Shown: positions 1 to 64,000 of the stretch, piece after piece | Numbering within the stretch: the stretch's first letter is position 1 | Layout of the letters: every line of letters starts with the position of its first letter | From: an uncultured virus (IMG/VR IMGVR_UViG_3300046808_000578) | Taxonomy: Duplodnaviria > Heunggongvirae > Uroviricota > Caudoviricetes | DNA length: 64,000 nt | Strand: one strand, 5' to 3' | Virus record (IMG/VR): IMGVR_UViG_3300046808_000578 | Position numbers and translations under genes: made by a program | Notes under the pieces: model-generated | Databases searched by the model: none | What the model saw: only the letters and a program-made list of their open reading frames with translations | What the model was told of the DNA's origin: nothing

Positions 1-120
1 CCGGAGCCGGAGCCTACCCCCGAGCCGGAACCTACCCCCGAGCCGGAACCTACCCCCGAGCCGGAACCTACCCCCGTCCTCAGCGAGGACGAAGAGCTCC
101 TCCGGGCTCTCGGATACTGA
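1..120 (+). CDS. 3' end of a hypothetical protein with (PEPEPT)n repeats, truncated by window start
   Basis: Frame 1 reads (PEPEPT)4-PVLSEDEELLRALGY-stop (TGA 118-120); 18-bp tandem repeat. Confidence 0.75.
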   Translation, partial: PEPEPTPEPEPTPEPEPTPEPEPTPVLSEDEELLRALGY

Positions 121-204
121 TCACTGCCCGCTTAACCCTTCTGGGTTGGGCGGGCCCCATCAGTAGCTGAGACAACAACAACAACCAACCAACACAACAA
201 CAAC

Positions 205-1224
205 ATGGAAGACCTGACAGTAACATTCAGAGAGTTGATGGATCTAATGCCCGTGTTTCATCGGGCCAAGAAGGTGATGCACATCGCGGGCCCGCCCGGA
301 GTGGGCAAGTCTGCCGCTCCGGTCCTGTATGCCACAGAGGTGGTGCGGCTCCCACTGGTGGACATCCGCCCCGCCCGTATGAACCCGGTTGACTTGACCG
401 GGCTTCCTCTCCCCGACCGGGAGAAGAATATCACCGTGTGGACTCGCCCTGAAATTATCCTCGACCTACCTGCTGTGTACGTCGTTGAGGAGATTGCCGC
501 TGCTGCTCGCCTCATGCAGGTTGCGCTGCATGAGTTGACTGGTGACCGCAAGATCGGCAAGTACTCCGTACATCCGGACTCCTTGATTGTGACCACTGGT
601 AACCGCCCGGAGGACATGGCTCACGTCGAGAAGATGAGCAGCGCACTACGGAACAGGTTCGTGGTGATCAATCTTCGGGCAGACAACGACTGCTTCGATG
701 CGTACGCCGCACGCAAGGGGTTCCACCCTATGGTTACGGGCTTCCTCAAGTACCGCAAGGAACTGCTGTCTGTCTTCAACGGCAAGACTTGGGACGGGGT
801 CAGCGGGTATCCTTCGCCCCGTTCGTGGGAGCAGGTCAGTGAGCTCATGAACGCTGGCTTGGACAAGCTGCCACTGCCGATGATCAAGCGCACGGTGGCG
901 GGCGCTGTCGGTATGGCCGCAGCGATTGAGTTCTGCGGATACATTGCGGTGCACAGCCGCATCGTTACACCGGAGATGGTCGTGCTCGACCCAACCGGAA
1001 CCAAGGTTCCAGAGGATGGCGTGGAGCTGTGGGCAACCGCATCTGCAGTCTCCCTCGCCATGCACCCCGGCAACGCTACAGCCCTGTTGTCCTACATGAA
1101 GCGACTGCCTGAGGAGTTCCTCATCTTCACGCTCAAGGCAGCGATGGGACGTGACCGCACCCTGCTCACTAACCCGGAGTTCAAGTCGCTGGTTCTCAAG
1201 CATCAAGACCTCTTCAAAAGATAA
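205..1224 (+). CDS. MoxR-like AAA+ ATPase
   Basis: Walker A GPPGVGKS, Walker B-like VVEE, TGN sensor, LRNRF arginine finger, SPRSWE motif; adjacent to a vWA gene. Confidence 0.88.
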   Translation: MEDLTVTFRELMDLMPVFHRAKKVMHIAGPPGVGKSAAPVLYATEVVRLPLVDIRPARMNPVDLTGLPLPDREKNITVWTRPEIILDLPAVYVVEEIAAAARLMQVALHELTGDRKIGKYSVHPDSLIVTTGNRPEDMAHVEKMSSALRNRFVVINLRADNDCFDAYAARKGFHPMVTGFLKYRKELLSVFNGKTWDGVSGYPSPRSWEQVSELMNAGLDKLPLPMIKRTVAGAVGMAAAIEFCGYIAVHSRIVTPEMVVLDPTGTKVPEDGVELWATASAVSLAMHPGNATALLSYMKRLPEEFLIFTLKAAMGRDRTLLTNPEFKSLVLKHQDLFKR

Positions 1225-1225
1225 T

Positions 1226-2698
1226 ATGACCGACACAGAAAACCGTATGGCCCGGACGGCCAAGCAGAAGTTGATGGTGACCTTGGAGCACCCGTTCTTT
1301 GCGAGCGGGTTGTTTGCTCTGCAAATGTTGGAAGACAACTCCCAACCGACGATGTGCACGGACGGGGTACACCTCTGGGTGAACACCGAGTTCGCCAAGA
1401 CTCTGACGGATCAGGAACTGCGCACCGTGTTGGTGCACGAGGTACTACACTGCGGGTTGCAGCATGTGTTCCGGCGGGAGGGACGCGACCCCAAGAAGTG
1501 GAATGTGTCGTGCGACTACGCGGTCAACCTGTTTATCGAGGAGTACTCTTCCAAGAATCGGCACTGCTTCAAGCTTCCTCAAGGTGCGTTGGTAGATAGA
1601 AAGTACAAAGGTAAGTCTGCAGAGGCTATCTACGAACTGCTGGTTAAGGAAGAGCAGCAGCAGAACCAACCGCCGCCACCTCCACCGCCATCCCCGGCTC
1701 CATCCCCGGCTCCATCCCCTCAGGATGAACCCGGCGACAGTGAGCCCGGTGACAGTGAGCCCGGTGACGAAGCCAGCGACAAGCCCGGAGACAGTGAGCC
1801 CGGTGACAGTGAGCCCGGTAACGAGCCCGGTGACAGTGAGCCCGGTAACGAGCCCGGTGACGAGCCCGGCGACAAGCCCGGCGAAGCCAGCGACGAGCCC
1901 GGTGACGAAGCCAGCGACAAGCCCGGCGACGAGCCCGGTGACGAAGCCAGCGACAAGCCCGGCGACAAGCCCGGCGACAAGCCCGGTGATGAGTACAAGA
2001 AGACCACCACTGGGTACTTCGTGGATGCCCCAGATAAGGCCCCCGAGAATCAGGACGATCCGGTATCCTTGTCTGAGCAGTGGTCGCAATTGTTTGCTGA
2101 AGCCTGTGCGTCAAGTAAGCCCGGCATGGAAGCGGGTCTGGCCAAGCGCATGATCGAGCAAGCTACTACCAGCACTGTACCGTGGCAGCAAATCCTGCAG
2201 CGGTTTGTGTCGGTGAGAGCGATGACCGACTACACCTATGCCCGGCCCGACTACCGTACACACGGATTCGATTTCGTGTTGCCGGGGTTGGACGACGAGA
2301 CTGCCGGAGAGATGGTCTTCGCCATCGACACCAGCGGTTCTGTGTCCAATCGGATGGTGTCGCAGTTCTGTGCTGAAGCGCAGTCTGCAATGGAGCATGT
2401 GCGGCCTAAGACGCTGCACTTGGTGTACTTCGACGCTGTAGTGCAGAAGGCGCAAGAGTTCAGCCCCGGCGATGTGATCACCCCGGACCCTGTCGGTGGT
2501 GGCGGCACTGACTTCCGCCCTGTGTTCAAGTGGATCGAGGAGAAGCGGATCACTCCGTTGTGTGTGATCGTGCTCACCGACATGGAGGGCATCTTCCCTC
2601 CCGAGGACCCCGGGGTTCCCACACTGTGGTGCACCTACGGATTACGAAAGACCGCCCCGTTCGGGGAAGTGGTGGAGATCAGTTGTGTCAGTTATTGA
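1226..2698 (+). CDS. HEXXH metallopeptidase-like N-terminus plus vWA domain (DUF2201-type MoxR partner)
   Basis: CTDG...HEVLH motif, acidic low-complexity linker, MIDAS DTSGS...GGGT...TD; ATG at 1226. Confidence 0.88.
   Translation: MTDTENRMARTAKQKLMVTLEHPFFASGLFALQMLEDNSQPTMCTDGVHLWVNTEFAKTLTDQELRTVLVHEVLHCGLQHVFRREGRDPKKWNVSCDYAVNLFIEEYSSKNRHCFKLPQGALVDRKYKGKSAEAIYELLVKEEQQQNQPPPPPPPSPAPSPAPSPQDEPGDSEPGDSEPGDEASDKPGDSEPGDSEPGNEPGDSEPGNEPGDEPGDKPGEASDEPGDEASDKPGDEPGDEASDKPGDKPGDKPGDEYKKTTTGYFVDAPDKAPENQDDPVSLSEQWSQLFAEACASSKPGMEAGLAKRMIEQATTSTVPWQQILQRFVSVRAMTDYTYARPDYRTHGFDFVLPGLDDETAGEMVFAIDTSGSVSNRMVSQFCAEAQSAMEHVRPKTLHLVYFDAVVQKAQEFSPGDVITPDPVGGGGTDFRPVFKWIEEKRITPLCVIVLTDMEGIFPPEDPGVPTLWCTYGLRKTAPFGEVVEISCVSY
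1726..1990 (+). repeat. Coding tandem repeats (EPGD/KPGD/SEPGD units) in the vWA protein linker
   Basis: Many imperfect 12-15 bp units built on (g/a)agcccgg(c/t)gac. Confidence 0.9.
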
Positions 2699-2706
2699 TA
2701 ACCAAA

Positions 2707-3033
2707 ATGGAAAACAAAATGGAAAACAAAATGGAAAACAAAACGAAAGTAATGGCACCCTGCATTAGCTACGGGTTCCTGTACGAGTATAAGGGCGACG
2801 GAAAAAAGCTGTACCCCACAGACAGGCCCGACATTGCGCTAGAGATTGTGCGGAATGAGGCTGGGAACGCCAATGTTTGGATTCATGCGAGGCTATACCA
2901 GCGCAAACTTTTGAGGGTTACACAGGGATTCAGCAAAGAGTTCACGGATTCTGAGATCCTGAAACACCGTTATGTAACTGAAGCCCTGATTAAATGCTAC
3001 GGCCCGGCTGTCTGCCCATGCTGCGGACGGTAG
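2707..3033 (+). CDS. hypothetical protein; start lies in a 12-bp x3 repeat (ATGGAAAACAAA)
   Basis: In-frame ATGs at 2707, 2719, 2731; follows the vWA gene stop. Confidence 0.6.
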   Translation: MENKMENKMENKTKVMAPCISYGFLYEYKGDGKKLYPTDRPDIALEIVRNEAGNANVWIHARLYQRKLLRVTQGFSKEFTDSEILKHRYVTEALIKCYGPAVCPCCGR

Positions 3034-3052
3034 TACAAATCGTTAAAACACT

Positions 3053-3394
3053 ATGAGAACTACAAACGAAAAAGACGACCTCAGAAACCCGTTCACACAC
3101 CCTCCGCTTGGGTTCATTGCCTGCGATATTATTCGCACGTTTCTGGTAACACACGACCTCATCTACACAGGTGGGTGCCGTGCGTTTTACACTCCCCACG
3201 AATGGCAGAACCGAGGGGAGAAGGGAGGAGCAGGAGCCGAGCTCATCATTGCCCATGATGGCGGAGACCTGTCTTACCTGCTCAGGGAACCCAAACTCCA
3301 CCATTTGCTTAGCAGCCTCACCGATAGCCTTGAGAAAGCCGGGCTTTACTTAGAGCCCATCAATAGTTGGTCAACCGCAGTTTACAGAATCTAA
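3053..3394 (+). CDS. hypothetical phage protein
   Basis: Tightly packed ORF in + strand operon. Confidence 0.65.
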   Translation: MRTTNEKDDLRNPFTHPPLGFIACDIIRTFLVTHDLIYTGGCRAFYTPHEWQNRGEKGGAGAELIIAHDGGDLSYLLREPKLHHLLSSLTDSLEKAGLYLEPINSWSTAVYRI

Positions 3395-3397
3395 CCT

Positions 3398-3694
3398 ATG
3401 ATTATTACACCTACATACAGTCTGAATTTGCAGGATGCCTATCAGATACTGAACCGCTCCGAGGCGGTGATAGTGGAACGTGAGTTCCTCTCCCGGATAT
3501 ACCTATCCCCTCTTACTGGGGATTCAACCACCGCGTTCCTCGTTGTGATGGGACATGGGAGTGACGGGGAAGAATATTGTTTCGAGTTCACGGAAGAAGA
3601 CAACCAAGTGTGCCGTGTGGAGGGCACTGGTGTGGTACTGCGGGCCACATCGGGAGCTGAAGTCGAGTTAGTCCCCCTCTGCATGGCCCTCTAA
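3398..3694 (+). CDS. hypothetical phage protein
   Basis: Starts 3 nt after previous stop. Confidence 0.6.
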   Translation: MIITPTYSLNLQDAYQILNRSEAVIVEREFLSRIYLSPLTGDSTTAFLVVMGHGSDGEEYCFEFTEEDNQVCRVEGTGVVLRATSGAEVELVPLCMAL

Positions 3695-3818
3695 ACCCTA
3701 CACGCACCACCAAGCTGGAAGTGGTCTGAGAGTGTAGCCCCCGTGCCCTGCAATGCCTATCCGGGTTGCAGGGTATCGGGCTGTATTCAAGACAGCGACA
3801 AACAACAACACACCAAGT

Positions 3819-4535
3819 ATGAAACGCCAACACATCATCGGAGTCTCGTCAGCAAAAACGGAAAAGGGAGAAGCCCTCGGGTACCTCACAGGTATCTGCT
3901 ACCTCTCGCCTGAGAAGACGGCAGAAATCCCCGGGCTCAACGTCTGCCCATGGGCAGGCAACTGCAAAGCTGTGTGCCTCAACACGGCAGGGCGCGGGGC
4001 TTTCTCCTCCGTGCAAAAAGGACGCCGCAGAAAGACGTCGCTGTGGGCCACCGACAAGGAAGAGTTCCTCCGGAACGCTGCGCTCGACATCAAGTCCATC
4101 GTCCGCAAGGCAAAGCGGGAGGGCCTGAAGCCCTGCATCAGGATGGACGGAACCTCGGACATCGGCATCGCCTTGACCCGTGGCAAGGATGGCAAGCGTC
4201 TCGTCGATATGTTCCCGGACGTGCAGTTCTACGACTACACCAAATCGTTTGCCCGGATGATCAGGTTCCTTACCGGGACGCTGCCGAAAAACTACCATCT
4301 CACGTTCTCCCACGACGGGGTGACCAACTACAGCGATTGTAAAACCGTGTTGGCGATGGGTGGAAACGTGGCGGTCGTCTTCCGCAAGAAGATCCCCACC
4401 GAATGGGCTGTGACACAGGTCATTGACGGGGACGCCTCCGACCTGCGGTTCCTTGATCCTCAAGGCGGCTACTTCGTCGGCCTCAAGGCCAAGGGCAAAG
4501 CCAAGAAGGACATCTCTGGTTTTGTTGTTGGTTGA
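3819..4535 (+). CDS. GP88-like protein (radical-SAM-like Cys motif)
   Basis: CPWAGNCKAVCLNTAGRG, IRMDGTSD, VQFYDYTK, NYHLTFS, DGDASDLRFLD motifs; C/A-rich leader before ATG 3819. Confidence 0.8.
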   Translation: MKRQHIIGVSSAKTEKGEALGYLTGICYLSPEKTAEIPGLNVCPWAGNCKAVCLNTAGRGAFSSVQKGRRRKTSLWATDKEEFLRNAALDIKSIVRKAKREGLKPCIRMDGTSDIGIALTRGKDGKRLVDMFPDVQFYDYTKSFARMIRFLTGTLPKNYHLTFSHDGVTNYSDCKTVLAMGGNVAVVFRKKIPTEWAVTQVIDGDASDLRFLDPQGGYFVGLKAKGKAKKDISGFVVG

Positions 4536-4796
4536 CGTGTTGTAGTAACATGAATGCAGACAACATCCGCATCCCTGAAGGGGTGTATCACTACACGAGT
4601 TTCGGAAAGAAAGGGCTACAGCTACTTAGAGACGTTAACGGGTATGCATATACCACCGCCGAGGGGTGGTTAAAAGCTACCGTGGATATGGACGACGAGA
4701 TGGACGAGGAGCTCGCCATCAAGCTTGCAATCCAAACCGAAAACGATATTCGTGAAATCGTAGCTCAACGCATACAACAAAAGAATAATAAATAAT

Positions 4797-5111
4797 ATGT
4801 ACGTATCAATCAACGGTGAACCATTTTCGGAAGTCGCCTCACTCCACAAAACATTCATCCCTGAACCCCTGCTACCCGGTGAAGATGAATGCCTGATCGC
4901 TCTGCTACCGCTACCTACTGACACTGTTGTGCTTACCGCTGTGGATGACGACGAGGTGGAGCACATTCTCCGCTGTGCTACAGCCCGTGGCGTTGCCCAC
5001 GACGACATCGACTGGTGCGTGGTGGATCGGGAGCACATGGAGGACATCATCATGGCGCATCTGCGTGCGTATCGTGGAGAGGAACTCGATCGTGTCTTAG
5101 AGCAACTCTAA
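4797..5111 (+). CDS. hypothetical acidic protein
   Basis: ORF in packed + strand operon. Confidence 0.6.
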   Translation: MYVSINGEPFSEVASLHKTFIPEPLLPGEDECLIALLPLPTDTVVLTAVDDDEVEHILRCATARGVAHDDIDWCVVDREHMEDIIMAHLRAYRGEELDRVLEQL

Positions 5112-5121
5112 TAACAAACAC

Positions 5122-5610
5122 ATGGAAAAACTGAAGGTCTACGTGTACCCAGACTGGCTCTATTCTACCCGCACGGACGTCAGCAAGAAGCTTCTAACCT
5201 CGTGCCGTAGTCGTGCACACGCGGGTACATTCGCCAACGCTATGCAGCACTGGGCACTGGATGAGTTGAAGTCTCACCTCGTAGCGTGTCCACCAATCGC
5301 CGACACCTACGCTGAACTTCTAAACCACATACTGGTACCACCGAAAGCTCCGTTCCGTGGCCGGGGTTACGAGCGCATCGAGCTCCATGCCAGATCCGAT
5401 TGGGAAGTTTACTGGGCGGGCTACTCAGACTGGCAGGCTTTTCAAAAAGTAATGGGACTCATGACGGAGCTTAAGCACATCGAACCTGAGGATAAGACCG
5501 ATAAGAAAAACAAGACGAAGTCCAATCTCGTTGTCATGAGCCCGGCTGCGTACATCATGCTCAATCGGTTTCGTTCAGACTTTGAGGCGTTCGCGTTGTT
5601 CGCTTCTTAA
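5122..5610 (+). CDS. hypothetical protein
   Basis: 162 aa ORF preceded by ACAAACAC leader. Confidence 0.65.
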   Translation: MEKLKVYVYPDWLYSTRTDVSKKLLTSCRSRAHAGTFANAMQHWALDELKSHLVACPPIADTYAELLNHILVPPKAPFRGRGYERIELHARSDWEVYWAGYSDWQAFQKVMGLMTELKHIEPEDKTDKKNKTKSNLVVMSPAAYIMLNRFRSDFEAFALFAS

Positions 5611-5838
5611 ATCCTTGAACCCTGAAGCCCTGACGCTAGGACTAAAGGTATATGGCAAGGGATCCAAAGCTACACGAGAAACATGTAGAGCGAATCAAGG
5701 ACGAGGTATCTGGGATATCCGAACGAGAGTCTGCGTGGTGGAAGCATACCCAGAACCTTTGTTCCTCGGTTAGCCGTGCCTGCGACAAGTGGTTCGAGCG
5801 ACGGGGATTCCCACGGTTAGAGTTTAACTGCTACGAAT

Positions 5839-6015
5839 ATGAAACTGATAAACCAGACACAGACCAAACGATTTCTGATTGAGTACGCAAAAGCAAATCG
5901 ACATCACGGATACACACAAGTCTCAAAAGAAACCTTGCAACAAGCCGAGTATGCGCTAATCAGATGGCTTCAGAAACATGTTATGTCCAGCCCTTCAAAG
6001 GGGAAGACGTTGTGA
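5839..6015 (+). CDS. 58-aa basic protein, possible truncated histone fold (not in ORF track)
   Basis: Hand translation MKLINQTQTKRFLIEYAKANRHHGYTQVSKETLQQAEYALIRWLQKHVMSSPSKGKTL; fills the gap between neighbouring ORFs. Confidence 0.6.
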   Translation: MKLINQTQTKRFLIEYAKANRHHGYTQVSKETLQQAEYALIRWLQKHVMSSPSKGKTL

Positions 6016-6372
6016 AATGAAAAACACTCTGGTTCTCACGTTCCCATCCAAAGAAAAGTACGAGCAAGCCAAGGCGATCATCGCCCGTATCAAGAGCGGC
6101 GATCCTTCGTATCGCTTACCCGGCCAAGCTCTGGCGTTGCTTTCAAACGCCGACATCCAAACTCATGACAAACCTACAAGTCCAAATCCTTCAGCAAGTT
6201 GACGAGTTGATGAGTGAGCACTTCGATGCTTACCAACTATCCGCTCAGATCACAGACGTGCACCACACGAAACCGGGTGACGGGTACCTACATCAATCCA
6301 ACGGTAGTATGGCTACCATCATGGGTCTGCTCGATATGCACAAGATCCACGTTGCCCACTCCTACGCATCGG

Positions 6373-6672
6373 ATGACGAGTAAGCCCCACCACCTCACCC
6401 TGTGTCTTACCACTGGGGCGTGGATATGTTCTTGCCATCAGTGGGAGTACCGTCCTAGGAGCGGGAATTACTCCATCGAAAAACGAAACCTCGCGCACAA
6501 GCGCCACAAGCAACGCTTCGATCTTCGCAAAGACTGGCGCGTGCCCGGAGTTGGGTCGCTGTTTAAATGCCCGCAGTGCGGGAAGCAGGTCATCAAGAAT
6601 CGCCGGGAACACAAGTTCTGCTCCCGTCAGTGCGCCGCCCGTCACCGTTACGGGTGGTCAATTTCAAAATAA
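6373..6672 (+). CDS. putative zinc-binding protein
   Basis: CSCH and CPQC...CSRQC motifs. Confidence 0.55.
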   Translation: MTSKPHHLTLCLTTGAWICSCHQWEYRPRSGNYSIEKRNLAHKRHKQRFDLRKDWRVPGVGSLFKCPQCGKQVIKNRREHKFCSRQCAARHRYGWSISK

Positions 6673-6678
6673 ACAAAA

Positions 6679-6954
6679 ATGAAAATCGTAATTAACACAT
6701 GTTATGGGGGGTTTAGTCTGTCCCCAAAAGCATCACAGCGATACAAGGAACGGACAGGGAAAACCATTGGGGCGTACCCAGACATTGAGCGAAACGACCC
6801 AGACCTCGTCGCGATGGTGGAAGAGTTGGGGGATAGAGCGTGCGGATCTTGGTCGCGTCTGGAGGTGGTGGACGTCCCTGACGACGTTGATTGGTACATC
6901 GAAGAGTACGATGGTAAGGAACATGTGGCCGAGCAACACCGTCGATGGAGTTAA
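6679..6954 (+). CDS. conserved phage hypothetical protein
   Basis: MKIVINTCYGGFSLS...RNDPDLV...IEEYDGKE pattern common in phages. Confidence 0.8.
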   Translation: MKIVINTCYGGFSLSPKASQRYKERTGKTIGAYPDIERNDPDLVAMVEELGDRACGSWSRLEVVDVPDDVDWYIEEYDGKEHVAEQHRRWS

Positions 6955-7050
6955 TTTCTAGCGGATTCCTGCTAGACCCCCTTAGAAATTGGTAGATTTG
7001 CAGTCAGGTAAACCCGAGGCATCATGAGCCTCAGAACAACAAAACCAAAA

Positions 7051-7350
7051 ATGAACAACATGAACAGCGTAACAATAAATGGAGTAGAGTATCTGCCGAA
7101 GTCAGAAGTCAAAGAAATCGGAGAGGTCCGAATCATTGTCGCTGACCGAGGCTGGGTCTTCGTTGGAGCCTGCACAGACAACGAGGATGGCAGCGTAACA
7201 ATCAAGAACGCCAAGAATATTCGACGCTGGGGTACCACAAAGGGGCTTGGCGAGTTGGCGGCTGGCCCCACCAAGGACACTGTTGCCGACCACTATGGCA
7301 CAGTTCGCACCACTCCAATCGTAACCATCGCTGTTGAGCGGGGTTGGTAG
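7051..7350 (+). CDS. conserved phage protein (DUF6948-like)
   Basis: IIVADRGWVFVG...NAKNIRRWGTTKGLGELA pattern; followed by Gly-Asp/Tyr-rich ORFs. Confidence 0.7.
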   Translation: MNNMNSVTINGVEYLPKSEVKEIGEVRIIVADRGWVFVGACTDNEDGSVTIKNAKNIRRWGTTKGLGELAAGPTKDTVADHYGTVRTTPIVTIAVERGW

Positions 7351-7364
7351 AAGATGACCATGAC

Positions 7365-7397
7365 AAGCCCTCTCCCAATTTCGGGAGGGGGCTTTTT
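7365..7397 (+). terminator. Rho-independent terminator
   Basis: AAGCCCTCTCCC-AATTTC-GGGAGGGGGCTT stem-loop with T tract. Confidence 0.8.
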
Positions 7398-7407
7398 GGG
7401 TTACAAT

Positions 7408-7530
7408 ATGACTATCAATCTGACTGAGAAGAATGGGTATGGGTATGAGAATGGGGATGGTGGATATGGGTTTGGGTATGGGAATGTATATTGGAATGGA
7501 TATGGGGATGGGGATGTGTATGAACGATGA
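7408..7530 (+). CDS. 40-aa Gly/Tyr/Asn-rich peptide (not in ORF track)
   Basis: MTINLTEKNGYGYENGDGGYGFGYGNVYWNGYGDGDVYER. Confidence 0.5.
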   Translation: MTINLTEKNGYGYENGDGGYGFGYGNVYWNGYGDGDVYER

Positions 7531-7681
7531 TGGAGACGGCTACAACGGGGCGGAAGGAGATGGCATCGGTGACGGTTACTGGTGCGGTGATGGTGATGGA
7601 TCTGGAGAGGGGTTCGGTTGGGGTGTCGGTGCGGGAGACGGAGATCGATTCGGAGACGGATGTAATGAAAATGCAAACTAA
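7520..7681 (+). CDS. Gly/Asp-rich low-complexity peptide
   Basis: MNDDGDGYNGAEGDGIGDGYWCGDGDG...; overlaps previous peptide ORF. Confidence 0.5.
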   Translation: MNDDGDGYNGAEGDGIGDGYWCGDGDGSGEGFGWGVGAGDGDRFGDGCNENAN

Positions 7682-7694
7682 GCAGAATTAATAT

Positions 7695-8237
7695 ATGAAC
7701 AAAACAAAATACAACATGGAACAGCTAGAAGCCCTAGTAGTCAACTGGGCGAAAGAACGGAAGATCATTCCGAATGCCACGTCGGAAAGTCAGTTGCTCA
7801 AAGCGGTGTCTGAGATGGGCGAACTGGCGGACGCTACCCTGAAAGGGCAGGACGCGGAGATGCAGGATGCAATCGGAGATGTGGTCGTCTGCTTGATCAA
7901 CCTGTGCGCCCTATACGAAGGGTGGGCTTTCTATACCTACGTATACATGCTCAATTCACTGGATTACGAATGGAGATCGCACCTGCGTTTCTCCACCCCC
8001 GGCGCTCAAGTAACCGCAGCGGTCAGCGAAATGGGTAAGGTTGCGGGCTACCACGTGAACGGTTTGTACATGGGTATGGTTGATCCAATCGGAGACGTCA
8101 CTGTTTGCCTACACAATTTGTGTATCCTGAAAGGGTGGACGTTGGAGGAATGCGTGGAGAAAGCATGGGAGCAGATCAAGGACAGGAAAGGGACGTTGCT
8201 TGAAAACGGGTGCTTTGTGAAGGAGGAAGCGAAATGA
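7695..8237 (+). CDS. MazG-like all-alpha NTP pyrophosphohydrolase with internal duplication
   Basis: KAVSEMGELAD...DAIGDVVVCL, then AAVSEMGKVA...DPIGDVTVCL; C-terminal IKDRKG...FVKE. Confidence 0.8.
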   Translation: MNKTKYNMEQLEALVVNWAKERKIIPNATSESQLLKAVSEMGELADATLKGQDAEMQDAIGDVVVCLINLCALYEGWAFYTYVYMLNSLDYEWRSHLRFSTPGAQVTAAVSEMGKVAGYHVNGLYMGMVDPIGDVTVCLHNLCILKGWTLEECVEKAWEQIKDRKGTLLENGCFVKEEAK

Positions 8238-8506
8238 GTGACGACGAAATCAACAAAGCGATTAACGAAGCGTGTGGATGGGATCACAATCCTGTTAACT
8301 GTGGAGGTTCGGATTTTTGTTCAGACCTCAATGCAATGCATGAGGCGGAGAAGTTTTTGTTTCGTGAAAAAATGGCTCACCGTTATTTTTTGTTTTTAAC
8401 AGATTTCTGGAGAGGCAATAAATCAAATTACTGCTTCCATTCAACCGCACGCCAACGTGCAGAGGCGTTTTTAAGGACACTGGGAAAATGGGAGGAGGCG
8501 AAATGA
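8234..8506 (+). CDS. phage ABA-sandwich/BC1872-like protein, paralog 1
   Basis: DDEINKAI...DLNAMHEAE...STARQRAEAFLRT; ATGA overlap with GGAGG upstream. Confidence 0.7.
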   Translation: MSDDEINKAINEACGWDHNPVNCGGSDFCSDLNAMHEAEKFLFREKMAHRYFLFLTDFWRGNKSNYCFHSTARQRAEAFLRTLGKWEEAK

Positions 8507-8823
8507 CTGACGAGGAAATAAACGAAGCGATTGCTGAGATTTGTGGAATTTGTCACTCAGACAAGCACGGTCTTCTATACAAAACAAATACAGGCTGGGT
8601 GCGTGACTGCCCTGATTACTGCAATGACCTAAACGCAATGCACGAGGTTGAGGAGCAAATGGACGAAATAGACTGGGTGTTTTTTATGAATGAGTTGTCA
8701 ACTTTGGTTCGATTACCAAAACAGGCTGAAGTGCAAATTAAACAATTTGTTCACTCCACCGCACGTCAACGCGCAGAGGCTTTTTTGCGAACTATTGGAA
8801 AATGGAAGGAGGAAGCGAAATGA
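8503..8823 (+). CDS. phage ABA-sandwich/BC1872-like protein, paralog 2
   Basis: DEEINEAI...PDYCNDLNAMHEVE...STARQRAEAFLRT. Confidence 0.7.
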   Translation: MTDEEINEAIAEICGICHSDKHGLLYKTNTGWVRDCPDYCNDLNAMHEVEEQMDEIDWVFFMNELSTLVRLPKQAEVQIKQFVHSTARQRAEAFLRTIGKWKEEAK

Positions 8824-9485
8824 GTGACGCAATGCTTCACGGCATCCTTCAGATGCCACCAGAGCTTTGGTCTAACGACCAGATAGATATCTTGCAACGG
8901 CACGGAAGGTATTTGGAAGCGTTTAAAAGAATCATGGAGCTTGAGCGCGAGCGTGATGAGGCGAGGAGGGAGCGGGATGAGGCACTGAAAGAGTGCGTTC
9001 TGGCTCAAGTTGGTTGGAGCGAAGCTCTAAAACAGCGTGATGAGGCGAGGAGGGAGCGTGACGAGTTTAGAAAAAACTCTTTGGCTCTGGTCGAAGAGTT
9101 GAAAAAAAGCGTGATTCGCCTTGCGAAAGAGCGGGACGAGGCACTGGAATCGCTTTCCAATGTGCGAAGAGAGCTTGTCGCATCCAACCGAGGGGCCGAG
9201 ACAAATGCGAAGGTGAACCAAGGGCTTTGCGCCCGACTCACTGAAGCCGAACGTGAGCGCGAGGAGGCGAGCAGTGAGTTGGTTGCGGTATTGAAAAGGC
9301 GTAGGTGGAAAGAAGATCTGCAGATAGCCTTTGTGTTGGTTTTCATTTGTATGGTGGCAGCACTGTGCATAAGCACTTCGCGACACGAAGCACTTAAAAA
9401 GGAGGCAGTGCAACGCGGTTACGCGGAGTTCGCCGCTAACGCCGATGGAGCGTTAATTTGGAGATGGAAGGAGGAAGTGAAATGA
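8820..9485 (+). CDS. coiled-coil (ERDEAR repeat) protein with C-terminal TM segment
   Basis: ERDEAR repeats; hydrophobic IAFVLVFICMVAALCI. Confidence 0.7.
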   Translation: MSDAMLHGILQMPPELWSNDQIDILQRHGRYLEAFKRIMELERERDEARRERDEALKECVLAQVGWSEALKQRDEARRERDEFRKNSLALVEELKKSVIRLAKERDEALESLSNVRRELVASNRGAETNAKVNQGLCARLTEAEREREEASSELVAVLKRRRWKEDLQIAFVLVFICMVAALCISTSRHEALKKEAVQRGYAEFAANADGALIWRWKEEVK

Positions 9486-9670
9486 ACATACCTCTGCATG
9501 TTGGGAAAATCCAAATAGAGGTCACGCTTTCGGAAGAGACTCTGAAAGAGCTTTTTGCGGCAATTGCTTTGCAAAAGCTAATGCCACAGCAGCAGGTTGC
9601 CGACTATGTGACTTCTGCAAGAGAACTTGCCGCCGCGATGATGAAGGCACGGAAGGAGGACTCGAAATGA
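9482..9670 (+). CDS. hypothetical protein
   Basis: Bounded by the repeated GGAGG..GAAATGA junction on both sides. Confidence 0.65.
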   Translation: MNIPLHVGKIQIEVTLSEETLKELFAAIALQKLMPQQQVADYVTSARELAAAMMKARKEDSK

Positions 9671-10032
9671 GTGAGACACCTACACCGGAGACGGATGAAA
9701 TTAACCTTCTGCTTGAGATGCTTTGGGAATGGTTCCTAGAGCAGCGAGACGCGGCGAGGAGGGATCGAGACGAGGCGCGGGAAGAACTTACCCGTGTGCG
9801 AAAGGAGCTTGTGTCTGCAAACCGCGGTGCCGAGACAAATGCGAAGGTGAACCAAGGGCTTTGCGCCCGATTGGCTGAAGCTGAACGCGAGCGGGATGAG
9901 GCGAGGCGCGAGCGGGATGAGTTGTTGCAAAGGCTTTCACTTTGGGAAGGCGCGGTAATGCGGATGAAAAAGCAACTCAGCTTTGCTCCGCCGTTTCATC
10001 AAGGCATGGAGTCACAGGAGGAAGCGAAATGA
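9667..10032 (+). CDS. coiled-coil (ERDEAR repeat) protein
   Basis: Shares NRGAETNAKVNQGLCARL block with 8820-9485. Confidence 0.7.
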   Translation: MSETPTPETDEINLLLEMLWEWFLEQRDAARRDRDEAREELTRVRKELVSANRGAETNAKVNQGLCARLAEAERERDEARRERDELLQRLSLWEGAVMRMKKQLSFAPPFHQGMESQEEAK

Positions 10033-10415
10033 GTGAGTTACTACAGAAAATGACGAATGAACTTCACCTAGACGTGGAGTACCTACATAAAAAGCTGGAG
10101 GAATGTGTGTCCATCGCGGCGCGGATCGCACGATACGCAGAGCTTGAACGGCACCGAGTGATCAAAAGCGGGGAAGGTTTATCCCCAAAACACGCCGAGT
10201 TGTTTGAACTCATGCGCGAGTACAACGCGATGATGGAACGTAACGGCGGGAGGTACTACTACGACGAAGGTTACCGGGATGGACTCACGGCACTACGCAT
10301 GCGCGGCGGATCCCGAGGTGCCGAATGGAACGCGGAAGCCAAGCACCTTCGATGCACCGACAGGAGAGACTACATCGAAGGATTCAACGACGCACTGGAC
10401 AACGGAGTAGCATGA
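10029..10415 (+). CDS. hypothetical protein
   Basis: Starts at the last repeated junction; YDEGYRDG/YIEGFND motifs. Confidence 0.65.
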   Translation: MSELLQKMTNELHLDVEYLHKKLEECVSIAARIARYAELERHRVIKSGEGLSPKHAELFELMREYNAMMERNGGRYYYDEGYRDGLTALRMRGGSRGAEWNAEAKHLRCTDRRDYIEGFNDALDNGVA

Positions 10416-10559
10416 ATCCAAGTAACGCTCAACAAATGTCAAAGCTGGAAATTCACCTGCCGGATGGTAGCTCCGCAACCGTCTGTGTACCGTTCCACTC
10501 CGACATCACCAAGTACATCGAAGCCGTCAGGCAACTCCTCGGCTTTGTAGGTTTCCACC

Positions 10560-10859
10560 ATGACAACATCAACGCCTATCTGGGCGACAACTGAGCCTAC
10601 CGCAGTCTCAGAAACAGGCGTTTCATGGTGGCTACTCCCAGACCTCACCAAATACGCCACCGCCCCAGACTCTCACGGTATTGCACTGGAGGACGTGGTA
10701 GTCTACGGACTCAAGGAACGCACCGGAGAGTACTGGTACATGGTTGCAGAAAGATCCGGTAAATCTTTACACGCAACAAAATCAACGCATGATGTGTTGG
10801 TTTACATCGATAAACTAAAAACATTTGAACAGTATGAACACAAGCGCAGAAAAGGTTAA
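10560..10859 (+). CDS. hypothetical protein
   Basis: ORF near the end of the + strand operon. Confidence 0.5.
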   Translation: MTTSTPIWATTEPTAVSETGVSWWLLPDLTKYATAPDSHGIALEDVVVYGLKERTGEYWYMVAERSGKSLHATKSTHDVLVYIDKLKTFEQYEHKRRKG

Positions 10860-10945
10860 GCAGATAACCTTAGAGGAAATCGACCGCTCTATCGCTACGA
10901 GCAGGTTCTGGGGTAAAGACGAGGTCTACAGTTACCTTACCGAAC

Positions 10946-11557
10946 TCAAGCAGAGGATTGAGTACCGCCTTCGGGATTCTTCCAGCACGCTTCCGGAAAC
11001 TGCATCTTCTCGCTGACGCCTTTGTGCAGGACGTCCAAAGGGACGTGCACCTGCGCTCGATTGCTACAGCCGCACACGTTGCAGCCCTTGAGCTTCTCGT
11101 CGTACCCTGTAGCCCTGTCGCCCAGAAACTCGGTAATCTCACGCACGATATTCTGGCACGCCGAGCACCCTGCAACTTCTACGTTGTGAGGGCAGGCAGC
11201 GCAGATAGCGGCACGGCGATCGGCTTCTTCTTGCGAAACCCATTCACGCTTCGGCAACCATGCCGTGAGCACCTTGAGGAAGTTGACCACATCGCCGAAA
11301 CCTACCTGTCGAGTAACGGTTCCATCCTCATTTACAGGCTGGCACCACCTATCCGACAGCTTCATGAGTTCGCAGACTTCGTTCTCGAACTCTTTCTCCC
11401 AACCAATGTTGCACGGGATCCCGTTTGCAAGTCTGTGCAAACGGACCTTCTGCAGCAGATCTGACCACACAATCGCCCGGATCACATAGCCCGTCTCCGG
11501 CTGCTTATAAACCCACGAGCGGTTCGGAGTCTGCATCTTATTAACAATATGGAACAT
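10946..11557 (-). CDS. Cys-rich hypothetical protein, last gene of the late operon
   Basis: RAAICAACPHN...CSAC...CNVCGC...CWK. Confidence 0.75.
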   Translation of the reverse strand: MFHIVNKMQTPNRSWVYKQPETGYVIRAIVWSDLLQKVRLHRLANGIPCNIGWEKEFENEVCELMKLSDRWCQPVNEDGTVTRQVGFGDVVNFLKVLTAWLPKREWVSQEEADRRAAICAACPHNVEVAGCSACQNIVREITEFLGDRATGYDEKLKGCNVCGCSNRAQVHVPLDVLHKGVSEKMQFPEACWKNPEGGTQSSA

Positions 11558-11672
11558 AAAAGAAGTTCACTCGAAGTTGCATTGCTCACAATCCCTATAT
11601 ACCTTATCGGCGCGGCAGGCTTGGTAGTTGCCTGCGTTGGCCCGGGACTCCTCATACACCTTCTGTTCGCGG

Positions 11673-14600
11673 CTACAAAGTAATTTCTTTGTTGATAATC
11701 TTCTTGCGGATTTTATTAACCGCTGCGTCTCGGCAGACCTCCGTCATTTTATTCAGCCGCTCCTGCGCTTTCTCCTCACTAAGATTCGACAAAGATGAGA
11801 TGAACGCTGGGGTGATTCGCTTCTGGAGCTGTTCGCCCCGGGCGATCACGAACTCACGCCACAGTTGGTCGTTTGATCCAACCTTGATCTTCTGCTTCGC
11901 GATCTGAATTTCGGTGGATTTGCTGGGGCTCGTGATGAACAAGTTCTGGTCAACCAGCGAAGCAAAGATGGGATTTTTCTCCGAATCCTTGGAGATGAAC
12001 CTACCAGTCATGCCTTGATGCCATGGCTGTGTAATCGGTTGCCCCAAGGTATTGAGCATCGGTTGGTTACCCCAACCTGATGCAGGCACCATAGACATCC
12101 AGTAACCTTGAGATGTGCTGCGATCGTAGACAGGAGACCTACCGTTCTCGTCGAGCAGCCCTTCAATTGTGGTACGGCTCCACTTCAGAGCCTGAGGGTT
12201 GGTGAAGCCACCAACGATACCTGAGAAGAACTTCTCAAGTGCCATCGCACCACGGGCATCTGGGTTCTTGATGATGTCCATGATGTTGCTCAACCCGCTG
12301 ATCAGGTTCTTCTCGAAGATCAGGTTCAACACCCCGAGCCCGAACATCTGGGCCTGTTGCGCGATGGTTTTCTCGCTCAGGTTTTTCTCGTATCGGCGCA
12401 TGTCGCATACCGCTCCGATCGCTCCAAGGGCCAGACTCATGACTGGCCAGTCGGTGTACCGCAGCACCTGATCTCCAATCCTGATCGAGTTCTTGCGCCA
12501 GTCGGATCCCTGCTCCAATTGCTTTGCCTTTTGGAAGTCCTTTGGCCCGGGACCGTACACGGCGAAGAACGGCTTCTTCTTTTTCTCCTCGTCGTCCACC
12601 CCCTTAATTGCCATCGCCAACAGGTACAGCATTCCTGCCGTACCCACAACGCCCTGCGCCATGAGCGTGTTGTACTCCACAGATCCACGCTCGACTTGGC
12701 TCAGACGATACTTGTTCTTTTCCCCAAGCAACAAGAAGCCGGGGCTCATGTTGTGCGCCCGCAGCAGTCCAAACAGTGAAAAGTCCAAAGCGTTGTTCAC
12801 GAGGTTTGCCATGGTGCGCATGAACGGCAACACGAACTTCGTGACCTTAACCGACTTGTTCAACTGCGAACTGATGCCATCGAACACCAACCCCATGATG
12901 CCGCGAGGGTCGTTGTTGAACGTCCAGTCTTTGGCTGTTTCCATCGAGGAGGCAATGAGCTTGCTGTTTGCCGACATCTCTTGGCGATACTCCTCCATCA
13001 GCTCCAAACGCATCAACCCCTTGTTGCGCTCCAAGGCAGGACCCTGCCCCAAGAAACCCTTTGCAGCAGCATCATTGATACGGGCTTCGATGTTTGCCTT
13101 CACCGTCACGTTCGGGTCAAACGCCTCAGCCATGGCGTTTGCCAGCTCCCGCCCTTGCTTACCTTGCGTCATGAACGCATAGGTCAACGCATGGCGCATG
13201 GCAATCTCCACACCGATCTGACAGTTGACACCGTCCGCTCCAGTCATGATTCGACCCACGTACTTGTGCGGCAAATACTTACTGGCCCACGAGTCTTGTT
13301 CGAGGATGCTCTTTGTGGTGGCATCCATGTTCTTGAACCGACTTGAACCCGTAGCCCACGCTTTCTGAACCATCAGTTTTCCGGAACAGGACTTGTCGAA
13401 GAAGTTCATCACCGTTGTCCACCCGGAGGCAAGGTTGCCGTAGAACTTGAACGAGTCCCATAGCGACACCCCAGCGCCCAATGCTTTGATCTGATAACCC
13501 ACCGCTTGGAACAACCCTTGCAGCCCTACGTTTGCATGGGCCGACAGGAAGTTCACCGTTTGGGTAGGCAACCCCGAGAGCACCCCAGCCTGCCAGATTG
13601 CTGGAGCAAGATCCCCAATCCAGTACTTGAACTTGGATAACCCCTTCAGATTCTTGGCGTGTTCTTCCGCGATCAAGCTGTTGAGGTTGATGAGCTTCTC
13701 CCGCTTGGCATCGCCTTCGGGCATCTCTTCGATCATCTCCGCTTCCTTCTTGATCTGCTCGACGACCAGCGGGTTCCACGTTGGCAGCTTAAGATTCGGA
13801 TTTGCCAAGGCGATTCGATTGTAGAGCTCACGCTCGTCAAACACACCCAGCTCAAACAGTTGTAGAAACTTGTTGTCTGCAGGTACCTTCGACACGCGGC
13901 CCTGTGCAAAAGATTTGTCGGCGCTCAATCTACGAAGCAGAGCGTCCGCTTTCTTCTTCACCTCCGTATTGAAAACTTTCTCCAAAGCCTCCGCGACTTT
14001 CTTCGCGTCTGCTTCGGAAAGATCAGAATTTTCCAAAAGGGTTTGCGTCACATTCGCCAACGTGGCTTTACGTTGGGCGAAGGTTTTGCGGAGTTCTTCT
14101 GTAAGTTTGATCTGCTTCAACAGAATCTCCCGAGCCGCCTTGTAATCGAAGTCCACGAACTCCGCGTCCTTGACCGCTTGTGCCTTATCGGGGGACAACC
14201 TTCCGAACTGAACCAAGGTGGACACGGCGTTCTCGAACGCCCGTTTGGTGAGGTACACGTTGTCGAGCAAGATGTCTCGAAGTTCGGCGGGCTTCTTGGC
14301 TTTCTTGGCAGTAACCAAGGAGGACAACTGAGACATCACCTCCTTCATCACTTCCTTCTCCAACGCCTTCCTCTCGCTGAGAGGTGCTTTGTCAATCGAC
14401 GGGTTGGCCAGTTTCACTAGCCGCTCCGCGATCTTTTTAATGAGGTTCTCGTCCAGCTTGGTAGTGTCTTGAACCTCATTGAAGAAATCGAAAACCCCCT
14501 GCAGTTCTGGGTTCACGGTACCCTTTACTACCTTCTTGGGGATTCCCTGATTCTTGGCCAGTACTTCTTGGATAGCTTCTGCCTTAGCCTGCTCTACAGT

Positions 14601-17600
14601 GCCTTCGATCGCAGTGACGTTGGCATCGTCTTTAAGCACTTCCACTTGCGCTGCGGTGGTCGGAGCCGTAAGCTTTGATGCCTGCTGGTTTGGCGAGAAG
14701 ATCTGGGAGATCCACCGCCCTGCATTCAGCCCTTGCGCGAATCGGGTAAGCTCCTCACTCACCTTGTTCGCCGCCTCCCCGGCAAGTTGATCGTAGTACT
14801 CTGACAAAGCCTTGTCTGTGGGGGCCAACGCCTTGGCCACCTTTGTCAGACGGATGCCGAGAATCGTGCGGGTCATCAACCGCTCCCGCTCTGTGAGTCG
14901 AGTCGAAGGTAGATCGAGCGCAAAGAAGGCTTCGTCCAAAGAGTTGAACGAGAAGATGAAAGCGTTGGCGTTCGCGACATTCTCGTCGGTCATCTCCGAA
15001 TGGTAGATCTTCCCAGTCAACGCCTTGTCAATCTCAGGCACCGCTTTGCGTAGGTCTTCCAACGAAGTTGTGAGTTTCTTCGACGCAGCAATTCCGAGCC
15101 CTTTAACGATTCGACTCTTCTTGGAGTACTGCTCTGTGGCCCACTTCGACACGTTGCTATCGAAGCTGATCAATGATGTCAGCGTATTATCGAGCACAGA
15201 TCCTGTCTCGATGTTAAACATCTTTTGCAGCAGTCCGAGGATGGCGTCACACACTTTCCGCCACAGCGATTTTCCTGAGGTGTCGGGAATGTTGTTGAGC
15301 AGTTCCCGGAATGGACGGTGTGCCAGTGCTGCACAGAACTCGTCCACGTTCGTAAGACCGTAGTCGATATAGAACTGGTGCTCTCTGCTCTTTGCGGCAA
15401 ACCGTTCGTACACACTTCGTCCTTCCGGAGTGTACCTGAGATATGCCTTCGTTTTGTTGTAGAGCCGATTGATCTCTCGACCGAATTCAATGATTTCCTT
15501 CGGCGTGTTCAGGGTAATGTCGTACGCATCCAACAGGGTTTTGATGGCTTCTTCCGAAAGCCCTGTGGTGGCCGGAGATGTTTGAAGTTGCTGCAATGTT
15601 CCACCCTCACTCTGGAACGTGCGAACTGCCGACTGCGCTTGAGTGTACTCAGAGTACCGTACCGTAGCGCCAAGAGTGAACGCATGGATGACTTCGTGGA
15701 TCAGAGTTTCCTCCTGCACGGACTGCGTCTCGTACTGGCGATACGTGTCCAGATATACGGTGTCACTTGTTACATCGTAGTACCCCCACACCCGCTCTCC
15801 TGTATCTGGGTTGGTGAGGTTATCCACGATGCGCAAGGTAGTCTGCAGTCCGCGAGCCTCGAACAGTTGAGCCAAGGTCTTTAGGCGAGGATCCTTACTC
15901 GTCTGAGCCAGCTTGCTCAACGCCTCGGAGACGGATTCCCCGTCAGTGAACACTCGCCTTGCGCGTTCTTCTTTCGGAGTCAACGCTCCTGTCTCTTCCA
16001 CCAACCGCAACTCGGAGACATCATTGGCGTCTTTGCGCAGTACTTTCTGCGCCGCCATATCCGCCACAGCCGCAACTCCGGATCTAACAGCACTCTTCAT
16101 CCGGGCATTCAGCGGAAGTTCTTTCGCCGCAGAGACAGGAAGCGTAATCCCTTCTTCGGCCAGAATTGCTTCCAACCTACTGAGCTTCATTCTCTCCAGA
16201 TCGATCATGTCGATCTCACGCCGATCGAGTGCCTCGATCACTTCCGGAATACGAGCAAGGGCTTGGATTCTCTGCCGTTCTAGGATCGCGTTGATCTGAT
16301 CCACGTTGAGCTGCTCGGCTTGCTTTCTGGAGATCCCTTCTAGCAACAGCTTATTCCTGATCGCCGGGTCGTTGAGCAGATCTTGTTTGGCGTTCTCCCT
16401 AGCCGCCGTTGCCATTTCCGCAAACGCCGAAACGAGTTGCGTGAATCGCTTGGTATCCGCAGCCGTGGCTTCATCTGGAGAGTAGTTCTTGAGAAACTCT
16501 TGCTGGTCCGTATCGAGTTGCGACCACAGCTCTTTACTGATTTCTCCACGCCACCCCTTCAACCTCCCTTGATTGCCTGAGACCTTGTCAGCTTCTTCAA
16601 GCACCGAGTTTTCGTCGGTAGTCAACTCGTCAGAAAGCTCGTCGTTCCCGTCTTCATCCCCAACATCAAGCCCAGCGTCGCCTTCGATATCTACGGGCTC
16701 TGCACCTTCGGTAGCTTTGCGTCCCGTTCTGATTTTACGGAAACTGTAAATCGGCTTTACGATGTCATCGACTATCTTTTTTACGTTTAGTTTTTTAGCT
16801 TTTCCGCTACGAACGAGGTAACTGGCTTCAGCTACCGCTGCGGATTGAACTCGTGCCCAGTCATCCCCTTCAAGCAACGGTTGCGATTCTGTGTAGCTCG
16901 AATTTATCAAATCCGCGATGTCTTTAATCGCCTTCGATTCAAGCTGTTGTTCCTCAACTGTGAGCTTTTTGGAACTAAGCTTGGATAGCTCCTCCAGAAA
17001 CGACTGCTTCTCCTGTTCGAGGGTGTAGTTTTGCTTTCGCACCGACTCGCTGGCTTCAGCCGCCCTAGCCGCGTCCAACTCCTTGAACTGCCCGGGGCTA
17101 TTAATCAGCCCATATACGGGGTGCCGTACCCCGGCCACCTCATATTGCTTTGTGTCGCTATTGAACGAGTACAGGATATTTGGATGCAGCTTATCGGCAT
17201 CCATGATGCTGTTTGGGATGACCACCTTGACCCCTCTGTCAAACTGATCGAGTACGGTATCTGGGTTGTTGGTGAACAACAGCCTTGTGCGGATAGTTTC
17301 CGTTGGGGTTGAAGCTGGGCTATTCGCTTCACGCAGAAGCCGGGTCGCTTCAGCTTCACCAACGATATCGGCGATGGCTTTACGAGTGGTCGTTTGACTG
17401 CTGGACGTGACAAACACCACCGTGGCCTCACCAGTGGTTTTGTCTCTCTGTACGTAAGACGGAGCTTTGACTACCTCCTGCGGGTACTTCTCTTGTAGCC
17501 TACGCTTGTACTCCGCAGACACTCCCTTGTTCTGCACTTTCGACCCTTTTACATTTTCAGTGATCGTCTGAGATGTAATCGGGAATCCGTTCTCGTCCAC

Positions 17601-20600
17601 CATGCGGTCGATGAACCTGTTTTGTGCATCCGTGAATGTCTTTTCTCGACTCAACTGCTGCGCTTCCGGAGAGGCGTTATTGAACTCCTCCTCAGTCACC
17701 TCCGTGTAGCTAACCTTGCCATCTTTGCTCGTGACAGCCAGAAGCTTCCACTTTGGCGACAACGCCAAAAACTCTTCCTCTGAAACCTCTGGGTCAGGGT
17801 AGTTGACTGTCACCATGGTACCCTGAATCCCTGCTGCAAGGAGCTGTTGGTCCAAGGCAACAATCTCCTGCACGATCGGCAACCGATTTGCCGCGTCTGC
17901 GGTCTTCAGGCTTTCGATCAACGCGCGTTGTCTGTCCAATAGAGCCTTCGTACCAGTTGCTGCCGCAGCCTCGTCTTGCGCCTTTTGCGCGTCCTCCTTG
18001 GCTTTACGCTCCGCTTCCTCTCGCGCCTTGCGTTCTTCCTCCGCTTTGAGCGCAGCCGCTTCCTTGGCTTTGCGTTCTTCCTCTTCCTTGGCTTTGCGTT
18101 CTTCCTCTGCTTTGAGGTCCGCTGCTTCCTTGGCTTTACGGTCTTCCTCTTCCGAACGCAACGTATCCGCCTGTTTGCGTTTGAGCTTGAGCTGATCCCG
18201 AACAATGCGAGACACGTACGGGAGCACCGCCTCGGGATCTTCCGAGGACATGATGTTGATTTCGTCAATGTCGTAGTCGCTCAGTAGCTCTGCTTCCTGA
18301 AGCAAGGGTAACAGGGCTTCAAGATCGACGTCCGAGTATTCCGGATTCGCAATCGTTTCCTCAAACTTTGTTGCCGCAACTTCGTAATCTGGAAGTGGAG
18401 CTGCTTCCGGGGCCATCTGCGGACGAGGCAATGTAGTAGCCCCAGTACGGATACCGGGTTTCTTAGGAACAAACGGTCCTGCAGGTTTCTTCGGAGGTGT
18501 GAGAGGGGTTGGTGGTTTGCCAACACGCCCCACTTTTGTGAATGGAGTGGATGGTTTGGGGGCAGGAAGAACAGGTTCAGGGATTTGGGTCCCGGATGGT
18601 TCAGGAGTTTTAGTCTCGGTAGTTTCTTCCGCACCGACAGATACAGTCGGTGCAACCTCCTGCTTCGGCGCTGTAGTTGGTGTAGGGCTGATGGCAGGTT
18701 TCTTAGGAACCAACGGCCCAGCAGGTTGTTTCGTAGGGGTAAGAGGAGTAGGAGCCTTACCTACTCGGCCTACTTTCGTGAACGGGATTACGTTTTTCGG
18801 AGCCGATGGGGGCTGTTCTCCGGCAATTTCTACACCCGCTGCGGTACCCGTCGGAGTAGCCCCAACCCCCATGACCGTATTCTCCGCCGTGATATCGGCG
18901 GTCTGAGTGGATTTCGCCGCAATGTTTGCGGTATTTATCGCCCGAAGCTCCGCTACAATTTCAGCGGGAGTCTTTGTCTGCCACTCAGTAATACCGTTCT
19001 GGATGGCGGCTTTTTCCAACCCCGCTGAGACACTCATAGGGATTCCACCCCCATCGACTGCCCGCAAAATATCCGCCGCCGTTTGGGAAACCCCTGAGTA
19101 ATCAGGTGGCTTCGCTGCTTCTTGCGCCGTAGTCTCTGCGGCACCAGTGGGTGGAGTTGTAGCCCCCGTCTTGGTTGTTTCCCCCGTTGGTTTAGTGGGA
19201 GGTTTTTTCTCTGGTTCCCCCGGAGTCTCAGTCGCGTTAACCTTTACCTGTTCGACAATCGCGTTAAGGGAATCCTCCTGTTGCTGTGCCTGAACCTGTT
19301 GGTCTACCCGATTGGTAAGCGGAGCCAGATTTGGCAAATCTTGCCTTGGCCGGAACGGGGTACGGATCCCCGTGATCCCGCCGATCAGCCCTTGGATCAC
19401 CCCGCCCGCTGCGCCTTCAGCACTGGCAGATTTTGCCGCCTCATACACGTCTGACAAAGACGGAACAAACCCTTTGCCCACAATCGCACTCTGAGCCAAG
19501 GACTGGATACCTTCCTCCTTGAAACCTTTCCAAACTTCGTTGGCGATGTCCTTTGTAAGGAAGTCTTTCCATCCGGCACTGAGCACCGCGTTGCCCGCCT
19601 CTTTGATCACATCACCCGTGGCTTTCCCCCCAAGCATACCATGAACCCGCTTAACGATATCAGCGGTCATGTCAGCTTCAATAGCCGCCGCGACAGTGGC
19701 ATACCCAAGAGACTTTGCGGTAGCCGTCAGGATGCTGTCCCCCTGCTCGATCGACCGCGTGTACGCATCGTACCCTTCAGAACCCCCCATCAAATACGTG
19801 GAGAAGCTCGTGAACAGTTCCTTGAGTTTGTTTGCCTTAGAGTACGCATCCTCTGCTTTGATCGCCAGCTCTCCGGCCTTAGCAGCATTCCCCACAGCCA
19901 TAGCCCCTTCTGAAGCAGCCATGCCTTTGAACGCGATGTTTTCCAGTTTGAAAGCAGTGCCCGCCGTGGACAGCAACCCTTTGGACAATGCCCCAATTCC
20001 CCCGGTAGCCAACGAAGTACCCACCATACCAAGCACCTGTCCCAGACCTTCAGGAATCTGGCGCAGCCAAAAGGAATCGGAGTATTCTTTACCGATAGGC
20101 AAAGCCTCGTTTACATTCTGATCGATCCCAATGGCAAACTCCTCCAGTGCTTTGGACCCTGTGAGAGGTTCCAATAGCAAACTCAGGAACTTGGGCGCAT
20201 CGGTGACGGACTTCACTGTCCCTCGAAGCAAGCTGGAGAAGGCGGTCTGAACTGGTCCAACGCCAGACTGCAAGTTCTGATCTGCCTGCAAGATGTCAAT
20301 TGCCCGAGCGACCGTAGGCGTTTTGAACTCCTCTACCAACTTCTGAAGGTAGTTCGGATCCTCTGGGGACGCTTTTGGTTTGTACGGATTTTTCGCCAAC
20401 CGTAGCGATTCGGTTTCTTTCGGCTCGTACTGCTGTTGAGCGAATTTGTAAAACTCAAGGTCATCCCCCTCAGACGCTACCGATTCGGTTGGTGTGCGCT
20501 GCAGCCCCGGAGACTCATACCCAGTAGGTGTAGGTTGAGCAGGTGAGTATAAACTACTGGCAAATGAATACAGTTCTTCTGTAGGGTCTGCGGCGATATC

Positions 20601-20609
20601 GGGTTCCAT
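11673..20609 (-). CDS. 2978-aa internal virion/ejection protein (large polyvalent-type) with zincin-like metallopeptidase motif
   Basis: Size and position after two helical proteins; G/A-rich N-terminus; WGYY...ETLIHEVIHA...DEF; helical C-terminal region. Confidence 0.75.
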   Translation of the reverse strand: MEPDIAADPTEELYSFASSLYSPAQPTPTGYESPGLQRTPTESVASEGDDLEFYKFAQQQYEPKETESLRLAKNPYKPKASPEDPNYLQKLVEEFKTPTVARAIDILQADQNLQSGVGPVQTAFSSLLRGTVKSVTDAPKFLSLLLEPLTGSKALEEFAIGIDQNVNEALPIGKEYSDSFWLRQIPEGLGQVLGMVGTSLATGGIGALSKGLLSTAGTAFKLENIAFKGMAASEGAMAVGNAAKAGELAIKAEDAYSKANKLKELFTSFSTYLMGGSEGYDAYTRSIEQGDSILTATAKSLGYATVAAAIEADMTADIVKRVHGMLGGKATGDVIKEAGNAVLSAGWKDFLTKDIANEVWKGFKEEGIQSLAQSAIVGKGFVPSLSDVYEAAKSASAEGAAGGVIQGLIGGITGIRTPFRPRQDLPNLAPLTNRVDQQVQAQQQEDSLNAIVEQVKVNATETPGEPEKKPPTKPTGETTKTGATTPPTGAAETTAQEAAKPPDYSGVSQTAADILRAVDGGGIPMSVSAGLEKAAIQNGITEWQTKTPAEIVAELRAINTANIAAKSTQTADITAENTVMGVGATPTGTAAGVEIAGEQPPSAPKNVIPFTKVGRVGKAPTPLTPTKQPAGPLVPKKPAISPTPTTAPKQEVAPTVSVGAEETTETKTPEPSGTQIPEPVLPAPKPSTPFTKVGRVGKPPTPLTPPKKPAGPFVPKKPGIRTGATTLPRPQMAPEAAPLPDYEVAATKFEETIANPEYSDVDLEALLPLLQEAELLSDYDIDEINIMSSEDPEAVLPYVSRIVRDQLKLKRKQADTLRSEEEDRKAKEAADLKAEEERKAKEEEERKAKEAAALKAEEERKAREEAERKAKEDAQKAQDEAAAATGTKALLDRQRALIESLKTADAANRLPIVQEIVALDQQLLAAGIQGTMVTVNYPDPEVSEEEFLALSPKWKLLAVTSKDGKVSYTEVTEEEFNNASPEAQQLSREKTFTDAQNRFIDRMVDENGFPITSQTITENVKGSKVQNKGVSAEYKRRLQEKYPQEVVKAPSYVQRDKTTGEATVVFVTSSSQTTTRKAIADIVGEAEATRLLREANSPASTPTETIRTRLLFTNNPDTVLDQFDRGVKVVIPNSIMDADKLHPNILYSFNSDTKQYEVAGVRHPVYGLINSPGQFKELDAARAAEASESVRKQNYTLEQEKQSFLEELSKLSSKKLTVEEQQLESKAIKDIADLINSSYTESQPLLEGDDWARVQSAAVAEASYLVRSGKAKKLNVKKIVDDIVKPIYSFRKIRTGRKATEGAEPVDIEGDAGLDVGDEDGNDELSDELTTDENSVLEEADKVSGNQGRLKGWRGEISKELWSQLDTDQQEFLKNYSPDEATAADTKRFTQLVSAFAEMATAARENAKQDLLNDPAIRNKLLLEGISRKQAEQLNVDQINAILERQRIQALARIPEVIEALDRREIDMIDLERMKLSRLEAILAEEGITLPVSAAKELPLNARMKSAVRSGVAAVADMAAQKVLRKDANDVSELRLVEETGALTPKEERARRVFTDGESVSEALSKLAQTSKDPRLKTLAQLFEARGLQTTLRIVDNLTNPDTGERVWGYYDVTSDTVYLDTYRQYETQSVQEETLIHEVIHAFTLGATVRYSEYTQAQSAVRTFQSEGGTLQQLQTSPATTGLSEEAIKTLLDAYDITLNTPKEIIEFGREINRLYNKTKAYLRYTPEGRSVYERFAAKSREHQFYIDYGLTNVDEFCAALAHRPFRELLNNIPDTSGKSLWRKVCDAILGLLQKMFNIETGSVLDNTLTSLISFDSNVSKWATEQYSKKSRIVKGLGIAASKKLTTSLEDLRKAVPEIDKALTGKIYHSEMTDENVANANAFIFSFNSLDEAFFALDLPSTRLTERERLMTRTILGIRLTKVAKALAPTDKALSEYYDQLAGEAANKVSEELTRFAQGLNAGRWISQIFSPNQQASKLTAPTTAAQVEVLKDDANVTAIEGTVEQAKAEAIQEVLAKNQGIPKKVVKGTVNPELQGVFDFFNEVQDTTKLDENLIKKIAERLVKLANPSIDKAPLSERKALEKEVMKEVMSQLSSLVTAKKAKKPAELRDILLDNVYLTKRAFENAVSTLVQFGRLSPDKAQAVKDAEFVDFDYKAAREILLKQIKLTEELRKTFAQRKATLANVTQTLLENSDLSEADAKKVAEALEKVFNTEVKKKADALLRRLSADKSFAQGRVSKVPADNKFLQLFELGVFDERELYNRIALANPNLKLPTWNPLVVEQIKKEAEMIEEMPEGDAKREKLINLNSLIAEEHAKNLKGLSKFKYWIGDLAPAIWQAGVLSGLPTQTVNFLSAHANVGLQGLFQAVGYQIKALGAGVSLWDSFKFYGNLASGWTTVMNFFDKSCSGKLMVQKAWATGSSRFKNMDATTKSILEQDSWASKYLPHKYVGRIMTGADGVNCQIGVEIAMRHALTYAFMTQGKQGRELANAMAEAFDPNVTVKANIEARINDAAAKGFLGQGPALERNKGLMRLELMEEYRQEMSANSKLIASSMETAKDWTFNNDPRGIMGLVFDGISSQLNKSVKVTKFVLPFMRTMANLVNNALDFSLFGLLRAHNMSPGFLLLGEKNKYRLSQVERGSVEYNTLMAQGVVGTAGMLYLLAMAIKGVDDEEKKKKPFFAVYGPGPKDFQKAKQLEQGSDWRKNSIRIGDQVLRYTDWPVMSLALGAIGAVCDMRRYEKNLSEKTIAQQAQMFGLGVLNLIFEKNLISGLSNIMDIIKNPDARGAMALEKFFSGIVGGFTNPQALKWSRTTIEGLLDENGRSPVYDRSTSQGYWMSMVPASGWGNQPMLNTLGQPITQPWHQGMTGRFISKDSEKNPIFASLVDQNLFITSPSKSTEIQIAKQKIKVGSNDQLWREFVIARGEQLQKRITPAFISSLSNLSEEKAQERLNKMTEVCRDAAVNKIRKKIINKEITL

Positions 20610-20622
20610 GTGTGCGATAGTG

Positions 20623-22290
20623 TTAGAACTGGGAAGTCAACCCACTCATTACGGTGTATTCCGGATCGATCGCTTTATACACCTCAAAATCCAATTCTTT
20701 TTTCGCTGATTCGATTTCGTTATACCTCGCGGTTATCTTCGCCAATTCTTGAGGGTCTTTGGTTGATTGAAGCTGTTTATTCAGTGCCGCCATCTGACGA
20801 AGCAACGGACTCGCCACCACCATCTGGATGTCGTTAGTCTTTAACTGAGATTCTGCAAACTCAGTTATAAGTTTCTTTTTATCGTTAATAAACTTTCTAA
20901 CAACGTCCGACTTACCCGCCATCTGCGCCGCCGCTACTTGTTTATCGAACTCGGATTCGGCCACATTACGCAACCCGTCAGTATACTTCGCTACAGTCCC
21001 CTGTATGTCGATCCCTGCTGGGTACACTTCTCTTACGATTGGGTTATTAGTAGAAATAATAACCTTCGATTTGTTAGTGGCAGGCACCCCTCTATCGACT
21101 ATCTTGAACGGATTTGCCCCTTCCAGTTTAGGTAGTTTCACTTCCTCCTTGGGGGGTTGAACTTGAGCTGCTTTTTGAATGTCCTCTTCAGTGATCACCC
21201 TTTCTTGGGCGTCTCCAAACTGAACCCTATCCCCGGGCTTTAAGTTTTGGACCTCCGTCAAAATATTCTCAGAGGTTATCTTCTTCACTGCCGTGGCTGC
21301 CTCGCCGCCAGCCGGGGGAGCCGCTGGAGTCGCTGGAGTCGCAGCCCCTTTCGCGTCCATCAACCGGGTCATGGTGCTGAGTGCCTTATTGAGCAAGTTG
21401 AGTTCTTCCTGTGGAACTTCTTCCTGAAGGTTCTGACGCCTGTCAATACTAGGTTTAAGCGCAGTGATTATCGAGCGAGCTTCGCTCATCTGTTTGTCCC
21501 GCTTCCCGAAATCGAACAACGCTTTACGCGCCCCAGCATAATCAAACCCAGAGTCCGTACGGAAATCATCAGGATTCAGGTCCGCGTTCTTCAAGTCCTG
21601 CTCTACCTTTTCCTGCGCCTGCCGTTGGGTAAACGAAGCCATCAATCCCCGCCGATCCTCCATACCAAACTCGCGACCCTCTGCTTTGGCTGCTTGTTTT
21701 GCTTTCTCCTCCTCCGCCAGAAAATCTTGCTGGTAGAACGGACTCAAAGATTTGCTGAACGTCTGGTACTCCCGGAACTCCTGCTCTTGCTGAGCCTTTG
21801 TCTGCATGTCCTCCGCTCTTTGCGCGGCTCGTGCCTGCAGATTCTCCTCACGCTGCATGTTCTGGTTGACCAAATCGTACTGCTTGCGGATGTCCCGTTT
21901 GAAGTTGATCGCGCTGTTGATCGCCTGATCCCGGAAACCGTACGGAAATTGAGAGTACAGTGTGGTGATCTGATTCTCGAAATCGTCGGCATGCGGATCG
22001 ATGTCGGTGAGCTTGGAGGCAACGTATCCTGCCTGCTCCTCGATACGGTTCTTCTCCCGCAGATTCATGCTGGCCAGCGCCGTGTCCCTAAGCTGCCGAA
22101 CCGCTGAAGCTTTCTGTTGCTCAACGGCCAACAAGGCTCGTTCGGTTTGGAGATCTGTGTCGATCGATGAAACCGATTCGACAGGTCTCCCGTAAACTCG
22201 TTGCCCGTAACTGGAAAGACCTGACGTCCCAGAAGGAAGCGAATAACTGCGGCCCCCCAAATCGGAATAGGCATCTTCAAGGTCGGCCAT
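20623..22290 (-). CDS. putative internal virion (ejection) protein
   Basis: 555 aa, Q/E/K/A-rich helical, directly upstream of the giant ORF. Confidence 0.6.
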   Translation of the reverse strand: MADLEDAYSDLGGRSYSLPSGTSGLSSYGQRVYGRPVESVSSIDTDLQTERALLAVEQQKASAVRQLRDTALASMNLREKNRIEEQAGYVASKLTDIDPHADDFENQITTLYSQFPYGFRDQAINSAINFKRDIRKQYDLVNQNMQREENLQARAAQRAEDMQTKAQQEQEFREYQTFSKSLSPFYQQDFLAEEEKAKQAAKAEGREFGMEDRRGLMASFTQRQAQEKVEQDLKNADLNPDDFRTDSGFDYAGARKALFDFGKRDKQMSEARSIITALKPSIDRRQNLQEEVPQEELNLLNKALSTMTRLMDAKGAATPATPAAPPAGGEAATAVKKITSENILTEVQNLKPGDRVQFGDAQERVITEEDIQKAAQVQPPKEEVKLPKLEGANPFKIVDRGVPATNKSKVIISTNNPIVREVYPAGIDIQGTVAKYTDGLRNVAESEFDKQVAAAQMAGKSDVVRKFINDKKKLITEFAESQLKTNDIQMVVASPLLRQMAALNKQLQSTKDPQELAKITARYNEIESAKKELDFEVYKAIDPEYTVMSGLTSQF

Positions 22291-22301
22291 AATCGTATGT
22301 T

Positions 22302-24098
22302 CTACTGTGCTTCCTCTTGTTGTGTAAAACTTTCCTGAAGCTGCCTAAGCTCTTCTCTAAGTTTAGCTTGTTCCTTTGGATTAGCAGCTTTGTCAATCGC
22401 AGCCTGCAAAGCTTTCTCTCGCTGCTCAAACTCTTCTAGTGTGAACCTAGCCTCCTGAATAGATTTAGTAACCCGCGCTTTCGCAGCCGTTTCCCCAACA
22501 ACCTGTTCCGTCACATCCTTTCGAGTATTTTTTGGTGGAGCACCTACCATACTCCCCGTCTTTTGTTTGAATGCCCGTCGAGCTGCCGTTTCGGCTCGTT
22601 CCCGTCTTTGCACCTCACGCTCCACAGCATCCGAACCACCCGTTCCTCCCATCATCGGGGTGAACTCTGCCTGCCTCTGCTTGAACCAGTCGGAAAGTTC
22701 ATCCGGGTTGCGCTTTCCGGTGTACTCCGGAGCCACCACAGATGTCTGGTCAATGATACTGCGGTACTGCGGGCTGTTCCATTTGGCCGCGAAAGCTTTG
22801 TCCCCCTCTTCCCCTTCGGCAAAGTTTTCCCTGTCCTTCTTCATCACAGCGGCACGGTTGTCTCGCAGCGTTTGAACGCGGTCTAAATACCTACTTTCAG
22901 GGGTTTGCTCTATATAAGGAGTCTGAAGACGCTCTGCCTGTTCCGGGGTGGCCAGAATGGTGCCGTACGGAGTGCGCACTAAGACGTTTTGAGAGGCAGG
23001 AGCAGTAGCAGCAGCGGCAGGAGCAGCGGCAGCAGCGGCAGGAGCAGCAGGAGCAGCAGGAGCGGCAGGAGCGGCAGGAGCAGCGGCGGTAGTAGCAGGG
23101 CGAGCGACATCAGTTTTCGCTTCGGATTCACCACTCGCAATACTTTTAACCGGTTGGCGAGCAGGAGCAGCAGGAGCAGCCATGAGGCCCGTGTACTGAC
23201 CTTCCTCGCCATACCGTTCAACGTACAAATCCCGGGGTGTGTCAGTATCAGCCGCACGCTCTTTCTCCATTCCTGCCTTAGACTGTTCTTCAGATTTCGG
23301 GCGAGCCACTTCAGCCACAGGTTCCGGAAGAGCCCTAGGCACCATAGGAGTTGTGGTACGAAAAGCTGGAACTGGCGCAGGTTCCGGTAGAGGGCGTAAC
23401 GTAACGTCGTTCTCGCCCCCACGCAAATCAACTCGCGGAGCGCCGACTCCACCAAACCTGTCAAACTCCGAAGGATTCAAAGCCTGTTCAGGGGTCCGAG
23501 GTTTCACCACCTCCGCCCCGGGTACCATCAATGGGGTAGGACGGCGGACCAGATCTTGCGGGCTGCTTAGGAAAGCGTCTGCCCGTTGAATCGAATTGGG
23601 AGGCGGCAATGTCGGGACAACAGCAGGTGCCGGAACAGGTCGAGGTGCTGGAGGGGTACGAAGAGGTTCTCCGCCCATCCGAGTACGCAAATCAGAACTT
23701 TCCACAGAAGGTTGCCGAAGGATTGCTGCTACTCCTGTTGGGGCAAGGAGAGGTTCTCCACCCATCCGAGTACGCAAATCAGAACTTTCCACAGAAGGTT
23801 GCCGAGGGATTGCTGCTACTCCTGTTGGGACAACAGCAGGTGCCGGAAGGGGCCGAGGTGCCGGGGAGCCCATACGAAAAGCTGGGGCAGGAGCTACCAA
23901 ATTCAACCCCATGGTGCCGTCAGCAGCCTGTGGGATGGGAGTTGCTCCGGTTCGTTGCTCAAGAAGACTCTTCGTCTCCGCAGGCAAATTCTCAACCTTA
24001 GCCAGATTCTCATCGGAAAGCACATCAGGACTCGCCGTTGCCCCGCCAAGCTCCGACATGGACTCCTCTAGACTCGGATCTTTTTTCTTCTTAGCCAT
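22302..24098 (-). CDS. putative internal virion protein, Pro/Ala-rich and disordered
   Basis: 598 aa; (AAP)n tract and an internal duplication. Confidence 0.55.
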   Translation of the reverse strand: MAKKKKDPSLEESMSELGGATASPDVLSDENLAKVENLPAETKSLLEQRTGATPIPQAADGTMGLNLVAPAPAFRMGSPAPRPLPAPAVVPTGVAAIPRQPSVESSDLRTRMGGEPLLAPTGVAAILRQPSVESSDLRTRMGGEPLRTPPAPRPVPAPAVVPTLPPPNSIQRADAFLSSPQDLVRRPTPLMVPGAEVVKPRTPEQALNPSEFDRFGGVGAPRVDLRGGENDVTLRPLPEPAPVPAFRTTTPMVPRALPEPVAEVARPKSEEQSKAGMEKERAADTDTPRDLYVERYGEEGQYTGLMAAPAAPARQPVKSIASGESEAKTDVARPATTAAAPAAPAAPAAPAAPAAAAAAPAAAATAPASQNVLVRTPYGTILATPEQAERLQTPYIEQTPESRYLDRVQTLRDNRAAVMKKDRENFAEGEEGDKAFAAKWNSPQYRSIIDQTSVVAPEYTGKRNPDELSDWFKQRQAEFTPMMGGTGGSDAVEREVQRRERAETAARRAFKQKTGSMVGAPPKNTRKDVTEQVVGETAAKARVTKSIQEARFTLEEFEQREKALQAAIDKAANPKEQAKLREELRQLQESFTQQEEAQ

Positions 24099-24113
24099 AA
24101 CAGTAATTGGTTG

Positions 24114-25043
24114 TTACATCGAACTCCGAATCTTGCCCACCCCAAGCTGCATCCTCTTCGCGAGAAGCATTGCCCCGCCTCGTTCTTCCCGCAGGGCCCC
24201 CTGCAAGATCTGAAGCCCGAGCTGCCAACTGGCGTTCGCTCGTTCGATGTCGCCGTTGTTCTCGTAGTTGAGCGCCAGAATACCGTGTTTCAGGGCTCCA
24301 ATGTTCGGAGGGATCACGATGTCGGTATCCGTGATGCAGGGTACAAATTTGCGTTTGCAGATCACTCGGATTGCGTCGATGGTCGATGGATCCCGGCCCA
24401 CCATCTTGTATCGGCGGTAGCTTGGATTCAGCTCCCCGGGCTCATACACGGCAAGGATTGTCTCCTGTGCTGTGATTTTATCCACGGCAGTCAAGGTGAT
24501 GTACCCCTTGGTGACTGGCTTGGTAACCCGAGAAATCTTCACGAATTCCTGAGTGGTTGGAACCCCGGTAGCCGGGATCTTCAAGGTGGTCGGCGCTGCG
24601 AAAACTGGGCCAGACTCGGAGGTCACTGTAACCGTGAGCCCAACTCCAGAATGCTCTGATGCAGATGACGTAACTTTGAGGTAGGAGGCTGATGGGATAT
24701 CCACCAGCACCGGGTACTGGTCTCCAATATCCGCCAGAAACTGAACAGAGTAGGCATCCGGATTTGCCCCTAGTCCGTTCATGTTGAACTCCTGCAGACG
24801 GCCAAAGATGGCCAACGGAGTGTCCAATTGCAGAACTCCCAGTACCGACTCCGCCCTTCGAGGTAGGGTGATGTACCCGTAATGCGTGGGGTAATCCACC
24901 ATGACCTGCATGTCCTGCCATCGCCCCAAGGAGAAGTACCGATCCTGAACTTGGTTCAAGAGCGGCATGAACTTCGACTCGTCGTCCCCTTGAGCGACAA
25001 CGTCAATGAGGGCATCGCGAGCTGCTGAAACGGTGAGGCTCAT
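24114..25043 (-). CDS. putative head-tail adaptor/structural protein
   Basis: 309 aa, helical termini around a beta-rich core; position in morphogenesis block (inference). Confidence 0.5.
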   Translation of the reverse strand: MSLTVSAARDALIDVVAQGDDESKFMPLLNQVQDRYFSLGRWQDMQVMVDYPTHYGYITLPRRAESVLGVLQLDTPLAIFGRLQEFNMNGLGANPDAYSVQFLADIGDQYPVLVDIPSASYLKVTSSASEHSGVGLTVTVTSESGPVFAAPTTLKIPATGVPTTQEFVKISRVTKPVTKGYITLTAVDKITAQETILAVYEPGELNPSYRRYKMVGRDPSTIDAIRVICKRKFVPCITDTDIVIPPNIGALKHGILALNYENNGDIERANASWQLGLQILQGALREERGGAMLLAKRMQLGVGKIRSSM

Positions 25044-25054
25044 GAAATGGATAG

Positions 25055-25083
25055 ATCGTACAGATTTTGATGTTGCATAACAA
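25055..25083 (-). promoter_or_regulatory. putative sigma70-type promoter with very short leader
   Basis: Minus strand TTGTTA-17 nt-TACGAT, 11 nt before ATG 25043. Confidence 0.45.
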
Positions 25084-25091
25084 GCGCATTT

Positions 25092-26705
25092 CTACAATTG
25101 CCACGCTCCCGTGTCTGTGTTGAAAGCCCCGTTCCACGAGCGATACTTCACTTTCACAGATACTTCAGGGGCCCTTATGGAGTTCTGGGGTACGTACTGT
25201 AGCTTCAGTTCATACGCGCACGACCCTTGCTCAGGAAGCATATTGGCGTACACCACACTATCTCCTATGGGGTTCGCTTCAACAAACAGGTAAGCATACA
25301 GCTTTATCGTAATTGGCCAATTAGCAGGTAGATGCTGGTTTAAACGGATATAATAAAATCTTCCCCCTAGTAATTCATAATCGTAGGCTTTAAAAAAATC
25401 CATTAAGTGCTCTTGCACAAATCTTGGCTCATAACTACTTATGAATCCTCTAACGGTAGGGCCTTCAGTATACCCACCCCGTTCTCCCGGGGGATAAATG
25501 GAACTGGGTTTTGGAGTCGGAATTTCTCCTGCAATCAATTGGAGATCGTTACACCCCAACGGAGTGCCTAAAGCATTAAGGTAATTATACTGGGGTTCCC
25601 AATTCATGGTAGTCACATCCGTGTTGAAACAGACGAAATAAGACGCTTCGGCAAAACTCTCGGTCTTACCCATTTTATCTATCGTCTTTGACTCATAAAT
25701 ATCCACGGCCCCATAGGGAAAATATTGGACGATGGGTTGTTCCCTGTTCTCCTTGTAGTACTGATAATCTTGCCCCGGCTGCTTCGGTATGGGTTGGCAC
25801 AATTTCGCGAAAGAAGAGGTTTTAAACAGATCCTCTGATCTTTCAGGGTATAGTTTCTGTGGTACACCTACCGTAGGTTTGCCCGGCCACAACGGGGATT
25901 CAAAGTTATCCAATATTGGCTTGACCATCGACACGGCGATGTATGCTTCCCCGCGCGGTAAGTACTCGCTATCCTTTGGGTAGTCGTATGGGTACGGATC
26001 CGAATACTTTCTATCGTTATAGAGTTGCACCGGGCTTCCGTTATTAGTCCTCATCGCCCATGCTGGGTTAACGGGGCTATTCCTATACAACCACCATCGT
26101 GTGAAATCGGTGGGGATCGGATCCCACGGGTATCCCTCCGATTTGTAATACGAAGCATCGAATATCCCAAGTATCCCGCCCGCTCCATGCTTTGTCCCTT
26201 CCTTGGGTGTGTAGACCGTGTATCCGGGCTCCATTACTTCATTTGGAAGGGATGAAAAAAAACTTGGGCCATCCTGCCTGTCCGTGTCCAGAATCGCAAC
26301 CCCGGAAGGAATAAACACAGCGTTCAGCGTAAACGGCAATGTTTGCCTAACTAATGTAGCTTCGCCCCCATAAGGGCACGGAAATATCATCCCGGAGATA
26401 GGGTCCCTACAAGGAAGACACAACGGAGAATCCTCAAATATCCGGTCGCTATCCGGCCTAGACTGCGCAGAGGAAAACGACACATCCATCTTGATCGATA
26501 TGCTGACGTACCGCACCCGCATTAAAAACCAATGCAGATCCGCGTATGGAGTAAATTGATGATCCCTACCCGTGATCGGAGTAGGGGAACCTCCGGCTAC
26601 TCCTCCGTACATTGGAATAGCCCCGGGTTGTGTAGGTGGGCTCGGGTTGGGGCGAACTCTCGCAGGCAACCCGTTTTGTAAGCAGGGTACTTCGGAAGGA
26701 GTCAT
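25092..26705 (-). CDS. hypothetical structural protein (Pro/Tyr-rich)
   Basis: 537 aa ORF in late operon. Confidence 0.65.
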   Translation of the reverse strand: MTPSEVPCLQNGLPARVRPNPSPPTQPGAIPMYGGVAGGSPTPITGRDHQFTPYADLHWFLMRVRYVSISIKMDVSFSSAQSRPDSDRIFEDSPLCLPCRDPISGMIFPCPYGGEATLVRQTLPFTLNAVFIPSGVAILDTDRQDGPSFFSSLPNEVMEPGYTVYTPKEGTKHGAGGILGIFDASYYKSEGYPWDPIPTDFTRWWLYRNSPVNPAWAMRTNNGSPVQLYNDRKYSDPYPYDYPKDSEYLPRGEAYIAVSMVKPILDNFESPLWPGKPTVGVPQKLYPERSEDLFKTSSFAKLCQPIPKQPGQDYQYYKENREQPIVQYFPYGAVDIYESKTIDKMGKTESFAEASYFVCFNTDVTTMNWEPQYNYLNALGTPLGCNDLQLIAGEIPTPKPSSIYPPGERGGYTEGPTVRGFISSYEPRFVQEHLMDFFKAYDYELLGGRFYYIRLNQHLPANWPITIKLYAYLFVEANPIGDSVVYANMLPEQGSCAYELKLQYVPQNSIRAPEVSVKVKYRSWNGAFNTDTGAWQL

Positions 26706-26708
26706 GAC

Positions 26709-27707
26709 TTACGGTTCAAACAGGGGAGGTGGGTATGGGATGTACATCGGAAGTCCGTCAATCGTCCACAGATTGAGCTGCACGTTGTCCTTGGCCAACT
26801 GCACCAACTGAGTTGACTCAGAGAGCACGATCCCAACTGCCGTTGCCCCCGGGGTATACTGGATAACTTTTGCGATTGGGTGATACAACTTTTTTTGATA
26901 CGGCCTCATTGGATCGGAGGCATCCACCGTAAAGTACTTAATCCCTGTCCACGGTTTTACCCCGAAGGAAACATCGCACGATTGAATCGCCAATCCCTTG
27001 GTGAGTTCAAACTTCAGGTAAATGTAGTTCTCAACATTCAACGTGGTTGGGATCTCGTTGTCGATGGCTCCTATCGCCAGTTGACCGAATGGAGAGAACC
27101 CCTTGGCGATGTATCCTTTGGTAACCCGAAGCACTCGGTCTCCATTTTGCTTGGTCTGCAGGTAGACCTTGAATGGATAGCTGTCCTCTCCAGAACCTTG
27201 GTCTGTCGTGGTAATTGGGTTGTCCAATACCCGTTTCTTGTGCTCGTCGATGACCCCGAACTGAGGACGTTGATGTCGTTCTTGAGGCGGCTTCTCAGTC
27301 TTGGTACGCTGCAGCACTTCATCCCTATGCTCCCGAAGTTGGTCTACAACGGATCGAAGCCTGTGCCGTTCCTCGGAGGTTCGCGCAGATTGACGGTAGT
27401 GTGAGAACTCCTTCTTGATCTGGTTGTTGATCTCTTGGACGGTTCGTTTCGCTGCCTTAGCGGTATCCTTGGCTCGTTGTTCCTCTGCATCCGGTGAGTT
27501 GTCAAAAACTCCAGACCCAACTTGCTTACTAGCCATTGTCCCCGTGCCCACCCCTTTGGACGCCATCGCCCCAGAGCCACCAGTCTTGCTGGCCATCGCC
27601 CCAGTCCCAACCGCGTCAGTGCGCAAACCTGTTGGAGGAGGTTTGATCGCGTGAGCCTCAACCCCACGCTGCTCCGGGTCCACTCCGTTCATGCCGTTGT
27701 TGTTCAT
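26709..27707 (-). CDS. hypothetical structural protein
   Basis: 332 aa; G(T/S)G(A/T)MASK x3; overlaps upstream stop. Confidence 0.65.
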   Translation of the reverse strand: MNNNGMNGVDPEQRGVEAHAIKPPPTGLRTDAVGTGAMASKTGGSGAMASKGVGTGTMASKQVGSGVFDNSPDAEEQRAKDTAKAAKRTVQEINNQIKKEFSHYRQSARTSEERHRLRSVVDQLREHRDEVLQRTKTEKPPQERHQRPQFGVIDEHKKRVLDNPITTTDQGSGEDSYPFKVYLQTKQNGDRVLRVTKGYIAKGFSPFGQLAIGAIDNEIPTTLNVENYIYLKFELTKGLAIQSCDVSFGVKPWTGIKYFTVDASDPMRPYQKKLYHPIAKVIQYTPGATAVGIVLSESTQLVQLAKDNVQLNLWTIDGLPMYIPYPPPLFEP

Positions 27708-29617
27708 ACGTAAGGAGACAAATCCAACTCAGTGCGCTCAAGTTTGTAGAGCCCGTACTTCCACTTGGTCGTCCGAAGCGGCAGCAGCAGTGTGGCGGGT
27801 AACGTCTTCGGAGATGAGGTAGGAATCTGATACGAGTCCGCAGCCAAAATGGTGCCACCAGCACTGTCCTGCGACCAGTAGTAATCGTCGGAACCAACGA
27901 CTGCAGAGAGCGTTGTTCCGGAAAGGGTTCCAGTTAGGACTGGACCTGTGTTGACCCGCAGAAGAGGGCCAGTGTACGACAGGTCCACAGGAGTCATATT
28001 GGTGGGTGCCGGGCCCACGAAATCGGAGTTGTCCCTGAAGGTAGTCGTAGTAGTTGCTCGCACCCACACGCGACGAGAGGCTTTGATCTTCGTGTTGACC
28101 GTGAACTCAGAAGTAGACCCGAGCTGTTCTGTTCCACGCATAATCTTCTTTCGGATACTACTCACGACCACACTCTCCAGAATCGCAGGAATGTTGAACT
28201 CCACGTACTCCCTTTGGATGATCTCAACATCACCAAAACCAATCACCTCGCGAGTGATCAGGGTACTCCAGTGTTTGTCGATGGAGCGAATCTCGTAGTC
28301 CCTCCCGGCCTGAATCCCGTACCCGTCAATGGTCGTGACCGCAGGCACGATCTCCGAGCGGATCTCAACCCACCGCCCAATGTCGTTGTCGAAAAGGAAG
28401 TCGTACAGTACGGGCCATTCTGAGATTGTGACCGTGGTTCGTTCAGCTCGATGAGGGTTGCGCTGCACCACTTGGGATTCCACCACAACCCCATCCTCGG
28501 CATTTGTCCCCGGTTGATCCGGCGGAGTGGTCGGAGCCACAATGTCGCTCGTCGCAGTAGCCAACGCCCCACGGTATTCGCTGGGGTAGGACTTACTCAC
28601 CAAGGTCGGCCAGTCATCCACCGTGGTAATCGTCTTCTCAGCAAGATGCCGAGTCTTCTGCACAACTGAGGACTCCAATGTCTTCAAAGACAAATTGGCT
28701 GGGTTAGTGCCCGGTGCAACGATCTCGTTGGTTGTGGTTACAGTTGCGCCACGAAGGTCGTCAGAAGTTCTCTCGGAGACAAGGATTGGCCACCCGTCGA
28801 TCGTTACCGTGGTCTTTTCAGCTTTGGTTCTGGTGCGCTGCACCACCTCTGATTCCAGCGTTGTCAGCGACAACGGGTTCGGAGGAGTCGAGGGGGTCAC
28901 GATATCGTTCGTCGCAGTCACCACCGCGCCCCGAACGGCATCAGACTGTTTGGTGGTAACAAGAGTGGCGTGCTGCTCCACGGTGCGCACCTTGCGCGTT
29001 CCCTTTACCGTACTGTCGTGGTTGACCCCGCTCTCGATCACCGTCAAACCATCCGCATCTGGCATCTGTGCCGCAGGCACGATCTGGTTGATTTCATGCT
29101 CAAGATCGCCCCGCTCGTTGTACCGATACTTGTCGATCTCAGGCCCGGGCAGACGTTCGTATACCCGCTGAACGCCGACAAACAACGAATCCATCAAGGG
29201 ATCCTGCAGCCGAACCTGCTTGTGGTCGGTCAGGAAAAACCCGGAGCCTTCAGGAGGAAACTCGCTCCCTTCCACTGGTTCTGCGTCAGGAAGACTTGAG
29301 CGGGGCAATACGTAGGTGCGCACATACACCGGGTAGTCCGTATTCGGGTACGGGTACTGGATTTCGTAGTTGTATTCGTCCTGATTGAGCCGCTCGTTCA
29401 GGTAGAACCAATGCACCCAGCCCGACTCGTTTGCGGGCTTAACCATAGCGAGCTTGAACCCCTCGTACTTCGTCTGATTGGGGTGCAGCGTTCCGTACGG
29501 AGGTACAGAGTAACTCAGCAGCGAGGAGTCATGCAGCTCGTGGAAAACTCGGTCGTTGAGGTTCGGAGTTGGAAACTCAAAAATCCGTTTCCGGATTGGC
29601 GTCGGTTCGAGTGGCAT
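27704..29617 (-). CDS. putative tail protein with three ~58-aa internal repeats
   Basis: RGA..T.T..IV.P...ES.VVQ.....AE.T..T...WP.L repeated; Thr/Val beta-rich. Confidence 0.6.
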   Translation of the reverse strand: MPLEPTPIRKRIFEFPTPNLNDRVFHELHDSSLLSYSVPPYGTLHPNQTKYEGFKLAMVKPANESGWVHWFYLNERLNQDEYNYEIQYPYPNTDYPVYVRTYVLPRSSLPDAEPVEGSEFPPEGSGFFLTDHKQVRLQDPLMDSLFVGVQRVYERLPGPEIDKYRYNERGDLEHEINQIVPAAQMPDADGLTVIESGVNHDSTVKGTRKVRTVEQHATLVTTKQSDAVRGAVVTATNDIVTPSTPPNPLSLTTLESEVVQRTRTKAEKTTVTIDGWPILVSERTSDDLRGATVTTTNEIVAPGTNPANLSLKTLESSVVQKTRHLAEKTITTVDDWPTLVSKSYPSEYRGALATATSDIVAPTTPPDQPGTNAEDGVVVESQVVQRNPHRAERTTVTISEWPVLYDFLFDNDIGRWVEIRSEIVPAVTTIDGYGIQAGRDYEIRSIDKHWSTLITREVIGFGDVEIIQREYVEFNIPAILESVVVSSIRKKIMRGTEQLGSTSEFTVNTKIKASRRVWVRATTTTTFRDNSDFVGPAPTNMTPVDLSYTGPLLRVNTGPVLTGTLSGTTLSAVVGSDDYYWSQDSAGGTILAADSYQIPTSSPKTLPATLLLPLRTTKWKYGLYKLERTELDLSPYV

Positions 29618-29620
29618 AGG

Positions 29621-29968
29621 TCAGTGTTTCTTACGACGATCGTTTCTGATCGCCATGTTGGCTTCCCACATACATATCAAATTCTCAGCTTGATCTTTCT
29701 TCTCTATAAGAAATTCAAGCAGACTCAAAAGCAAGGTTATAGCAGTTGGACCGTAGTACGACAATCGATACACAGGACGTTTGGTGGTAGGAGTTTTCCG
29801 CTTAACCTGCGTAACCTTTCCTCCGTAGTGCGCAGCTACGAACTGCATAGGGTTTGGGTTGCAGCTTTCGAGCGTCACATTCGGAGTACAATTGTTCCAT
29901 CGAATACACCCCTCCCCGTCTAGGTAGCCTGCGGTGTAGGCCCGCACAGATTCGGTAGGAGTAGGCAT
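29621..29968 (-). CDS. free-standing single-motif LAGLIDADG homing endonuclease
   Basis: YTAGYLDGEGCI motif; C-terminal LLEFLIEKKDQA. Confidence 0.82.
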   Translation of the reverse strand: MPTPTESVRAYTAGYLDGEGCIRWNNCTPNVTLESCNPNPMQFVAAHYGGKVTQVKRKTPTTKRPVYRLSYYGPTAITLLLSLLEFLIEKKDQAENLICMWEANMAIRNDRRKKH

Positions 29969-29971
29969 AGA

Positions 29972-30274
29972 TTAATCAGGTACTTTGGACCGCTTCTTTA
30001 CGGTGTCCGCAGCAGGAAAGTACAGGTTTTCTATCGCCCGCACCACCGCTTCTTCGACATTCTCTTCAAGAGCCCAAGTAATCCCCGACACAAACAACGC
30101 TGCATGGAGCATCTCATGCATCAAAGTTTGCATGAACGCCCCCTCCAACACGGCCCGCTTACTTATACGAATCGTTCTGTCATCCCCATGAAAACTACCC
30201 CAATCCTCTTGGTCCACTACTCTTACGGCTATCTTCATTCCTCCGATCGTTACATGAGGAATCGGAGATTTCAT
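29972..30274 (-). CDS. small HEXXH metallopeptidase-like protein
   Basis: WGSF...IRIS...TLMHEMLHA...EE. Confidence 0.7.
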   Translation of the reverse strand: MKSPIPHVTIGGMKIAVRVVDQEDWGSFHGDDRTIRISKRAVLEGAFMQTLMHEMLHAALFVSGITWALEENVEEAVVRAIENLYFPAADTVKKRSKVPD

Positions 30275-30276
30275 GG

Positions 30277-31356
30277 TTAAAGGGTGTACCACCCCTGATT
30301 GTACAGCTCGTGGATCAGCTCAAATGCATGCGCGTACCGTTCACCGCACGCCGCAAGAGAGTACTTGTCGCGAGCATTCTGGGCAATACGCTTACGATCC
30401 AAGTGATGGGATGCCTGCAGAGCGGTCAACCACTCTTTTAGAGTGTGGCAGCGAAACCCATTAACCCCGTGATCTACGGTTTCGGCAAACGCACCGTAGT
30501 CAACGCCGAGCAATGGCGTGCCACAAAGCAACCCTTCAACCCCAGACCCGCCAAAAGGTTCCACAAACTCTGACGGCATCAGCGAGCAAATCGCGTTGCG
30601 CAGAAAATCACTCCGAGCTGTCCCATGGATAGGTCCACGGTACTCGATCTTCGGATGCTCCCAAGGCGTTGGGTCCCCCTGTCCGTGCAGCACAATTTTT
30701 GGAGAGTCTGCAGGTAGACGGCGAGCGATCTCAAGGATGGTGTGCATCCCTTTGCACGGAGCAATCCGTCCCAAGAATGCGTAGTATTTCCCCGATACGT
30801 AGCTGGGTTTCCACTCTGACAGGTCAAAGTAGTTGGGTACTACAAACTCGTAATGGCTCCCCTGCCGATTGTCCTTACCTGCGTGGTAATGCCTCCATGC
30901 ATAGGTCTCGTAAATGCGGTGCGACCCGGGCATGAGATCCGGGTATCCGATCCCTGTCTCGACATGGATGTGGTTCGGGAACTCATGCATTACACGCTGA
31001 TGAGCCCTACCAAACGGGTGGCAGATCAAATCCCGAGGGCCCACCCGTTCTCTCATCTCGGCAATCAACTTCTCCTCAAAGGCTGCATGAAGTGGAGAGC
31101 CCATAACCGCCAAGTCCCCGTGAAACGCGGTGGGATCTTTAACCCCAGTAAATGATTCCAGTTCGGTTCTGGACAGCAGCTTTACTTTTTCCGTGGCTTC
31201 GCTTTCGCTACCTTCATTCGCGTACTCGATGACGTCGTATCCGTAGGGCCGCATCATCTTCGAGAACCTCAATGCCTTCCCAGTGAAAGCACAATGCGAA
31301 TACTCCAGACTGTGAACCGTGTGAAAAATGCCGATCAGGTGCAGTGTTGGCTTCAT
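30277..31356 (-). CDS. GT-B (GT4-like) glycosyltransferase
   Basis: FLGRIAPCKG, EPFGGSGVEGLLCGTP (EX7E), GAFAETVDHGVNGF. Confidence 0.88.
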   Translation of the reverse strand: MKPTLHLIGIFHTVHSLEYSHCAFTGKALRFSKMMRPYGYDVIEYANEGSESEATEKVKLLSRTELESFTGVKDPTAFHGDLAVMGSPLHAAFEEKLIAEMRERVGPRDLICHPFGRAHQRVMHEFPNHIHVETGIGYPDLMPGSHRIYETYAWRHYHAGKDNRQGSHYEFVVPNYFDLSEWKPSYVSGKYYAFLGRIAPCKGMHTILEIARRLPADSPKIVLHGQGDPTPWEHPKIEYRGPIHGTARSDFLRNAICSLMPSEFVEPFGGSGVEGLLCGTPLLGVDYGAFAETVDHGVNGFRCHTLKEWLTALQASHHLDRKRIAQNARDKYSLAACGERYAHAFELIHELYNQGWYTL

Positions 31357-31387
31357 GCAAACTGACTCTGATACCACTCGGACGTGG

Positions 31388-32029
31388 TTAAGCAAGATGG
31401 ATCGCAGACCGCACCAAGGCAACGGGGCGAACCTTCTGGTAGACCCCATCCCCTTCCCGAGAACCTTCCCCGTTGGTATTGCCCTCGACGGTCAGAATCG
31501 ACGTGGAGTTCACAGGACCAACGTAGATCCCTACGTGGGAGAACTTGAAGACGACGATGTCGCCGGGTTTCAGCACGGAAGCGGACGGAGTCTTCGTGAT
31601 GCGAAGCGCATTCCTAACCGCCCACTCTTCGTCGAACCCAAAAGCTCTGGCGGTACGCGGCAAAGGCCAAGTCGGATTAGCGCCGAACTCTTTGATTCCC
31701 TGTCGCACACACCAGCAAACGAAAGCCGCGCACCAAGGCTCTCGGTTCTGCATACCTGTTGAGTAGTCGGTGGCGTCCCAGTACTTGGCAATTTCCGGGG
31801 CTTGGTTCTTCGTGACCTCAGTAACCCCTACCTCCTCCCGCGCAACTCGGGCAACAGAAGCTCCGATGGACGAGGACGGTGCCGGGATCGCCAGTTTCGC
31901 TCGCTCCTCCTGCACCCTACGACGAAGCTCCTTGTACGCCGCTTCGTCTTTTGGTCCGGGAATGCCGTCAATGGCTGTACCGAGGACAGCCTGCAATCGC
32001 TTGTACTGATTCGACGCAGACTCTTTCAT
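31388..32029 (-). CDS. endolysin, CHAP domain with N-terminal peptidoglycan-binding remnant
   Basis: LQAVLG..IDGIPGP; PWCAAFVCWC...SHVGI...TVEGNT. Confidence 0.85.
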   Translation of the reverse strand: MKESASNQYKRLQAVLGTAIDGIPGPKDEAAYKELRRRVQEERAKLAIPAPSSSIGASVARVAREEVGVTEVTKNQAPEIAKYWDATDYSTGMQNREPWCAAFVCWCVRQGIKEFGANPTWPLPRTARAFGFDEEWAVRNALRITKTPSASVLKPGDIVVFKFSHVGIYVGPVNSTSILTVEGNTNGEGSREGDGVYQKVRPVALVRSAIHLA

Positions 32030-32229
32030 TTTACGGCTACCTCGTACTCAAGATCGGTGATGTACTCCAGCATGTCCACGATCACTTCTTTCTGATCCCG
32101 AGTGTAGGCGTGCCCGAGTCTGTCGATGAACTCAGGGACTCGGCTTTTCTTTGTCGTAACGCATCCACTGAGCGATGAGATCGCGATTGCGATCATGCAC
32201 GTCTTTTGCAAGTTGCTTCTCCAGTTCAT
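32026..32229 (-). CDS. lipoprotein, putative o-spanin
   Basis: Signal peptide with lipobox LSGC, inside lysis cassette. Confidence 0.6.
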   Translation of the reverse strand: MNWRSNLQKTCMIAIAISSLSGCVTTKKSRVPEFIDRLGHAYTRDQKEVIVDMLEYITDLEYEVAVK

Positions 32230-32299
32230 CTCGTATCTGGAAAAAGACTTTGGCCAAGCCCGGAAAAGCCAGCAACAGCTTCACGAGCGAGACGATCAT
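32132..32299 (-). CDS. 55-aa N-anchored helical protein, putative i-spanin (not in ORF track)
   Basis: MIVSLVKLLLAFPGLAKVFFQIRDELEKQLAKDVHDRNRDLIAQWMRYDKEKPSP; overlaps the lipoprotein ORF in another frame. Confidence 0.5.
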   Translation of the reverse strand: MIVSLVKLLLAFPGLAKVFFQIRDELEKQLAKDVHDRNRDLIAQWMRYDKEKPSP

Positions 32300-32478
32300 T
32301 TTTTGCTGTCGATGTGCAGACCCACATGCTTGAGGACGCCGATCACTTTCTCAAGGATCGAGTCGTCTTTAGGCGTTGGGGTCAGCTTGACGATCAGGCG
32401 AGCAGTGAACGTGACTCCCCCGATGATGGCAATCAGGGATTCACGATTGTCGATGACGAAGGAAATGATCTGGCTCAT
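32296..32478 (-). CDS. putative holin
   Basis: 60 aa, TM segment then TPTPKDD motif, basic C-terminus, upstream of endolysin. Confidence 0.65.
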   Translation of the reverse strand: MSQIISFVIDNRESLIAIIGGVTFTARLIVKLTPTPKDDSILEKVIGVLKHVGLHIDSKK

Positions 32479-32711
32479 ACGGGTTCCTGTACAGTAAGCC
32501 CAACCTGTATCTGGGCAACAGAAATCAGGTCTTCGTTATCCCAAGATTCTTCACCGCGAGCCAAGGCCGCAGCATACAGGTCCGCTTCTTGGAGCGTGAA
32601 GGTGATCGGGTGATCAATCCCTTGCACATTCAACCAGCACCGGACATTTACTGTTTTACGTTCGTGGTTAATCAGGCTTTCGATGAGTCTCATAATTTTA
32701 TAGGGCGACAA
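32475..32711 (-). CDS. hypothetical protein (possible fibre-associated)
   Basis: 78 aa ORF overlapping the holin start. Confidence 0.5.
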   Translation of the reverse strand: MSPYKIMRLIESLINHERKTVNVRCWLNVQGIDHPITFTLQEADLYAAALARGEESWDNEDLISVAQIQVGLTVQEPV

Positions 32712-32748
32712 ATCCTTGGAGGTCTTGGTGCAACTTGTATTTCATAAA

Positions 32749-35001
32749 TTAAGGAGCAACGTAACCTTGGATATTCAAACGGAATCCAGCCGCATTCGTG
32801 GCGGCAGCGCGGATCGCTGTGGCGGCGCTCACGTTAAGTCCAACAGGGAAAAAGATTTCTTTACCCTCTTCGCCCTTAAACGTCAGTTTCCAACGCAAAG
32901 CGGCACCATCGTAAATTTCAAGGTCATTAGCACTTGTATGGTTGTTATACGCTTGGATGGCAACAACATGGTTCCTTAGACCAGCACCCGCTGACGCTTT
33001 GATGTCTGTTGCTACCGTTGCTGTTAGCGCAATGGTCAGATCCCAGATGGCTTCCTGTAGGCAATAAGGCTTCACGACACCTGCACCGATCATTGTCCCG
33101 AGCCAAGCCACGCTATCCCCAGAGGCAGACATCGCCGAGATGTTTGCATTGCTAGCCCGAAGTCCAGCGGTAACCGGGTTACCAATCGCCGCGTCAACCG
33201 CAACAGTTCCTGCGGCAGATACAGTACCCGAAACAGCAGCAGTGCCCTGCAAAATTGTCGGGATTGCACTGGATGCATCCGAGGCGGGACGAGGCAGCAT
33301 TTCGACTCTCTGACGCTCGAAATCGAAAATGCGGACGTAGGAAGCCCGGAAATCAGTTCGACGAATAACGGCACCAGCGGCATTGACCAAAGCGAAGTCA
33401 GCGACAACAGGGGTACCCGCCGGGGCATTTACCAGAACCAACGTAGTGGTGGATACGTTGGCGACCTTCCAAACTCCATCAACTCCGAGCGACACACCAT
33501 TGGTGTCCGTGACACCGTAAAGGTTAACAAAGTCAGAAATGGAAACCCCAGACCAACTTGCCGACCCAACCAGAGTGATCTGGTGCTGCCCGTCTACCAA
33601 AGTGGTTTTCACTGCCGACTGAATCGACTGTGAAACCGCTCCCGGAACAGGGCAACCAGCGTTCGCCTTGGCGATGTAACCGCCCGTGGAGGTGACGGTA
33701 CCAGAGGTGCCCCAAGTCACCGTAAACTGGTTGTTGTTTATCTTGGTAACCGCCGCCGCCGTTGTGAGCGCAGGAAACTCAGTAGACGCAAAAGCCCGAA
33801 CACCGTATCCAAAAACCAAGTCGCCAGTTTCAAGCCCGTGCGGTTCAACGGTTGTGACTGTTGCCGTTGTGCTGGCGGTTTTGGTGACGGTAGAAATCCG
33901 CGCTCCGGGAATGGTGACCGTCTTCTGCGCGTTGAGCTTTAACCGTAGGAAATAACTCTTCGCAGGATTCGGCACCACCTGCGTCCGAACCACACGGTTG
34001 GAGGAAGACGCAAGAGAATCAATTGGAATATCCGACCACTGAACTTTGTCTGCAAAAAGCGTCAAACGGTATTCGTTTGTAGCAGTCAGAGAATAAGTAT
34101 ACGGCAACGCGCCCGCCAAAGCGGCAGATGCGGTGCTCCCAATAGCGACTCCTTGACGCGAAAGAATCCCGTTACCTGAACCAGATGCAAACGGAAGCGC
34201 ATCACCCGCTGATGCGCGAGTGTAAAAACCCCCAATCGTTGCAGAAGGAAACTCAAAATGCAGTGAAGTCCCATTTCTGGAAAGGGACATAGCCGGGCGG
34301 AAATAAACAAACCCCTTCGCCCCAGCAGGGTTTGTCAAAGTAGGTTGCGTCGAAAACGCGCCGTTAGGACCACCCGTTACCGTGAACTGCGTGGGGGAAG
34401 TGACGCTGGCAACAACAATCGAAGGGTAGTTGTACCGCGCGTCAGAGCATCCACGGATACCAATTCTTTTTCCGGGGACAAGCCCATGCGGAAGCACGGT
34501 GTCTACAGTCAAAACCGCTGGCGCTTGAGCAAGCGCAGAAATCTCAATTTCAGCCCCATCGGCGATGAACTCCCGATCGATGAACTCAATAGAGGCGTCA
34601 TGTCCCCACGGGTTCTGCGACATATGCGCACCGACAGCAAGTTCGGCGGGCATGGAAAAGCTGGCAATGGTATCAACGTAGGTGTCGGTGCCTTGACCAA
34701 ATGGATCTTTGGAGATCACCAAGTAGCTAGCGCCAACGGCGTTTCCGTCCACGAACACCAAGTCGCCAGTAGCTTTCTGCTCGGTCCAGTTTTCGGAAGG
34801 CCACGACTCGAAAGTCTCTCGGAACTTGGTTGGGATGTTCCCCGTGACTAGCGCCCCGGTAGCGGTGACCGCAACCTCTGTCGTGCCCCCAGAAGACGTA
34901 CTTCCGCTGATCGCAACAGGGATCGGATCACCATCCAAGGATCCAACAATTGATTGTGACTTACTGGCGGGTACTGGCCCTGCGTTATCCCATTGCGACA
35001 T
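32749..35001 (-). CDS. beta-rich virion structural/appendage protein
   Basis: 750 aa Ala/Thr/Val/Ser-rich; repeated TV.T..PHGL..G domains. Confidence 0.65.
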   Translation of the reverse strand: MSQWDNAGPVPASKSQSIVGSLDGDPIPVAISGSTSSGGTTEVAVTATGALVTGNIPTKFRETFESWPSENWTEQKATGDLVFVDGNAVGASYLVISKDPFGQGTDTYVDTIASFSMPAELAVGAHMSQNPWGHDASIEFIDREFIADGAEIEISALAQAPAVLTVDTVLPHGLVPGKRIGIRGCSDARYNYPSIVVASVTSPTQFTVTGGPNGAFSTQPTLTNPAGAKGFVYFRPAMSLSRNGTSLHFEFPSATIGGFYTRASAGDALPFASGSGNGILSRQGVAIGSTASAALAGALPYTYSLTATNEYRLTLFADKVQWSDIPIDSLASSSNRVVRTQVVPNPAKSYFLRLKLNAQKTVTIPGARISTVTKTASTTATVTTVEPHGLETGDLVFGYGVRAFASTEFPALTTAAAVTKINNNQFTVTWGTSGTVTSTGGYIAKANAGCPVPGAVSQSIQSAVKTTLVDGQHQITLVGSASWSGVSISDFVNLYGVTDTNGVSLGVDGVWKVANVSTTTLVLVNAPAGTPVVADFALVNAAGAVIRRTDFRASYVRIFDFERQRVEMLPRPASDASSAIPTILQGTAAVSGTVSAAGTVAVDAAIGNPVTAGLRASNANISAMSASGDSVAWLGTMIGAGVVKPYCLQEAIWDLTIALTATVATDIKASAGAGLRNHVVAIQAYNNHTSANDLEIYDGAALRWKLTFKGEEGKEIFFPVGLNVSAATAIRAAATNAAGFRLNIQGYVAP

Positions 35002-35044
35002 ATTCTTAGAGTAGGGTTAAAGGTTTCAGGAATTCAAGATCGGA

Positions 35045-38000
35045 TTAATACGTAACCTCGACTGCTTCGATATACGCAGCCCACTTTACAGTCTGCCCAG
35101 CAGCCGCGTTACAGGTAACAGTTAAACAATCTAGTGTATCATCGATACCGATCGCGACTACCCACGATGCGGGGAGGAAGTCCGAACCCACCGCTGAAGC
35201 CGCATACACCGTCTGCATAGTGCCAGCAGTATTCTTCACTGCGGTCCTGCGAATTGCGTGACCCACATTAGAGCCAGTGTTTTGGACACCGATGACGTGA
35301 ATAAGGAACGCCATCGAGGTTCCAGAAGCCAAGGTGAACTGGTTGCTACTCGTAGCAGTACCGCTGCCGTCAGAGGTAAGGCGAACCGTGGTGGTCCCAG
35401 TACTCTCGCCGCGCAGCATCAAACTCACCATTTGGCAAGTTCCCTGCACATCTAAAAACCCGCCAGCGTGGGCCATGACCGCCGCCCGAGGAATACGCGC
35501 CAACCCCCGCTGCCCGTGAATCACTGACCCGAAAGTCGCACTAACCGAATTTGCGTACCCCCCAGAAATAACTCCGTATCCCGCAGATACGGAGTTACCG
35601 AGACCCCCGCAAATCACCGCATACGTCCCACTCCCGGTAACACTGCCGCCAAACCCCCCAGAAACTGTAGCATATACGGCCCCATCGTTAACCGAATTTG
35701 ACCGCCCACCGGGTACGCTGCTCCACGCGCCTGACGCATCATTATCCTGCCCCCCACCTACAAATACATAATCGTTGCCAGCTATATTGTTTGCCCCACC
35801 CACAAGTGTACCGTAATCGGAAGCCGCGAGTATATCGTTTCCCGCACCGCCCCCAATAAACCCGTACGTAGCCCCGTTGGAAATGGCGTTCAACGCACCC
35901 CCAACAATAACGCTATCGGTAGCGGAAAAATTAGTGTTTTGGAATCCGTAAACAACTATGTTGGAGTTACCACTAACTTGGTTTTGATACCCATTTAAAA
36001 TAGTACCTCTAGCAGCGTTAGCCGCTATGATGTTACCCACCCCACCACCAATAAAAGCCCCGTCAGAAGACCCGTTAATAGTGTTGCCATCCCCACCAAC
36101 AATCACACAAAGATCGGAACCGGACCCGATTGAGTTGAACTGCCCACCCACAAGTACCCCGAAAGTCCCTGCTACAACCTGAGATCCAGCAGACCTACGA
36201 GATTGAAGGTCTATTGACCCATCCCCACGGGCGTTCGGAGTTGCAGATGAGAAGGAGGTTTGCGCCCGGTACACACTGCCAAATACGGAAGGCGCAGGAA
36301 CGGTTCCAGCCAATATCAACCCAGCCGGATTTACAGCCTCTGTGGTATTGAATTGGGAAGCGGTGTACGCAGATGTAACTGAGGCAAAATTAACCGTAGG
36401 CCCAGAAGGTCCCTGCGGACCAGAGGGACCTTGAACCCCTGTAGCTCCGGGTTGCCCATCCAAGAAGATGTTCCAAGAAGAGAACGAGGTAGTTCCAGTG
36501 GGCTGCGTCGAGAAATCACAGAGCACCTGCAAATTGCCACCCGAGTAGGATTGGACCGTTCCACGCAAATAATCCGAGGTATCCCCTTGCCGGATCAACA
36601 CCCGCTGAAACTGAGTGAATCCCCCGTTCGTAGGGACTGTAGCAAACGTCTTAGTTTGATTTGGGGCCTGAATACTAAGCGTATACGGGGTAACAGAGGT
36701 AGCCGTGTACGCAATAGGCCCAGTTGGACCAGTAGGTCCTAAAGGTCCGGTGGGTCCGGTAGCCCCGGTAAGCCCAGTTGTACCAGTAGGTCCAGTAGGC
36801 CCAGTAGCCCCAACAGCTCCATCGAGTTCGATACGCCAATCACTGTAACTCTGGACAACAGAAGGTGCAGACGACATGTCTACGTTAACTCCTAGAGTCG
36901 TCGTAGGAGAGGTCCCATCGTACGAAGTTACAGTACCCCGCATCAAATAACCGGACGGGGACGTGATCAGCACACGATGCCCCGCAACATATGACAAGTT
37001 GCGGGATACTCCCGAGAATGTTTTTTGCTGGATCTCAGGAGTTATACTAGACGTAGAAGTCGTGCTGTACGTGACCAACTGGGTGTACATCACCTGAGAT
37101 ATCGACACCCGAACGGCGCTAACAGCGGGAGCTGCTGGGCTACTAGCAGACGAAGGAATCGATTCCAAACGCACATTTGTGCTGGAAACACTCCCGAATA
37201 GAGAAATAGCATCCCCGGCAGCTAGAGTAACAATCTCAGTTAAATCAGCTAATGTATGCCCGTTAATCGCCCCTGCTTTTGCGGGTACGCTAACTCTCCG
37301 TGTTGAGTTTGAGACGTCAACAGTGTTTTTACGAAGCCATACTTGTGCATCGGCATCCGAAGCAGAAGTATTAGCAAATTGGAAAGTTACTTGGATTAAG
37401 TATCTCCCAGCATATTGTGCATATATGATGGGGTTACTATACGTAAACCCAAGAGCCGAATCAAACCCACTAGAGTCGATAGGGATCGATAAAGCAGTAT
37501 CTGCTGTATTAAACGTGTGGTCGCTTGAAAGCTTTCCTACCGCATAATACGACTCAGCCCCACCGACCCCAGTAGCCCCAATTGGCCCCACAGGGCCAGT
37601 AGCCCCCCGTTGCCCATCCAGATTGATGACCCAGTCAGAATAAGTAGATGTACCTGCAGGATCCGACGAGTCATCAATAGTGACGTTAAGTGTAGCTACA
37701 GTCTGGCCAACTGTGTACTCAGTTACCGTACCAACCATCGAGTCGGTACTGGTGGAAAGCTGACGAGTAATACGCACTCGATGCCCGGCCACATAAGCCA
37801 ACGTCCGGTCTACGGTAAACTGCTTCGTTCCCAAGGCTAGGGTTAACGAAGACGAAGACAGCGAACGGTACGGAACCGGACCCGTAGCACCAGTGAGCCC
37901 CTTGCCGTCAAGATTGATCAACCAGTTATTGTGGTCCGCCTGATTGGGTACATTGACAAAGTCGATATCGACAGTCAAAGAATTGTAAAGCCCAGTGCCC

Positions 38001-38779
38001 TCCGTATACGCGGTGACCACTCCGCGCATCAAATAGTCCGTATCGGTGGGGTTCGCGTTGTTTACAATAACAACCCTCTGTTGCGCCGTATACGAGAGGT
38101 TTTTAGCAACCTCAAAAGTTACCTCATCTACAGCCCTTTGGACTGCGGTATAGCTTACGGTACGGTACGGGATCGGGCCTGTTGGGCCTGTGGCCCCCGC
38201 AGGACCAGTAGCCCCCATCGGACCCAACGCCCCCGCAGATCCAGCAGGTCCAGTAGCTCCGGTATCCCCCGTTGGTCCAGTAGGTCCAGTAGCCCCAGTA
38301 AACCCACGAGGACCAGTAGGCCCGATAGGACCGCTAGGTCCGGTATTCCCAACAGGGCCAACAGGACCAGTAGGCCCAGTAGCCCCGCCCGGATCTCCAG
38401 TATCCCCTTTCGGACCAGTAGGACCAATCGGACCTGTAGCTCCCATTACCCCGATTGGACCAGTAGGCCCAACCGGACCTTGAGATCCAGTAACCCCAGT
38501 AGCTCCACGAACGCCAGTAGCCCCCACAGCGCCAGTAGCCCCAACCGAACCAGTAAATCCACGAGGACCAGTCGCCCCAGTAGCCCCACCCGGATCCCCC
38601 GCAGGACCCTGAGGACCCGTAGCACCAGTCGGACCCCCGGCAGGACCAACAGGACCAACAGGACCTTGAGGCCCAGTAGCACCGGGCCTACCCTGAATGC
38701 CTTGGGTGATGGTAATGTTGGCCGCAACCACATTACCATCTACATCGACAACAGGTAAAATCGGGGTGACCTCACTCAT
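35045..38779 (-). CDS. collagen-like tail fibre/receptor-binding protein
   Basis: Long Gly-X-Y tracts, four repeated globular units ending W.I.LDG, C-terminal GG..N repeat array. Confidence 0.85.
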
Positions 38780-39146
38780 GAGTAATATCGGAAGTGATGA
38801 CCCAAGTACCGATAAACCAAGTGAACTTGGTCCCAGCACTCAAGGTAATCTCGATGTCATAGTAGTGCTTCCCCACAGGTATGTCGATTACTTGTTCATC
38901 GATCTGAAACCTACCTTCAAGAGGGTCTACGATCGTGATACCACTACCGACACCGAGGTTCAAAAACACTATCTCAGAATTAACACTGGGGCGTACCTGA
39001 AGGATAATGTGCGCCCCAGTCAAATCAATCGGTTGTACCGACGATTGTACCCCCTCAACTACCGTTTGAGTGAGGGTGAAATCGAGAACCCCAAACGTAT
39101 CCCCGCGCACATGCGCCGGGAGGTTGATGGTAGCTCGAACCGCCAT
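38772..39146 (-). CDS. BppU-N-like fibre attachment protein
   Basis: RGDTF...PIDLTGA..ILQVR...YYDIEI pattern directly upstream of the fibre. Confidence 0.65.
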
Positions 39147-39147
39147 A

Positions 39148-39348
39148 CTACTTTTTCTTGCGGAGAAGTGACCGGATTGTGAGGAGCGACACAACCAAGG
39201 CCGCGATCAGCCCAGCCATCCGAAGATACCACTCGACCTCCTCTTGAAAAGAGGTAAGCACCGCCAAAAGCGGAGTGACGGTGCCTACCATACCTTTCAT
39301 GAGCAATCCCACTTTTGGCTCTTCGATAGTGGGTAATGCGTCGAACAT
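39148..39348 (-). CDS. small membrane protein
   Basis: Two hydrophobic segments, RKKK C-terminus. Confidence 0.6.
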   Translation of the reverse strand: MFDALPTIEEPKVGLLMKGMVGTVTPLLAVLTSFQEEVEWYLRMAGLIAALVVSLLTIRSLLRKKK

Positions 39349-39350
39349 GG

Positions 39351-39725
39351 TCACTTACGCTTGGAGGCTCCTTTTTCAATGGCCATGAGGAACCCGATAG
39401 CAGGGCCACCTTTACCTCGACCTTTTTCAGGCATCTCCTGTTCGCCCTCTTCTTCCGCGTATTCTTCCTCCCCCTCGTCTTCCATCTCCTCAGAGGATTC
39501 TTCTTTCTTACCGGGAAGCTCATTACCCTCAACAGCCTCAAGGCAAAGACCACCGTCTTCCTTCAAGCGGTATGTGGACATAGCCTCAAAAGTATCCCCG
39601 GGTTTAATACCCTCTGGAACGTCAAAACCTTCTGGGACTTTCAGGTACACTTCTTTCTCAGAGTATCCTGACTTCTCGGGCTTCTTTTCACCCATCATTT
39701 CTTCACCCATCATTTCTTCGTCCAT
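39351..39725 (-). CDS. highly acidic hypothetical protein
   Basis: Glu-rich 124 aa ORF after the capsid gene. Confidence 0.65.
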   Translation of the reverse strand: MDEEMMGEEMMGEKKPEKSGYSEKEVYLKVPEGFDVPEGIKPGDTFEAMSTYRLKEDGGLCLEAVEGNELPGKKEESSEEMEDEGEEEYAEEEGEQEMPEKGRGKGGPAIGFLMAIEKGASKRK

Positions 39726-39778
39726 GATCTAAAAGTAGTGTTAAGTCCCAAGAATTCAATCCCGCATTGAAACCCTAA

Positions 39779-39812
39779 GGGTGGAGGAAGGAGTTTCCCC
39801 CTCCCTCCACCC
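39779..39812 (-). terminator. strong hairpin after capsid gene (terminator or 3' stabiliser)
   Basis: Minus strand GGGTGGAGGGAGGGG-GAAA-CTCCTTCCTCCACCC; weak U tail. Confidence 0.7.
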
Positions 39813-39829
39813 AAAGATCAGTTCAATGG

Positions 39830-41038
39830 TTAGACTGGAGCTGCACCAGCGCAATCAACCAGACCAAGTTTCGGAGCGCAGCGCAGGTGGCGGATGACGT
39901 AACCCCACTCAGGACGCAGCGGCTTGGTGCCGTTGGAGAGCACGCCACGGAAGTAGCCGATCGTGCCATCCGGGTTGGTCTGCTTGTTGGGGATGTTCTT
40001 CCACTTGAAGTCCCCACGGTAGCTGACCGGATCGAAGCTAGTGTTTCCGCCGGGGCTGGAGATAGGAGCCGGAATGAGACTGGTGTACACGTCCTGATGG
40101 AACACAACGGTGTCCTCATAAGCTGCGGTCTCGTACGCCGGGTTGACGACGAACTTGGTGCCCTTCTGACCTGCTGGCAGGTAAGAGGAGGGATCGCTGT
40201 CAACAACAGCCACGTAAGGATACACTTCGACCCACGCATTGCTGACGAAGTTCCACCGTTTGGGGAACATGTCGATGAGGTGGTAGAAGCCACGGAACGA
40301 ACGATCCACGCCGAGAGGGGCGAGAAGCTCGTTAACTTTACCCGGGTTCCAACGATAGTCCTGCCGGATGCTGTCGTCATCCCGAAGAAGCTGATCGGAG
40401 GTTTCAGGGCTGCAGATGATGGTGAACTCCGGACGGCCATTCTGACGACCCATGGGCTTGTTGCCAGCACCGTCACGGACAAGCTGCAGGTAGATCCGAT
40501 CAAGGATACCCTGAGTCAGACGGGACGTAGGCTGCTGAGTGGGGAACGAAGCCGTTCCCTCATACAGAGTAGCTCCATTGGCTTTCGCCACAATCTTGTG
40601 CTCGGAAACGCGGACGTACTCATCCCGGTACCGATTCTGCCACGCCCACGCAGTGTTCTCCTTGAGGATCTCGAAGATGTTGGAGAGCTGCTCCTTGCGT
40701 TTCATGGTGAAGCGCAGGTCGTTCACACAGATCTCAGGAGATTCAAGCGCAGTGTGCTGCAGGTTGTAGCTGCGGAGGGTCTGGGCGAACCCAATTTCTT
40801 CCGCTGCAGGAACGCAGTTGGAACCGCCAGTGATGCTGACGTTACTCCAAGTAAGACCAGACTGGTCGTACAGAGACCGTTCGTAGGTCAACACGCTGAT
40901 GGTGTCGCCCATCTCATCAGGCCAAGTGTCCTGCTGGATAAGCTTAAGCCAAGGAGACGTGTTGAGCGTCTTACGGTAGATGTCGGGGCCGATACGGCCA
41001 GATTCATTGATGAGCAACTGCTCGATATCGTTAGCCAT
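39830..41038 (-). CDS. major capsid protein
   Basis: 402 aa; downstream of portal and scaffold; own promoter and downstream hairpin. Confidence 0.8.
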   Translation of the reverse strand: MANDIEQLLINESGRIGPDIYRKTLNTSPWLKLIQQDTWPDEMGDTISVLTYERSLYDQSGLTWSNVSITGGSNCVPAAEEIGFAQTLRSYNLQHTALESPEICVNDLRFTMKRKEQLSNIFEILKENTAWAWQNRYRDEYVRVSEHKIVAKANGATLYEGTASFPTQQPTSRLTQGILDRIYLQLVRDGAGNKPMGRQNGRPEFTIICSPETSDQLLRDDDSIRQDYRWNPGKVNELLAPLGVDRSFRGFYHLIDMFPKRWNFVSNAWVEVYPYVAVVDSDPSSYLPAGQKGTKFVVNPAYETAAYEDTVVFHQDVYTSLIPAPISSPGGNTSFDPVSYRGDFKWKNIPNKQTNPDGTIGYFRGVLSNGTKPLRPEWGYVIRHLRCAPKLGLVDCAGAAPV

Positions 41039-41240
41039 AAAAAGAAAAAGTTAAGAAAGGGTTGAAGGAAACAAGACAAAACTCGTTAGAATCCGAGACG
41101 CACGATTGCGAAACAGAACGAGGTTGAATCCTTGATGAGCGAATCAAGGCACCCGAATGGGTGAGTTTAAGCTCGAAGTTGCAGGAATGAATTTAGGCTT
41201 CAGACTGGCCCCCGAGATTTAAGCAGTTCTCGGACTGCAA
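41039..41240 (-). ncRNA. structured ~200-nt 5' leader of the capsid mRNA
   Basis: Several short inverted repeats between promoter and ATG; pyrimidine-rich run before ATG. Confidence 0.5.
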
Positions 41241-41244
41241 AAGC

Positions 41245-41273
41245 AATATGCGCATTACCTACCTAAACGTCAA
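41245..41273 (-). promoter_or_regulatory. sigma70-type promoter for the capsid gene
   Basis: Minus strand TTGACG-17 nt-CATATT. Confidence 0.65.
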
Positions 41274-41280
41274 GTGGTTA

Positions 41281-41553
41281 TCACCACTTTACTTTATCCG
41301 CCCAGTAAGCCGCACTCATCTTCCCTTTTGCAATGTTCTTGGCATGACGGGCCTGAAAGCTTTCCCGCCTTGCTCTATATGCCGCTGATTCACCTTCCTT
41401 TTTCGGGGACCCACTAACCCCTTGCTGCCCGAAACGGATCAACTTTACCTGCGAACCCTCCTTGGCCAACACGGCATGACTTTTCGTAGGATGCGAAGGT
41501 GTACGCTTAGGCTTGTTGTACCCAGAAAACTTTTCGGATCCTCGTTTAATCAT
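41281..41553 (-). CDS. small basic conserved viral protein (DUF5754-like)
   Basis: KLIRFGQQG...RRESFQARH...SAAYWA..VKW. Confidence 0.7.
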   Translation of the reverse strand: MIKRGSEKFSGYNKPKRTPSHPTKSHAVLAKEGSQVKLIRFGQQGVSGSPKKEGESAAYRARRESFQARHAKNIAKGKMSAAYWADKVKW

Positions 41554-41556
41554 AGG

Positions 41557-41784
41557 TTACACCCAATCTTCTACGTCTTCAGCAGTACCCAAATAGGCCC
41601 GTCTCTCATCAATATGCGCTTCGCAGTGGGAATACCGATGCCAGTACCCGCGCTTCTCCCATCGACCGCCGCGTAGCTTCCGATACCCTTGCAGGTTACG
41701 AACAAACGGAGGGACTACAACTGAGGCCAACAAAAGTGCATTGAACACTACAACCGCGCCAACGATCCAGTAGAAAATTGCCAT
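41557..41784 (-). CDS. small membrane protein
   Basis: N-terminal TM helix. Confidence 0.55.
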   Translation of the reverse strand: MAIFYWIVGAVVVFNALLLASVVVPPFVRNLQGYRKLRGGRWEKRGYWHRYSHCEAHIDERRAYLGTAEDVEDWV

Positions 41785-42887
41785 TACAAATGAGATTCGA
41801 GGGCTTCCAAGAACCCGACTTCAGGTGCCAAAGACTTAGCCGCAGTCTGTTTTCCACCACCAGTCTTGGGGACCGTCTTCCGAAACGACGCAATCGTCTT
41901 TTCCAATTCCGCGATCTTGGTCGCTTGCGAATGGTTCTCCTTCACCAAATGAGGGAGGATCGCCCCTGCATAAGTGGCGTACGCCTGCACATCCGGTTTG
42001 GCTGTGGTCACATCCGTAGATGTTGCGATCGACTTAACCTTATCGGCAATCTCTTTGTTTTTGAACAACCCGATCTTCTCAGACAAGGTGGTGTAGACGG
42101 AATCCAGTGCTTTGGTACGTGCCTCGACAGATTGCTTTTTCTGCTGTTCGGAAAGAGTAGCGTGAGCCGACTTTGCGTTGGCCTTGATCTCTTCTTTCCG
42201 CTGGAGCAGTAGAGCGACGTCATCTGCCATCCGGTACAGCCCGATACGATCCCGCTCACTGAACGAGGACGCCAAATCTTGAAGCATCTCACTCTGTTTA
42301 TCGAGATTCGTCTCGGCCAACGCCTCCTGCAACGTCTTCTCAGGGACCTGATACTTGTCGGCAAGTGCGTACGCTGCGGTGAGCACCGAGTTCAGGGGCT
42401 GCACCACCGCTTGCTTGTATTGCTCGGTAGCCTCAACCCGGGAAACAGACAACTCCTGTTCGTACTCCTGCAGCTTTGCCTTCAACGCCGCGTAATCCTC
42501 AGGAGGCTTAGTGCCTGCTTCCTCCAGAACTTTCTCCAGCTCTGCGTACTTCGTCTTCCAATCCTTGAGCTCGCTCTTAAGTTCCTTGAACCGCGCCCCC
42601 GCCGATGGGGTCATAGACTTGGGGACTTCTTCGGAGTCATCTTCAACCCCAGTATCCTGTTGAGTTTCAGACTCAGACTGGTCTGCTCCATCATCCTCAT
42701 CGGACCCAGACTCAACCTCCTTCTCGACTGCTTCAGGCTTTGATTCCTGCAAGCCATCCAAAGCCCTGTCCAAGGACGCCATCCAATCCAGTTGAGAAGA
42801 ACTCTCGGTGGATTGGTTAGCCCCAGTATCCGGGGTAGTTGAGTCTTGAGCGTTGGAGGTTTCCACAGATGCTGCTTCGTCTGACAT
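41784..42887 (-). CDS. capsid scaffolding protein
   Basis: Acidic disordered N-terminus then coiled coil (RFKEL); between portal and capsid. Confidence 0.72.
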   Translation of the reverse strand: MSDEAASVETSNAQDSTTPDTGANQSTESSSQLDWMASLDRALDGLQESKPEAVEKEVESGSDEDDGADQSESETQQDTGVEDDSEEVPKSMTPSAGARFKELKSELKDWKTKYAELEKVLEEAGTKPPEDYAALKAKLQEYEQELSVSRVEATEQYKQAVVQPLNSVLTAAYALADKYQVPEKTLQEALAETNLDKQSEMLQDLASSFSERDRIGLYRMADDVALLLQRKEEIKANAKSAHATLSEQQKKQSVEARTKALDSVYTTLSEKIGLFKNKEIADKVKSIATSTDVTTAKPDVQAYATYAGAILPHLVKENHSQATKIAELEKTIASFRKTVPKTGGGKQTAAKSLAPEVGFLEALESHL

Positions 42888-42890
42888 ACG

Positions 42891-43181
42891 TTATTCTACT
42901 GGGTTGATGTGCTTGCCTTTCCAAGGTTTGGACAGGTCAACAGAAGGTTTGGGTTCAACAGTCAAAGACAAAAGGTCGCGGTAAAACATGTAGTACCCTT
43001 CGCGACGAGCATTGATTACCGCGTTGTGCGCCAAGAAATCCGTATCAGGCAGGTTAACCGGAGCTGGGAGCTTGCTGTGGATAAGGACTTGAAGAGCTTT
43101 TTCTACCACCGGATCTTTGAGAAATTCCCCCAGCCGCAAAGCCAATTCCGGATTGTTGAACCACTGAGTCTCAGTAAACAT
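42891..43181 (-). CDS. small post-portal protein
   Basis: 96 aa coupled to the portal stop; AREG motif. Confidence 0.6.
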   Translation of the reverse strand: MFTETQWFNNPELALRLGEFLKDPVVEKALQVLIHSKLPAPVNLPDTDFLAHNAVINARREGYYMFYRDLLSLTVEPKPSVDLSKPWKGKHINPVE

Positions 43182-45445
43182 TAGGTAAACAAGTTGTTTT
43201 CAGACGCCATCTTCCGAGCAGCCCGTGCATCTTCAATTGCCAGTTTCTGCCGGGACTCTGCAAGTTTCATTTGCTGTTGCAACGCGAACTGCTCTTGCAT
43301 CATCTGCAATTTCAACTGGTGCTCCATCATCTTCTGCTGCAGCGCCGGATCCATGGCGGGCTGTCCACCTTCAGACATAGAGTTGGCCAAGGCTGCGGTT
43401 TGTTGTTCCTGCTGCTGGCGCTTCAATTTCTCCATCCCATTGTAGGTAAACTCCCCAGCCTGCTGGAGCTGCTGTCGAAGTGCCGCGACTTCCTGTTGAA
43501 CCGAAGCATCCACAGAAATGGATTGAACATGCTGAGTCTGATGCTGCACCAGATTCACCAATCCCTGCACTGCTTGTTCCAAAGCGATCTGTCCCTGATC
43601 AAGCTGCTGGATCATTTGAGCTAGCATCTGCCCATGCACCCTAGCGTGGATGAGGTGGTTCTCGTTCGGCTTCACTGTCACCACCTGATTAAGTTGCATG
43701 GAGTTGTTTTCCAACTCGGCCACTTTTTCATCCGGCAACGGACGGTTTTCAGAGCCGATTGGGGTGATGTACCGATTCACCTGATCGTACCCGACACGAG
43801 CCGCAACCCTGTCACGAAGAACATTGCGCCGACCCGTGTCATCGAACGCACTCATCATCTGCATGAAGTCGTCAAACGCAAGCAGACGGTTTGTCTCAGA
43901 ACCTGCCCCGATAGCCTTGACCGCTACAACGGTATCCAGATCGATGGAGTAAATCGCCTCAACAGGCACCCCACGATTCACGCACTTCTGAATGAACCGG
44001 GTAACCTCTTCTCCACCGGGCTCAGTCGCAAGATACATAGGACGAGTAATCCGGCGAACGACTTCCTTCATATGCCGCTGCCACGGCTCATAGAAAAGAT
44101 TGAGCGCAGCAGATGAAAGCTTGGCTCCCTGAGTCAGTTGCGCCTGAACTTCAAACTTCGTGCGCTCCTTCCCTGTCGGAGTAGCCGCAGTGGTCTGATA
44201 AGCCCCCGTCTTGTTCTGAATGGTGGCATTCAGATCGGCCAGCATCGGGACCACGTTGTTGGCGAGGTTCGGCACCGAACGCTCGATGACCCGCATCTTG
44301 GGAGGAAGGATCGAGTAGGGTCCGTAGTAAAAGAGGTTCAGGTCGTTGAGCGCATCCTCGCTCTCCGGTTGCACCATGAGGGAAGACGACAACATCGACC
44401 CGTCAAAGAACTGACACCGGAGTCGGTTACTGGCTTGGATCTGCGGGTAGATCTTGTACCCAAGACCACGGATCGAGTGGTAGTACCCGTTGGTGCCTAC
44501 CCCAAACGTGAAGATCGTAAACGCCTGTGAGACGTTCTTGAATGGGCTGATCCGCTTACACAGGAACTCCTTATTGGACCCGTCCTCAAGAGATACGAGG
44601 TGAGAGATGGACCCGTCGAACTCACGATTCCAGAGATGGATGATCTTGACCTCCGAAGCTCCCGCATACCCGAGAGTCAAATCATTGGACTTCAACTGAA
44701 CTCGCAACTCCTCCCAATCCGTGAATCGCGCCGCTGTGCTCCCTGAATTCACAGCGTTCATGATGGCTTTCTTAGTCTCCGCGACTGACCACCCAGTGGC
44801 TGCAGCTACCTCCTCATCTTCGATGAACGCATACAGTTGATGCACCTGATAGCTACGACGTGCAATTGCGACTTCAATATCTTCCTCGCAAGCAAAAGTA
44901 CGGTTTGGAATCAGAAAATCTCCGAGCCCCGACACTCGCCAACGCCAATCGATTTCATCATCGAAGTAAAGAATACCCACTCCGTGGCCCACGAAGTGGT
45001 TGGCGAGCAACAGGAACTGTGAGGTGTAGCGTGGCCAGTTCCGCAACATCCGAGTCATCTCCTCAGAGATGATCTGCTCCCACTCATACCGTTGACTTGG
45101 ATCGCCAAAAGTAGTCTTAAATGAAACAAGACGTTCAACAGAGTTCAGCAAGTCCACGTAACCCGCCATCGCGGATTCGAGTAGAGCCTCCCCTTCACCA
45201 AAGTTAATGTTCGCGCGATCCCCCTGCCCAGTAGCTTTCAACTCCTCCTCGTCGTAGGGAGGAACCCCATCCAACATCGCTTGGATTTCAGCCCGATTTC
45301 TTCGCCGAATTCGATCCGCCTCCCAAAAAATGTCGTAAATCTTGGTGGCTGCTTCAGGACTTTCGATCCGAGAAGCTGGAACCTCCCCGTCAGGGGACAT
45401 GTTTTTCAGCAAAAGCTGGCCATCTGGAACGGAAGTGGATGTCAT
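43181..45445 (-). CDS. portal protein
   Basis: 754 aa directly after TerL; RTKFEV motif; long Q-rich helical C-terminus. Confidence 0.8.
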   Translation of the reverse strand: MTSTSVPDGQLLLKNMSPDGEVPASRIESPEAATKIYDIFWEADRIRRRNRAEIQAMLDGVPPYDEEELKATGQGDRANINFGEGEALLESAMAGYVDLLNSVERLVSFKTTFGDPSQRYEWEQIISEEMTRMLRNWPRYTSQFLLLANHFVGHGVGILYFDDEIDWRWRVSGLGDFLIPNRTFACEEDIEVAIARRSYQVHQLYAFIEDEEVAAATGWSVAETKKAIMNAVNSGSTAARFTDWEELRVQLKSNDLTLGYAGASEVKIIHLWNREFDGSISHLVSLEDGSNKEFLCKRISPFKNVSQAFTIFTFGVGTNGYYHSIRGLGYKIYPQIQASNRLRCQFFDGSMLSSSLMVQPESEDALNDLNLFYYGPYSILPPKMRVIERSVPNLANNVVPMLADLNATIQNKTGAYQTTAATPTGKERTKFEVQAQLTQGAKLSSAALNLFYEPWQRHMKEVVRRITRPMYLATEPGGEEVTRFIQKCVNRGVPVEAIYSIDLDTVVAVKAIGAGSETNRLLAFDDFMQMMSAFDDTGRRNVLRDRVAARVGYDQVNRYITPIGSENRPLPDEKVAELENNSMQLNQVVTVKPNENHLIHARVHGQMLAQMIQQLDQGQIALEQAVQGLVNLVQHQTQHVQSISVDASVQQEVAALRQQLQQAGEFTYNGMEKLKRQQQEQQTAALANSMSEGGQPAMDPALQQKMMEHQLKLQMMQEQFALQQQMKLAESRQKLAIEDARAARKMASENNLFT

Positions 45446-45489
45446 TTTAGACTACGTTAATGCGAAACAGTACGAATCGGTTTACTGGT

Positions 45490-47253
45490 TTAGGTAGCGA
45501 TCTGCAAGTTATTTCTTCCACGAGAAGCAGATGCAAACTTGTGCGTAGCTGCTCTCCAACTGGTGGTTGCCCCCATGATAGCAGGTCTATGAGCAGCCCC
45601 AGAAGCACCAAATCCAAACCGCGTCTGGCATAACAACACCAACATCAAAGCCGCATCCGCCAAGTCTGGGGACTTACCGAAGTGAGACTTCATCTGTTCC
45701 TTCGGCTCCACACACAACTTGGAATTCCTCTCGTAGAATTTGCGAGCGCACAGTTCCTTGGCAAGATCTGGAGAAATACCGCCGATCTGCCGCCCTCGTA
45801 ACAACTGTTTGGCGGAGAACCAAATCTCAGATACCCGGTTGGTGTACCGTTCCTTGGAGGGAGTGTTGTCACTGATGGATGCTGGACGCTCCGAAGCTCC
45901 ACCTCCGAATGAAATGCGGTGCACTTTGTCTGACCAAACCACACGCACCACATCCCCGAAGGTAATCCCCGCCCCAGTGGCATCAAACGCCGCATTCTCG
46001 GGACGCACTTCTCTATCCTCGCACAACTTCCGAAACTTCTTGGCAATTTGATACGACCTAGGCTCGTGTTTGTTTGTTACGTCCTCGTTCAAAATCTCGT
46101 ACCCGTCGAAATTGATGGCTGGAAGCCCGTCTTTGTTGGTTCCGTACGTTCCGAAATAGAGCACCGACCTGTCCCCTCCGTTCGTAAACGCTGGATCCAA
46201 AGCAGCTACTTTCGTCCCCGGTGAGGCCCACACGATGGGTTTGTCCGCCTCGAACTTAATGAAATCCGACTCTGAGTAGATCCGATCTTCACTGGCTTCA
46301 GGGCAAAAGAACCCCCGCATCATTCGGAAAAACCTAGCCGAGTTTGGATCGTTCGCCTTCAAAGCCTCATCGATCTTCTGTTGAGTCGGCAAGAACGGGA
46401 ACAGTGTTTTCCCAGCTAGGACGTTCGGTGACTTCAGAGCATCAAAGTGTACCGCCACGCCGAAATTCGTCTCCCACCGCTCAGAGTCCACATTGATGGA
46501 TGCCCACCCTGCTTTGGGTTCAATCAACCTACCAAACGGATCGTAGTAAGACGCCGGGTTCGACAGCCCCACAAATTGGAAATATGGGTTGGACGTCAAG
46601 TTCCCCCCGGGAAACGCCACCTCTCCAATTGAGTCTGTGAGCTCCGACAACTCATCGGCGATCAAAAACACTCTCTTGTTCTTGAGACCGATCATCTTCG
46701 AGATCGCGTCCTTCTCTTGGCTTCTCTCACAAGGCACCAGCACCAAACCGCACTTGTCGGAAAACTTGTTGCCACCAGTCCCATCGTCCAACCGGATCAA
46801 TCCTTGGCTGTCCACAAGCTTGCCGGGTAGCCCCGGCACTGCCTGCCAGAACTGGACCACACTGCCCCAAATACGCTGCCGGGCGCTCTTCAGCGTAGTA
46901 GACACGAGGATCACCATCGTCGCATTGGGGGCGCACAGAAAATTAACGATCCCCCAGATCGCCGCCAACTCGGTCTTACCGGAGGACGCACACCCAGCGG
47001 CTCCAACATATCTCTCCGCGCACAATGCCTCCAAAAGCTCTTCAGCCCACGGGTGCCACACGAACTTCTTAACTTTGTTGTGCTTACCCCAAAGGTAGTT
47101 CACCACATTCTTGAAATGCTGGGCTTTTCCAAGGCCCCCACTTTCAACGGTGAACCCTTCTCGAAAGGCGTACAGCTCGATGTTCAAAGGGTCGAACCCC
47201 TCTCGAAACACCCGCCCGTACTTTTGAGGTCGGTTATCTACGGGTTGCGTCAT
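45490..47253 (-). CDS. terL: terminase large subunit
   Basis: Walker A GCASSGKT, Walker B LIADE, GLSNP, nuclease ALDPA...SPDLADA. Confidence 0.92.
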   Translation of the reverse strand: MTQPVDNRPQKYGRVFREGFDPLNIELYAFREGFTVESGGLGKAQHFKNVVNYLWGKHNKVKKFVWHPWAEELLEALCAERYVGAAGCASSGKTELAAIWGIVNFLCAPNATMVILVSTTLKSARQRIWGSVVQFWQAVPGLPGKLVDSQGLIRLDDGTGGNKFSDKCGLVLVPCERSQEKDAISKMIGLKNKRVFLIADELSELTDSIGEVAFPGGNLTSNPYFQFVGLSNPASYYDPFGRLIEPKAGWASINVDSERWETNFGVAVHFDALKSPNVLAGKTLFPFLPTQQKIDEALKANDPNSARFFRMMRGFFCPEASEDRIYSESDFIKFEADKPIVWASPGTKVAALDPAFTNGGDRSVLYFGTYGTNKDGLPAINFDGYEILNEDVTNKHEPRSYQIAKKFRKLCEDREVRPENAAFDATGAGITFGDVVRVVWSDKVHRISFGGGASERPASISDNTPSKERYTNRVSEIWFSAKQLLRGRQIGGISPDLAKELCARKFYERNSKLCVEPKEQMKSHFGKSPDLADAALMLVLLCQTRFGFGASGAAHRPAIMGATTSWRAATHKFASASRGRNNLQIAT

Positions 47254-47363
47254 GAATTAAGAACAACCTCATGTATAGAAACCCTCCAAAGGTTTCAACC
47301 CGAATGTAGAAACTGGTAAGATTTTTCTTCCAGTTTCGTTAAATTGGTCTATGGTGCTTGGAC

Positions 47364-48476
47364 ATGACAACATTCCCTATCATCCTGAAATCAAAGTTTG
47401 GAGAGGTAAAGATTTACCGTTGTAAGAACAAAGGAAACCTAGAAACCCACACCGTGTGTTGGAAGAGCCACGGTGGTCGTAAACGAGAAAACCACTCGGA
47501 AATCCAAGCAGCGCAGGCAAGGGCCAAGGAGATCATCGAAGACCTCAACAAGGGTAGGATTGAACGATCCGAGACATCCACCGAGAAGTTTGTCTACTAC
47601 CGAATGTGCGAAGACATGCTTGGTAACGTATCCCTGCTCGAAGCTGTGCAGTTCTACCTGAAGCACAACAGCTCAGATATCCGAGAAATCACCGTTCCAC
47701 AGATCGTGGGCATGTTCTACTCGGCACAAGCCCAGAAAATTGGCACCGAAAACAGAAACCTGCTCACCATCCGCCACCATTTGAACCGGATCGAAAGGAC
47801 ATTCCTCGGAAGGTTCAACGGGGTAACCACTGAGGATCTTGATCATTACATCAACGCAATCGGGAACTGTGGCCGCACCAAGATCAACCATAGGAGAACC
47901 CTCATCGCATTGTGGTCATGGGCGCAGGATAGAGGATACGCCCCGGCAGGAAAAACAGTGGCACAGGCCACAATGGTTCCGAAGGTGGGTGTAAAGAACC
48001 CGGGGATCATAACCCCTGATGCCATGCGGGAAGTGCTGTCCAAAGCGGGTGATGACATTCTACCTATGCTCGCACTGGGCGGGTTCGCAGGTATCCGCTC
48101 CGCAGAAATTGCGAGGCTCAGGTGGGAAGACTTCAACTGGTCGGAAGGGTTCATCGTGCTTTCGTCGGAGATCACAAAACGGCAACGCAGACGTATGGTC
48201 CCACTCACACCACAACTCGTGAAGTTGTTGGGAAAATTCAAGGAGTGCACGGGGCCCGTGCTGACCGTGGATCCCTACAAAGCAATATCGAAAATCACAG
48301 AGTCGTGGGTTCACAACGGACTGCGGCATTCGTACATAAGCTACGCGATGGCGCTGCACAAAAATGCCGCGATGATCGCCGAGTACTGCGGTAACTCGGA
48401 AGCCGAAGTGCAACGGTCATACAAGGCACTGGTTACCGAAAAACAGGCAAACGAGTGGTTTGACCTTGAAAAATAG
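47364..48476 (+). CDS. int: tyrosine recombinase/integrase
   Basis: GIRSAEIARLRWED (R), ITK (K), HNGLRHSY (HxxR-like), GNS...Y. Confidence 0.9.
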   Translation: MTTFPIILKSKFGEVKIYRCKNKGNLETHTVCWKSHGGRKRENHSEIQAAQARAKEIIEDLNKGRIERSETSTEKFVYYRMCEDMLGNVSLLEAVQFYLKHNSSDIREITVPQIVGMFYSAQAQKIGTENRNLLTIRHHLNRIERTFLGRFNGVTTEDLDHYINAIGNCGRTKINHRRTLIALWSWAQDRGYAPAGKTVAQATMVPKVGVKNPGIITPDAMREVLSKAGDDILPMLALGGFAGIRSAEIARLRWEDFNWSEGFIVLSSEITKRQRRRMVPLTPQLVKLLGKFKECTGPVLTVDPYKAISKITESWVHNGLRHSYISYAMALHKNAAMIAEYCGNSEAEVQRSYKALVTEKQANEWFDLEK

Positions 48477-48504
48477 TGAAAATTCATGCCTACTCCGAAT
48501 AGAA

Positions 48505-48858
48505 ATGCAACGGACTCCTAAAATCGTACTGCAAGCGAATGGCTCATTCCGAGTCACAGCTTTGCCGGATGGGAAAGTTCAAATCGAACTCGAAGAAGTA
48601 ATCGGTGTGGACACCACCGTGCACGATACGATCTACGACAAACAGGGGGTAGCAAAACGCTTGCTTACTACCACTCGTAGTATCGACAACTTCATGCGGC
48701 AAAAGAATAACCCGCTGCCGTATAGCAAGGCGACCGGACACCCTAGGTTCCGGGAATCTGACATTCAACGCTGGTTGCAGGAGGGGCAGTCGTTGAGTGC
48801 GAAGCGAAGCAAACATACCCTCACAAACCTCAACCCATATCCAGAAAATGCCTCTTAA
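48505..48858 (+). CDS. excisionase-like HTH DNA-binding protein
   Basis: YDKQGVAKRL..TTRSIDNF...LPYSK....RFRESDIQRWL; next to integrase. Confidence 0.72.
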   Translation: MQRTPKIVLQANGSFRVTALPDGKVQIELEEVIGVDTTVHDTIYDKQGVAKRLLTTTRSIDNFMRQKNNPLPYSKATGHPRFRESDIQRWLQEGQSLSAKRSKHTLTNLNPYPENAS

Positions 48859-48982
48859 AAAATCCGCATCAGCCAAAGCGTTCAAACAGAACATCAAAAC
48901 TGAAATGCAACGCGGCAAACCCCAAAAGCAAGCTGTCGCAATCGCATACGCAACACAGCGTGCCGCGAAGAAAAAGAAGTGA
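48848..48982 (+). CDS. small basic conserved phage protein (DUF6496-like)
   Basis: MPLKKS...NIKTEM..GKPQKQAVAIAY. Confidence 0.75.
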   Translation: MPLKKSASAKAFKQNIKTEMQRGKPQKQAVAIAYATQRAAKKKK

Positions 48983-49165
48983 GCTCAATTGTCTTGAGAG
49001 GGGGTCATCCGATGAGTACCGTCCCAACTCCTATGACATTTGAGCAAGTACTGCAAAACGCCGAGCGGGCTTTCGAGAACAACGACCCGATCGATAAATT
49101 CACGGTGCTGCAGTTGATTCAAGAAATATACAAATTGAGATCTATAATCGAGCTTAGTAATAAAA

Positions 49166-49615
49166 ATGATAATTCTAGCAATCGACCCCGGAGCTAACGG
49201 CGGTATCGCAATCGACGCAGATGGGGTAGTGGGGCATCAAAAACTCCCATCCACTGACGGGGATCTACTCAACCTGTTATCGGGGTATGGTGGTGAAAAG
49301 AAAAAGGCGTATCTAGAAAACATCGTAAAATACGCTGGTACAAATATGCCGTCATCGTCGATGGCTGTGTACGCTTCCTCTTGGGGAGTGATCAAAGGGA
49401 TGCTGATGGCGCTAGGGTTTGAACTGATCTTGGTCAAACCTCAAGATTGGCAGAAGGCTCTCGGGCTTGGAACTTCCAAGGGGATGAGTAAAACGGAGTG
49501 GAAGAACAAACTCAAAGGAGAAGCGCAAAGGTTGTACCCCGGAGCCGATGTAACCTTGGCTACGGCGGATGCGCTTCTGATGCTACGAGCAGCTAAGAAC
49601 AACCGGATTGGATGA
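49166..49615 (+). CDS. ruvC: RuvC-like Holliday junction resolvase
   Basis: ILAIDPGANGGIA, YLE, PQDWQKALG, ADALL. Confidence 0.85.
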   Translation: MIILAIDPGANGGIAIDADGVVGHQKLPSTDGDLLNLLSGYGGEKKKAYLENIVKYAGTNMPSSSMAVYASSWGVIKGMLMALGFELILVKPQDWQKALGLGTSKGMSKTEWKNKLKGEAQRLYPGADVTLATADALLMLRAAKNNRIG

Positions 49616-52023
49616 AGTCGCTGTACCCGGTACAGGTTGCTCACGCCGATAAGCTAGAGCAAGCCCTGAGGCAGTGTCGCGCAGCATTGGACGCATCCGA
49701 GACTGGGTGCGGTAAAACGGTAGTAGCCGTAGAATTGGCGAACAGATTGAAGCTGCCGACAGTGGTGGTTTGCCCAAAGGCAACTATCCCGGCATGGCGT
49801 AAAGAGCTCGATCAGAAAGGGCTCAAAGCCACAGTCATCAACTACGAGAAGCTCAAGACTGGTAATACCCATCTCGGTAGGTTCATGCAACGCCGATGGG
49901 AGTGGACCTTCGTCACCAACTCCGAGGCTCTGATTATCTGGGATGAAGTGCAGAGATGCATGAGCATGTCGTCTCAGAACAGCAAGATGCTGGTTGGATC
50001 CAAGAAACTCTACAACCTGATGCTGTCAGCAACAGCGGCAGAAGATCCTACCGAGATGAAAGCCCTTGGGTACATCCTCGGGATTCATCAGATCAAGGAC
50101 TACTGGAACTGGCTCAGAAAACACGGATGCAAACCCAACCCTTGGGGCGGCATGGAGTTCAAGGGAGGTCCGAAGGAGTTGATGAAAATCCACGATCAGA
50201 TTTTCAACAACGGGAAAGGATCCCGACTCAAGGTCGAGAACATGCGGGAACACTTCGGGGAGTCGCAAGTGATCACCGAACCAATCGACTTCGGAGACGA
50301 AGGCGAAATCCAGAAGCTGTACGCGGCCATGGATGAGGAGATCACCGAACTGAACTCCCAGATGCAGGACGACAAGAACGGGGCTGAAGGGTTGGTGAAG
50401 CAGCTCAGAGCAAGGCAAGCCGTCGAACTACTCAAGATCCCGTACATCGTCGAAGCCGCCGAGGAGGCACTGAAGGAAAAACGCAGCGTTGCCATATTCG
50501 TCAACTTCAACGCCAGCGTAGACGCTCTGGCCGAAAGGTTGGGGACGGACTGCTTCATCCGAGGAGGGCAGTCGGACTGCGAACGCCAAAACGCGATACA
50601 CCAATTCCAGTCAGGAACACGCAGGGTCATCATCTGCAACATCGCCGCTGGTGGTACTGGGGTATCACTCCACGACGAACAGGGCACCCACCCAAGAACG
50701 GCGCTTATCAGCCCAAGCTTCAACGCAAAAGAACTGCTGCAAGTCATGGGACGAGTTCACCGGGCTGGGGGAAAAAGCACCTCATTGCAGCGGATCCTGT
50801 TCGCCGCAGGTACAATCGAAGAGAAGATTGAGGAGTCCATCCGAAAAAAGCTGAAAAACCTTGAAATCTTTAACCAAGGAGGCTTGACATCTTCCACTGA
50901 AGAACCTAATAAACAGGACACACAAATGCATAACATCGAGACAAAAACAGAACCTGATCATCAAAGTAGAGCACACGCAAGGTACTCTCCGTCGAGCCTG
51001 ACTTACCGCGAAATCTGCCCCGGCTGGGAGAACGACAACGACCCAGACAGAGACACGACTGCTGCGGACGAAGGTACCCGGTGTCACGAGGCAATGGAGA
51101 AAGAGTCCACGGTAGGTCTGACGGAGGAGCAAACGCTCATCGTCGAGATGTGCCTTGGTTACATCAACGACTTGAAGACACCCACAACCAAAGTCTTCAA
51201 AGAAACCCGCCTGAAGATCTTGGATCAGTTTGGGACTGCTGACTGGGTGCTGCTCAACGGGACGAAGGCACACCTCGTAGACACCAAGTTTGGCAGAAGG
51301 TCTGTACCTGACGCTGAAGTCAACGCACAGCTTCAGGCTTACGCGATTGGAGTGTGGGACAAATGGCCAGAGATTGACACCATTACGGTGCACATCCTGT
51401 TGCCTAGGAGAGACGAGGTAAGCACCCACACCTTCTCACGTGGTTCGGACTACTCAAATATCCGCCTGCGCATTCAGACGATCATCGCCCGCGCAAAACA
51501 AGCCCTGCCAGAGTTCTTCAATCCAACCCCATCCGGATGCACCTACTGCGGAAGGAAAGGTAAGTGCGGAGCCCTTGCAGCCGTGGCCCTCAAAAAAGCA
51601 AAAGAGGCAACGCTGGAAAAAGATGAGATTCTGGACCCATCAAAACCAGAACAGATTTCGGAGTTCCTACGTATTGCGCCGATCCTTGAAGACTGGATCA
51701 AGAAGGTTCGAGAAGAAGCCCTGCGTGTGCACTTGTACGAAGGTGTGGAAATCCCGGGCTTTCGATGCGTAGATCGATCCACTCCGAGAACCATCACAAG
51801 CCCAATGGGGGCGTGGTCAATCCTTCAAGACAAGATGTCCTTGGACGACTTCATGGCATCTGTGTCGCGAGTTTCAATTACGGAGCTCGAAAAAAATTTC
51901 TCAGCGTCTGCTGAAAAAGGCCAGAAAGGCAAGAGTAAGCAGCAGCTAGAAAATCTTCTTAGAGATGCGGGTGTGCTCAAAGAAGAATCAACCATCAAAT
52001 ACCTGAAACCAATCAAAGACTGA
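49612..52023 (+). CDS. SNF2-like helicase in frame with a Cas4-like PD-(D/E)XK nuclease (DUF2800-like)
   Basis: ETGCGKT, DEVQ, SAT, QVMGRVHR; then HARYSPSS...EGTRCHE...GTAD...DTKFG...QLQAY...CTYC...C. Confidence 0.85.
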   Translation: MKSLYPVQVAHADKLEQALRQCRAALDASETGCGKTVVAVELANRLKLPTVVVCPKATIPAWRKELDQKGLKATVINYEKLKTGNTHLGRFMQRRWEWTFVTNSEALIIWDEVQRCMSMSSQNSKMLVGSKKLYNLMLSATAAEDPTEMKALGYILGIHQIKDYWNWLRKHGCKPNPWGGMEFKGGPKELMKIHDQIFNNGKGSRLKVENMREHFGESQVITEPIDFGDEGEIQKLYAAMDEEITELNSQMQDDKNGAEGLVKQLRARQAVELLKIPYIVEAAEEALKEKRSVAIFVNFNASVDALAERLGTDCFIRGGQSDCERQNAIHQFQSGTRRVIICNIAAGGTGVSLHDEQGTHPRTALISPSFNAKELLQVMGRVHRAGGKSTSLQRILFAAGTIEEKIEESIRKKLKNLEIFNQGGLTSSTEEPNKQDTQMHNIETKTEPDHQSRAHARYSPSSLTYREICPGWENDNDPDRDTTAADEGTRCHEAMEKESTVGLTEEQTLIVEMCLGYINDLKTPTTKVFKETRLKILDQFGTADWVLLNGTKAHLVDTKFGRRSVPDAEVNAQLQAYAIGVWDKWPEIDTITVHILLPRRDEVSTHTFSRGSDYSNIRLRIQTIIARAKQALPEFFNPTPSGCTYCGRKGKCGALAAVALKKAKEATLEKDEILDPSKPEQISEFLRIAPILEDWIKKVREEALRVHLYEGVEIPGFRCVDRSTPRTITSPMGAWSILQDKMSLDDFMASVSRVSITELEKNFSASAEKGQKGKSKQQLENLLRDAGVLKEESTIKYLKPIKD

Positions 52024-52029
52024 TACATT

Positions 52030-52773
52030 ATGGCCATCACATCGTTCAAAAAAGCAACCGTTGAAGTAGACGCGGAAGTTGTTTCGCAGGAAACAGCCGT
52101 CGCAAAAACTCCAGAGCCGACTCCATCCACCGCATTGGTGGTGCAGCAATCCACAGCAAACAACGGGATCGAGGGGGAGATTTCTCGGCACGACATCAAG
52201 CTGCCGCGCATCAACCTCGTGCAGAAGGTCGGAGATCTGAGCAACCTCTTCACACCGGGGATGTTCCTCTTCAACAAAGAAGTCGTCCTCTCAAACGGTA
52301 AGACTCCGTTTCAAACCACCGTTCTTCGTCTGAAAAAGCAGTACCAGCAAGATCTGCCGTACGGCTCAGAAGATATGCCACAGTCGTACGATACCGCTGA
52401 AGAAGTCATTTCTTCAGGTGGCTCCCTCAAATACGGTGATGACAACTACTACAAGGAGATTGCCCACGTTCAGTTGGCGATCGAGAAACCCTCTGACTGC
52501 CCTGAGGAACTGGAAGGGTTGTTCCCACACGAACTGAACGACAAGCAGTACGGAGTGGCGATCTGGACTCTCACAGGATCCGCATTCACTTCCGCTGGGA
52601 AAACGCTGATCACCGCAGGGTACACGCTGCTAAAAGCAGGTCTTCACCATGGGAAATTCTCGGTCACCAGCGAGATCAAGAAGAACGCCAAGAACTCGTG
52701 GTTTGCTCCAGTACTTAAGTTCGCTGGTAAACATACCCCGGAAGAAATCGCGTTCTTTGAATCCATCAAGTAA
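52030..52773 (+). CDS. putative single-stranded DNA-binding protein
   Basis: DIKLPRINLVQ...KNSWFAP pattern; between nuclease and polymerase. Confidence 0.6.
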   Translation: MAITSFKKATVEVDAEVVSQETAVAKTPEPTPSTALVVQQSTANNGIEGEISRHDIKLPRINLVQKVGDLSNLFTPGMFLFNKEVVLSNGKTPFQTTVLRLKKQYQQDLPYGSEDMPQSYDTAEEVISSGGSLKYGDDNYYKEIAHVQLAIEKPSDCPEELEGLFPHELNDKQYGVAIWTLTGSAFTSAGKTLITAGYTLLKAGLHHGKFSVTSEIKKNAKNSWFAPVLKFAGKHTPEEIAFFESIK

Positions 52774-53333
52774 TGAACTCAACGCTCATGACTGACCAAA
52801 TCAAAACGCTGGTTAGCTTGATGACTCAAGTGCGGGATAAGACTTGCGTGGAAGTACGAAACAAATCCCTCATGGAGTTCGTACAGACGTATGGTCTAAG
52901 CGGACCTGAGTTCGATGAAGTACTCGCATCAGCTCTGGCAACAAAAGGCTTCGATAAGGGTAAGCCCTTTACCACTACGCTGAATCAGGAAACGCGAATA
53001 GTAACGTACTCGCAGAAAAATGACAGTGATTTGCTTCTCGACAAAATCTGTGAGGCATACGATATCACCACAGACATGGGTCGATTGGCCCTTAAAGAAG
53101 CTCTGAAAAACCTGAATCTGTTTGACCGTAAACAACGGGATTACGGAAGTGGGAACATTGCAGACTTCGGTGAGATGGGTGTCTTGATTCGACTGAACGA
53201 TAAGATCAATCGGCTCAAGAACCTTCTCAAATCGCAAGCATCGGCAAACTTCGAGTCCGTGTCCGATACTTGGGATGACATCTCGAATTACGGACTCATT
53301 GGTAAACTATGCAACCTGAAGTTATGGAAGTGA
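52773..53333 (+). CDS. DUF1599/nucleotide-modification-associated domain protein
   Basis: RKQRDYG...IRLNDKINRL...ESVSDTWDDISNYG. Confidence 0.78.
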   Translation: MNSTLMTDQIKTLVSLMTQVRDKTCVEVRNKSLMEFVQTYGLSGPEFDEVLASALATKGFDKGKPFTTTLNQETRIVTYSQKNDSDLLLDKICEAYDITTDMGRLALKEALKNLNLFDRKQRDYGSGNIADFGEMGVLIRLNDKINRLKNLLKSQASANFESVSDTWDDISNYGLIGKLCNLKLWK

Positions 53334-53575
53334 TCATCGACTCCAACATCGAAATCCCGGCACAGGAAACTCGTGGCCGTTGGAAAAAGGCGCACGCCAA
53401 GTACCCAATGTCGAAGCTGAACGTCAAAGACTCGTTCTGGGTACCCAAAGCGCAGGGCCCCTCAATGCGGTGCACGGCATCTCGGTTTAAGCGGCAGAAC
53501 CCGGGGTGGAACTACACCGTCCGGTCTGAACAGAACGCAGGAGAAGACGGTTGCCGTATCTGGCGTACAGCCTAA
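53324..53575 (+). CDS. small putative DNA-binding phage protein
   Basis: NIEIP...KYPMSKLNVKDSF...RIWRT pattern. Confidence 0.65.
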   Translation: MEVIIDSNIEIPAQETRGRWKKAHAKYPMSKLNVKDSFWVPKAQGPSMRCTASRFKRQNPGWNYTVRSEQNAGEDGCRIWRTA

Positions 53576-53583
53576 ACAAATCC

Positions 53584-53717
53584 GGGGTTTGCTCGTATAG
53601 TGTCGTAGGAGATCTACGAACAGGTTACCTCAGTTGTGTTGTGCTGGGGTAGGGACGCGCGGAGTGGGTCCGCATAATCTCTTAACCGTTGTTAAATCGA
53701 GCAAACCCCCTTTTTTT
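53584..53717 (+). ncRNA. candidate structured small RNA (five-way junction ending in U tract)
   Basis: 12-bp closing helix GGGGTTTGCTCG/CGAGCAAACCCC enclosing four hairpins, then T7. Confidence 0.6.
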
Positions 53718-53727
53718 ACCCTAATAC

Positions 53728-55617
53728 ATGAGTACTTACGCGATTGATTTTGAAACCTTTTATTCTAAAGAATATTCAGTTACTGATCTTGGATATTACC
53801 ACTACGTAAATCACCCGGAATTCGATGCCTACATGGTTAGTATCGTAGGGGATGATGGCAACGAATACGTAGGGCCCCCCAATGGGTTCGACTGGGCGTG
53901 CATAAACGGGACCGTGTGGCTCTCGCACAACGCGAACTTCGACGGCATGGTCTACCAGAGACTCGTGGAAACCGGGGTGATCAGAGACTCGGTTCCATGC
54001 GAGTGGCACGACACAGCAGATTTGGTGGCTTACATGGGCGCACCAAGATCTCTCAAGGCCGCGATCGGCGCGTTGTATGGCGAGGAGGTCAGCAAGACTA
54101 CCCGCGACAACATGGCAGGGAAGCAGTGGAACGACATGCCTGAGTCGTTCAGACAAGAAGTAGCCGAGTACGCACTCAAGGACTCACGGTACTGCTTGAA
54201 GATCTGGAAGGACCACAGCCACAAATGGCCCCTGCACGAGAGGAAGTTGTCGAAACTTACCAGAGACATGTGCTGGGTTGGACTGCCTGTAGACCGCGAA
54301 GGTGTTGAGGAAGACATCCGCACACTGCAGCTTCTACTGTGGGAAACCCGCAAACGCATCCCGTGGGCAGATTCCGAAGACGCTGCGGTATTGAGCCCAA
54401 AGGCGTTGGCGGAAGAATGCCGTAAGCATGGGATCCGCGCCCCGCTGAGTCTGGCAAAAGACTCTGAAGACTTCGACAACTGGAAGAACGAGTTCTCTGA
54501 AAAGCACCCGTTCGCACAGGCAATGAGCGACTACCGCCGAATCAATGCCCTGTTGCTGAAGTACAAGACGATGGAAATGCGAATTCGTTCAAACGGGTTC
54601 ATGGGCTACGGAATGAAATACTTCGGTGCTCACACAGGACGATGGAGCGGAGACACAGGCTTCAACGTCCAGAACATGCCAAGAGCAGAACTGTTTGGTA
54701 TCAACCTCAGAAACCGCATCAAAGCCCCAGAAGGGAAAACCTTGGTGGTGTGTGACCTGTCCAACATCGAACCACGGTGTCTGGCTGTGCTGTCTGAGGA
54801 TACAGGCATGCTGACTGCCCTGCGTTCAGGGATGGACATCTACGAGGCACACGCCCGGGCGACTCTGAACTACACGGACAGCAGACCATTGAAGGAAGGA
54901 GACCCACTACTAAGGCAGGTGTCCAAAACACGGGTCCTCGGGCTAGGGTACGGGTGCGGATGGCACAAATTCGTCACCTTTGCCGAACAGCTTCTACCGC
55001 CGGAAGTGTACGAAAGTGTGTTCGGAGCGGAAGTATCCAAATCCGACAGAGTGAAATTCGTGGCTGCTCTGTCCAAGAGTAAGAAAAACGCGGATAAGCT
55101 GGAGCTGTTTAAGAGACTGCCAGAACCAAAACAGCGGTACTGGGTGAACTCTTGGAAGCAGGTTGAGGCGTACAGGGAATCCAACCCTGCGATCACGGAG
55201 TTCTGGAAAATGCTGGAACGGGACTTCAAGGCATCCGATGGGAAGCCGAACTACACCATCGAACTCCCGAATGGGCGTGTGCTCAAATACACCTCCCCTA
55301 AAAGCTACGGAGGTTCCAGCGCCCTGATGCAGCGGATGGGGAAGATGATGCGTGTTGCAATTCACGGAGGCATCCTCACAGAAAATGTTATTCAAGCAGT
55401 TGCACGTGATGTATTCGCAGACTGCTTACTGCGACTCGACCAAGCGGGTATTCAGGTGATCATGCACGCGCACGACGAAGCGGTTTGCATGGTGGACACA
55501 GACAAAGCCGACGAGAAGCTCAAGCTCATCGTGGACATCATGAGCACCCCGCCAACGTGGATGCCGGATCTGCCTCAAGCCGCAGAAGGAAAAACCACCG
55601 TCAGGTACGTAAAGTAA
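53728..55617 (+). CDS. polA: family A DNA polymerase with 3'-5' exonuclease
   Basis: DFET and HNANFD exo motifs, HTGRWS, motif A DLSNIEPR, motif B RQVSKTRVLGLGYG, motif C HAHDE. Confidence 0.93.
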   Translation: MSTYAIDFETFYSKEYSVTDLGYYHYVNHPEFDAYMVSIVGDDGNEYVGPPNGFDWACINGTVWLSHNANFDGMVYQRLVETGVIRDSVPCEWHDTADLVAYMGAPRSLKAAIGALYGEEVSKTTRDNMAGKQWNDMPESFRQEVAEYALKDSRYCLKIWKDHSHKWPLHERKLSKLTRDMCWVGLPVDREGVEEDIRTLQLLLWETRKRIPWADSEDAAVLSPKALAEECRKHGIRAPLSLAKDSEDFDNWKNEFSEKHPFAQAMSDYRRINALLLKYKTMEMRIRSNGFMGYGMKYFGAHTGRWSGDTGFNVQNMPRAELFGINLRNRIKAPEGKTLVVCDLSNIEPRCLAVLSEDTGMLTALRSGMDIYEAHARATLNYTDSRPLKEGDPLLRQVSKTRVLGLGYGCGWHKFVTFAEQLLPPEVYESVFGAEVSKSDRVKFVAALSKSKKNADKLELFKRLPEPKQRYWVNSWKQVEAYRESNPAITEFWKMLERDFKASDGKPNYTIELPNGRVLKYTSPKSYGGSSALMQRMGKMMRVAIHGGILTENVIQAVARDVFADCLLRLDQAGIQVIMHAHDEAVCMVDTDKADEKLKLIVDIMSTPPTWMPDLPQAAEGKTTVRYVK

Positions 55618-56528
55618 TGAAAAAGATTCTGTTCTACATCCATAACGGATGGGTTTTTGGTAAGTACCACAACGAGTTAATCAAAGTACTATACCCAGAG
55701 TTCTACTGCGACATCATGTGCTGGACGCGGTCGATGAGCCGAGAGGAAGCCTCTATACTTTCTCAGAAGTATGACCTGATCGTATCCACCACTGATGGGG
55801 CGTTCTTCCTGAACCGAGAGTACGGCATCCCACTCGGCAAGTTGGTCGGCATCGCCCATCAGGACGTGGACATCTACGGCCCCTTGGAGCGAATGCACCT
55901 TCCGCCAGAGGCATTCAACGATCTGGGCGGGTACGCCGTGATCTGGCCGATGGGAGTCAATATCTCGGTCAGTTATGGAATCCCTCGCATTCCCGATGTG
56001 CTTCGGATAGGGGTGTTCCCTGAGATGTATTCGAGATCGGCTCCAACCTCGGTCAAAAGCTTCGGCTACTTTGGACGCCTGACTCGTACAGACCGTGGGT
56101 CGCTTGACGTTAAACGCGGGCACTTGGCCGAAGAGGTCGCGAGATTAACGAACCTGCAACTGAAGAAATGTGACTCGTTACACTTTCTTGCAGCAGATAT
56201 GTTGTATAGAGATGTTGACTTCGTCATGTTTTGCTCTTTAATCGAAGGCAACCCGTACCCAGCTTTGGAAGCCATTGGGGCTGGAATCCCGGTGCTTGGC
56301 ACCAATACAGGGATTTTCCCGGAGTACGCCAAAAACGGATGCGGGGTAGTGCTGCCGTTCAAGGAGAGTGACTTCATCCAAGAAGCCGTAAACACGATTA
56401 ATGAGTGGAAAGAAAACCCAGAAGTTTTCAGAAAGGCGTGCAACAAGGCAGTGCTTGCGCGTAAACAACTGGACTGGGCAACTCTGAAACCCGCGTGGGT
56501 TGAATTCCTAACCAAGCTACTTAAATGA
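55617..56528 (+). CDS. GT-B glycosyltransferase
   Basis: FGYFGR...KRG, CSLIEGNPYPALEAIGAGIPVLGTNTG (EX7E); TAATG overlap with polA. Confidence 0.82.
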   Translation: MKKILFYIHNGWVFGKYHNELIKVLYPEFYCDIMCWTRSMSREEASILSQKYDLIVSTTDGAFFLNREYGIPLGKLVGIAHQDVDIYGPLERMHLPPEAFNDLGGYAVIWPMGVNISVSYGIPRIPDVLRIGVFPEMYSRSAPTSVKSFGYFGRLTRTDRGSLDVKRGHLAEEVARLTNLQLKKCDSLHFLAADMLYRDVDFVMFCSLIEGNPYPALEAIGAGIPVLGTNTGIFPEYAKNGCGVVLPFKESDFIQEAVNTINEWKENPEVFRKACNKAVLARKQLDWATLKPAWVEFLTKLLK

Positions 56529-56818
56529 CCGCGTTCGATGTAATCCTTGCGACATGTATTTCATGGGCAGCGATTATTGCTTTCGTCACATACCGCTTAA
56601 CATCAAAAAGAATGAATACATACACTGAAGAAGACATGGCCGCAGCCTACAAGAAAGGGTTTGAAGCTAGTAACAATCACATGCTGATTCTGGTTACCCT
56701 GATCTGCAAAACAATCGATATCGGTATACGAATGAGGAAATGGTGTGTAGACGAAATTGCCTGCGAAGAGTTTGATAAACTGGCGAAGGACATCGAACAG
56801 GCAACATCCCCTAAGTAA
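56525..56818 (+). CDS. hypothetical membrane protein
   Basis: N-terminal TM helix; overlaps previous stop. Confidence 0.55.
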   Translation: MTAFDVILATCISWAAIIAFVTYRLTSKRMNTYTEEDMAAAYKKGFEASNNHMLILVTLICKTIDIGIRMRKWCVDEIACEEFDKLAKDIEQATSPK

Positions 56819-57099
56819 TGCAGGTAAATACCCGGTGGAACCACACCGTAAAACCATCCGTATTTGAAGTCGTCAAAGGAGGAGCCGTACTTCACAGCGG
56901 ATCTTACAAGGACGGGGTACGCATCTACGAGGTAGAGCTCCGCAAAGAGCGGTTCAGGAACAGCCTGTTCTGTCTTGTCTGCGGCACCCCATTCCAAATG
57001 CCGAAGTACTGGATTAAATTAACATGTTCTCCGAAATGCAGGGCGAAGCATGTCTCTAATCTGATAACAGGTATACCGTTTAAGAAAGCCTACAAGTAA
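56818..57099 (+). CDS. putative zinc-finger protein
   Basis: CLVCG...TCSPKC. Confidence 0.55.
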   Translation: MQVNTRWNHTVKPSVFEVVKGGAVLHSGSYKDGVRIYEVELRKERFRNSLFCLVCGTPFQMPKYWIKLTCSPKCRAKHVSNLITGIPFKKAYK

Positions 57100-57108
57100 C
57101 ACAACGCA

Positions 57109-59241
57109 ATGCAAGTTCACACACTACCAAATCTGGTTTCGCAGACAGCGGGGAAAACAACGACCCCTATTCAGGCGAACCCAAGACCTACGTTAGCAAA
57201 TAAAGAAGCGTACCGCAAATGGTGTATTAACGCCAATACTCAGCACGTATTCTACTCCGCATGGGAAGGCGTAAACCCCGGATTGCGGATCAGCAAAGCA
57301 AACCCGGCAAAACTGCTGCACGGGTTCGTGGCAGACTACGATGCTGACGTGACCGACCAGATGATCCTAGACGTGGCAAACAGTGGTGGAATCCTTCCCA
57401 CATGGAGCTCGCGCACGTTCTCCGGAGGGGCTCGACTCATCTGGGAGTTCGAGGAACCCCTGCTCATGGACAACCACATCCTTGCGGAACGGTTCATGAA
57501 GACCTTGGTCAAGGAACTGAAGGTCAAAAAGCTGCTTCCCGGGTTCGACGAATCCTCAATGGAGAGCAGTCAATACTTTGAGGCAGGCACGAACTGGGCT
57601 GCTGTAGCTTCAGGGATGCCCATTCCCGTGGATTTGGTGGGTTTGTGGACCCTAGACAGCGCAACAGGCAAAATCGCGCAGCAGGGAGGCACCGAGATCC
57701 CAATCGAGGAGATCGCCGCAGAGGTCGAACGGCAATTCCCGGGACGGTGGGTGGGTGACTTTGTCGTCGGAGCCCGGGGACCCTTGTACTGGGTACCGGA
57801 TGGAGTGCAAAGAGTCGGCTGTCAGGTCGGTGATTTTGGAATGATCTGCTACAGTAGCCGGGCAGACGCGGGTTTTCTCCCGTGGGATAAGATACTTGGT
57901 AAATCCTTCGTACAGAAATGGGAGGCAAAGCACATCGGGGGCTACATCGAGAACATGTGGTACGATGGGAAGATGTACTGGTGGAAGGTGGACGATGTCT
58001 GGGTACCCCGGAACAAGGACGACTCCATGATGCACCTCGCAAACCACGGGGTTTCGGTGAAAACCAACGGCAAAGAGGTCATTTCACGGGCAGGCAAGAT
58101 CCTTTGTGGGGTGCAGGACGTGCGGAAGGTGGACTACGCCGCCCCGTTGCTGTTTGAAAGGAACGAGATCGTCGATATCAACGGAGAAAAGGTACTGAAC
58201 ATCGGTCGCCGTGAGGCCCTGATGGAGGCAAACGTGGCGGACCCCGAAAATACCGCGCATTTCCCATGGATCTGGGAGTTTATTTCACGAATCTTCGTAC
58301 AATCTGACGGAGATAACTCGCAGATGGACTATTTTCTCGCATGGTTTCAGCGTTTATGGGTCTCGGCGAGGAACAAACAGCTCTTCCAAGGGCAAATGCT
58401 GGTACTGGCCGGGTCGGCTGGACAGGGCAAAACCTTCATGAGCAGGTGCATCATCGGAGCCGCCTTGGGTGGGAGTGTGGACGCGAGCGACATCCTCCAA
58501 GGAAAGACGAATTTCAATAAGCAAGCTGCCGAAACATGTATATGGAGGGTCGATGACGCCGCCGGGGCAACGTCTAGGAACGATGCCCTGAAGTTCGGAG
58601 ACACGTTAAAGCGGCACGTGGCAAACCCGATCGCGGTCTACCACCCAAAGTTCCGGGACGCAGTCGAATTCCCGTGGAGAGGGCGTATCGTACTGACCTG
58701 CAACACAGATCCGAACTCGCTGGCGATCCTGCCGAGCCTCGACAACACGTTCGAGGACAAGATCATGATGCTCAAGTTCGGGGACTGGATCCCTTCGTTC
58801 AAGACAAGCCATGAGCACGAGGCAATGGTGGCCAACGAGCTCCCCTTCTTCCTTGCATGGCTAAAGCAGTGGCAACCCCCGGCATACGTGATGGGGCAAA
58901 ACAACAGGTTCGGAGTCCTGAGCTACCACCACAGGGAGCTCGTGGAAGCCTCACAGGAAGGCGACAGCGGCACGGGACTACTGGAGATCCTCGAGATGTG
59001 GAGGGAAGGAGAGGTGGAGGTGGCAAAGTGTGACCCTGAAATCCGGATATCGAGTAGCCAGCTTCTGGGTCGAATCCGAGACATGGTTTCTGGAGGGGCA
59101 GAGTTAATGAGAAATTATTCAACTATTCGGTTAGGGCGCGAATTACGAGCGATTAAGCAGAGATACAAGCCGCTTACGAAGATCAGTAAGGTTAATGGCA
59201 TCACAACATACGTGTTCGCAATGAAGGCAAAGCTCGAATAG
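57109..59241 (+). CDS. primase-helicase (N-terminal primase-like, C-terminal SF3/DUF5906-like ATPase)
   Basis: ADYD...RTFSGG; Walker A GSAGQGKT, RVDD, LTCN. Confidence 0.8.
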   Translation: MQVHTLPNLVSQTAGKTTTPIQANPRPTLANKEAYRKWCINANTQHVFYSAWEGVNPGLRISKANPAKLLHGFVADYDADVTDQMILDVANSGGILPTWSSRTFSGGARLIWEFEEPLLMDNHILAERFMKTLVKELKVKKLLPGFDESSMESSQYFEAGTNWAAVASGMPIPVDLVGLWTLDSATGKIAQQGGTEIPIEEIAAEVERQFPGRWVGDFVVGARGPLYWVPDGVQRVGCQVGDFGMICYSSRADAGFLPWDKILGKSFVQKWEAKHIGGYIENMWYDGKMYWWKVDDVWVPRNKDDSMMHLANHGVSVKTNGKEVISRAGKILCGVQDVRKVDYAAPLLFERNEIVDINGEKVLNIGRREALMEANVADPENTAHFPWIWEFISRIFVQSDGDNSQMDYFLAWFQRLWVSARNKQLFQGQMLVLAGSAGQGKTFMSRCIIGAALGGSVDASDILQGKTNFNKQAAETCIWRVDDAAGATSRNDALKFGDTLKRHVANPIAVYHPKFRDAVEFPWRGRIVLTCNTDPNSLAILPSLDNTFEDKIMMLKFGDWIPSFKTSHEHEAMVANELPFFLAWLKQWQPPAYVMGQNNRFGVLSYHHRELVEASQEGDSGTGLLEILEMWREGEVEVAKCDPEIRISSSQLLGRIRDMVSGGAELMRNYSTIRLGRELRAIKQRYKPLTKISKVNGITTYVFAMKAKLE

Positions 59242-59269
59242 CACGTCTGTAATACGAGATTATCTGGTT

Positions 59270-59301
59270 AAGCCCATCGCTAAGATGGGCTTTTCCTTTT
59301 T
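59270..59301 (+). terminator. Rho-independent terminator of the replication operon
   Basis: AAGCCCATC-GCTAA-GATGGGCTT followed by TTCCTTTTT. Confidence 0.8.
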
Positions 59302-59323
59302 CAGGGGAACAGGGTTTCGGGGT

Positions 59324-59590
59324 CCTACAGGCGTAAATGCGTGAAAATGAGGGACTTACGCCATTTGAGTAGGAAAGTAGGAGAAGGGGGGATTTTCCAG
59401 AAACCCTTCTCTGGCTGGCTGGCCCGCTGCTGGCCTGCTGCTGGCCCGCTGCTGCCCTCCTATATATATATATATACTACTACTACTAATTATACTATAC
59501 CTACATCCCCTACTTCCCCTACTTATCCGCTCTGGTGGCGGGTTTGTCGGGTGTAGATGAAAAAACCGAACCCCTATATCGCCTACCCCA
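59324..59590. other. putative replication origin
   Basis: AGTAGG/CCTAC(T) repeats on either side of a (TA)8(CTA)4 tract, just after the primase gene. Confidence 0.5.
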
Positions 59591-59591
59591 G

Positions 59592-59612
59592 AAGCCCCCT
59601 CCGGGGCTTTTT
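59592..59612 (+). terminator. short terminator-like hairpin
   Basis: AAGCCCC-CTCC-GGGGCTT plus T tract. Confidence 0.6.
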
Positions 59613-59640
59613 GCCTTACGGTGATGGTAAATGTTATGCT
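59611..59640 (+). promoter_or_regulatory. candidate early promoter
   Basis: TTGCCT-18 nt-TATGCT with TGn extended -10. Confidence 0.35.
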
Positions 59641-59810
59641 TTTGGTTAATAGGTAAAAAATACAAAAAATTTTTTCTGACCGTTATCGCAGGTCTGGGCG
59701 CACGCGCCCGCTCCCCCGCCCCCGCACCCGTGGTGGGCGCACGCGACAAACCAACCGCGCGCGACACTACAACGGCCCGGGGCCCCGGCATAGGGGTTTT
59801 GAGAAGAGGG

Positions 59811-60341
59811 TGCCGAGGGGCTAGTGACCCTGAGGCGGCGCGGTGAAAGCGGTGCCTGATCTTTGAAATTTAGACCCTGCAGGTAGAGCGGGGCGGCGAG
59901 TTGCGAGTGTGGCCAGAGCGCCCCGCCCGAAAGGGCACGAGGGAATAGTAAGTAGGCGCACCCATAGCAGACCGCCCCGTGTTCGGACCCGCCGAACCTA
60001 TCTGCAGACCCCGCTTTCTTGGGGGCGTAAAAGCAAGGAATGGCTCAGACTGGCCAAACGCTCATCCCGGCACCCATACAAGTTTTAGGTGCAACGGACC
60101 GCGAAGACGGGCCCCTAGCGAGGGGGCTTCTAGCGGGGATTCCCGGATGGCGCATTAGCTGCCCTCTGACAAGGCGCAAACCCTTAACCCTTAACCCGGA
60201 CCGCGCAAGCGGTCCCTGCAACCTAGGATCAGGCAAACGCGAAGCGAACGCCCCTAGGTGCCATGCGTTGCATGGCGGCAGTCCGCCCATCCCCTTGGCA
60301 AACTGGCAATCCCGCCAGCCCCACGGTTTCCGTGGGCGGAC
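59811..60341 (+). ncRNA. candidate large structured non-coding RNA/leader (~530 nt)
   Basis: Nested 9-12 bp long-range helices, GNRA-capped hairpins, crossing pairings; no credible ORF. Confidence 0.62.
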
Positions 60342-60349
60342 ATACCGTT

Positions 60350-60775
60350 ATGAACATTCTTGCAAAATTCGACTCCTCCCGCATTCAGACCAACGTGACC
60401 AAGTCCGGGAGAATTTCCGGGCAGACCCTCCACCACACGGGGGACGGGTCTACCGGGTTCGGCACGTTGCGTGCCCAAGGCAAGGCCTTGGGACTCAGCG
60501 GGTCCGCTCTCAAGGAGTGGATCTACAGTCAGGCGAGCGGGGACCGCGCCCAAGCGGCGCGGGAGGAAGCCCGCATCCTGTTCAATCTGGGTCTCGACCG
60601 GGGGCTTGTCCCCCAGAAGACGCAGGTGAAGAGCAATGGGGGTGCCGTGTTCACGCTCATTCCAGAGGCGAAAGCCCCGGCCACCCGTACCACCACCTGC
60701 GTGGACCCCGCCGCCATGGTGGCGGCGATGACGCCGGAACAGCGCGCCGCCCTTCTGGCGGCGCTGCAGGCTTAG
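60350..60775 (+). CDS. hypothetical early protein
   Basis: ATG 60350 directly after the structured element; followed by a GAAA hairpin. Confidence 0.65.
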   Translation: MNILAKFDSSRIQTNVTKSGRISGQTLHHTGDGSTGFGTLRAQGKALGLSGSALKEWIYSQASGDRAQAAREEARILFNLGLDRGLVPQKTQVKSNGGAVFTLIPEAKAPATRTTTCVDPAAMVAAMTPEQRAALLAALQA

Positions 60776-60780
60776 TCGAA

Positions 60781-60798
60781 TCGCCCCGAAAGGGGCGA
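60781..60798. terminator. hairpin between convergent genes
   Basis: TCGCCCC-GAAA-GGGGCGA. Confidence 0.6.
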
Positions 60799-60818
60799 CT
60801 AGGGGAGTTGACCTACCC

Positions 60819-61352
60819 CTACTGATGAGACAGGTCAACAGAGTCAGGGGAGCGGTTCTCCAAACCGTTCTCCGCGTAGGAGTCCGTCTCTGTCGGGACG
60901 GATTCGGGACGGATTTCTAGGACGGCGGGCTCCGCCTCCCCTAGGAGCGCAAGGTTGACGATTGTACGCCCTTGGGCGTCCGCGTCCTCCAATCCGGCTG
61001 CCCGGCGTGCAATCTTGTCCGCCGTCTCCAAGTCCCGCCAGTTCTTCGGCGCGGGCACCTTTGCCTCCCCAATCGCTCGGGACGCGAGGTCAAACATGGC
61101 GGATCGGTGGCGCTCGCCCCGCTCTGCCCATGATTCCCGAACAAGGGCGGACAATTCCCTTGTCCGCTCGAGCTGGACTTTGTCCGGAAGCGGTTTTTCG
61201 GGAGCCCGCTCCCAGCCTTCCCTACGGGAACGCTTCTGGACGGCATCGTATTTGATGCCGAATTTCTCGGCGGCTTGTCCGATGGACAGTCCGCCCACCA
61301 TCACGGCTGTCCGGATGGCTTGCCAGTCTACTGGTAAAGGTTTTCCTGCCAT
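60819..61352 (-). CDS. terS: putative terminase small subunit (HTH)
   Basis: DWQAIR...SIGQAAEKFGIKYDAVQKRSRREGW N-terminal HTH, then helical region ...ARRAAGL. Confidence 0.68.
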   Translation of the reverse strand: MAGKPLPVDWQAIRTAVMVGGLSIGQAAEKFGIKYDAVQKRSRREGWERAPEKPLPDKVQLERTRELSALVRESWAERGERHRSAMFDLASRAIGEAKVPAPKNWRDLETADKIARRAAGLEDADAQGRTIVNLALLGEAEPAVLEIRPESVPTETDSYAENGLENRSPDSVDLSHQ

Positions 61353-61468
61353 TGCACCCTTTTACCCTGTCACCCGGGTGCTTGGCAACCCCTTTGGGGG
61401 AAGCTAAGCCCCCTCTGTCCGCTTCCGGACAGCCTTTGTCCGCAACAACCAACCAACCAACACACACC

Positions 61469-61795
61469 ATGAACACCGACCGCTTTTTCACCCCTGAAGT
61501 TACGTGGGTCCATGAGTTAATCCTGCGTGGCCGCACCCTTGACGGGTGCCACTATCTGGTCTGCGACCAGTTCACACCAGAGGAGGTAAACTCCTTTTGT
61601 CAGCAACTTCCACGTCACCGGGCGCGCCGCGTGAAGCGGCTTCTGCGGAAGATGGCCAGACCCGTGTGGGCATCCACACGGAGCGGCGTGTGCTCGCACG
61701 CCGAGGTTGCGGGGGATGACCTGATCGAGGTCATCCAGCCCGGGCTCACATACCTCCAAGCGGAGGAGAACTGGACGTCTATTCTGTACTCCTGA
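61469..61795 (+). CDS. hypothetical early protein
   Basis: ATG after C/A-rich leader. Confidence 0.6.
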   Translation: MNTDRFFTPEVTWVHELILRGRTLDGCHYLVCDQFTPEEVNSFCQQLPRHRARRVKRLLRKMARPVWASTRSGVCSHAEVAGDDLIEVIQPGLTYLQAEENWTSILYS

Positions 61796-61811
61796 GTTAA
61801 CACAACCAACC

Positions 61812-62045
61812 ATGAACACAACCAACGCATACACAACCCCGACTACGGGGTTGTTTGTCATCGTAACCGGGGGCGCTGCCCCACTGGAGTTTCCCCCGGG
61901 CTACCCGGCCCGTGTTGAGGATGGTCGCCTCATCGTCCATGACGAGGACCGTGGCGAAGCCCGTGTCGTCCTCGTCGTCCCTGAGGGGGGATGGTGCTCA
62001 CCCTCTGCGTGGCGGAACCAACCAACACAACCAACACAACCATGA
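61812..62045 (+). CDS. hypothetical early protein
   Basis: ATG after AACACAACCAACC. Confidence 0.55.
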   Translation: MNTTNAYTTPTTGLFVIVTGGAAPLEFPPGYPARVEDGRLIVHDEDRGEARVVLVVPEGGWCSPSAWRNQPTQPTQP

Positions 62046-62275
62046 ACAAATACCAAAAGCGTATCACGTACCCAAACGGGTACACCGCATCCATCGTCTG
62101 CCACTCGTTCTCCTACGGAGGGCACGAGGGCCTCTTCGAGGTCGCCGTGCTCGTAGGGGAGTCCCTCCATTACGACAACCCTGTAGCCCGGGGAGACGTC
62201 CTCGGGAATCTGGACTTCGCCGAAGTCGCCGAAGTCCTTGCGAGGATTGCTGCCCTGCCGCCAGTCAACCCCTAA
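62042..62275 (+). CDS. conserved phage hypothetical protein
   Basis: YPNGYTASIV...SYGGHEGLFEVAVL...DVLG pattern. Confidence 0.75.
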   Translation: MNKYQKRITYPNGYTASIVCHSFSYGGHEGLFEVAVLVGESLHYDNPVARGDVLGNLDFAEVAEVLARIAALPPVNP

Positions 62276-62924
62276 CCCAACACGCCATGAACACAACCCC
62301 ATCGCCCACCGCATCCCGCCTCCTTGCCCTCATGGTCAAGGGGGGCCACCGGCTCACCGTACACAGCAACAGGTTCCCCCGCCGGGGGAAGCACTACGTC
62401 CACGCCGTCGCAAAGGCGGCGGGCGTCCTGTCCCCCGCACCGAGGAGGGGCGAATGAGTCGCCCGAAACCAACGCCGCAGCAGGTAGCGGAGTGGGTAGT
62501 GGACGCCCTGCTGCAAGTCTCAAACGCCCCCGAGACGGGGGATCAAGACGAGTTCCTCCGGGGACTCGTCAACCTCGGAAGTTTGGCTTGGTACCTTGCC
62601 GGGCCGGATACGAGATACATCAACGAAACTTGGAACGTAGTAATGAAAGCTTATGAGAAGTGAATTGGTAGACGAACACAACGCCGCCCTACGAAGGGCA
62701 AGGGCCCTCGCCCGGTTTGACTGGTGTCTGGACCGAGTCCTGTGGATGGGACTCGGTATGTTGGCAATGGTGATCGCGGAGATTCTGTTCCTATGATCGC
62801 CAACCTCTTCGCGTTGTCCGGCCCCATCGGGATCGCCGGACTCATCGTATTGGCAATGTGGCTCCGTGAAACCGGAGCCGCGTTACTCTGAAACCCTGAA
62901 ACCTTGATTAGAAACAAAAAACAT

Positions 62925-63239
62925 ATGGAAACACCACAAGCAATACCAACCGAACTCATGGAAAAACTCCGCGCCGCTGGCGTGGAATCCTTCACCCTCT
63001 CGTTCTGGGGAGGTTCGGACGAGGGATACCTGTACCTCGTCGGAATACCGTATGAACTGGAGAAGGCGGTCGAGGACTGGGCATGGCGGGCATACCAGTA
63101 CTCCGGTGCCGGGGACGGAGAAAACTATGGTGACGACATCACCTACAACCTCAAGGATGGAACGGTTAAGTGCTCCGACTGGTACATGGAGAGGCAAGAG
63201 GGGGACACAGAAACCCATATGCTGGAGGGGCTGGAATGA
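62925..63239 (+). CDS. DUF6878-like protein
   Basis: AAGV..FTLSFWGGSDEG pattern; adjacent to a DUF6915-like gene. Confidence 0.6.
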   Translation: METPQAIPTELMEKLRAAGVESFTLSFWGGSDEGYLYLVGIPYELEKAVEDWAWRAYQYSGAGDGENYGDDITYNLKDGTVKCSDWYMERQEGDTETHMLEGLE

Positions 63240-63604
63240 CTCCGTACAAACACGCTCAAAGCTCCGCCTCCAAGTGGGGCGGAGAACCGGAGGACTACAT
63301 CCTCCTTCACGACTGGTTCGATGAAACCAAGTCGTACACCGGAGACTGGACTCACCGTGCCTTGCGTCACCATTCCGCCGGGGTGCAGTGGGCCATCGAA
63401 AAGTTCGGGCACACCATCCTGAACAGTCGAGGGCAGAAGATCCCCACCAAAGTGCTGGCAGAGCAGCACTTGATGGAAGACTGCGGATTCATACCTACCC
63501 CCGCGCATTGGCTGGGCGTCCTCAGCAAACACCCGGATGAGTGGATGCTGCGGGTTGGTAAGACCCGCACCACCACGCTGGAAGTGGGTGAGTCCAAGCC
63601 CTGA
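63236..63604 (+). CDS. DUF6915-like His-rich protein
   Basis: PYKHAQSSA.KWGG.PEDY..LHDWFD.TK...HRALRHH..G...EQHLMED. Confidence 0.78.
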   Translation: MTPYKHAQSSASKWGGEPEDYILLHDWFDETKSYTGDWTHRALRHHSAGVQWAIEKFGHTILNSRGQKIPTKVLAEQHLMEDCGFIPTPAHWLGVLSKHPDEWMLRVGKTRTTTLEVGESKP

Positions 63605-63703
63605 AACCCTGAACCCCTGCATCCCTGCGGCCCAGTGTCACAGGGGTGCAGCCTTCAGGGCTTAGCTCATGGTGAGCTAACCTTGATTAGAAACAAAAAA
63701 CAT

Positions 63704-64000
63704 ATGAAACCACTGAAACAACTCATCGAAGCCCGGGTCTGCCCGGCCACCACAGAAACCGGCGCCAGCGCCCGTGTCAGGGTCCGTGTCCGCGGGCCCA
63801 AAGGAATAAAATTCTACCCGTATACCTACGAGGTGGACGACGAAGCCCGCCATGCGGCGGAGAGGTACGCTGAGATGGTGCTGGGTGAAGAAGTCGTGGA
63901 GGAAGTGGACGCGCCCCACGTCCCGGGCGGCGTGCGGTACTTCACCGCCACCATAACGTACGCAACGCCGGAATCGTTCGCGTCTGGGTTGCCGCCCAAG
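63704..64000 (+). CDS. hypothetical protein, open at window end
   Basis: ATG 63704 after a duplicated 28-bp leader; 99 codons with no stop, ending ...SGLPPK. Confidence 0.65.
   Translation, partial: MKPLKQLIEARVCPATTETGASARVRVRVRGPKGIKFYPYTYEVDDEARHAAERYAEMVLGEEVVEEVDAPHVPGGVRYFTATITYATPESFASGLPPK

Follow-up and report, generated by a model that had tools for sequence, protein, structure and literature searches.

In lambdoid phages, boundary or 'linker' sequences have been described at the joints between modules, where similarity between phages starts or stops, and general recombination at them has been proposed (Susskind and Botstein 1978; Clark et al. 2001, as cited in PMC3029335). According to the accessible part of PMC3029335, most mosaic boundaries have no recognisable sequence of this kind. 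In T4-type phages (RB49/phi1, PST and nt-1), PeSL cassettes hold small genes of unknown function flanked by a repeated expression signal, an intergenic promoter plus terminator stem-loop, and recombination between copies of this signal inserts, deletes or replaces genes; mini-circles have been shown for them, and the accessible portions of the two reports identify no dedicated recombinase (PMC2839356, PMC4122927). Genes that overlap by ATGA, with the Shine-Dalgarno (SD) sequence inside the upstream gene, are coupled by termination-reinitiation (PMC6728339, in the text available). Start-associated sequences, known from actinobacteriophages, namely cluster K mycobacteriophages and Microbacterium cluster EF phages, are unusually conserved sequences at the ribosome-binding position of several genes and, as the available text has it, are tied to extended elements in intergenic gaps (PMC7302621).

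Here we describe an array of seven small genes, M-A-A-B-C-D-E, in an uncultured freshwater phage. The window, by which we mean the whole stretch analysed, comprises 64,000 nucleotides, bases 1-64000 of a 65,560-base virus record, and all features named below lie on its plus strand. The genes are linked by six consecutive ATGA overlaps, at 8234, 8503, 8820, 9482, 9667 and 10029, and GGAGG sits 7 nt before the ATG at each of them; one short stretch of DNA is gene end, ribosome-binding site and gene start in one. The six junctions (8221-8241, 8490-8510, 8807-8827, 9469-9489, 9654-9674 and 10016-10036) share a motif of 21-24 nt found nowhere else in the window at equal identity, and their 21-nt copies (repeat family D3) are 76-100% identical to each other, in agreement with the preliminary description of these boundaries as near-identical. 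Allowing up to 3 mismatches, the 16-mer GGAGGAAGCGAAATGA matches the window eight times against 0.58 expected, a number reached by 0 of 100 shuffles; six matches are the junctions (0-2 mismatches), and the other two have 3 mismatches. As had also been reported, the upstream proteins end alike (KEEAK, WEEAK, KEEAK, KEEVK, KEDSK and QEEAK at junctions 1-6), and five of the six downstream genes start with MSD, MSE or MTD, one starting with MNI. The claim that GGAGG sites are rare elsewhere holds as well: among 37 ORFs of at least 200 aa genome-wide, a set that includes some antisense ORFs, only one has a GGAGG-led start, and that ORF is an array gene. Two more GGAGG-led ATGA overlaps, with different spacers, occur at 62454 and 63236.

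The array resembles each of the described systems in part. With its -4 overlap and intragenic SD at 6/6 junctions it has the geometry of termination-reinitiation pairs, and translational coupling across the junctions would follow from that geometry; ordinary pairs, however, as the available text describes them, share only SD and ATGA, whereas in the array the sharing extends to the free spacer and the codons that follow. Like the lambdoid linkers, the motif is a short conserved sequence at the joints of otherwise unrelated genes (in 21 loci) at which similarity between phages begins or ends (36 of 66 ends), but here one linker stands at six successive single-gene joints, is wholly coding and recurs across unrelated backbones. 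As at PeSLs, small non-core genes are gained, lost or replaced at the motif, which is nevertheless a translation signal without promoter or hairpin: a scan of 7300-11100 found no sigma-70-like promoter and no terminator-like site at any junction, the lone promoter-like site lying at 10766 (2.7 expected). The literature searched, which covered few subscription papers, held no wholly coding linker repeated through an array. We read the array as boundary-sequence shuffling in a form with a wholly coding, array-repeated linker, and it is more dynamic than one genome shows.

The first gene, M (7695-8237), encodes a MazG-like nucleotide pyrophosphohydrolase of 180 aa (PHROG 1992, E 2.5e-39; Pfam MazG over the cut-off) in a long form with an internal duplication-like extension, and it is the first array gene in many relatives. 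None of the genes A1-E has a PHROG or Pfam family over the cut-off. A1 (8234-8506, 90 aa) belongs to an uncharacterised phage family, here called family A, and A2 (8503-8823, 106 aa) is its paralogue. The structural model of family A is confident (mean pLDDT 86.9), with a low-confidence C-terminal tail; at E 0.001 it finds nothing in the PDB, its matches being confined to uncharacterised proteins from uncultured phages, and a NinX-like nature of gene A2 (Atlas score 0.91) is a lead only. Gene B (8820-9485, 221 aa) is chimeric, combining a B-type start, ERERDEARR coiled-coil repeats, a block common to gene D and a hydrophobic stretch, and its terminus is the 3' end of a 60-aa cassette, F, found in relatives. 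Gene C (9482-9670, 62 aa) has three different 5' ends among relatives, gene D (9667-10032, 121 aa) has an MSETPTPETD start followed by coiled-coil repeats, and gene E (10029-10415, 128 aa) ends in a motif-less ATGA overlap at 10412. The seven proteins had been called unrelated, which is right for part of the set: A1 and A2 are 48% identical, and B and D share 172 nt at 79% (9129-9300 and 9763-9934). This internal repeat may be a second homology hub, as a fusion of a B start to a D end in a related locus, L202, crosses it.

Elsewhere the window encodes a DNA polymerase of the family A type, a primase, a helicase fused to a DUF2800 nuclease, a Holliday junction resolvase, tail fibre and endolysin genes and a tyrosine recombinase (47358-48476). 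The sequencing runs that contain window sequence are freshwater metagenomes, and four of them are possible source runs. A single RNA run covers three short pieces of the window, a coverage that is no proof of transcription. Among relatives of gene family A in species genomes, 7 of 16 are in records titled Verrucomicrobia or its families, two of the record names being ones that we take to belong in that phylum; Verrucomicrobia as host is a lead only, drawn from these titles. The junctions are not assembly artefacts, because each of the six lies within one contig, with zero differences, in the possible source runs, where depth is 63-72 on both flanks of every junction; short-read assembly may join the wrong flanks across a complete shared cassette, an error that does not arise at a single 24-nt joint spanned by reads.

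A scan of metagenomes with the 21-nt motif yielded 30 loci. Twelve were removed by eye (a single junction and no common cassette, most of them in bacterial operons) and the 18 that share window cassettes were kept; with L124, L304 and the window they form a comparison set of 21 loci. The twenty other loci, all freshwater, hold window cassettes joined at the motif in different orders, including M-C-A-D (L201), M-C-F-D (L196), M-C-G (L199), M-G-I-A-D (L124), A-F-H (L205) and M-Y-Z-C-B/D-E (L202), where letters beyond M and A-E denote cassettes missing from the window. A fixed gene order in related phages was not seen: the 62 junctions with both flanks comprise 52 distinct joins. The same gene end meets many partners: the 9 junctions of the MazG end lead into 7 start classes, the 8 of the C end into 5, the 7 of the F end into 6 and the 6 of the family A end into 6, several of the start classes counted being D-family variants. 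Backbones vary as well. Apart from the array genes, a complete 36.6-kb phage among the twenty, G001, has just one gene region in common with the window, and its backbone is unrelated to the window's; conversely, L202 and one contig of run X8 (record 23) carry the window's flanks around a different array, C preceding A in the latter. Viral scans using 10946-11557, the long MazG and gene E gave zero close relatives by flanking proteins, and among 50,697 records of annotated phages there was one weak match of 82 nt.

Where, then, do the tracts shared between these phages end? Counting tracts of at least 80 nt at at least 90% identity and a motif window of 27 nt, 50 of 94 tract ends fall on the motif against 6.4 expected, though because the 20 pool loci were recruited with the motif, alignments that stop at a gene end run through it anyway. 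Collapsed by their flanks, 66 distinct ends remain, of which 36 are on the motif (6.6% of the length); 22 are intragenic, and 8 fall on gene boundaries without the motif. The earlier expectation that breakpoints coincide with the motif is therefore borne out for the larger share of ends and fails for those inside genes and at other boundaries. Per site, motif boundaries collect ends about twofold more often than motif-less ones (36/64 against 8/28, p = 0.05, a value that overstates independence, joins and loci being related). In L198, L205, L210, L212 and L221, where its neighbours differ, the whole motif-to-motif length of cassette F (201-209 nt) is 98-100% identical. Motif-independent cases point the same way: a 92% match to L202 over 734 nt stops at the TGA of junction 1 (8237), a contig of run X15 is identical over 8226-8506, stops at the junction TGA and continues into other DNA, and a second contig of that run (record 15) starts matching at 8805, at junction 3, behind a C-type gene end. 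The most recent exchange has neither end at a junction. It is a tract of 430 nt (9519-9948), 99.3% identical to L304, which has another backbone, and it spans junction 5 with both ends intragenic. In possible source runs X1 and X2 this tract is about 5-fold deeper than its flanks, which indicates that a more abundant genome there carries it too. The motif is thus the main, not the sole, exchange point.

Such a pattern might also be produced by ordinary mosaicism, in which illegitimate joins, or joins at micro-homologies such as ATGA and GGAGG, occur anywhere and selection keeps those at gene boundaries, the motif hitch-hiking on a few ancestral 5' ends. Motif-less boundaries are indeed enriched for tract ends (8 of 66 in 2.9% of the length), and L202 has an insertion directly after gene E's motif-less ATGA. 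A 17-mer of the junction, moreover, occurs in 112 viral stretches, 10 of them with near copies nearby, some in seemingly unrelated low-GC phages, and it is also present singly in bacterial operons. Given its spread in viral stretches, clusters of small genes probably tend in general to have repeated junctions. Yet the joins keep exact register, one spacer version is common to unrelated genes of an array, and in five contexts the limits of cassette F coincide exactly with two motifs, and we consider ordinary mosaicism an unlikely account of the array.

Is the likeness of the junctions one of descent or of convergence? In the shared tail, the third base of the alanine codon is free of SD, stop and start constraints. 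The codon nevertheless reads GCG at 20 of 22 junctions, which were selected by their peptide tail with one exact match per searched locus dropped, compared with a frequency of 0.36 in gene bodies. The spacer was examined in loci found by protein similarity, of which 45 of 80 had a usable family A end (28 after dereplication, with 145 junctions). Among non-homologous genes, spacer identity is 3.76/8 within arrays and 3.12/8 between arrays, a difference that none of 2000 permutations reached, and in 21 of 29 cases a family A end resembles the array it sits in; the p-values of these tests are optimistic because the loci are related. Other arrays have junction dialects of their own, with tails EAKP (L166, L177), EVQP (L123) or EGAK (L130), and in L222, found by its MazG, the motif lacks 3 nt at each of three consecutive junctions belonging to the same gene families. 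Plain MazG genes end in FVKE before the stop, and some family A genes in GKW(K/E)E; the -4 overlap is present at 55 of 73 family A ends and 28 of 65 MazG ends. Given the GCG bias and the array-specific dialects, the motif is shared by descent, not by convergence.

Selection on the protein offers another route to similar ends: if the KEEAK C-terminus were a peptide signal, likeness of the DNA would follow, and six proteins do have similar ends. The preference for GCG at a synonymous position, however, is not a property of the peptide, the same families end elsewhere without the tail or with EAKP, EVQP, EGAK or EEA, and the tail is the low-confidence end of the family A model. A peptide signal is hardly credible on this evidence. 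Selection could instead act on the DNA or RNA, the motif being a regulatory site bound by a phage or host factor and shuffling a by-product. Its place at the ribosome-binding position, its conservation beyond the needs of the SD, the near absence of GGAGG starts from the rest of the genome and the precedent of the start-associated sequences all accord with this. Against it, the motif is confined to a single tandem array and is yet common to unrelated backbones, arrays elsewhere with this gene family have different spacers, and a single array can hold several versions. Nor is there an extended upstream element like that of the start-associated sequences: conservation drops to about 0.4 upstream of position -16, and such an element is absent because the array has no intergenic DNA. 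The array copies stand in a gap-less array and mark exchange points, and a regulatory site seems to us a quite improbable explanation of them.

Integron gene cassettes carry one gene per cassette, and their order is shuffled. The array shares both traits, a cassette being one gene plus one site, and C preceding A or B in L201, L202 and X8 and following both in the window; a tyrosine recombinase is encoded in the window, and it could in principle excise and insert cassettes at the motif. But that gene is 37 kb from the array, there being no integrase adjacent to it, and an integrase match was found in 0 of 5 other array-bearing records, two of them 98-100% complete. The junction has no foldable attC-like site, nine folds (six of bottom strands, three of top strands) giving no hairpin, with z between -1.0 and +1.5. 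Many tract ends lie inside genes, and exchange through the internal repeat together with the L304 tract explains the change in B/C order. Among the contig joints listed for 8 runs no excised circles were evident, contigs being prone to drop rare forms. A site-specific recombination route is unlikely, and cassette movement by the phage's own tyrosine recombinase in particular very improbable. The preliminary description had proposed a self-contained cassette system; the cassette part stands, as genes are exchanged, gained and put in new orders and the ends of tracts cluster on the motif, and self-containment is not supported, the cassettes being common to unrelated backbones, a third of the tract ends intragenic, the junction without hairpin and G001, a complete array-bearing phage, without integrase or tyrosine recombinase.

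We therefore favour, with a probability of about 0.7, the reading that a coding boundary sequence, shared by descent among small accessory genes in many freshwater phages, is the commonest homology hub for general phage recombination, with no integron-like system. When phages co-infect a cell, homology-dependent recombination between them would land on the motif more often than anywhere else, and we infer that crossovers take place within its 21-25 nt of identity, carried out perhaps by phage annealing proteins of the Sak4/RecT type or by host RecA. A single crossover in the motif would swap everything downstream and leave an intact stop, ribosome-binding site and start; because each product keeps these, junction recombinants should be translated and tolerated. 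Repeated exchange would homogenise the spacer, and the EAK tail may have been grafted by recombination onto new genes that naturally end in AAGGAG, which is SD-like. Longer intragenic homologies, such as coiled-coil repeats and shared N-termini, would serve the same process, and a dedicated recombinase would not be required. That cassette orders differ between phages because the motif serves as a recombination point keeping swaps readable is likely.

Is the available identity long enough for such exchange? Perfect identity between junction copies reaches 25 nt in the window, where most pairs have only 7-13 nt; in the pool, 254 of 1850 pairs have a perfect run of at least 23 nt and 27 of 1850 one of at least 31 nt. 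The minimum homology is 23-27 bp for Red-beta and 31-34 for RecA, as given in the accessible part of PMC3945230. As to the proteins, G001 encodes an AAA_24 protein (E 4.5e-43), and 2 of 5 array-bearing records match AAA_24 at E 0.001. This family, we assume, includes Sak4. The genome of the window itself yielded no recognisable annealing protein; one candidate, the ORF at 52030-52773, was discarded, as it matched hypothetical clusters only. A bolder version of general recombination at the motif, possible but rather doubtful, is a self-propagating, recombinase-free cassette platform, in which the 24-nt coding connector spreads and overwrites the last codons of new genes, unrelated phages of one host group trade translation-ready genes, each pool has its dialect and single-gene circles may arise.

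What would this mean for phage biology? Whether mosaicism is driven by homology at boundary sequences, or by random joining followed by selection, is an old question, and boundary sequences have rarely been found. With a single linker, natural joins by the dozen and cassettes that stay near-identical in unrelated backbones, the array is a countable case, and the single linker also offers a simple construct for a direct test of boundary homology. For annotation it matters that many small phage proteins may end and begin alike through the history of their DNA and not through protein function.

Judging from gene order, the array seems to have been relocated as a whole block between the window and its relatives, since in several of the loci compared with the window (L202, L124, L195, L216 and L217) it lies directly upstream of homologues of window 56833-57063, whereas in the window itself about 46 kb separate it from 56833-57063 and the primase. 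The region of L202 compared with window 56833-59241 spans oriented positions 3673-5709, and in both L202 and L124 the primase also lies a short way downstream of the array.

Immediately upstream of the MazG-like gene, overlapping low-complexity ORFs rich in Gly, Asp and Tyr (7354-7691) are made of short tandem repeats and differ between metagenome runs. A strong terminator-like hairpin with a T tract (7365-7394) is found 300 nt upstream of the array; no consensus promoter was found downstream of this hairpin. The MazG gene of the window (7695-8237) is a long form of 180 aa, the additional segment of which is partly duplicated, while most relatives carry a form of 104 aa. The short form is found in the window's backbone too, on X8 record 23, a metagenome-run contig that has the window's flanks and a different array order.

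The position after a helicase-nuclease gene often encodes a DNA-binding or annealing protein. In the window, this position is taken by an ORF of 247 aa (52030-52773), which in the Atlas matched hypothetical clusters only.

Small genes towards the opposite end of the early region carry two further GGAGG-led ATGA overlaps (62444-62457 and 63224-63239), with spacers unlike those of the array. In the low-GC phages L052, L056 and L080 a near-identical junction is repeated ahead of several small genes; a link of these phages to the pool of freshwater loci sharing the window's cassettes is not evident. Far longer arrays, with genes of family A (the phage protein family of paralogues A1 and A2) and an EAKP/GTGA version of the junction sequence, are present in L166 (4325-7650), L177, L168 and L138. 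With up to approximately 12 successive junctions, these arrays are better suited than the window for counting.

What the first reader, a model, noticed from the sequence alone, without database searches (positions are those of the whole stretch)
53584..53717. Five-way-junction small RNA before polA whose G/U loop is complementary to the C/A-rich leaders of early genes
Seen: a perfect 12-bp closing helix (53584-95/53698-709) and a T7 tail enclose four hairpins: TCGTAG/CTACGA 53603-19, TACCTCAG/CTGGGGTA 53626-51, GCGGA/TCCGC 53659-73, TTAAC/GTTAA 53682-95. GTTGTGTTG (53633-41, almost all in the second loop) is the exact reverse complement of CAACACAAC at 190-198 (MoxR leader), 62023-31 and 62032-40; 8-nt matches lie at 61799-806 and at 57098-105 just before the primase ATG. 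Known: the enterobacterial sRNA GcvB represses many mRNAs by pairing a G/U-rich seed with C/A-rich translational enhancers. Inference: a phage-encoded trans-acting RNA made with the replication genes that shuts down early-gene translation, or a cis attenuator for polA.
Basis: partly seen in the sequence, partly recalled or inferred. Interest (0 to 1): 0.78.

Follow-up and report, generated by a model that had tools for sequence, protein, structure and literature searches.

The report
Phage RNA with swappable targeting loop
This stretch is one member of a widespread, apparently undescribed family of small folded RNAs in bacterial viruses, whose fixed core carries a changeable loop that tends to match the start regions of the virus's own genes, hinting at a re-aimable switch for protein making.

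Summary
The coordinates and matches are real. The element is a long-insert member of a large phage RNA family with no Rfam match: a three-way junction of closing helix P1, an RTRGTG strand, a 6-bp hairpin capped by GAGAN, ACRGG...CC helix P3 and a 3' GAAAC/TAAAT strand. Two capped scans plus homologue searches gave 163 distinct copies (111 non-redundant) with strong compensatory change. The 'five-way junction' is wrong: hairpin 4 is not conserved. The G/U 'seed' is not conserved either; it lies in the hypervariable P3 insert. But family-wide that insert is U-rich, A-poor, and its loops pair with start regions of the same phage's genes about 1.6-2 times more than shuffled loops or unrelated phages' genes; this held in a pre-declared second set of 29 genomes (p 0.002-0.004). 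The effect is modest, and half of 38 independent phage groups show no hit. In this phage the loop matches 7 of 72 starts, 6 in the putative early arm, none of 26 structural genes. Cis control of polA is not supported. Best reading: a co-transcribed antisense RNA with a conserved chaperone-like core and a re-aimed loop (about 50%). No RNA data show it.

The parts
53584..53595 (+). P1 closing helix, 5' strand (starts 9 nt after the stop of the upstream gene)
   Evidence: P1 covaries across the family (7 of 7 pairs with two-sided change)
53596..53602 (+). Conserved junction strand TATAGTG (family ATGGTG; the A at family position 5 covaries with T in the 3' junction strand); GT pairs with AC 53620-21, G53602 bulged
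53603..53621 (+). P2: 6-bp stem with the GAGAT loop at 53609-13 (family GAGAN)
   Evidence: (86 of 90 unbiased 17-nt spacers have GAGAN)
53622..53626 (+). Conserved ACRGG motif / P3 5' strand, pairs with 53684-87
53627..53650 (+). Variable insert, hairpin with the G/U-rich loop 53635-42: proposed guide (seed)
   Evidence: differs in the closest homologues
53651..53682 (+). Variable insert, second arm (inner hairpin 53659-73); not conserved
53684..53697 (+).
53698..53717 (+). P1 3' strand and U-rich tail (possible partial terminator or processing end)
   Evidence: no standard terminator called; U-rich tail in 29 of 111 members
53309..53575 (+). Upstream 88-aa gene, last of the putative ssDNA-binding/replication gene run from which the RNA would be co-transcribed
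   Evidence: same order in L046
53728..55617 (+). Family A DNA polymerase gene, 10 nt after the tail
190..198 (+).
3805..3812 (+). Predicted target: 8-nt match before ATG 3819
57098..57105 (+). Predicted target: 8-nt match before the primase ATG 57109 (best duplex energy, -12.9 kcal/mol)
61458..61464 (+). Predicted target: 7-nt match before ATG 61469
61799..61822 (+). Predicted target: two 8-nt matches flanking ATG 61812
62023..62040 (+). Predicted target: two tandem 9-nt matches before ATG 62042
62290..62297 (+). Predicted target: 8-nt match directly after ATG 62287

Best explanation
The element is a member of a widespread phage small-RNA family built as a conserved three-way-junction scaffold plus a hypervariable loop. 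SHOWN (sequence comparison): the family, its fold, its strand, its usual place just behind the stop codon of a same-strand gene, and the variability of the P3 insert. SUPPORTED STATISTICALLY: the insert loops are complementary to translation-start regions of the same phage (anti-Shine-Dalgarno loops in some phages with purine-rich leaders, G/U loops in phages with C/A-rich leaders, anti-AUG loops in others). INFERRED: the RNA is released from the 3' end of an operon (P1 protects both ends), the loop pairs 7-10 nt with leaders of several phage mRNAs (possibly host mRNAs with like leaders too) and blocks 30S loading; the invariant core (junction strands and GAGA loop) holds the loop ready and either docks on the short loop-mRNA helix or binds a host factor, doing the job Hfq does for classical sRNAs. 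In this phage the RNA would be made with the replication genes and damp the C/A-leader genes of the putative early arm and primase.
For: Family and fold: 94 of 120 pattern hits have all 5 unconstrained P2 pairs complementary; 86 of 90 loop-unconstrained hits have GAGAN, closing pair G-C 61, C-G 19, A-T 7; 86.5% of cells paired vs 62.6% shuffled, 0 of 500, slid controls 37-52%; 24 G-U wobbles vs 1 A-C among 366 P2 cells in the unbiased set, fixing the strand. A model built without the window finds this element as the only window hit (E 1.2e-4). Context: 30 of 61 members start within 20 nt of an upstream same-strand stop; neighbours are unrelated gene types. Loops: unpaired U 0.40, A 0.155 vs flanks 0.205, 0.232. 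Targeting, window left out: discovery 33 vs 13.6 expected, p 0.018; pre-declared replication (note) 41 vs 22.9, p 0.004 and 25 vs 12.4, p 0.002; pooled 74 vs 45.4+-7.8 for shuffled loops, 0 of 120; vs dinucleotide shuffles 53.2+-8.0, p 0.007; no excess in coding interiors, 314 vs 345; 38 independent groups 43 vs 30, p 0.033. This phage: 6 of 33 early-arm starts, 1 of 13 replication starts, 0 of 26 structural starts. Two copies with different loops in several genomes. Hfq found in only 3 of 20 bacterial genomes carrying the RNA; no phage protein family is shared by more than 19 of 68 carrier genomes.
Against: The first two versions of the test were null: whole variable region (median rank 0.5; p 0.13-0.40) and leader k-mer log-odds (p 0.14-0.61). 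The loop-only, 7-mer setting was chosen after looking; 8-mers were null in replication (p 0.19, 0.65) and the sense-strand control was weakly positive there (p 0.03-0.12), though null pooled. 19 to 23 of 38 groups have no hit. In the automated pipeline the window itself is not above shuffles (4 of 97 vs 3.3, p 0.47); with hand-corrected starts p 0.06. Inserts of the two closest relatives do not beat shuffles on this phage's starts (4 of 33 vs 4.1; 2 of 33 vs 4.5), and their own early regions were not available. Hit genes family-wide are not shorter or otherwise 'early' and include structural genes. Gene calls came from my own simple caller. An 8-nt loop on a stiff hairpin is a short seed. Nothing shows expression, ends or repression.
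Confidence: 0.5

Rival explanations
1. Protein- or ribosome-binding RNA (decoy, sponge or antitermination-type element): the invariant junction and GAGA loop are the whole function; the insert is a tolerated spacer, and its mild match to leaders is a by-product of composition or of binding a U-rich-preferring protein.
For: About 17 invariant or near-invariant unpaired or non-canonical positions and two non-canonical covariations (A/A vs G/U; G/G vs A/U) point to a precise tertiary surface. Insert length runs from 7 to about 60 nt. Half of the groups show no target hit. Some copies sit next to tRNA or tmRNA genes.
Against: Cognate excess survives mono- and dinucleotide shuffles and unrelated-phage controls; unpaired inserts are U-rich and A-poor, unlike ordinary loops (own knowledge); no shared phage protein.
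Confidence: 0.27
2. Catalytic RNA: a new self-cleaving or mRNA-cleaving ribozyme that processes operon ends or cuts the paired target.
For: Small, highly conserved core in unrelated gene contexts, often directly behind stop codons and sometimes in tandem, as for small ribozymes (own knowledge). The two P1-proximal junction strands resemble hairpin-ribozyme loop B (recalled resemblance).
Against: No Rfam ribozyme match. Under my recalled mapping the positions equivalent to A38 and A24 vary (G in 14, T in 16 of 151) whereas they are invariant in 941 hairpin ribozymes (PMC8216279, passages), and no loop A exists. Similar terminator-followed motifs did not self-cleave (PMC5737381, passages).
Confidence: 0.1
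3. Cis regulator (attenuator, riboswitch or translational operator) of the downstream gene, here polA.
For: Sits 10 nt before polA in the window and before polA in 6 other distinct lineages among 194 polA loci. Relatives without it have a plain hairpin there whose loop tends to match their own polA start (4.7 vs 4.1 nt, p 0.005, n 38). U7 tail.
Against: Family-wide no match to the downstream start (4.27 vs 4.18 nt, p 0.56, 86 members); 16 of 61 members are followed by an opposite-strand ORF and several by their own terminator or promoter-like site; window insert matches the polA start by only 5 nt; no competing antiterminator was seen.
Confidence: 0.08
4. Passive 3' stabiliser/partial terminator, or a single-stranded DNA structure, with no further role.
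For: Occupies the place of plain terminator-like hairpins in most polA relatives.
Against: A stabiliser needs no invariant junction bases; G-U tolerance and coding-strand placement favour RNA.
Confidence: 0.05

Closest known systems
GcvB (enterobacterial Hfq-dependent sRNA)
   Same: Proposed action: a G/U-rich stretch pairs with ACA-type translation enhancers of several mRNAs (PMC3879156, abstract seen).
   Different: No Rfam match; GcvB's seed is conserved and Hfq-dependent (PMC4474525 abstract; own knowledge), here the seed is hypervariable, held in a hairpin on a conserved three-way junction, encoded by phages, and 17 of 20 carrier genomes gave no Hfq match.
Phage trans-acting sRNAs VpdS, PreS, DicF, sar
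   Same: Phage-encoded small RNAs acting by pairing near start codons (PMC12197685, passages seen).
   Different: Each is confined to one phage group, mostly Hfq-bound, with a fixed seed; none is described there as a cross-phylum structural family.
drum, skipping-rope, DUF3800-I, FuFi-1 orphan motifs
   Same: Small, highly conserved, rarely in 5' UTRs, followed by terminators (PMC5737381, passages seen).
   Different: No Rfam hit for 20 carrier loci or the window; no tied protein family found (those motifs have one); a U-rich tail in only 29 of 111.
Hairpin ribozyme
   Same: Recalled likeness of the two junction strands next to P1 to loop B.
   Different: Catalytically invariant positions are not kept under that mapping; no loop A; different topology.

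Membership tests
Any Rfam 15 family | cmscan match at gathering score | tested here: not met
   window, 53500-53800 at E<=10, 20 carrier loci, minimal copy at E<=10: none for the element
New GAGA-loop three-way-junction family (this report) | RTRGTG - 6-bp stem with GAGAN loop - ACRGG ... CC - GAAAC/TAAAT inside P1 | tested here: met
   model R1 built without the window scores it 25.1 bits, E 1.2e-4, only hit in the window; homologue L046 35.1 bits full length; covarying A/T form kept
GcvB | Sequence/structure match to the GcvB model | tested here: not met
GcvB | Conserved G/U-rich seed | tested here: not met
   9-mer in 1 of 111 members; differs in L046 and L135
Trans-acting antisense sRNA (works-like class) | Exposed region complementary to start regions of several mRNAs beyond chance | tested here: met
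   family level; for the window alone inconclusive
Trans-acting antisense sRNA (works-like class) | Discrete transcript | tested here: inconclusive
   only contigs of RNA runs could be laid; they cannot show ends or a small RNA
Trans-acting antisense sRNA (works-like class) | Seed-dependent repression, rescued by compensatory change | not testable with these tools
   needs reporters
Hfq-dependent sRNA | Hfq in the host | tested here: not met
   3 of 20 carrier genomes; most are MAGs of unstated completeness, and this phage's host is unknown
Hairpin ribozyme | Invariant G+1, G8, A22-A24, C25, A38 in loops A and B | tested here: not met
   invariance from PMC8216279; equivalents of A38 and A24 vary (mapping recalled); no loop A
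Riboswitch / attenuator | Consistent 5' UTR position before one functional gene class, with an expression platform | tested here: not met
Self-cleaving ribozyme (any class) | Site-specific cleavage | not testable with these tools
   needs in vitro transcription

The most novel reading that the evidence does not exclude
A naturally re-programmable, chaperone-free guide RNA spread among phages of many phyla: a fixed RNA core that itself grips (or cuts, or loads a host factor onto) a short loop-mRNA helix, with the loop re-tuned in each phage to its own translation-start signature, giving a general RNA-only timer of phage gene expression in hosts without Hfq.
Probability: 0.3. Interest if true: 0.92.

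Novelty: new variant of a known kind. Interest (0 to 1): 0.74.

Why it matters
If the loop is a guide, it would be a case of a small-RNA family that keeps its scaffold and changes its seed with the leaders of its own genome, it would say how phages of Hfq-less, Shine-Dalgarno-poor hosts switch off genes after transcription, and it would offer a 75-nt portable scaffold for programmable knock-down in such bacteria. The test is cheap: the minimal RNA, a leader reporter and loop swaps.

Tried and rejected
Exact search for the seed hairpin in viral contigs: 8 hits, none in this structure. blastn of the element or of minimal copies against cultured phages and plasmids: only short chance matches or none; no cultured close relative of the polymerase (best about 25%), so the host is unknown; a prophage scan with the polymerase found none. 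RNA runs (4 of 24 listed runs laid, contigs only): X18 holds phage RNA contigs, the one in this operon ends at 53534 and no listed piece covers the element (21 of 50 pieces shown); X19 covers 53169-53318 only; X20 is probably DNA; a hole proves nothing and depth cannot rank genes. Promoter inside the element: TAAACA-17-TATAGT scores 9 of 12, 2 sites found vs 1.7 expected, and the family has ATGGTG there: rejected. CsrA/RsmA sponge: one GGA, half in the stem, and lost in the 26 of 90 copies closed by C-G or A-T: rejected. Family-wide anti-AUG enrichment in the insert: CAT 20 vs 20.2: none. G/U 4-mer enrichment is strong against base shuffles but mostly weak against dinucleotide shuffles (TTGT p 0.01-0.02, others 0.09-0.7). 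Target tests that were null: whole insert; log-odds. One insert was mis-extracted (G004) and corrected. Shared partner protein: none. Rows dropped: 24 of 120 hits with under 4 of 5 pairs; loops under 7 nt or fully paired inserts (57 of 71 non-window inserts entered the 7-mer test); 67 of the 93 records found were fetched, some only in part; L047 is a member by eye only (model missed it). Literature: 9 searches that ran found no description of this motif; seen as listings except PMC8216279, PMC12197685, PMC5737381 (passages), PMC3879156 (abstract), 10.64898/2026.09.22.753630 (abstract, one section), 10.64898/2026.10.21.760802 (abstract, term search), PMC10690425 (6 supplementary files searched for six core words, no hit; files 1, 2 and 4 not searched). 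The supplement of PMC5737381 and bioRxiv supplements and databases could not be seen; the motif may be listed unnamed there.

Full report
OBSERVATION. The 141-nt region folds well above dinucleotide shuffles (z -3.84). It lies in a phage genome between an 88-aa gene (stop 53575) and a family A DNA polymerase (start 53728), inside a replication module with helicase-exonuclease and primase. The window has no Rfam or tRNA hit. Identical or near-identical DNA is held by freshwater metagenome runs.

HOMOLOGUES CHANGE THE PICTURE. A relative with the same gene order (L046, polymerase 76% identical) keeps P1, TATAGTG, the GAGAT hairpin and TGTTAAAT, but has a different second hairpin loop. A second relative (L135, 74%) has a wholly different insert. 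Among 194 polymerase loci with upstream sequence, 8 loci (6 distinct sequences) carry the GAGA-loop element; most others carry a plain hairpin. A second pattern that left P2 free gave 103 distinct hits; of 90 with a 17-nt spacer, 86 have the loop GAGAN and the closing pair is G-C 61, C-G 19, A-T 7. In GTDB genomes 21 of 36 hits have all five pairs, 7 of them in records labelled Verrucomicrobia, the rest spread over Acidobacteria, Planctomycetota, Actinomycetota, Nitrospira, Myxococcota and others (bins may be misassigned); 5 of 18 of these loci showed a clear phage or integrase gene among the 2-3 proteins scanned. In all, 163 distinct copies, 111 non-redundant.

ANATOMY. On 48 short members the consensus is a three-way junction with a covariation term of -3.97 kcal/mol; 86.5% of cells pair against 62.6% in shuffles (0 of 500) and 37-52% in slid controls (P2 was part of the selection for this alignment, P1 was not). 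G-U outnumbers A-C 24 to 1 in the unbiased set, fixing the strand. Two non-canonical covariations link the junction strands, and the window has the rarer A/T form of one of them. A model built without the window finds the element as its only window hit (E 1.2e-4) and the pre-polA relatives at E 9e-12 to 0.015. In the window the family fold (P3 = 53623-26/53684-87) is 1.8 kcal/mol above the minimum. Twenty carrier loci and a minimal copy gave no Rfam match for the element.

CONTEXT. Of 61 members with flanks, 52 have a same-strand ORF upstream and 30 start within 20 nt of its stop; downstream lies a same-strand ORF in 45 and an opposite-strand one in 16 (crude ORF calls). Neighbours include RusA, endolysin, terminase, replication initiator, helicase, primase, portal and Erf genes. 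Most records hold one copy, some two. No protein cluster occurs in more than 19 of 68 carrier genomes. Hfq was found in 3 of 20 bacterial carriers. This fits an independent RNA carried at operon ends, not a leader of one gene class.

IS THE VARIABLE LOOP A GUIDE? Unpaired insert bases are 40% U and 15.5% A against 20.5% and 23.2% in flanks. I fetched carrier records and asked whether insert loops are complementary to start regions of the same record. Tests on the whole insert and on leader k-mer scores were null. Predicted loops alone, 7-nt matches, window left out, gave 33 hits vs 13.6 expected from coding interiors, non-cognate ratio 1.32, permutation p 0.018 (-30..+15) and p 0.089 (-20..+6). 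I fixed this setting in the notebook and repeated it on 29 new records: 41 vs 22.9, p 0.004, and 25 vs 12.4, p 0.002; 8-mers were null and the sense control was weakly positive (p 0.03-0.12). Pooled, real loops give 74 hits vs 45.4 +- 7.8 for base-shuffled loops (0 of 120), 53.2 +- 8.0 for dinucleotide shuffles (p 0.007) and 50.4 expected from unrelated phages, with no excess inside genes (314 vs 345). Collapsed to 38 independent groups without the window's group, 43 vs 30 (p 0.033) and 28.5 vs 16.6 (p 0.02), but 19 and 23 groups have no hit. Examples: G064 loop GCGTTGTTG with CACAACAAC before ATG; G056 loop CGTCTCCTGG with GGAGGAGACG; G055 has two copies matching CAACCAA and CACATGA starts. 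Hit genes are mixed in size and type. The signal is real but modest; many records are fragments and my gene caller is simple, which would dilute a true signal, but by-products of composition are not fully excluded.

THIS PHAGE. With starts corrected by eye, the 12-nt loop matches at least 7 nt in 7 of 72 starts: 6 of 33 in the arm running from 60.3 kb across the window end to 11 kb (called early by layout only), primase, and 0 of 26 structural genes (Fisher p 0.043; against shuffled loops p 0.06). Among 18 A/C-rich leaders 5 have 8-nt matches (shuffles 0.76, p 0.017; random genomic 12-mers p 0.0007). In the automated pipeline, which misses several of these small genes, the window is not above shuffles (p 0.47). 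The L046 insert has a 10-nt match to the 61469 start and 7-nt matches to 62925 and 63704 of this phage, but 4 of 33 is no more than its shuffles give.

CIS MODEL. No family-wide match to the next gene's start (p 0.56, 86 members); 5 nt for polA here; no standard terminator. polA has no room for its own promoter, so read-through past P1 is needed (inference); a free RNA would arise by partial termination or processing.

MECHANISM AND ODDS. Shown: a conserved RNA fold with a variable loop. Supported: loops track own start regions. Inferred: trans pairing that blocks initiation, as GcvB does on ACA enhancers (PMC3879156, abstract), with the core replacing a chaperone (0.5). Rivals: protein- or ribosome-binding RNA with an idle insert (0.27), ribozyme (0.1), cis regulator (0.08), passive end structure or DNA element (0.05). 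It is not GcvB, not a hairpin ribozyme (PMC8216279, passages; mapping recalled) and matches no Rfam family. Nine literature searches found no description; unread supplements and databases may list it. RNA-run contigs could not test expression.

VERDICT. Interest 0.74.

Noticed in passing
window 59819-60163 (+/- not known): The RNA contig with the highest listed depth (53.9) in metatranscriptome run X18 lies in this hairpin-rich stretch ahead of the putative early genes; no Rfam match, folding z only -1.69, no homologue in fetched loci. Possible second non-coding RNA or early leader; contig depth is a poor measure.
   Followed up: partly
L003, L004, L139, L182, L196, L201, L206 and others, 10-60 nt before polA: Polymerase relatives without the three-way junction have a plain hairpin at the same place whose loop is U-rich (48% U, 9% G) and enriched in CAT (20 of 60 vs 9.7) and CCAT (11 vs 2.2); loops match their own polA start somewhat better than other polA starts (p 0.005, related sequences, one artefact row): possible pseudoknot over the start codon or a bare anti-start RNA.
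   Followed up: partly
G013, G022, G040, G047, G051, G055; L479/L480: Two copies per genome, usually with different loops; tandem 84 nt apart in G047, inverted about 1.4-1.7 kb apart in L479 and G051.
   Followed up: partly
L215:654-812, L223:1334-1540: Copies directly upstream of a tRNA gene and of a tmRNA-like gene piece.
   Followed up: no
window 62025-62304: A strain variant (run X15) has insertions at 62032, 62279, 62298 and 62304, inside the predicted target leaders, and 60180-60749 replaced by 574 other letters: early leaders appear to vary fast.
   Followed up: no
window 62899-62927 and 63678-63706: The same 29-nt leader (ending AAAAAACATATG) precedes two early-arm genes.
   Followed up: no
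window 59460-59520: AT-rich simple repeats (TA and CTA runs, then a CCTAC-type repeat) between primase and the early arm; possible origin or genome end.
   Followed up: no
P0014, P0015 (L135-type polymerases): Close polymerase relatives diverge abruptly after the KTRVLG motif, as expected for an intein or intron insertion (interpretation from own knowledge).
   Followed up: no
L483:3001-3050: A copy in Luteolibacter pohnpeiensis beside housekeeping-like genes with no phage hallmark among the three proteins scanned: the family may also be chromosomal, and this is a cultured carrier.
   Followed up: partly

Follow-up and report, generated by a model that had tools for sequence, protein, structure and literature searches.

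A putative T7-like early leader with an rRNA-type boxA in an uncultured freshwater phage

The window analysed here is the whole 64,000-nt stretch of IMG/VR record IMGVR_UViG_3300046808_000578, and represents most of the genome of an uncultured freshwater phage (Caudoviricetes). The structural genes are located on the minus strand, and those for the integrase, helicase, DNA polymerase A and primase on the plus strand. At the locus discussed below the order is primase, a terminator (59270-92), a pac-like motif, a non-coding leader, a gene for a protein of 141 amino acids, the terminase small subunit gene (terS), and small early genes from 61469 onwards. The pac-like motif (59664..59737) consists of an A6T6 tract, then a run rich in C and a GTGGTGG motif; this motif pair is found at the equivalent place in many relatives and, because of its position beside terS, we take it to be a probable packaging site or genome end. 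Next come the leader (59811..60349, plus strand, 539 nt) and the 141-residue gene (60350..60775, plus strand). The terS gene (60819..61352, minus strand; phrog_1206, E 2e-07) is convergent, and an early plus-strand transcript would run antisense through it. On this transcript 539 untranslated nt precede the 426-nt gene and 693 follow it.

Promoter scans (consensus, and sigma-70 at threshold) revealed no site for the leader. By eye, a weak promoter-like pair can be recognized at 59611-59640 (4/6 matches per hexamer, an 18-nt spacer and TG before the second hexamer); it lies below the scan threshold and is the sole start candidate for the leader. A scan of the early stretch for terminators gave no strong one. 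Downstream of the primase terminator, at 59418-59461, three GC-rich repeats at 11-nt spacing are followed by a TA run; similar repeats occur in two relatives (L338 and L339), and they may mark a replication origin. The host is weakly assigned: of six primase matches in genomes, two are labelled Verrucomicrobiota and one Phycisphaerales, with 33-36% identity to the Verrucomicrobiota-labelled matches.

The 141-residue protein is mildly basic, has 10 homologues at 57-79% identity, and gave no Pfam or PHROG hit. Its model (pLDDT 87) had no Foldseek match at E<=0.001, and the best VIA score was Z 3.9, which is no proof of a new fold; ESM Atlas hits to viral clusters (0.81-0.82) are leads only. The gene belongs to a distant family, members of which stand behind the leader in several relatives, and this family was not found in the 401 genomes of a Verrucomicrobiota sample. 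In some homologues the gene callers had extended the gene upstream, and three of the nine extensions examined were informative (18-27 residues). Those of P0021, P0017 and P0005 match the window's translation at 14/27, 8/18 and 8-9/20 residues, respectively, and in P0017 and P0005 the match switches frame midway, from which it would follow that the conservation of the leader's final 55-80 nt is that of non-coding sequence. This conservation, in three relatives with 69-79% gene identity, was read via the ORF extensions and not from DNA.

An rrn-type boxA, TGATCTTTGAAA, is located at 59857..59868 (plus strand), and matches the B. subtilis consensus given in PMC13753749 at 12/12 positions. According to the same paper, the B. 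subtilis rrn boxA (AUGAUCUUUGAAA) comes after a small hairpin and binds NusB. Directly before the phage boxA there is likewise a small hairpin (59834..59856, plus strand) in a boxB-like position, present both in the minimum free energy (MFE) structure and in the fold of 59819-60163. The initial annotation overlooked this boxA, as it did a hammerhead ribozyme motif further downstream. The site is the only one in the 64 kb, on either strand, within one mismatch of either published boxA consensus. It scores 21.4 bits on a matrix of Verrucomicrobiota rrn leaders, the best score in the window and within the rrn range of 12.5-24.2, where the matrix was built from rrn sites themselves chosen by their match to boxA, and where the assignment of the phage host is weak. 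Of the 31 rrn leaders, 22 have a site with at most two mismatches, and their consensus is the window's 12-mer. These leaders come from the phylum of a Verrucomicrobia MAG, and comprise one locus plus 30 found in the 49 genomes, out of 151, that had a 16S start; beyond boxA, the phage leader aligns with none of the 31.

The motif is enriched among the syntenic leaders of related phages. Fifteen unrelated leaders were compared, one per blastn group (eight within-group duplicates and two short leaders were left out). When two mismatches to a published boxA are allowed, a site occurs in 7/15 (6/14 without the window) where 0.46 are expected, and in 0/15 antisense; within one mismatch the count is 4/15 against 0.03 expected. 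With the rrn matrix, nine of the 15 reach P<=0.05 and six are not significant. The boxA is not universal, since eight of the 15 have no match within two mismatches. The put element of phage HK022 is a two-stem RNA of about 70 nt right after the promoter. Judged by its motif, the putative antitermination signal of the present leader is a host rRNA-type boxA and not a put-like RNA. According to PMC10250234, boxA is both required and sufficient for the rrn complex, and a chaperone role is proposed for leader-trailer pairing. PMC5725501 notes that a boxA upstream of a gene may instead act as a repressor of it, and that the principal task of the Nus factors at rRNA may be RNA folding. Phage T7 has a boxA antitermination element 3′ of its early promoters, as stated in PMC3709561.

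The initial annotation described the leader as a highly structured, apparently pseudoknotted RNA. All the pairings that it listed are present, including the crossing pairing 59905-16/60050-63 with its 2-nt bulge. The plus strand is folded more stably than its dinucleotide shuffles (z -3.04; 0/100 shuffles as good) and the minus strand is not (z -0.74; 23/100 as good), and the GNRA loops and G-U pairs suit the plus strand. The long-range complementarity itself is not above chance: there are eight strong stems against 6.2 ± 2.3 in shuffles (29/100 reach 8), and nine in the next 545 nt of coding DNA. In 200-nt windows of the plus strand the leader varies from z +1.5 to -2.9 and the coding DNA at 60300-61900 from -1.4 to -5.3; the last 400 nt of the leader reach only z -1.1. 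This coding early DNA is far more strongly folded than its shuffles, often on both strands (z to -5.6).

The best-defined domain of the leader is 59877..60007 (plus strand; pair probabilities 0.99-1.00). It is formed by helix 59877-86/59998-60007 (mean pair probability 1.00), an inner helix absent from the earlier list (59889-96/59972-79; 1.00), a GAAA hairpin (59925-36) and a further hairpin (59981-97). Five local hairpins have mean pair probabilities of 0.91-1.00. The outer closing helix (59811-20/60291-300, plus strand, 10 bp) has a mean pair probability of 0.62, and its 3′ arm is conserved in three relatives, as read via their ORF extensions. A leader-trailer-like helix of 11 bp (59853-63/60225-35, plus strand; pair probability 0.57) would mask half of boxA as soon as transcription has passed its 3′ arm, and competes with the hairpin at 59834-59856. 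Long-range pairing of boxA is not general, reaching at least 0.4 in only 4/16 leaders. For the candidate pseudoknot (59905-16/60050-63, plus strand, 5+7 bp) the crossing complementarity exists and the energy is a toss-up: the arms cost 14.4 kcal/mol and the duplex yields -17.4 before loop penalties. A rival helix, 60018-28/60248-58 (-19.1), was not noted earlier. The fold in its details, and with it the pseudoknot, is no more than predicted.

Two repeats were seen in the leader. An A/C-rich 7-mer is repeated about 2.7 times at 60179..60197 (plus strand), is unpaired in the predicted folds, and matches at 25/27 positions the pre-ATG leader of an early gene in the relative G018. A 9-nt direct repeat (59958-59966 and 60070-60078) was found by eye.

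As the initial annotation had supposed, the leader is not a catalogued RNA: Rfam yielded nothing at gathering score in the window, and the hits up to E 10 in 59200-61500 were weak, unrelated and all far below that score. GOLLD, ROOL, OLE and raiA had no match at gathering score in the window, nor any to E 10 in 59200-61500. ARAGORN found neither tRNA nor tmRNA in the window. A tmRNA was considered on account of tmRNA-like ends seen by eye, and was rejected, there being no T-arm and no ARAGORN call. A telomerase template at 60179-97 was also rejected; the repeat recurs as an ordinary pre-ATG leader in G018, and no reverse transcriptase was found among the 47 window ORFs scanned in Pfam. A literature search, mostly outside subscription papers and judged by title and opening of the abstract, found no paper on the leader element.

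Four runs (X1-X4) were examined. In X1, a freshwater metatranscriptome with nine contigs of the phage (eight listed), a contig over 59819-60163 has a depth of 53.9, compared with 2.2-7.5 for the other listed contigs; it ends within the leader, in adapter sequence. Because such contigs show neither strand nor true level, and DNA may be present, we regard this coverage as a hint. Run X2, which is probably DNA, covers 59874-60023 at depth 2. The region 60164-60291, without cover in X1, and the empty runs X3 and X4 were not counted as evidence.

At the stop codon of the 141-residue gene a descriptor scan located a type II hammerhead motif (60775..60840, plus strand). It has stems II, III and I of 3, 7 and 6 bp, an open stem II, the core CUGANGA/GAA with the 15.1-16.1 pair reversed (U15.1-A16.1), and an 8-bp pseudoknot between loop I and the 3′ tail (60808-15/60833-40). 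Cleavage is predicted after 60800. PMC3088659 describes the type II layout, its use around prophage genes, and the U15.1-A16.1 variant as active with reduced activity. The phage motif resembles those prophage hammerheads in its full layout, the loop I/3′ tail pseudoknot and its position flanking a gene, and differs from them in the core variant. Among the window and 189 related loci, the scan found only two type II hammerheads, each located where a gene of this family has its stop codon; the second (L346:11175-11233) is canonical and follows a homologous gene. Rfam missed both. The nested MFE structure of the hammerhead 76-mer is not the ribozyme fold, and the predicted cut site lies within an X1 contig (60764-60998), which means that uncut, antisense or DNA molecules exist.

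Syntenic regions of relatives were gathered via capsid and primase alignments, and 25 leaders, the window's included, were delimited by hand. The architecture pac-leader-gene-terS recurs in relatives; 23/25 leaders measure 444-827 nt and those of L338 and L349 101-138 nt. In L229, L230 and L238, terS stands beside the pac-like site without the cassette. Since L338, the closest relative by primase (68% identical), is without the leader, the latter is dispensable or exchangeable. In L338 and L349, which have no long leader and no boxA, the first gene ends in a U-tract terminator; most long-leader relatives have a U-less stem or other structure after the first early gene.

Several further elements were observed in the relatives. 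Eight (L225, L226, L228, L231, L235, L286, L324 and L353) have a recurring long stem just 3′ of the first early gene, in which the arms vary and the internal loop measures 3-4 x 2-3 nt; this stem may represent a site of the RNase III type, or else an RNA motif not yet catalogued that stands in the hammerhead's place. Four others (L245, L246, L249 and L251) have at that position a different conserved motif of 70 nt and three hairpins, which could be a ribozyme and had no Rfam match at gathering score. The otherwise different leaders of L226, L269, L270, L231 and L271 have in common a module, about 81% identical, that starts with CGGAGCAAGATGTCTCC and is about 60 nt long. When 17 related loci were searched with Rfam, a single tRNA was the only result; a tRNA gene lies downstream of terS in L228 (4965-5035).

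Apart from boxA, none of the 24 related leaders aligns with that of the window. No DNA homologue of the leader was found by blastn in GenBank phages or in 49 and 44 related virus records, via the 141-residue gene or close alignment in viral, metagenome and genome collections and GenBank phages, via terS in viral contigs, or by nhmmer in 157 primase loci. Of two motif scans of viral contigs, one matched 93 stretches, with 80 loci listed, and the other 22 loci; none of those listed is homologous. A one-sequence covariance model of 59876-60027, which has low power, found none in 74 sources and 50 records. The relatives' leaders fold strongly (z -1.7 to -6.2 in 13/13), and in two leader pairs both-sided changes affect 9/140 and 16/128 predicted pairs, an uncontrolled comparison of two sequences each.

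On balance we favour, with somewhat more confidence than doubt, a reading in which this is a T7-like structured leader of the first early transcript onto which host Nus factors are loaded, and from which a ribozyme cuts the first unit. The leader would be the 5′ end of a transcript made by host RNA polymerase. The hairpin and boxA would bind host NusB and S10, and assemble an antitermination and chaperone complex of the rRNA type. Polymerase so modified may escape termination by Rho both in the 539-nt leader and in the 693 untranslated nt antisense to terS, and so continue into the early genes beyond, which is the part that boxA plays in T7; it is in this approximately 1.2 kb of untranslated sequence (539 + 693 nt) that protection from Rho would be needed. 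The hammerhead may then detach the leader and 141-residue gene as a unit of their own. Finally, the X1 depth hints that the folded leader, or its 5′ two thirds, could outlast the mRNAs. Protection of the RNA, or control over translation of the first gene, is the probable role of the fold. In favour of this reading are the perfect boxA behind a hairpin, as in B. subtilis rrn, the enrichment of boxA in related leaders, its identity with the Verrucomicrobiota rrn consensus, the recurring architecture, the terminators of L338 and L349, the two hammerheads, the X1 contig over the leader and the precedent of T7. Against it count the empty promoter scans, the leaders with no boxA match, the missing leader of L338, the lack of a strong terminator in the early stretch scanned, the contig across the cut site, the less efficient ribozyme variant, the weak host assignment and the possibility that boxA represses the gene behind it. 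Of the two possibilities raised in the initial annotation, a complex leader and an undescribed RNA class, the former is retained, as a non-coding plus-strand leader of the first early transcript with a presumptive antitermination role. Neither a single ornate pseudoknotted fold nor a new class was demonstrated, because the searches gave no DNA homologue of the leader and it folds about as strongly as its coding neighbours.

The arrangement resembles the T7 early leader in that a boxA heads an early operon presumably read by host polymerase, no N-like gene was recognised, and a cut site separates the first unit. The T7 leader has host promoters, and early mRNA of T7 is processed by RNase III. 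The phage differs in its heavily folded 539-nt leader, for which no promoters were identified, in having a boxA of the Bacillus/Verrucomicrobiota type, in the use of a hammerhead after the first gene as the putative cut site, and in a transcript running antisense through terS. The bacterial rrn leader (PMC10250234, PMC13753749) has a boxB, boxA and boxC, a complex of NusA/B/E/G, SuhB and S4, and a leader-trailer helix. With it the phage leader shares a hairpin followed by boxA, a long untranslated RNA, and a helix in which the surroundings of boxA pair with a remote 3′ arm. Unlike that leader it encloses non-rRNA, has no identified boxC or RNase III site, and has predicted closing helices of 10-11 bp, whereas 16S needs more than 17 bp.

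A less probable reading, which we hold only tentatively, is that of a stand-alone large ornate RNA of the GOLLD/ROOL kind, a new family with its own function in infection. It would be made and folded in the manner of an rRNA and excised from a precursor at the long closing helices, with boxA serving mainly in its making and folding. The X1 contig that ends inside the leader, at 53.9 against 2.2-7.5 among those listed, would suit such an RNA, as would the two nested closing helices, one of which overlaps boxA like rRNA leader-trailer helices, and the strong folding of 13/13 related leaders with their uncontrolled both-sided changes (9/140, 16/128). The RNA evidence, however, consists of contigs of one run, the last 400 nt of the leader fold at z -1.1, and boxA pairs at long range (>=0.4) in only 4/16 leaders. 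An ornate class also usually keeps a conserved core, and none appeared in 24 related leaders or by covariance model. Compared with GOLLD and ROOL (PMC12286853), the leader is likewise phage-encoded, several hundred nt long, possibly pseudoknotted and possibly abundant; it is shorter, has no Rfam match or conserved family, and lies in a window devoid of tRNA, whereas GOLLD and ROOL are often found near tRNA islands. One may speculate, with no greater confidence, that in this phage family the interval from pac to terS is an exchangeable slot for a large folded RNA that would be produced as an rRNA is (hairpin-boxA, closing helix), would build up during infection, and would be coupled to a small protein and a cut site. 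The leader of the window would then belong to one of about a dozen unrelated and uncatalogued families of large RNA, each perhaps directed, together with its protein, against the host or rival phages.

That the fold is a by-product of a GC-rich, self-complementary early region, or serves as DNA beside the packaging site, with boxA alone of importance and the rest a variable spacer, seems to us unlikely. In folding, the coding DNA at 60300-61900 equals or surpasses the leader, often on both strands, long-range stems are at chance level, and leaders are unalignable between clades and absent from some relatives, all of which such an origin would explain. It accounts poorly for the strand asymmetry of folding, for GNRA loops and G-U pairs suited to the plus strand, for the 3′ 55-80 nt conserved in three relatives and for the X1 RNA contig. 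Very improbable indeed is a divergent form of some housekeeping or catalytic RNA of known type (RNase P, tmRNA, group I/II intron or a telomerase-like template RNA). Size, the possible pseudoknot and the template-looking unpaired 7-mer repeat may recall these RNAs, but none of the families matches in Rfam to E 10, ARAGORN is empty, no reverse transcriptase occurs among the 47 window ORFs scanned in Pfam, and the repeat is elsewhere an ordinary pre-ATG leader.

The logic of the T7-like leader that we favour is already known from T7 and from rrn operons, and the leader sequence is in no Rfam family. If correct, it would extend host rRNA-type antitermination by a phage lacking N from T7 to a large uncultured freshwater family. 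The boxA, leader, gene and putative ribozyme constitute a defined, testable unit, and relatives without leader and boxA, in which the first gene ends in a terminator, provide a natural comparison. Should the leader prove to be a stable RNA, the corresponding slot in the relatives would offer many uncatalogued large RNAs for work on structure and function.
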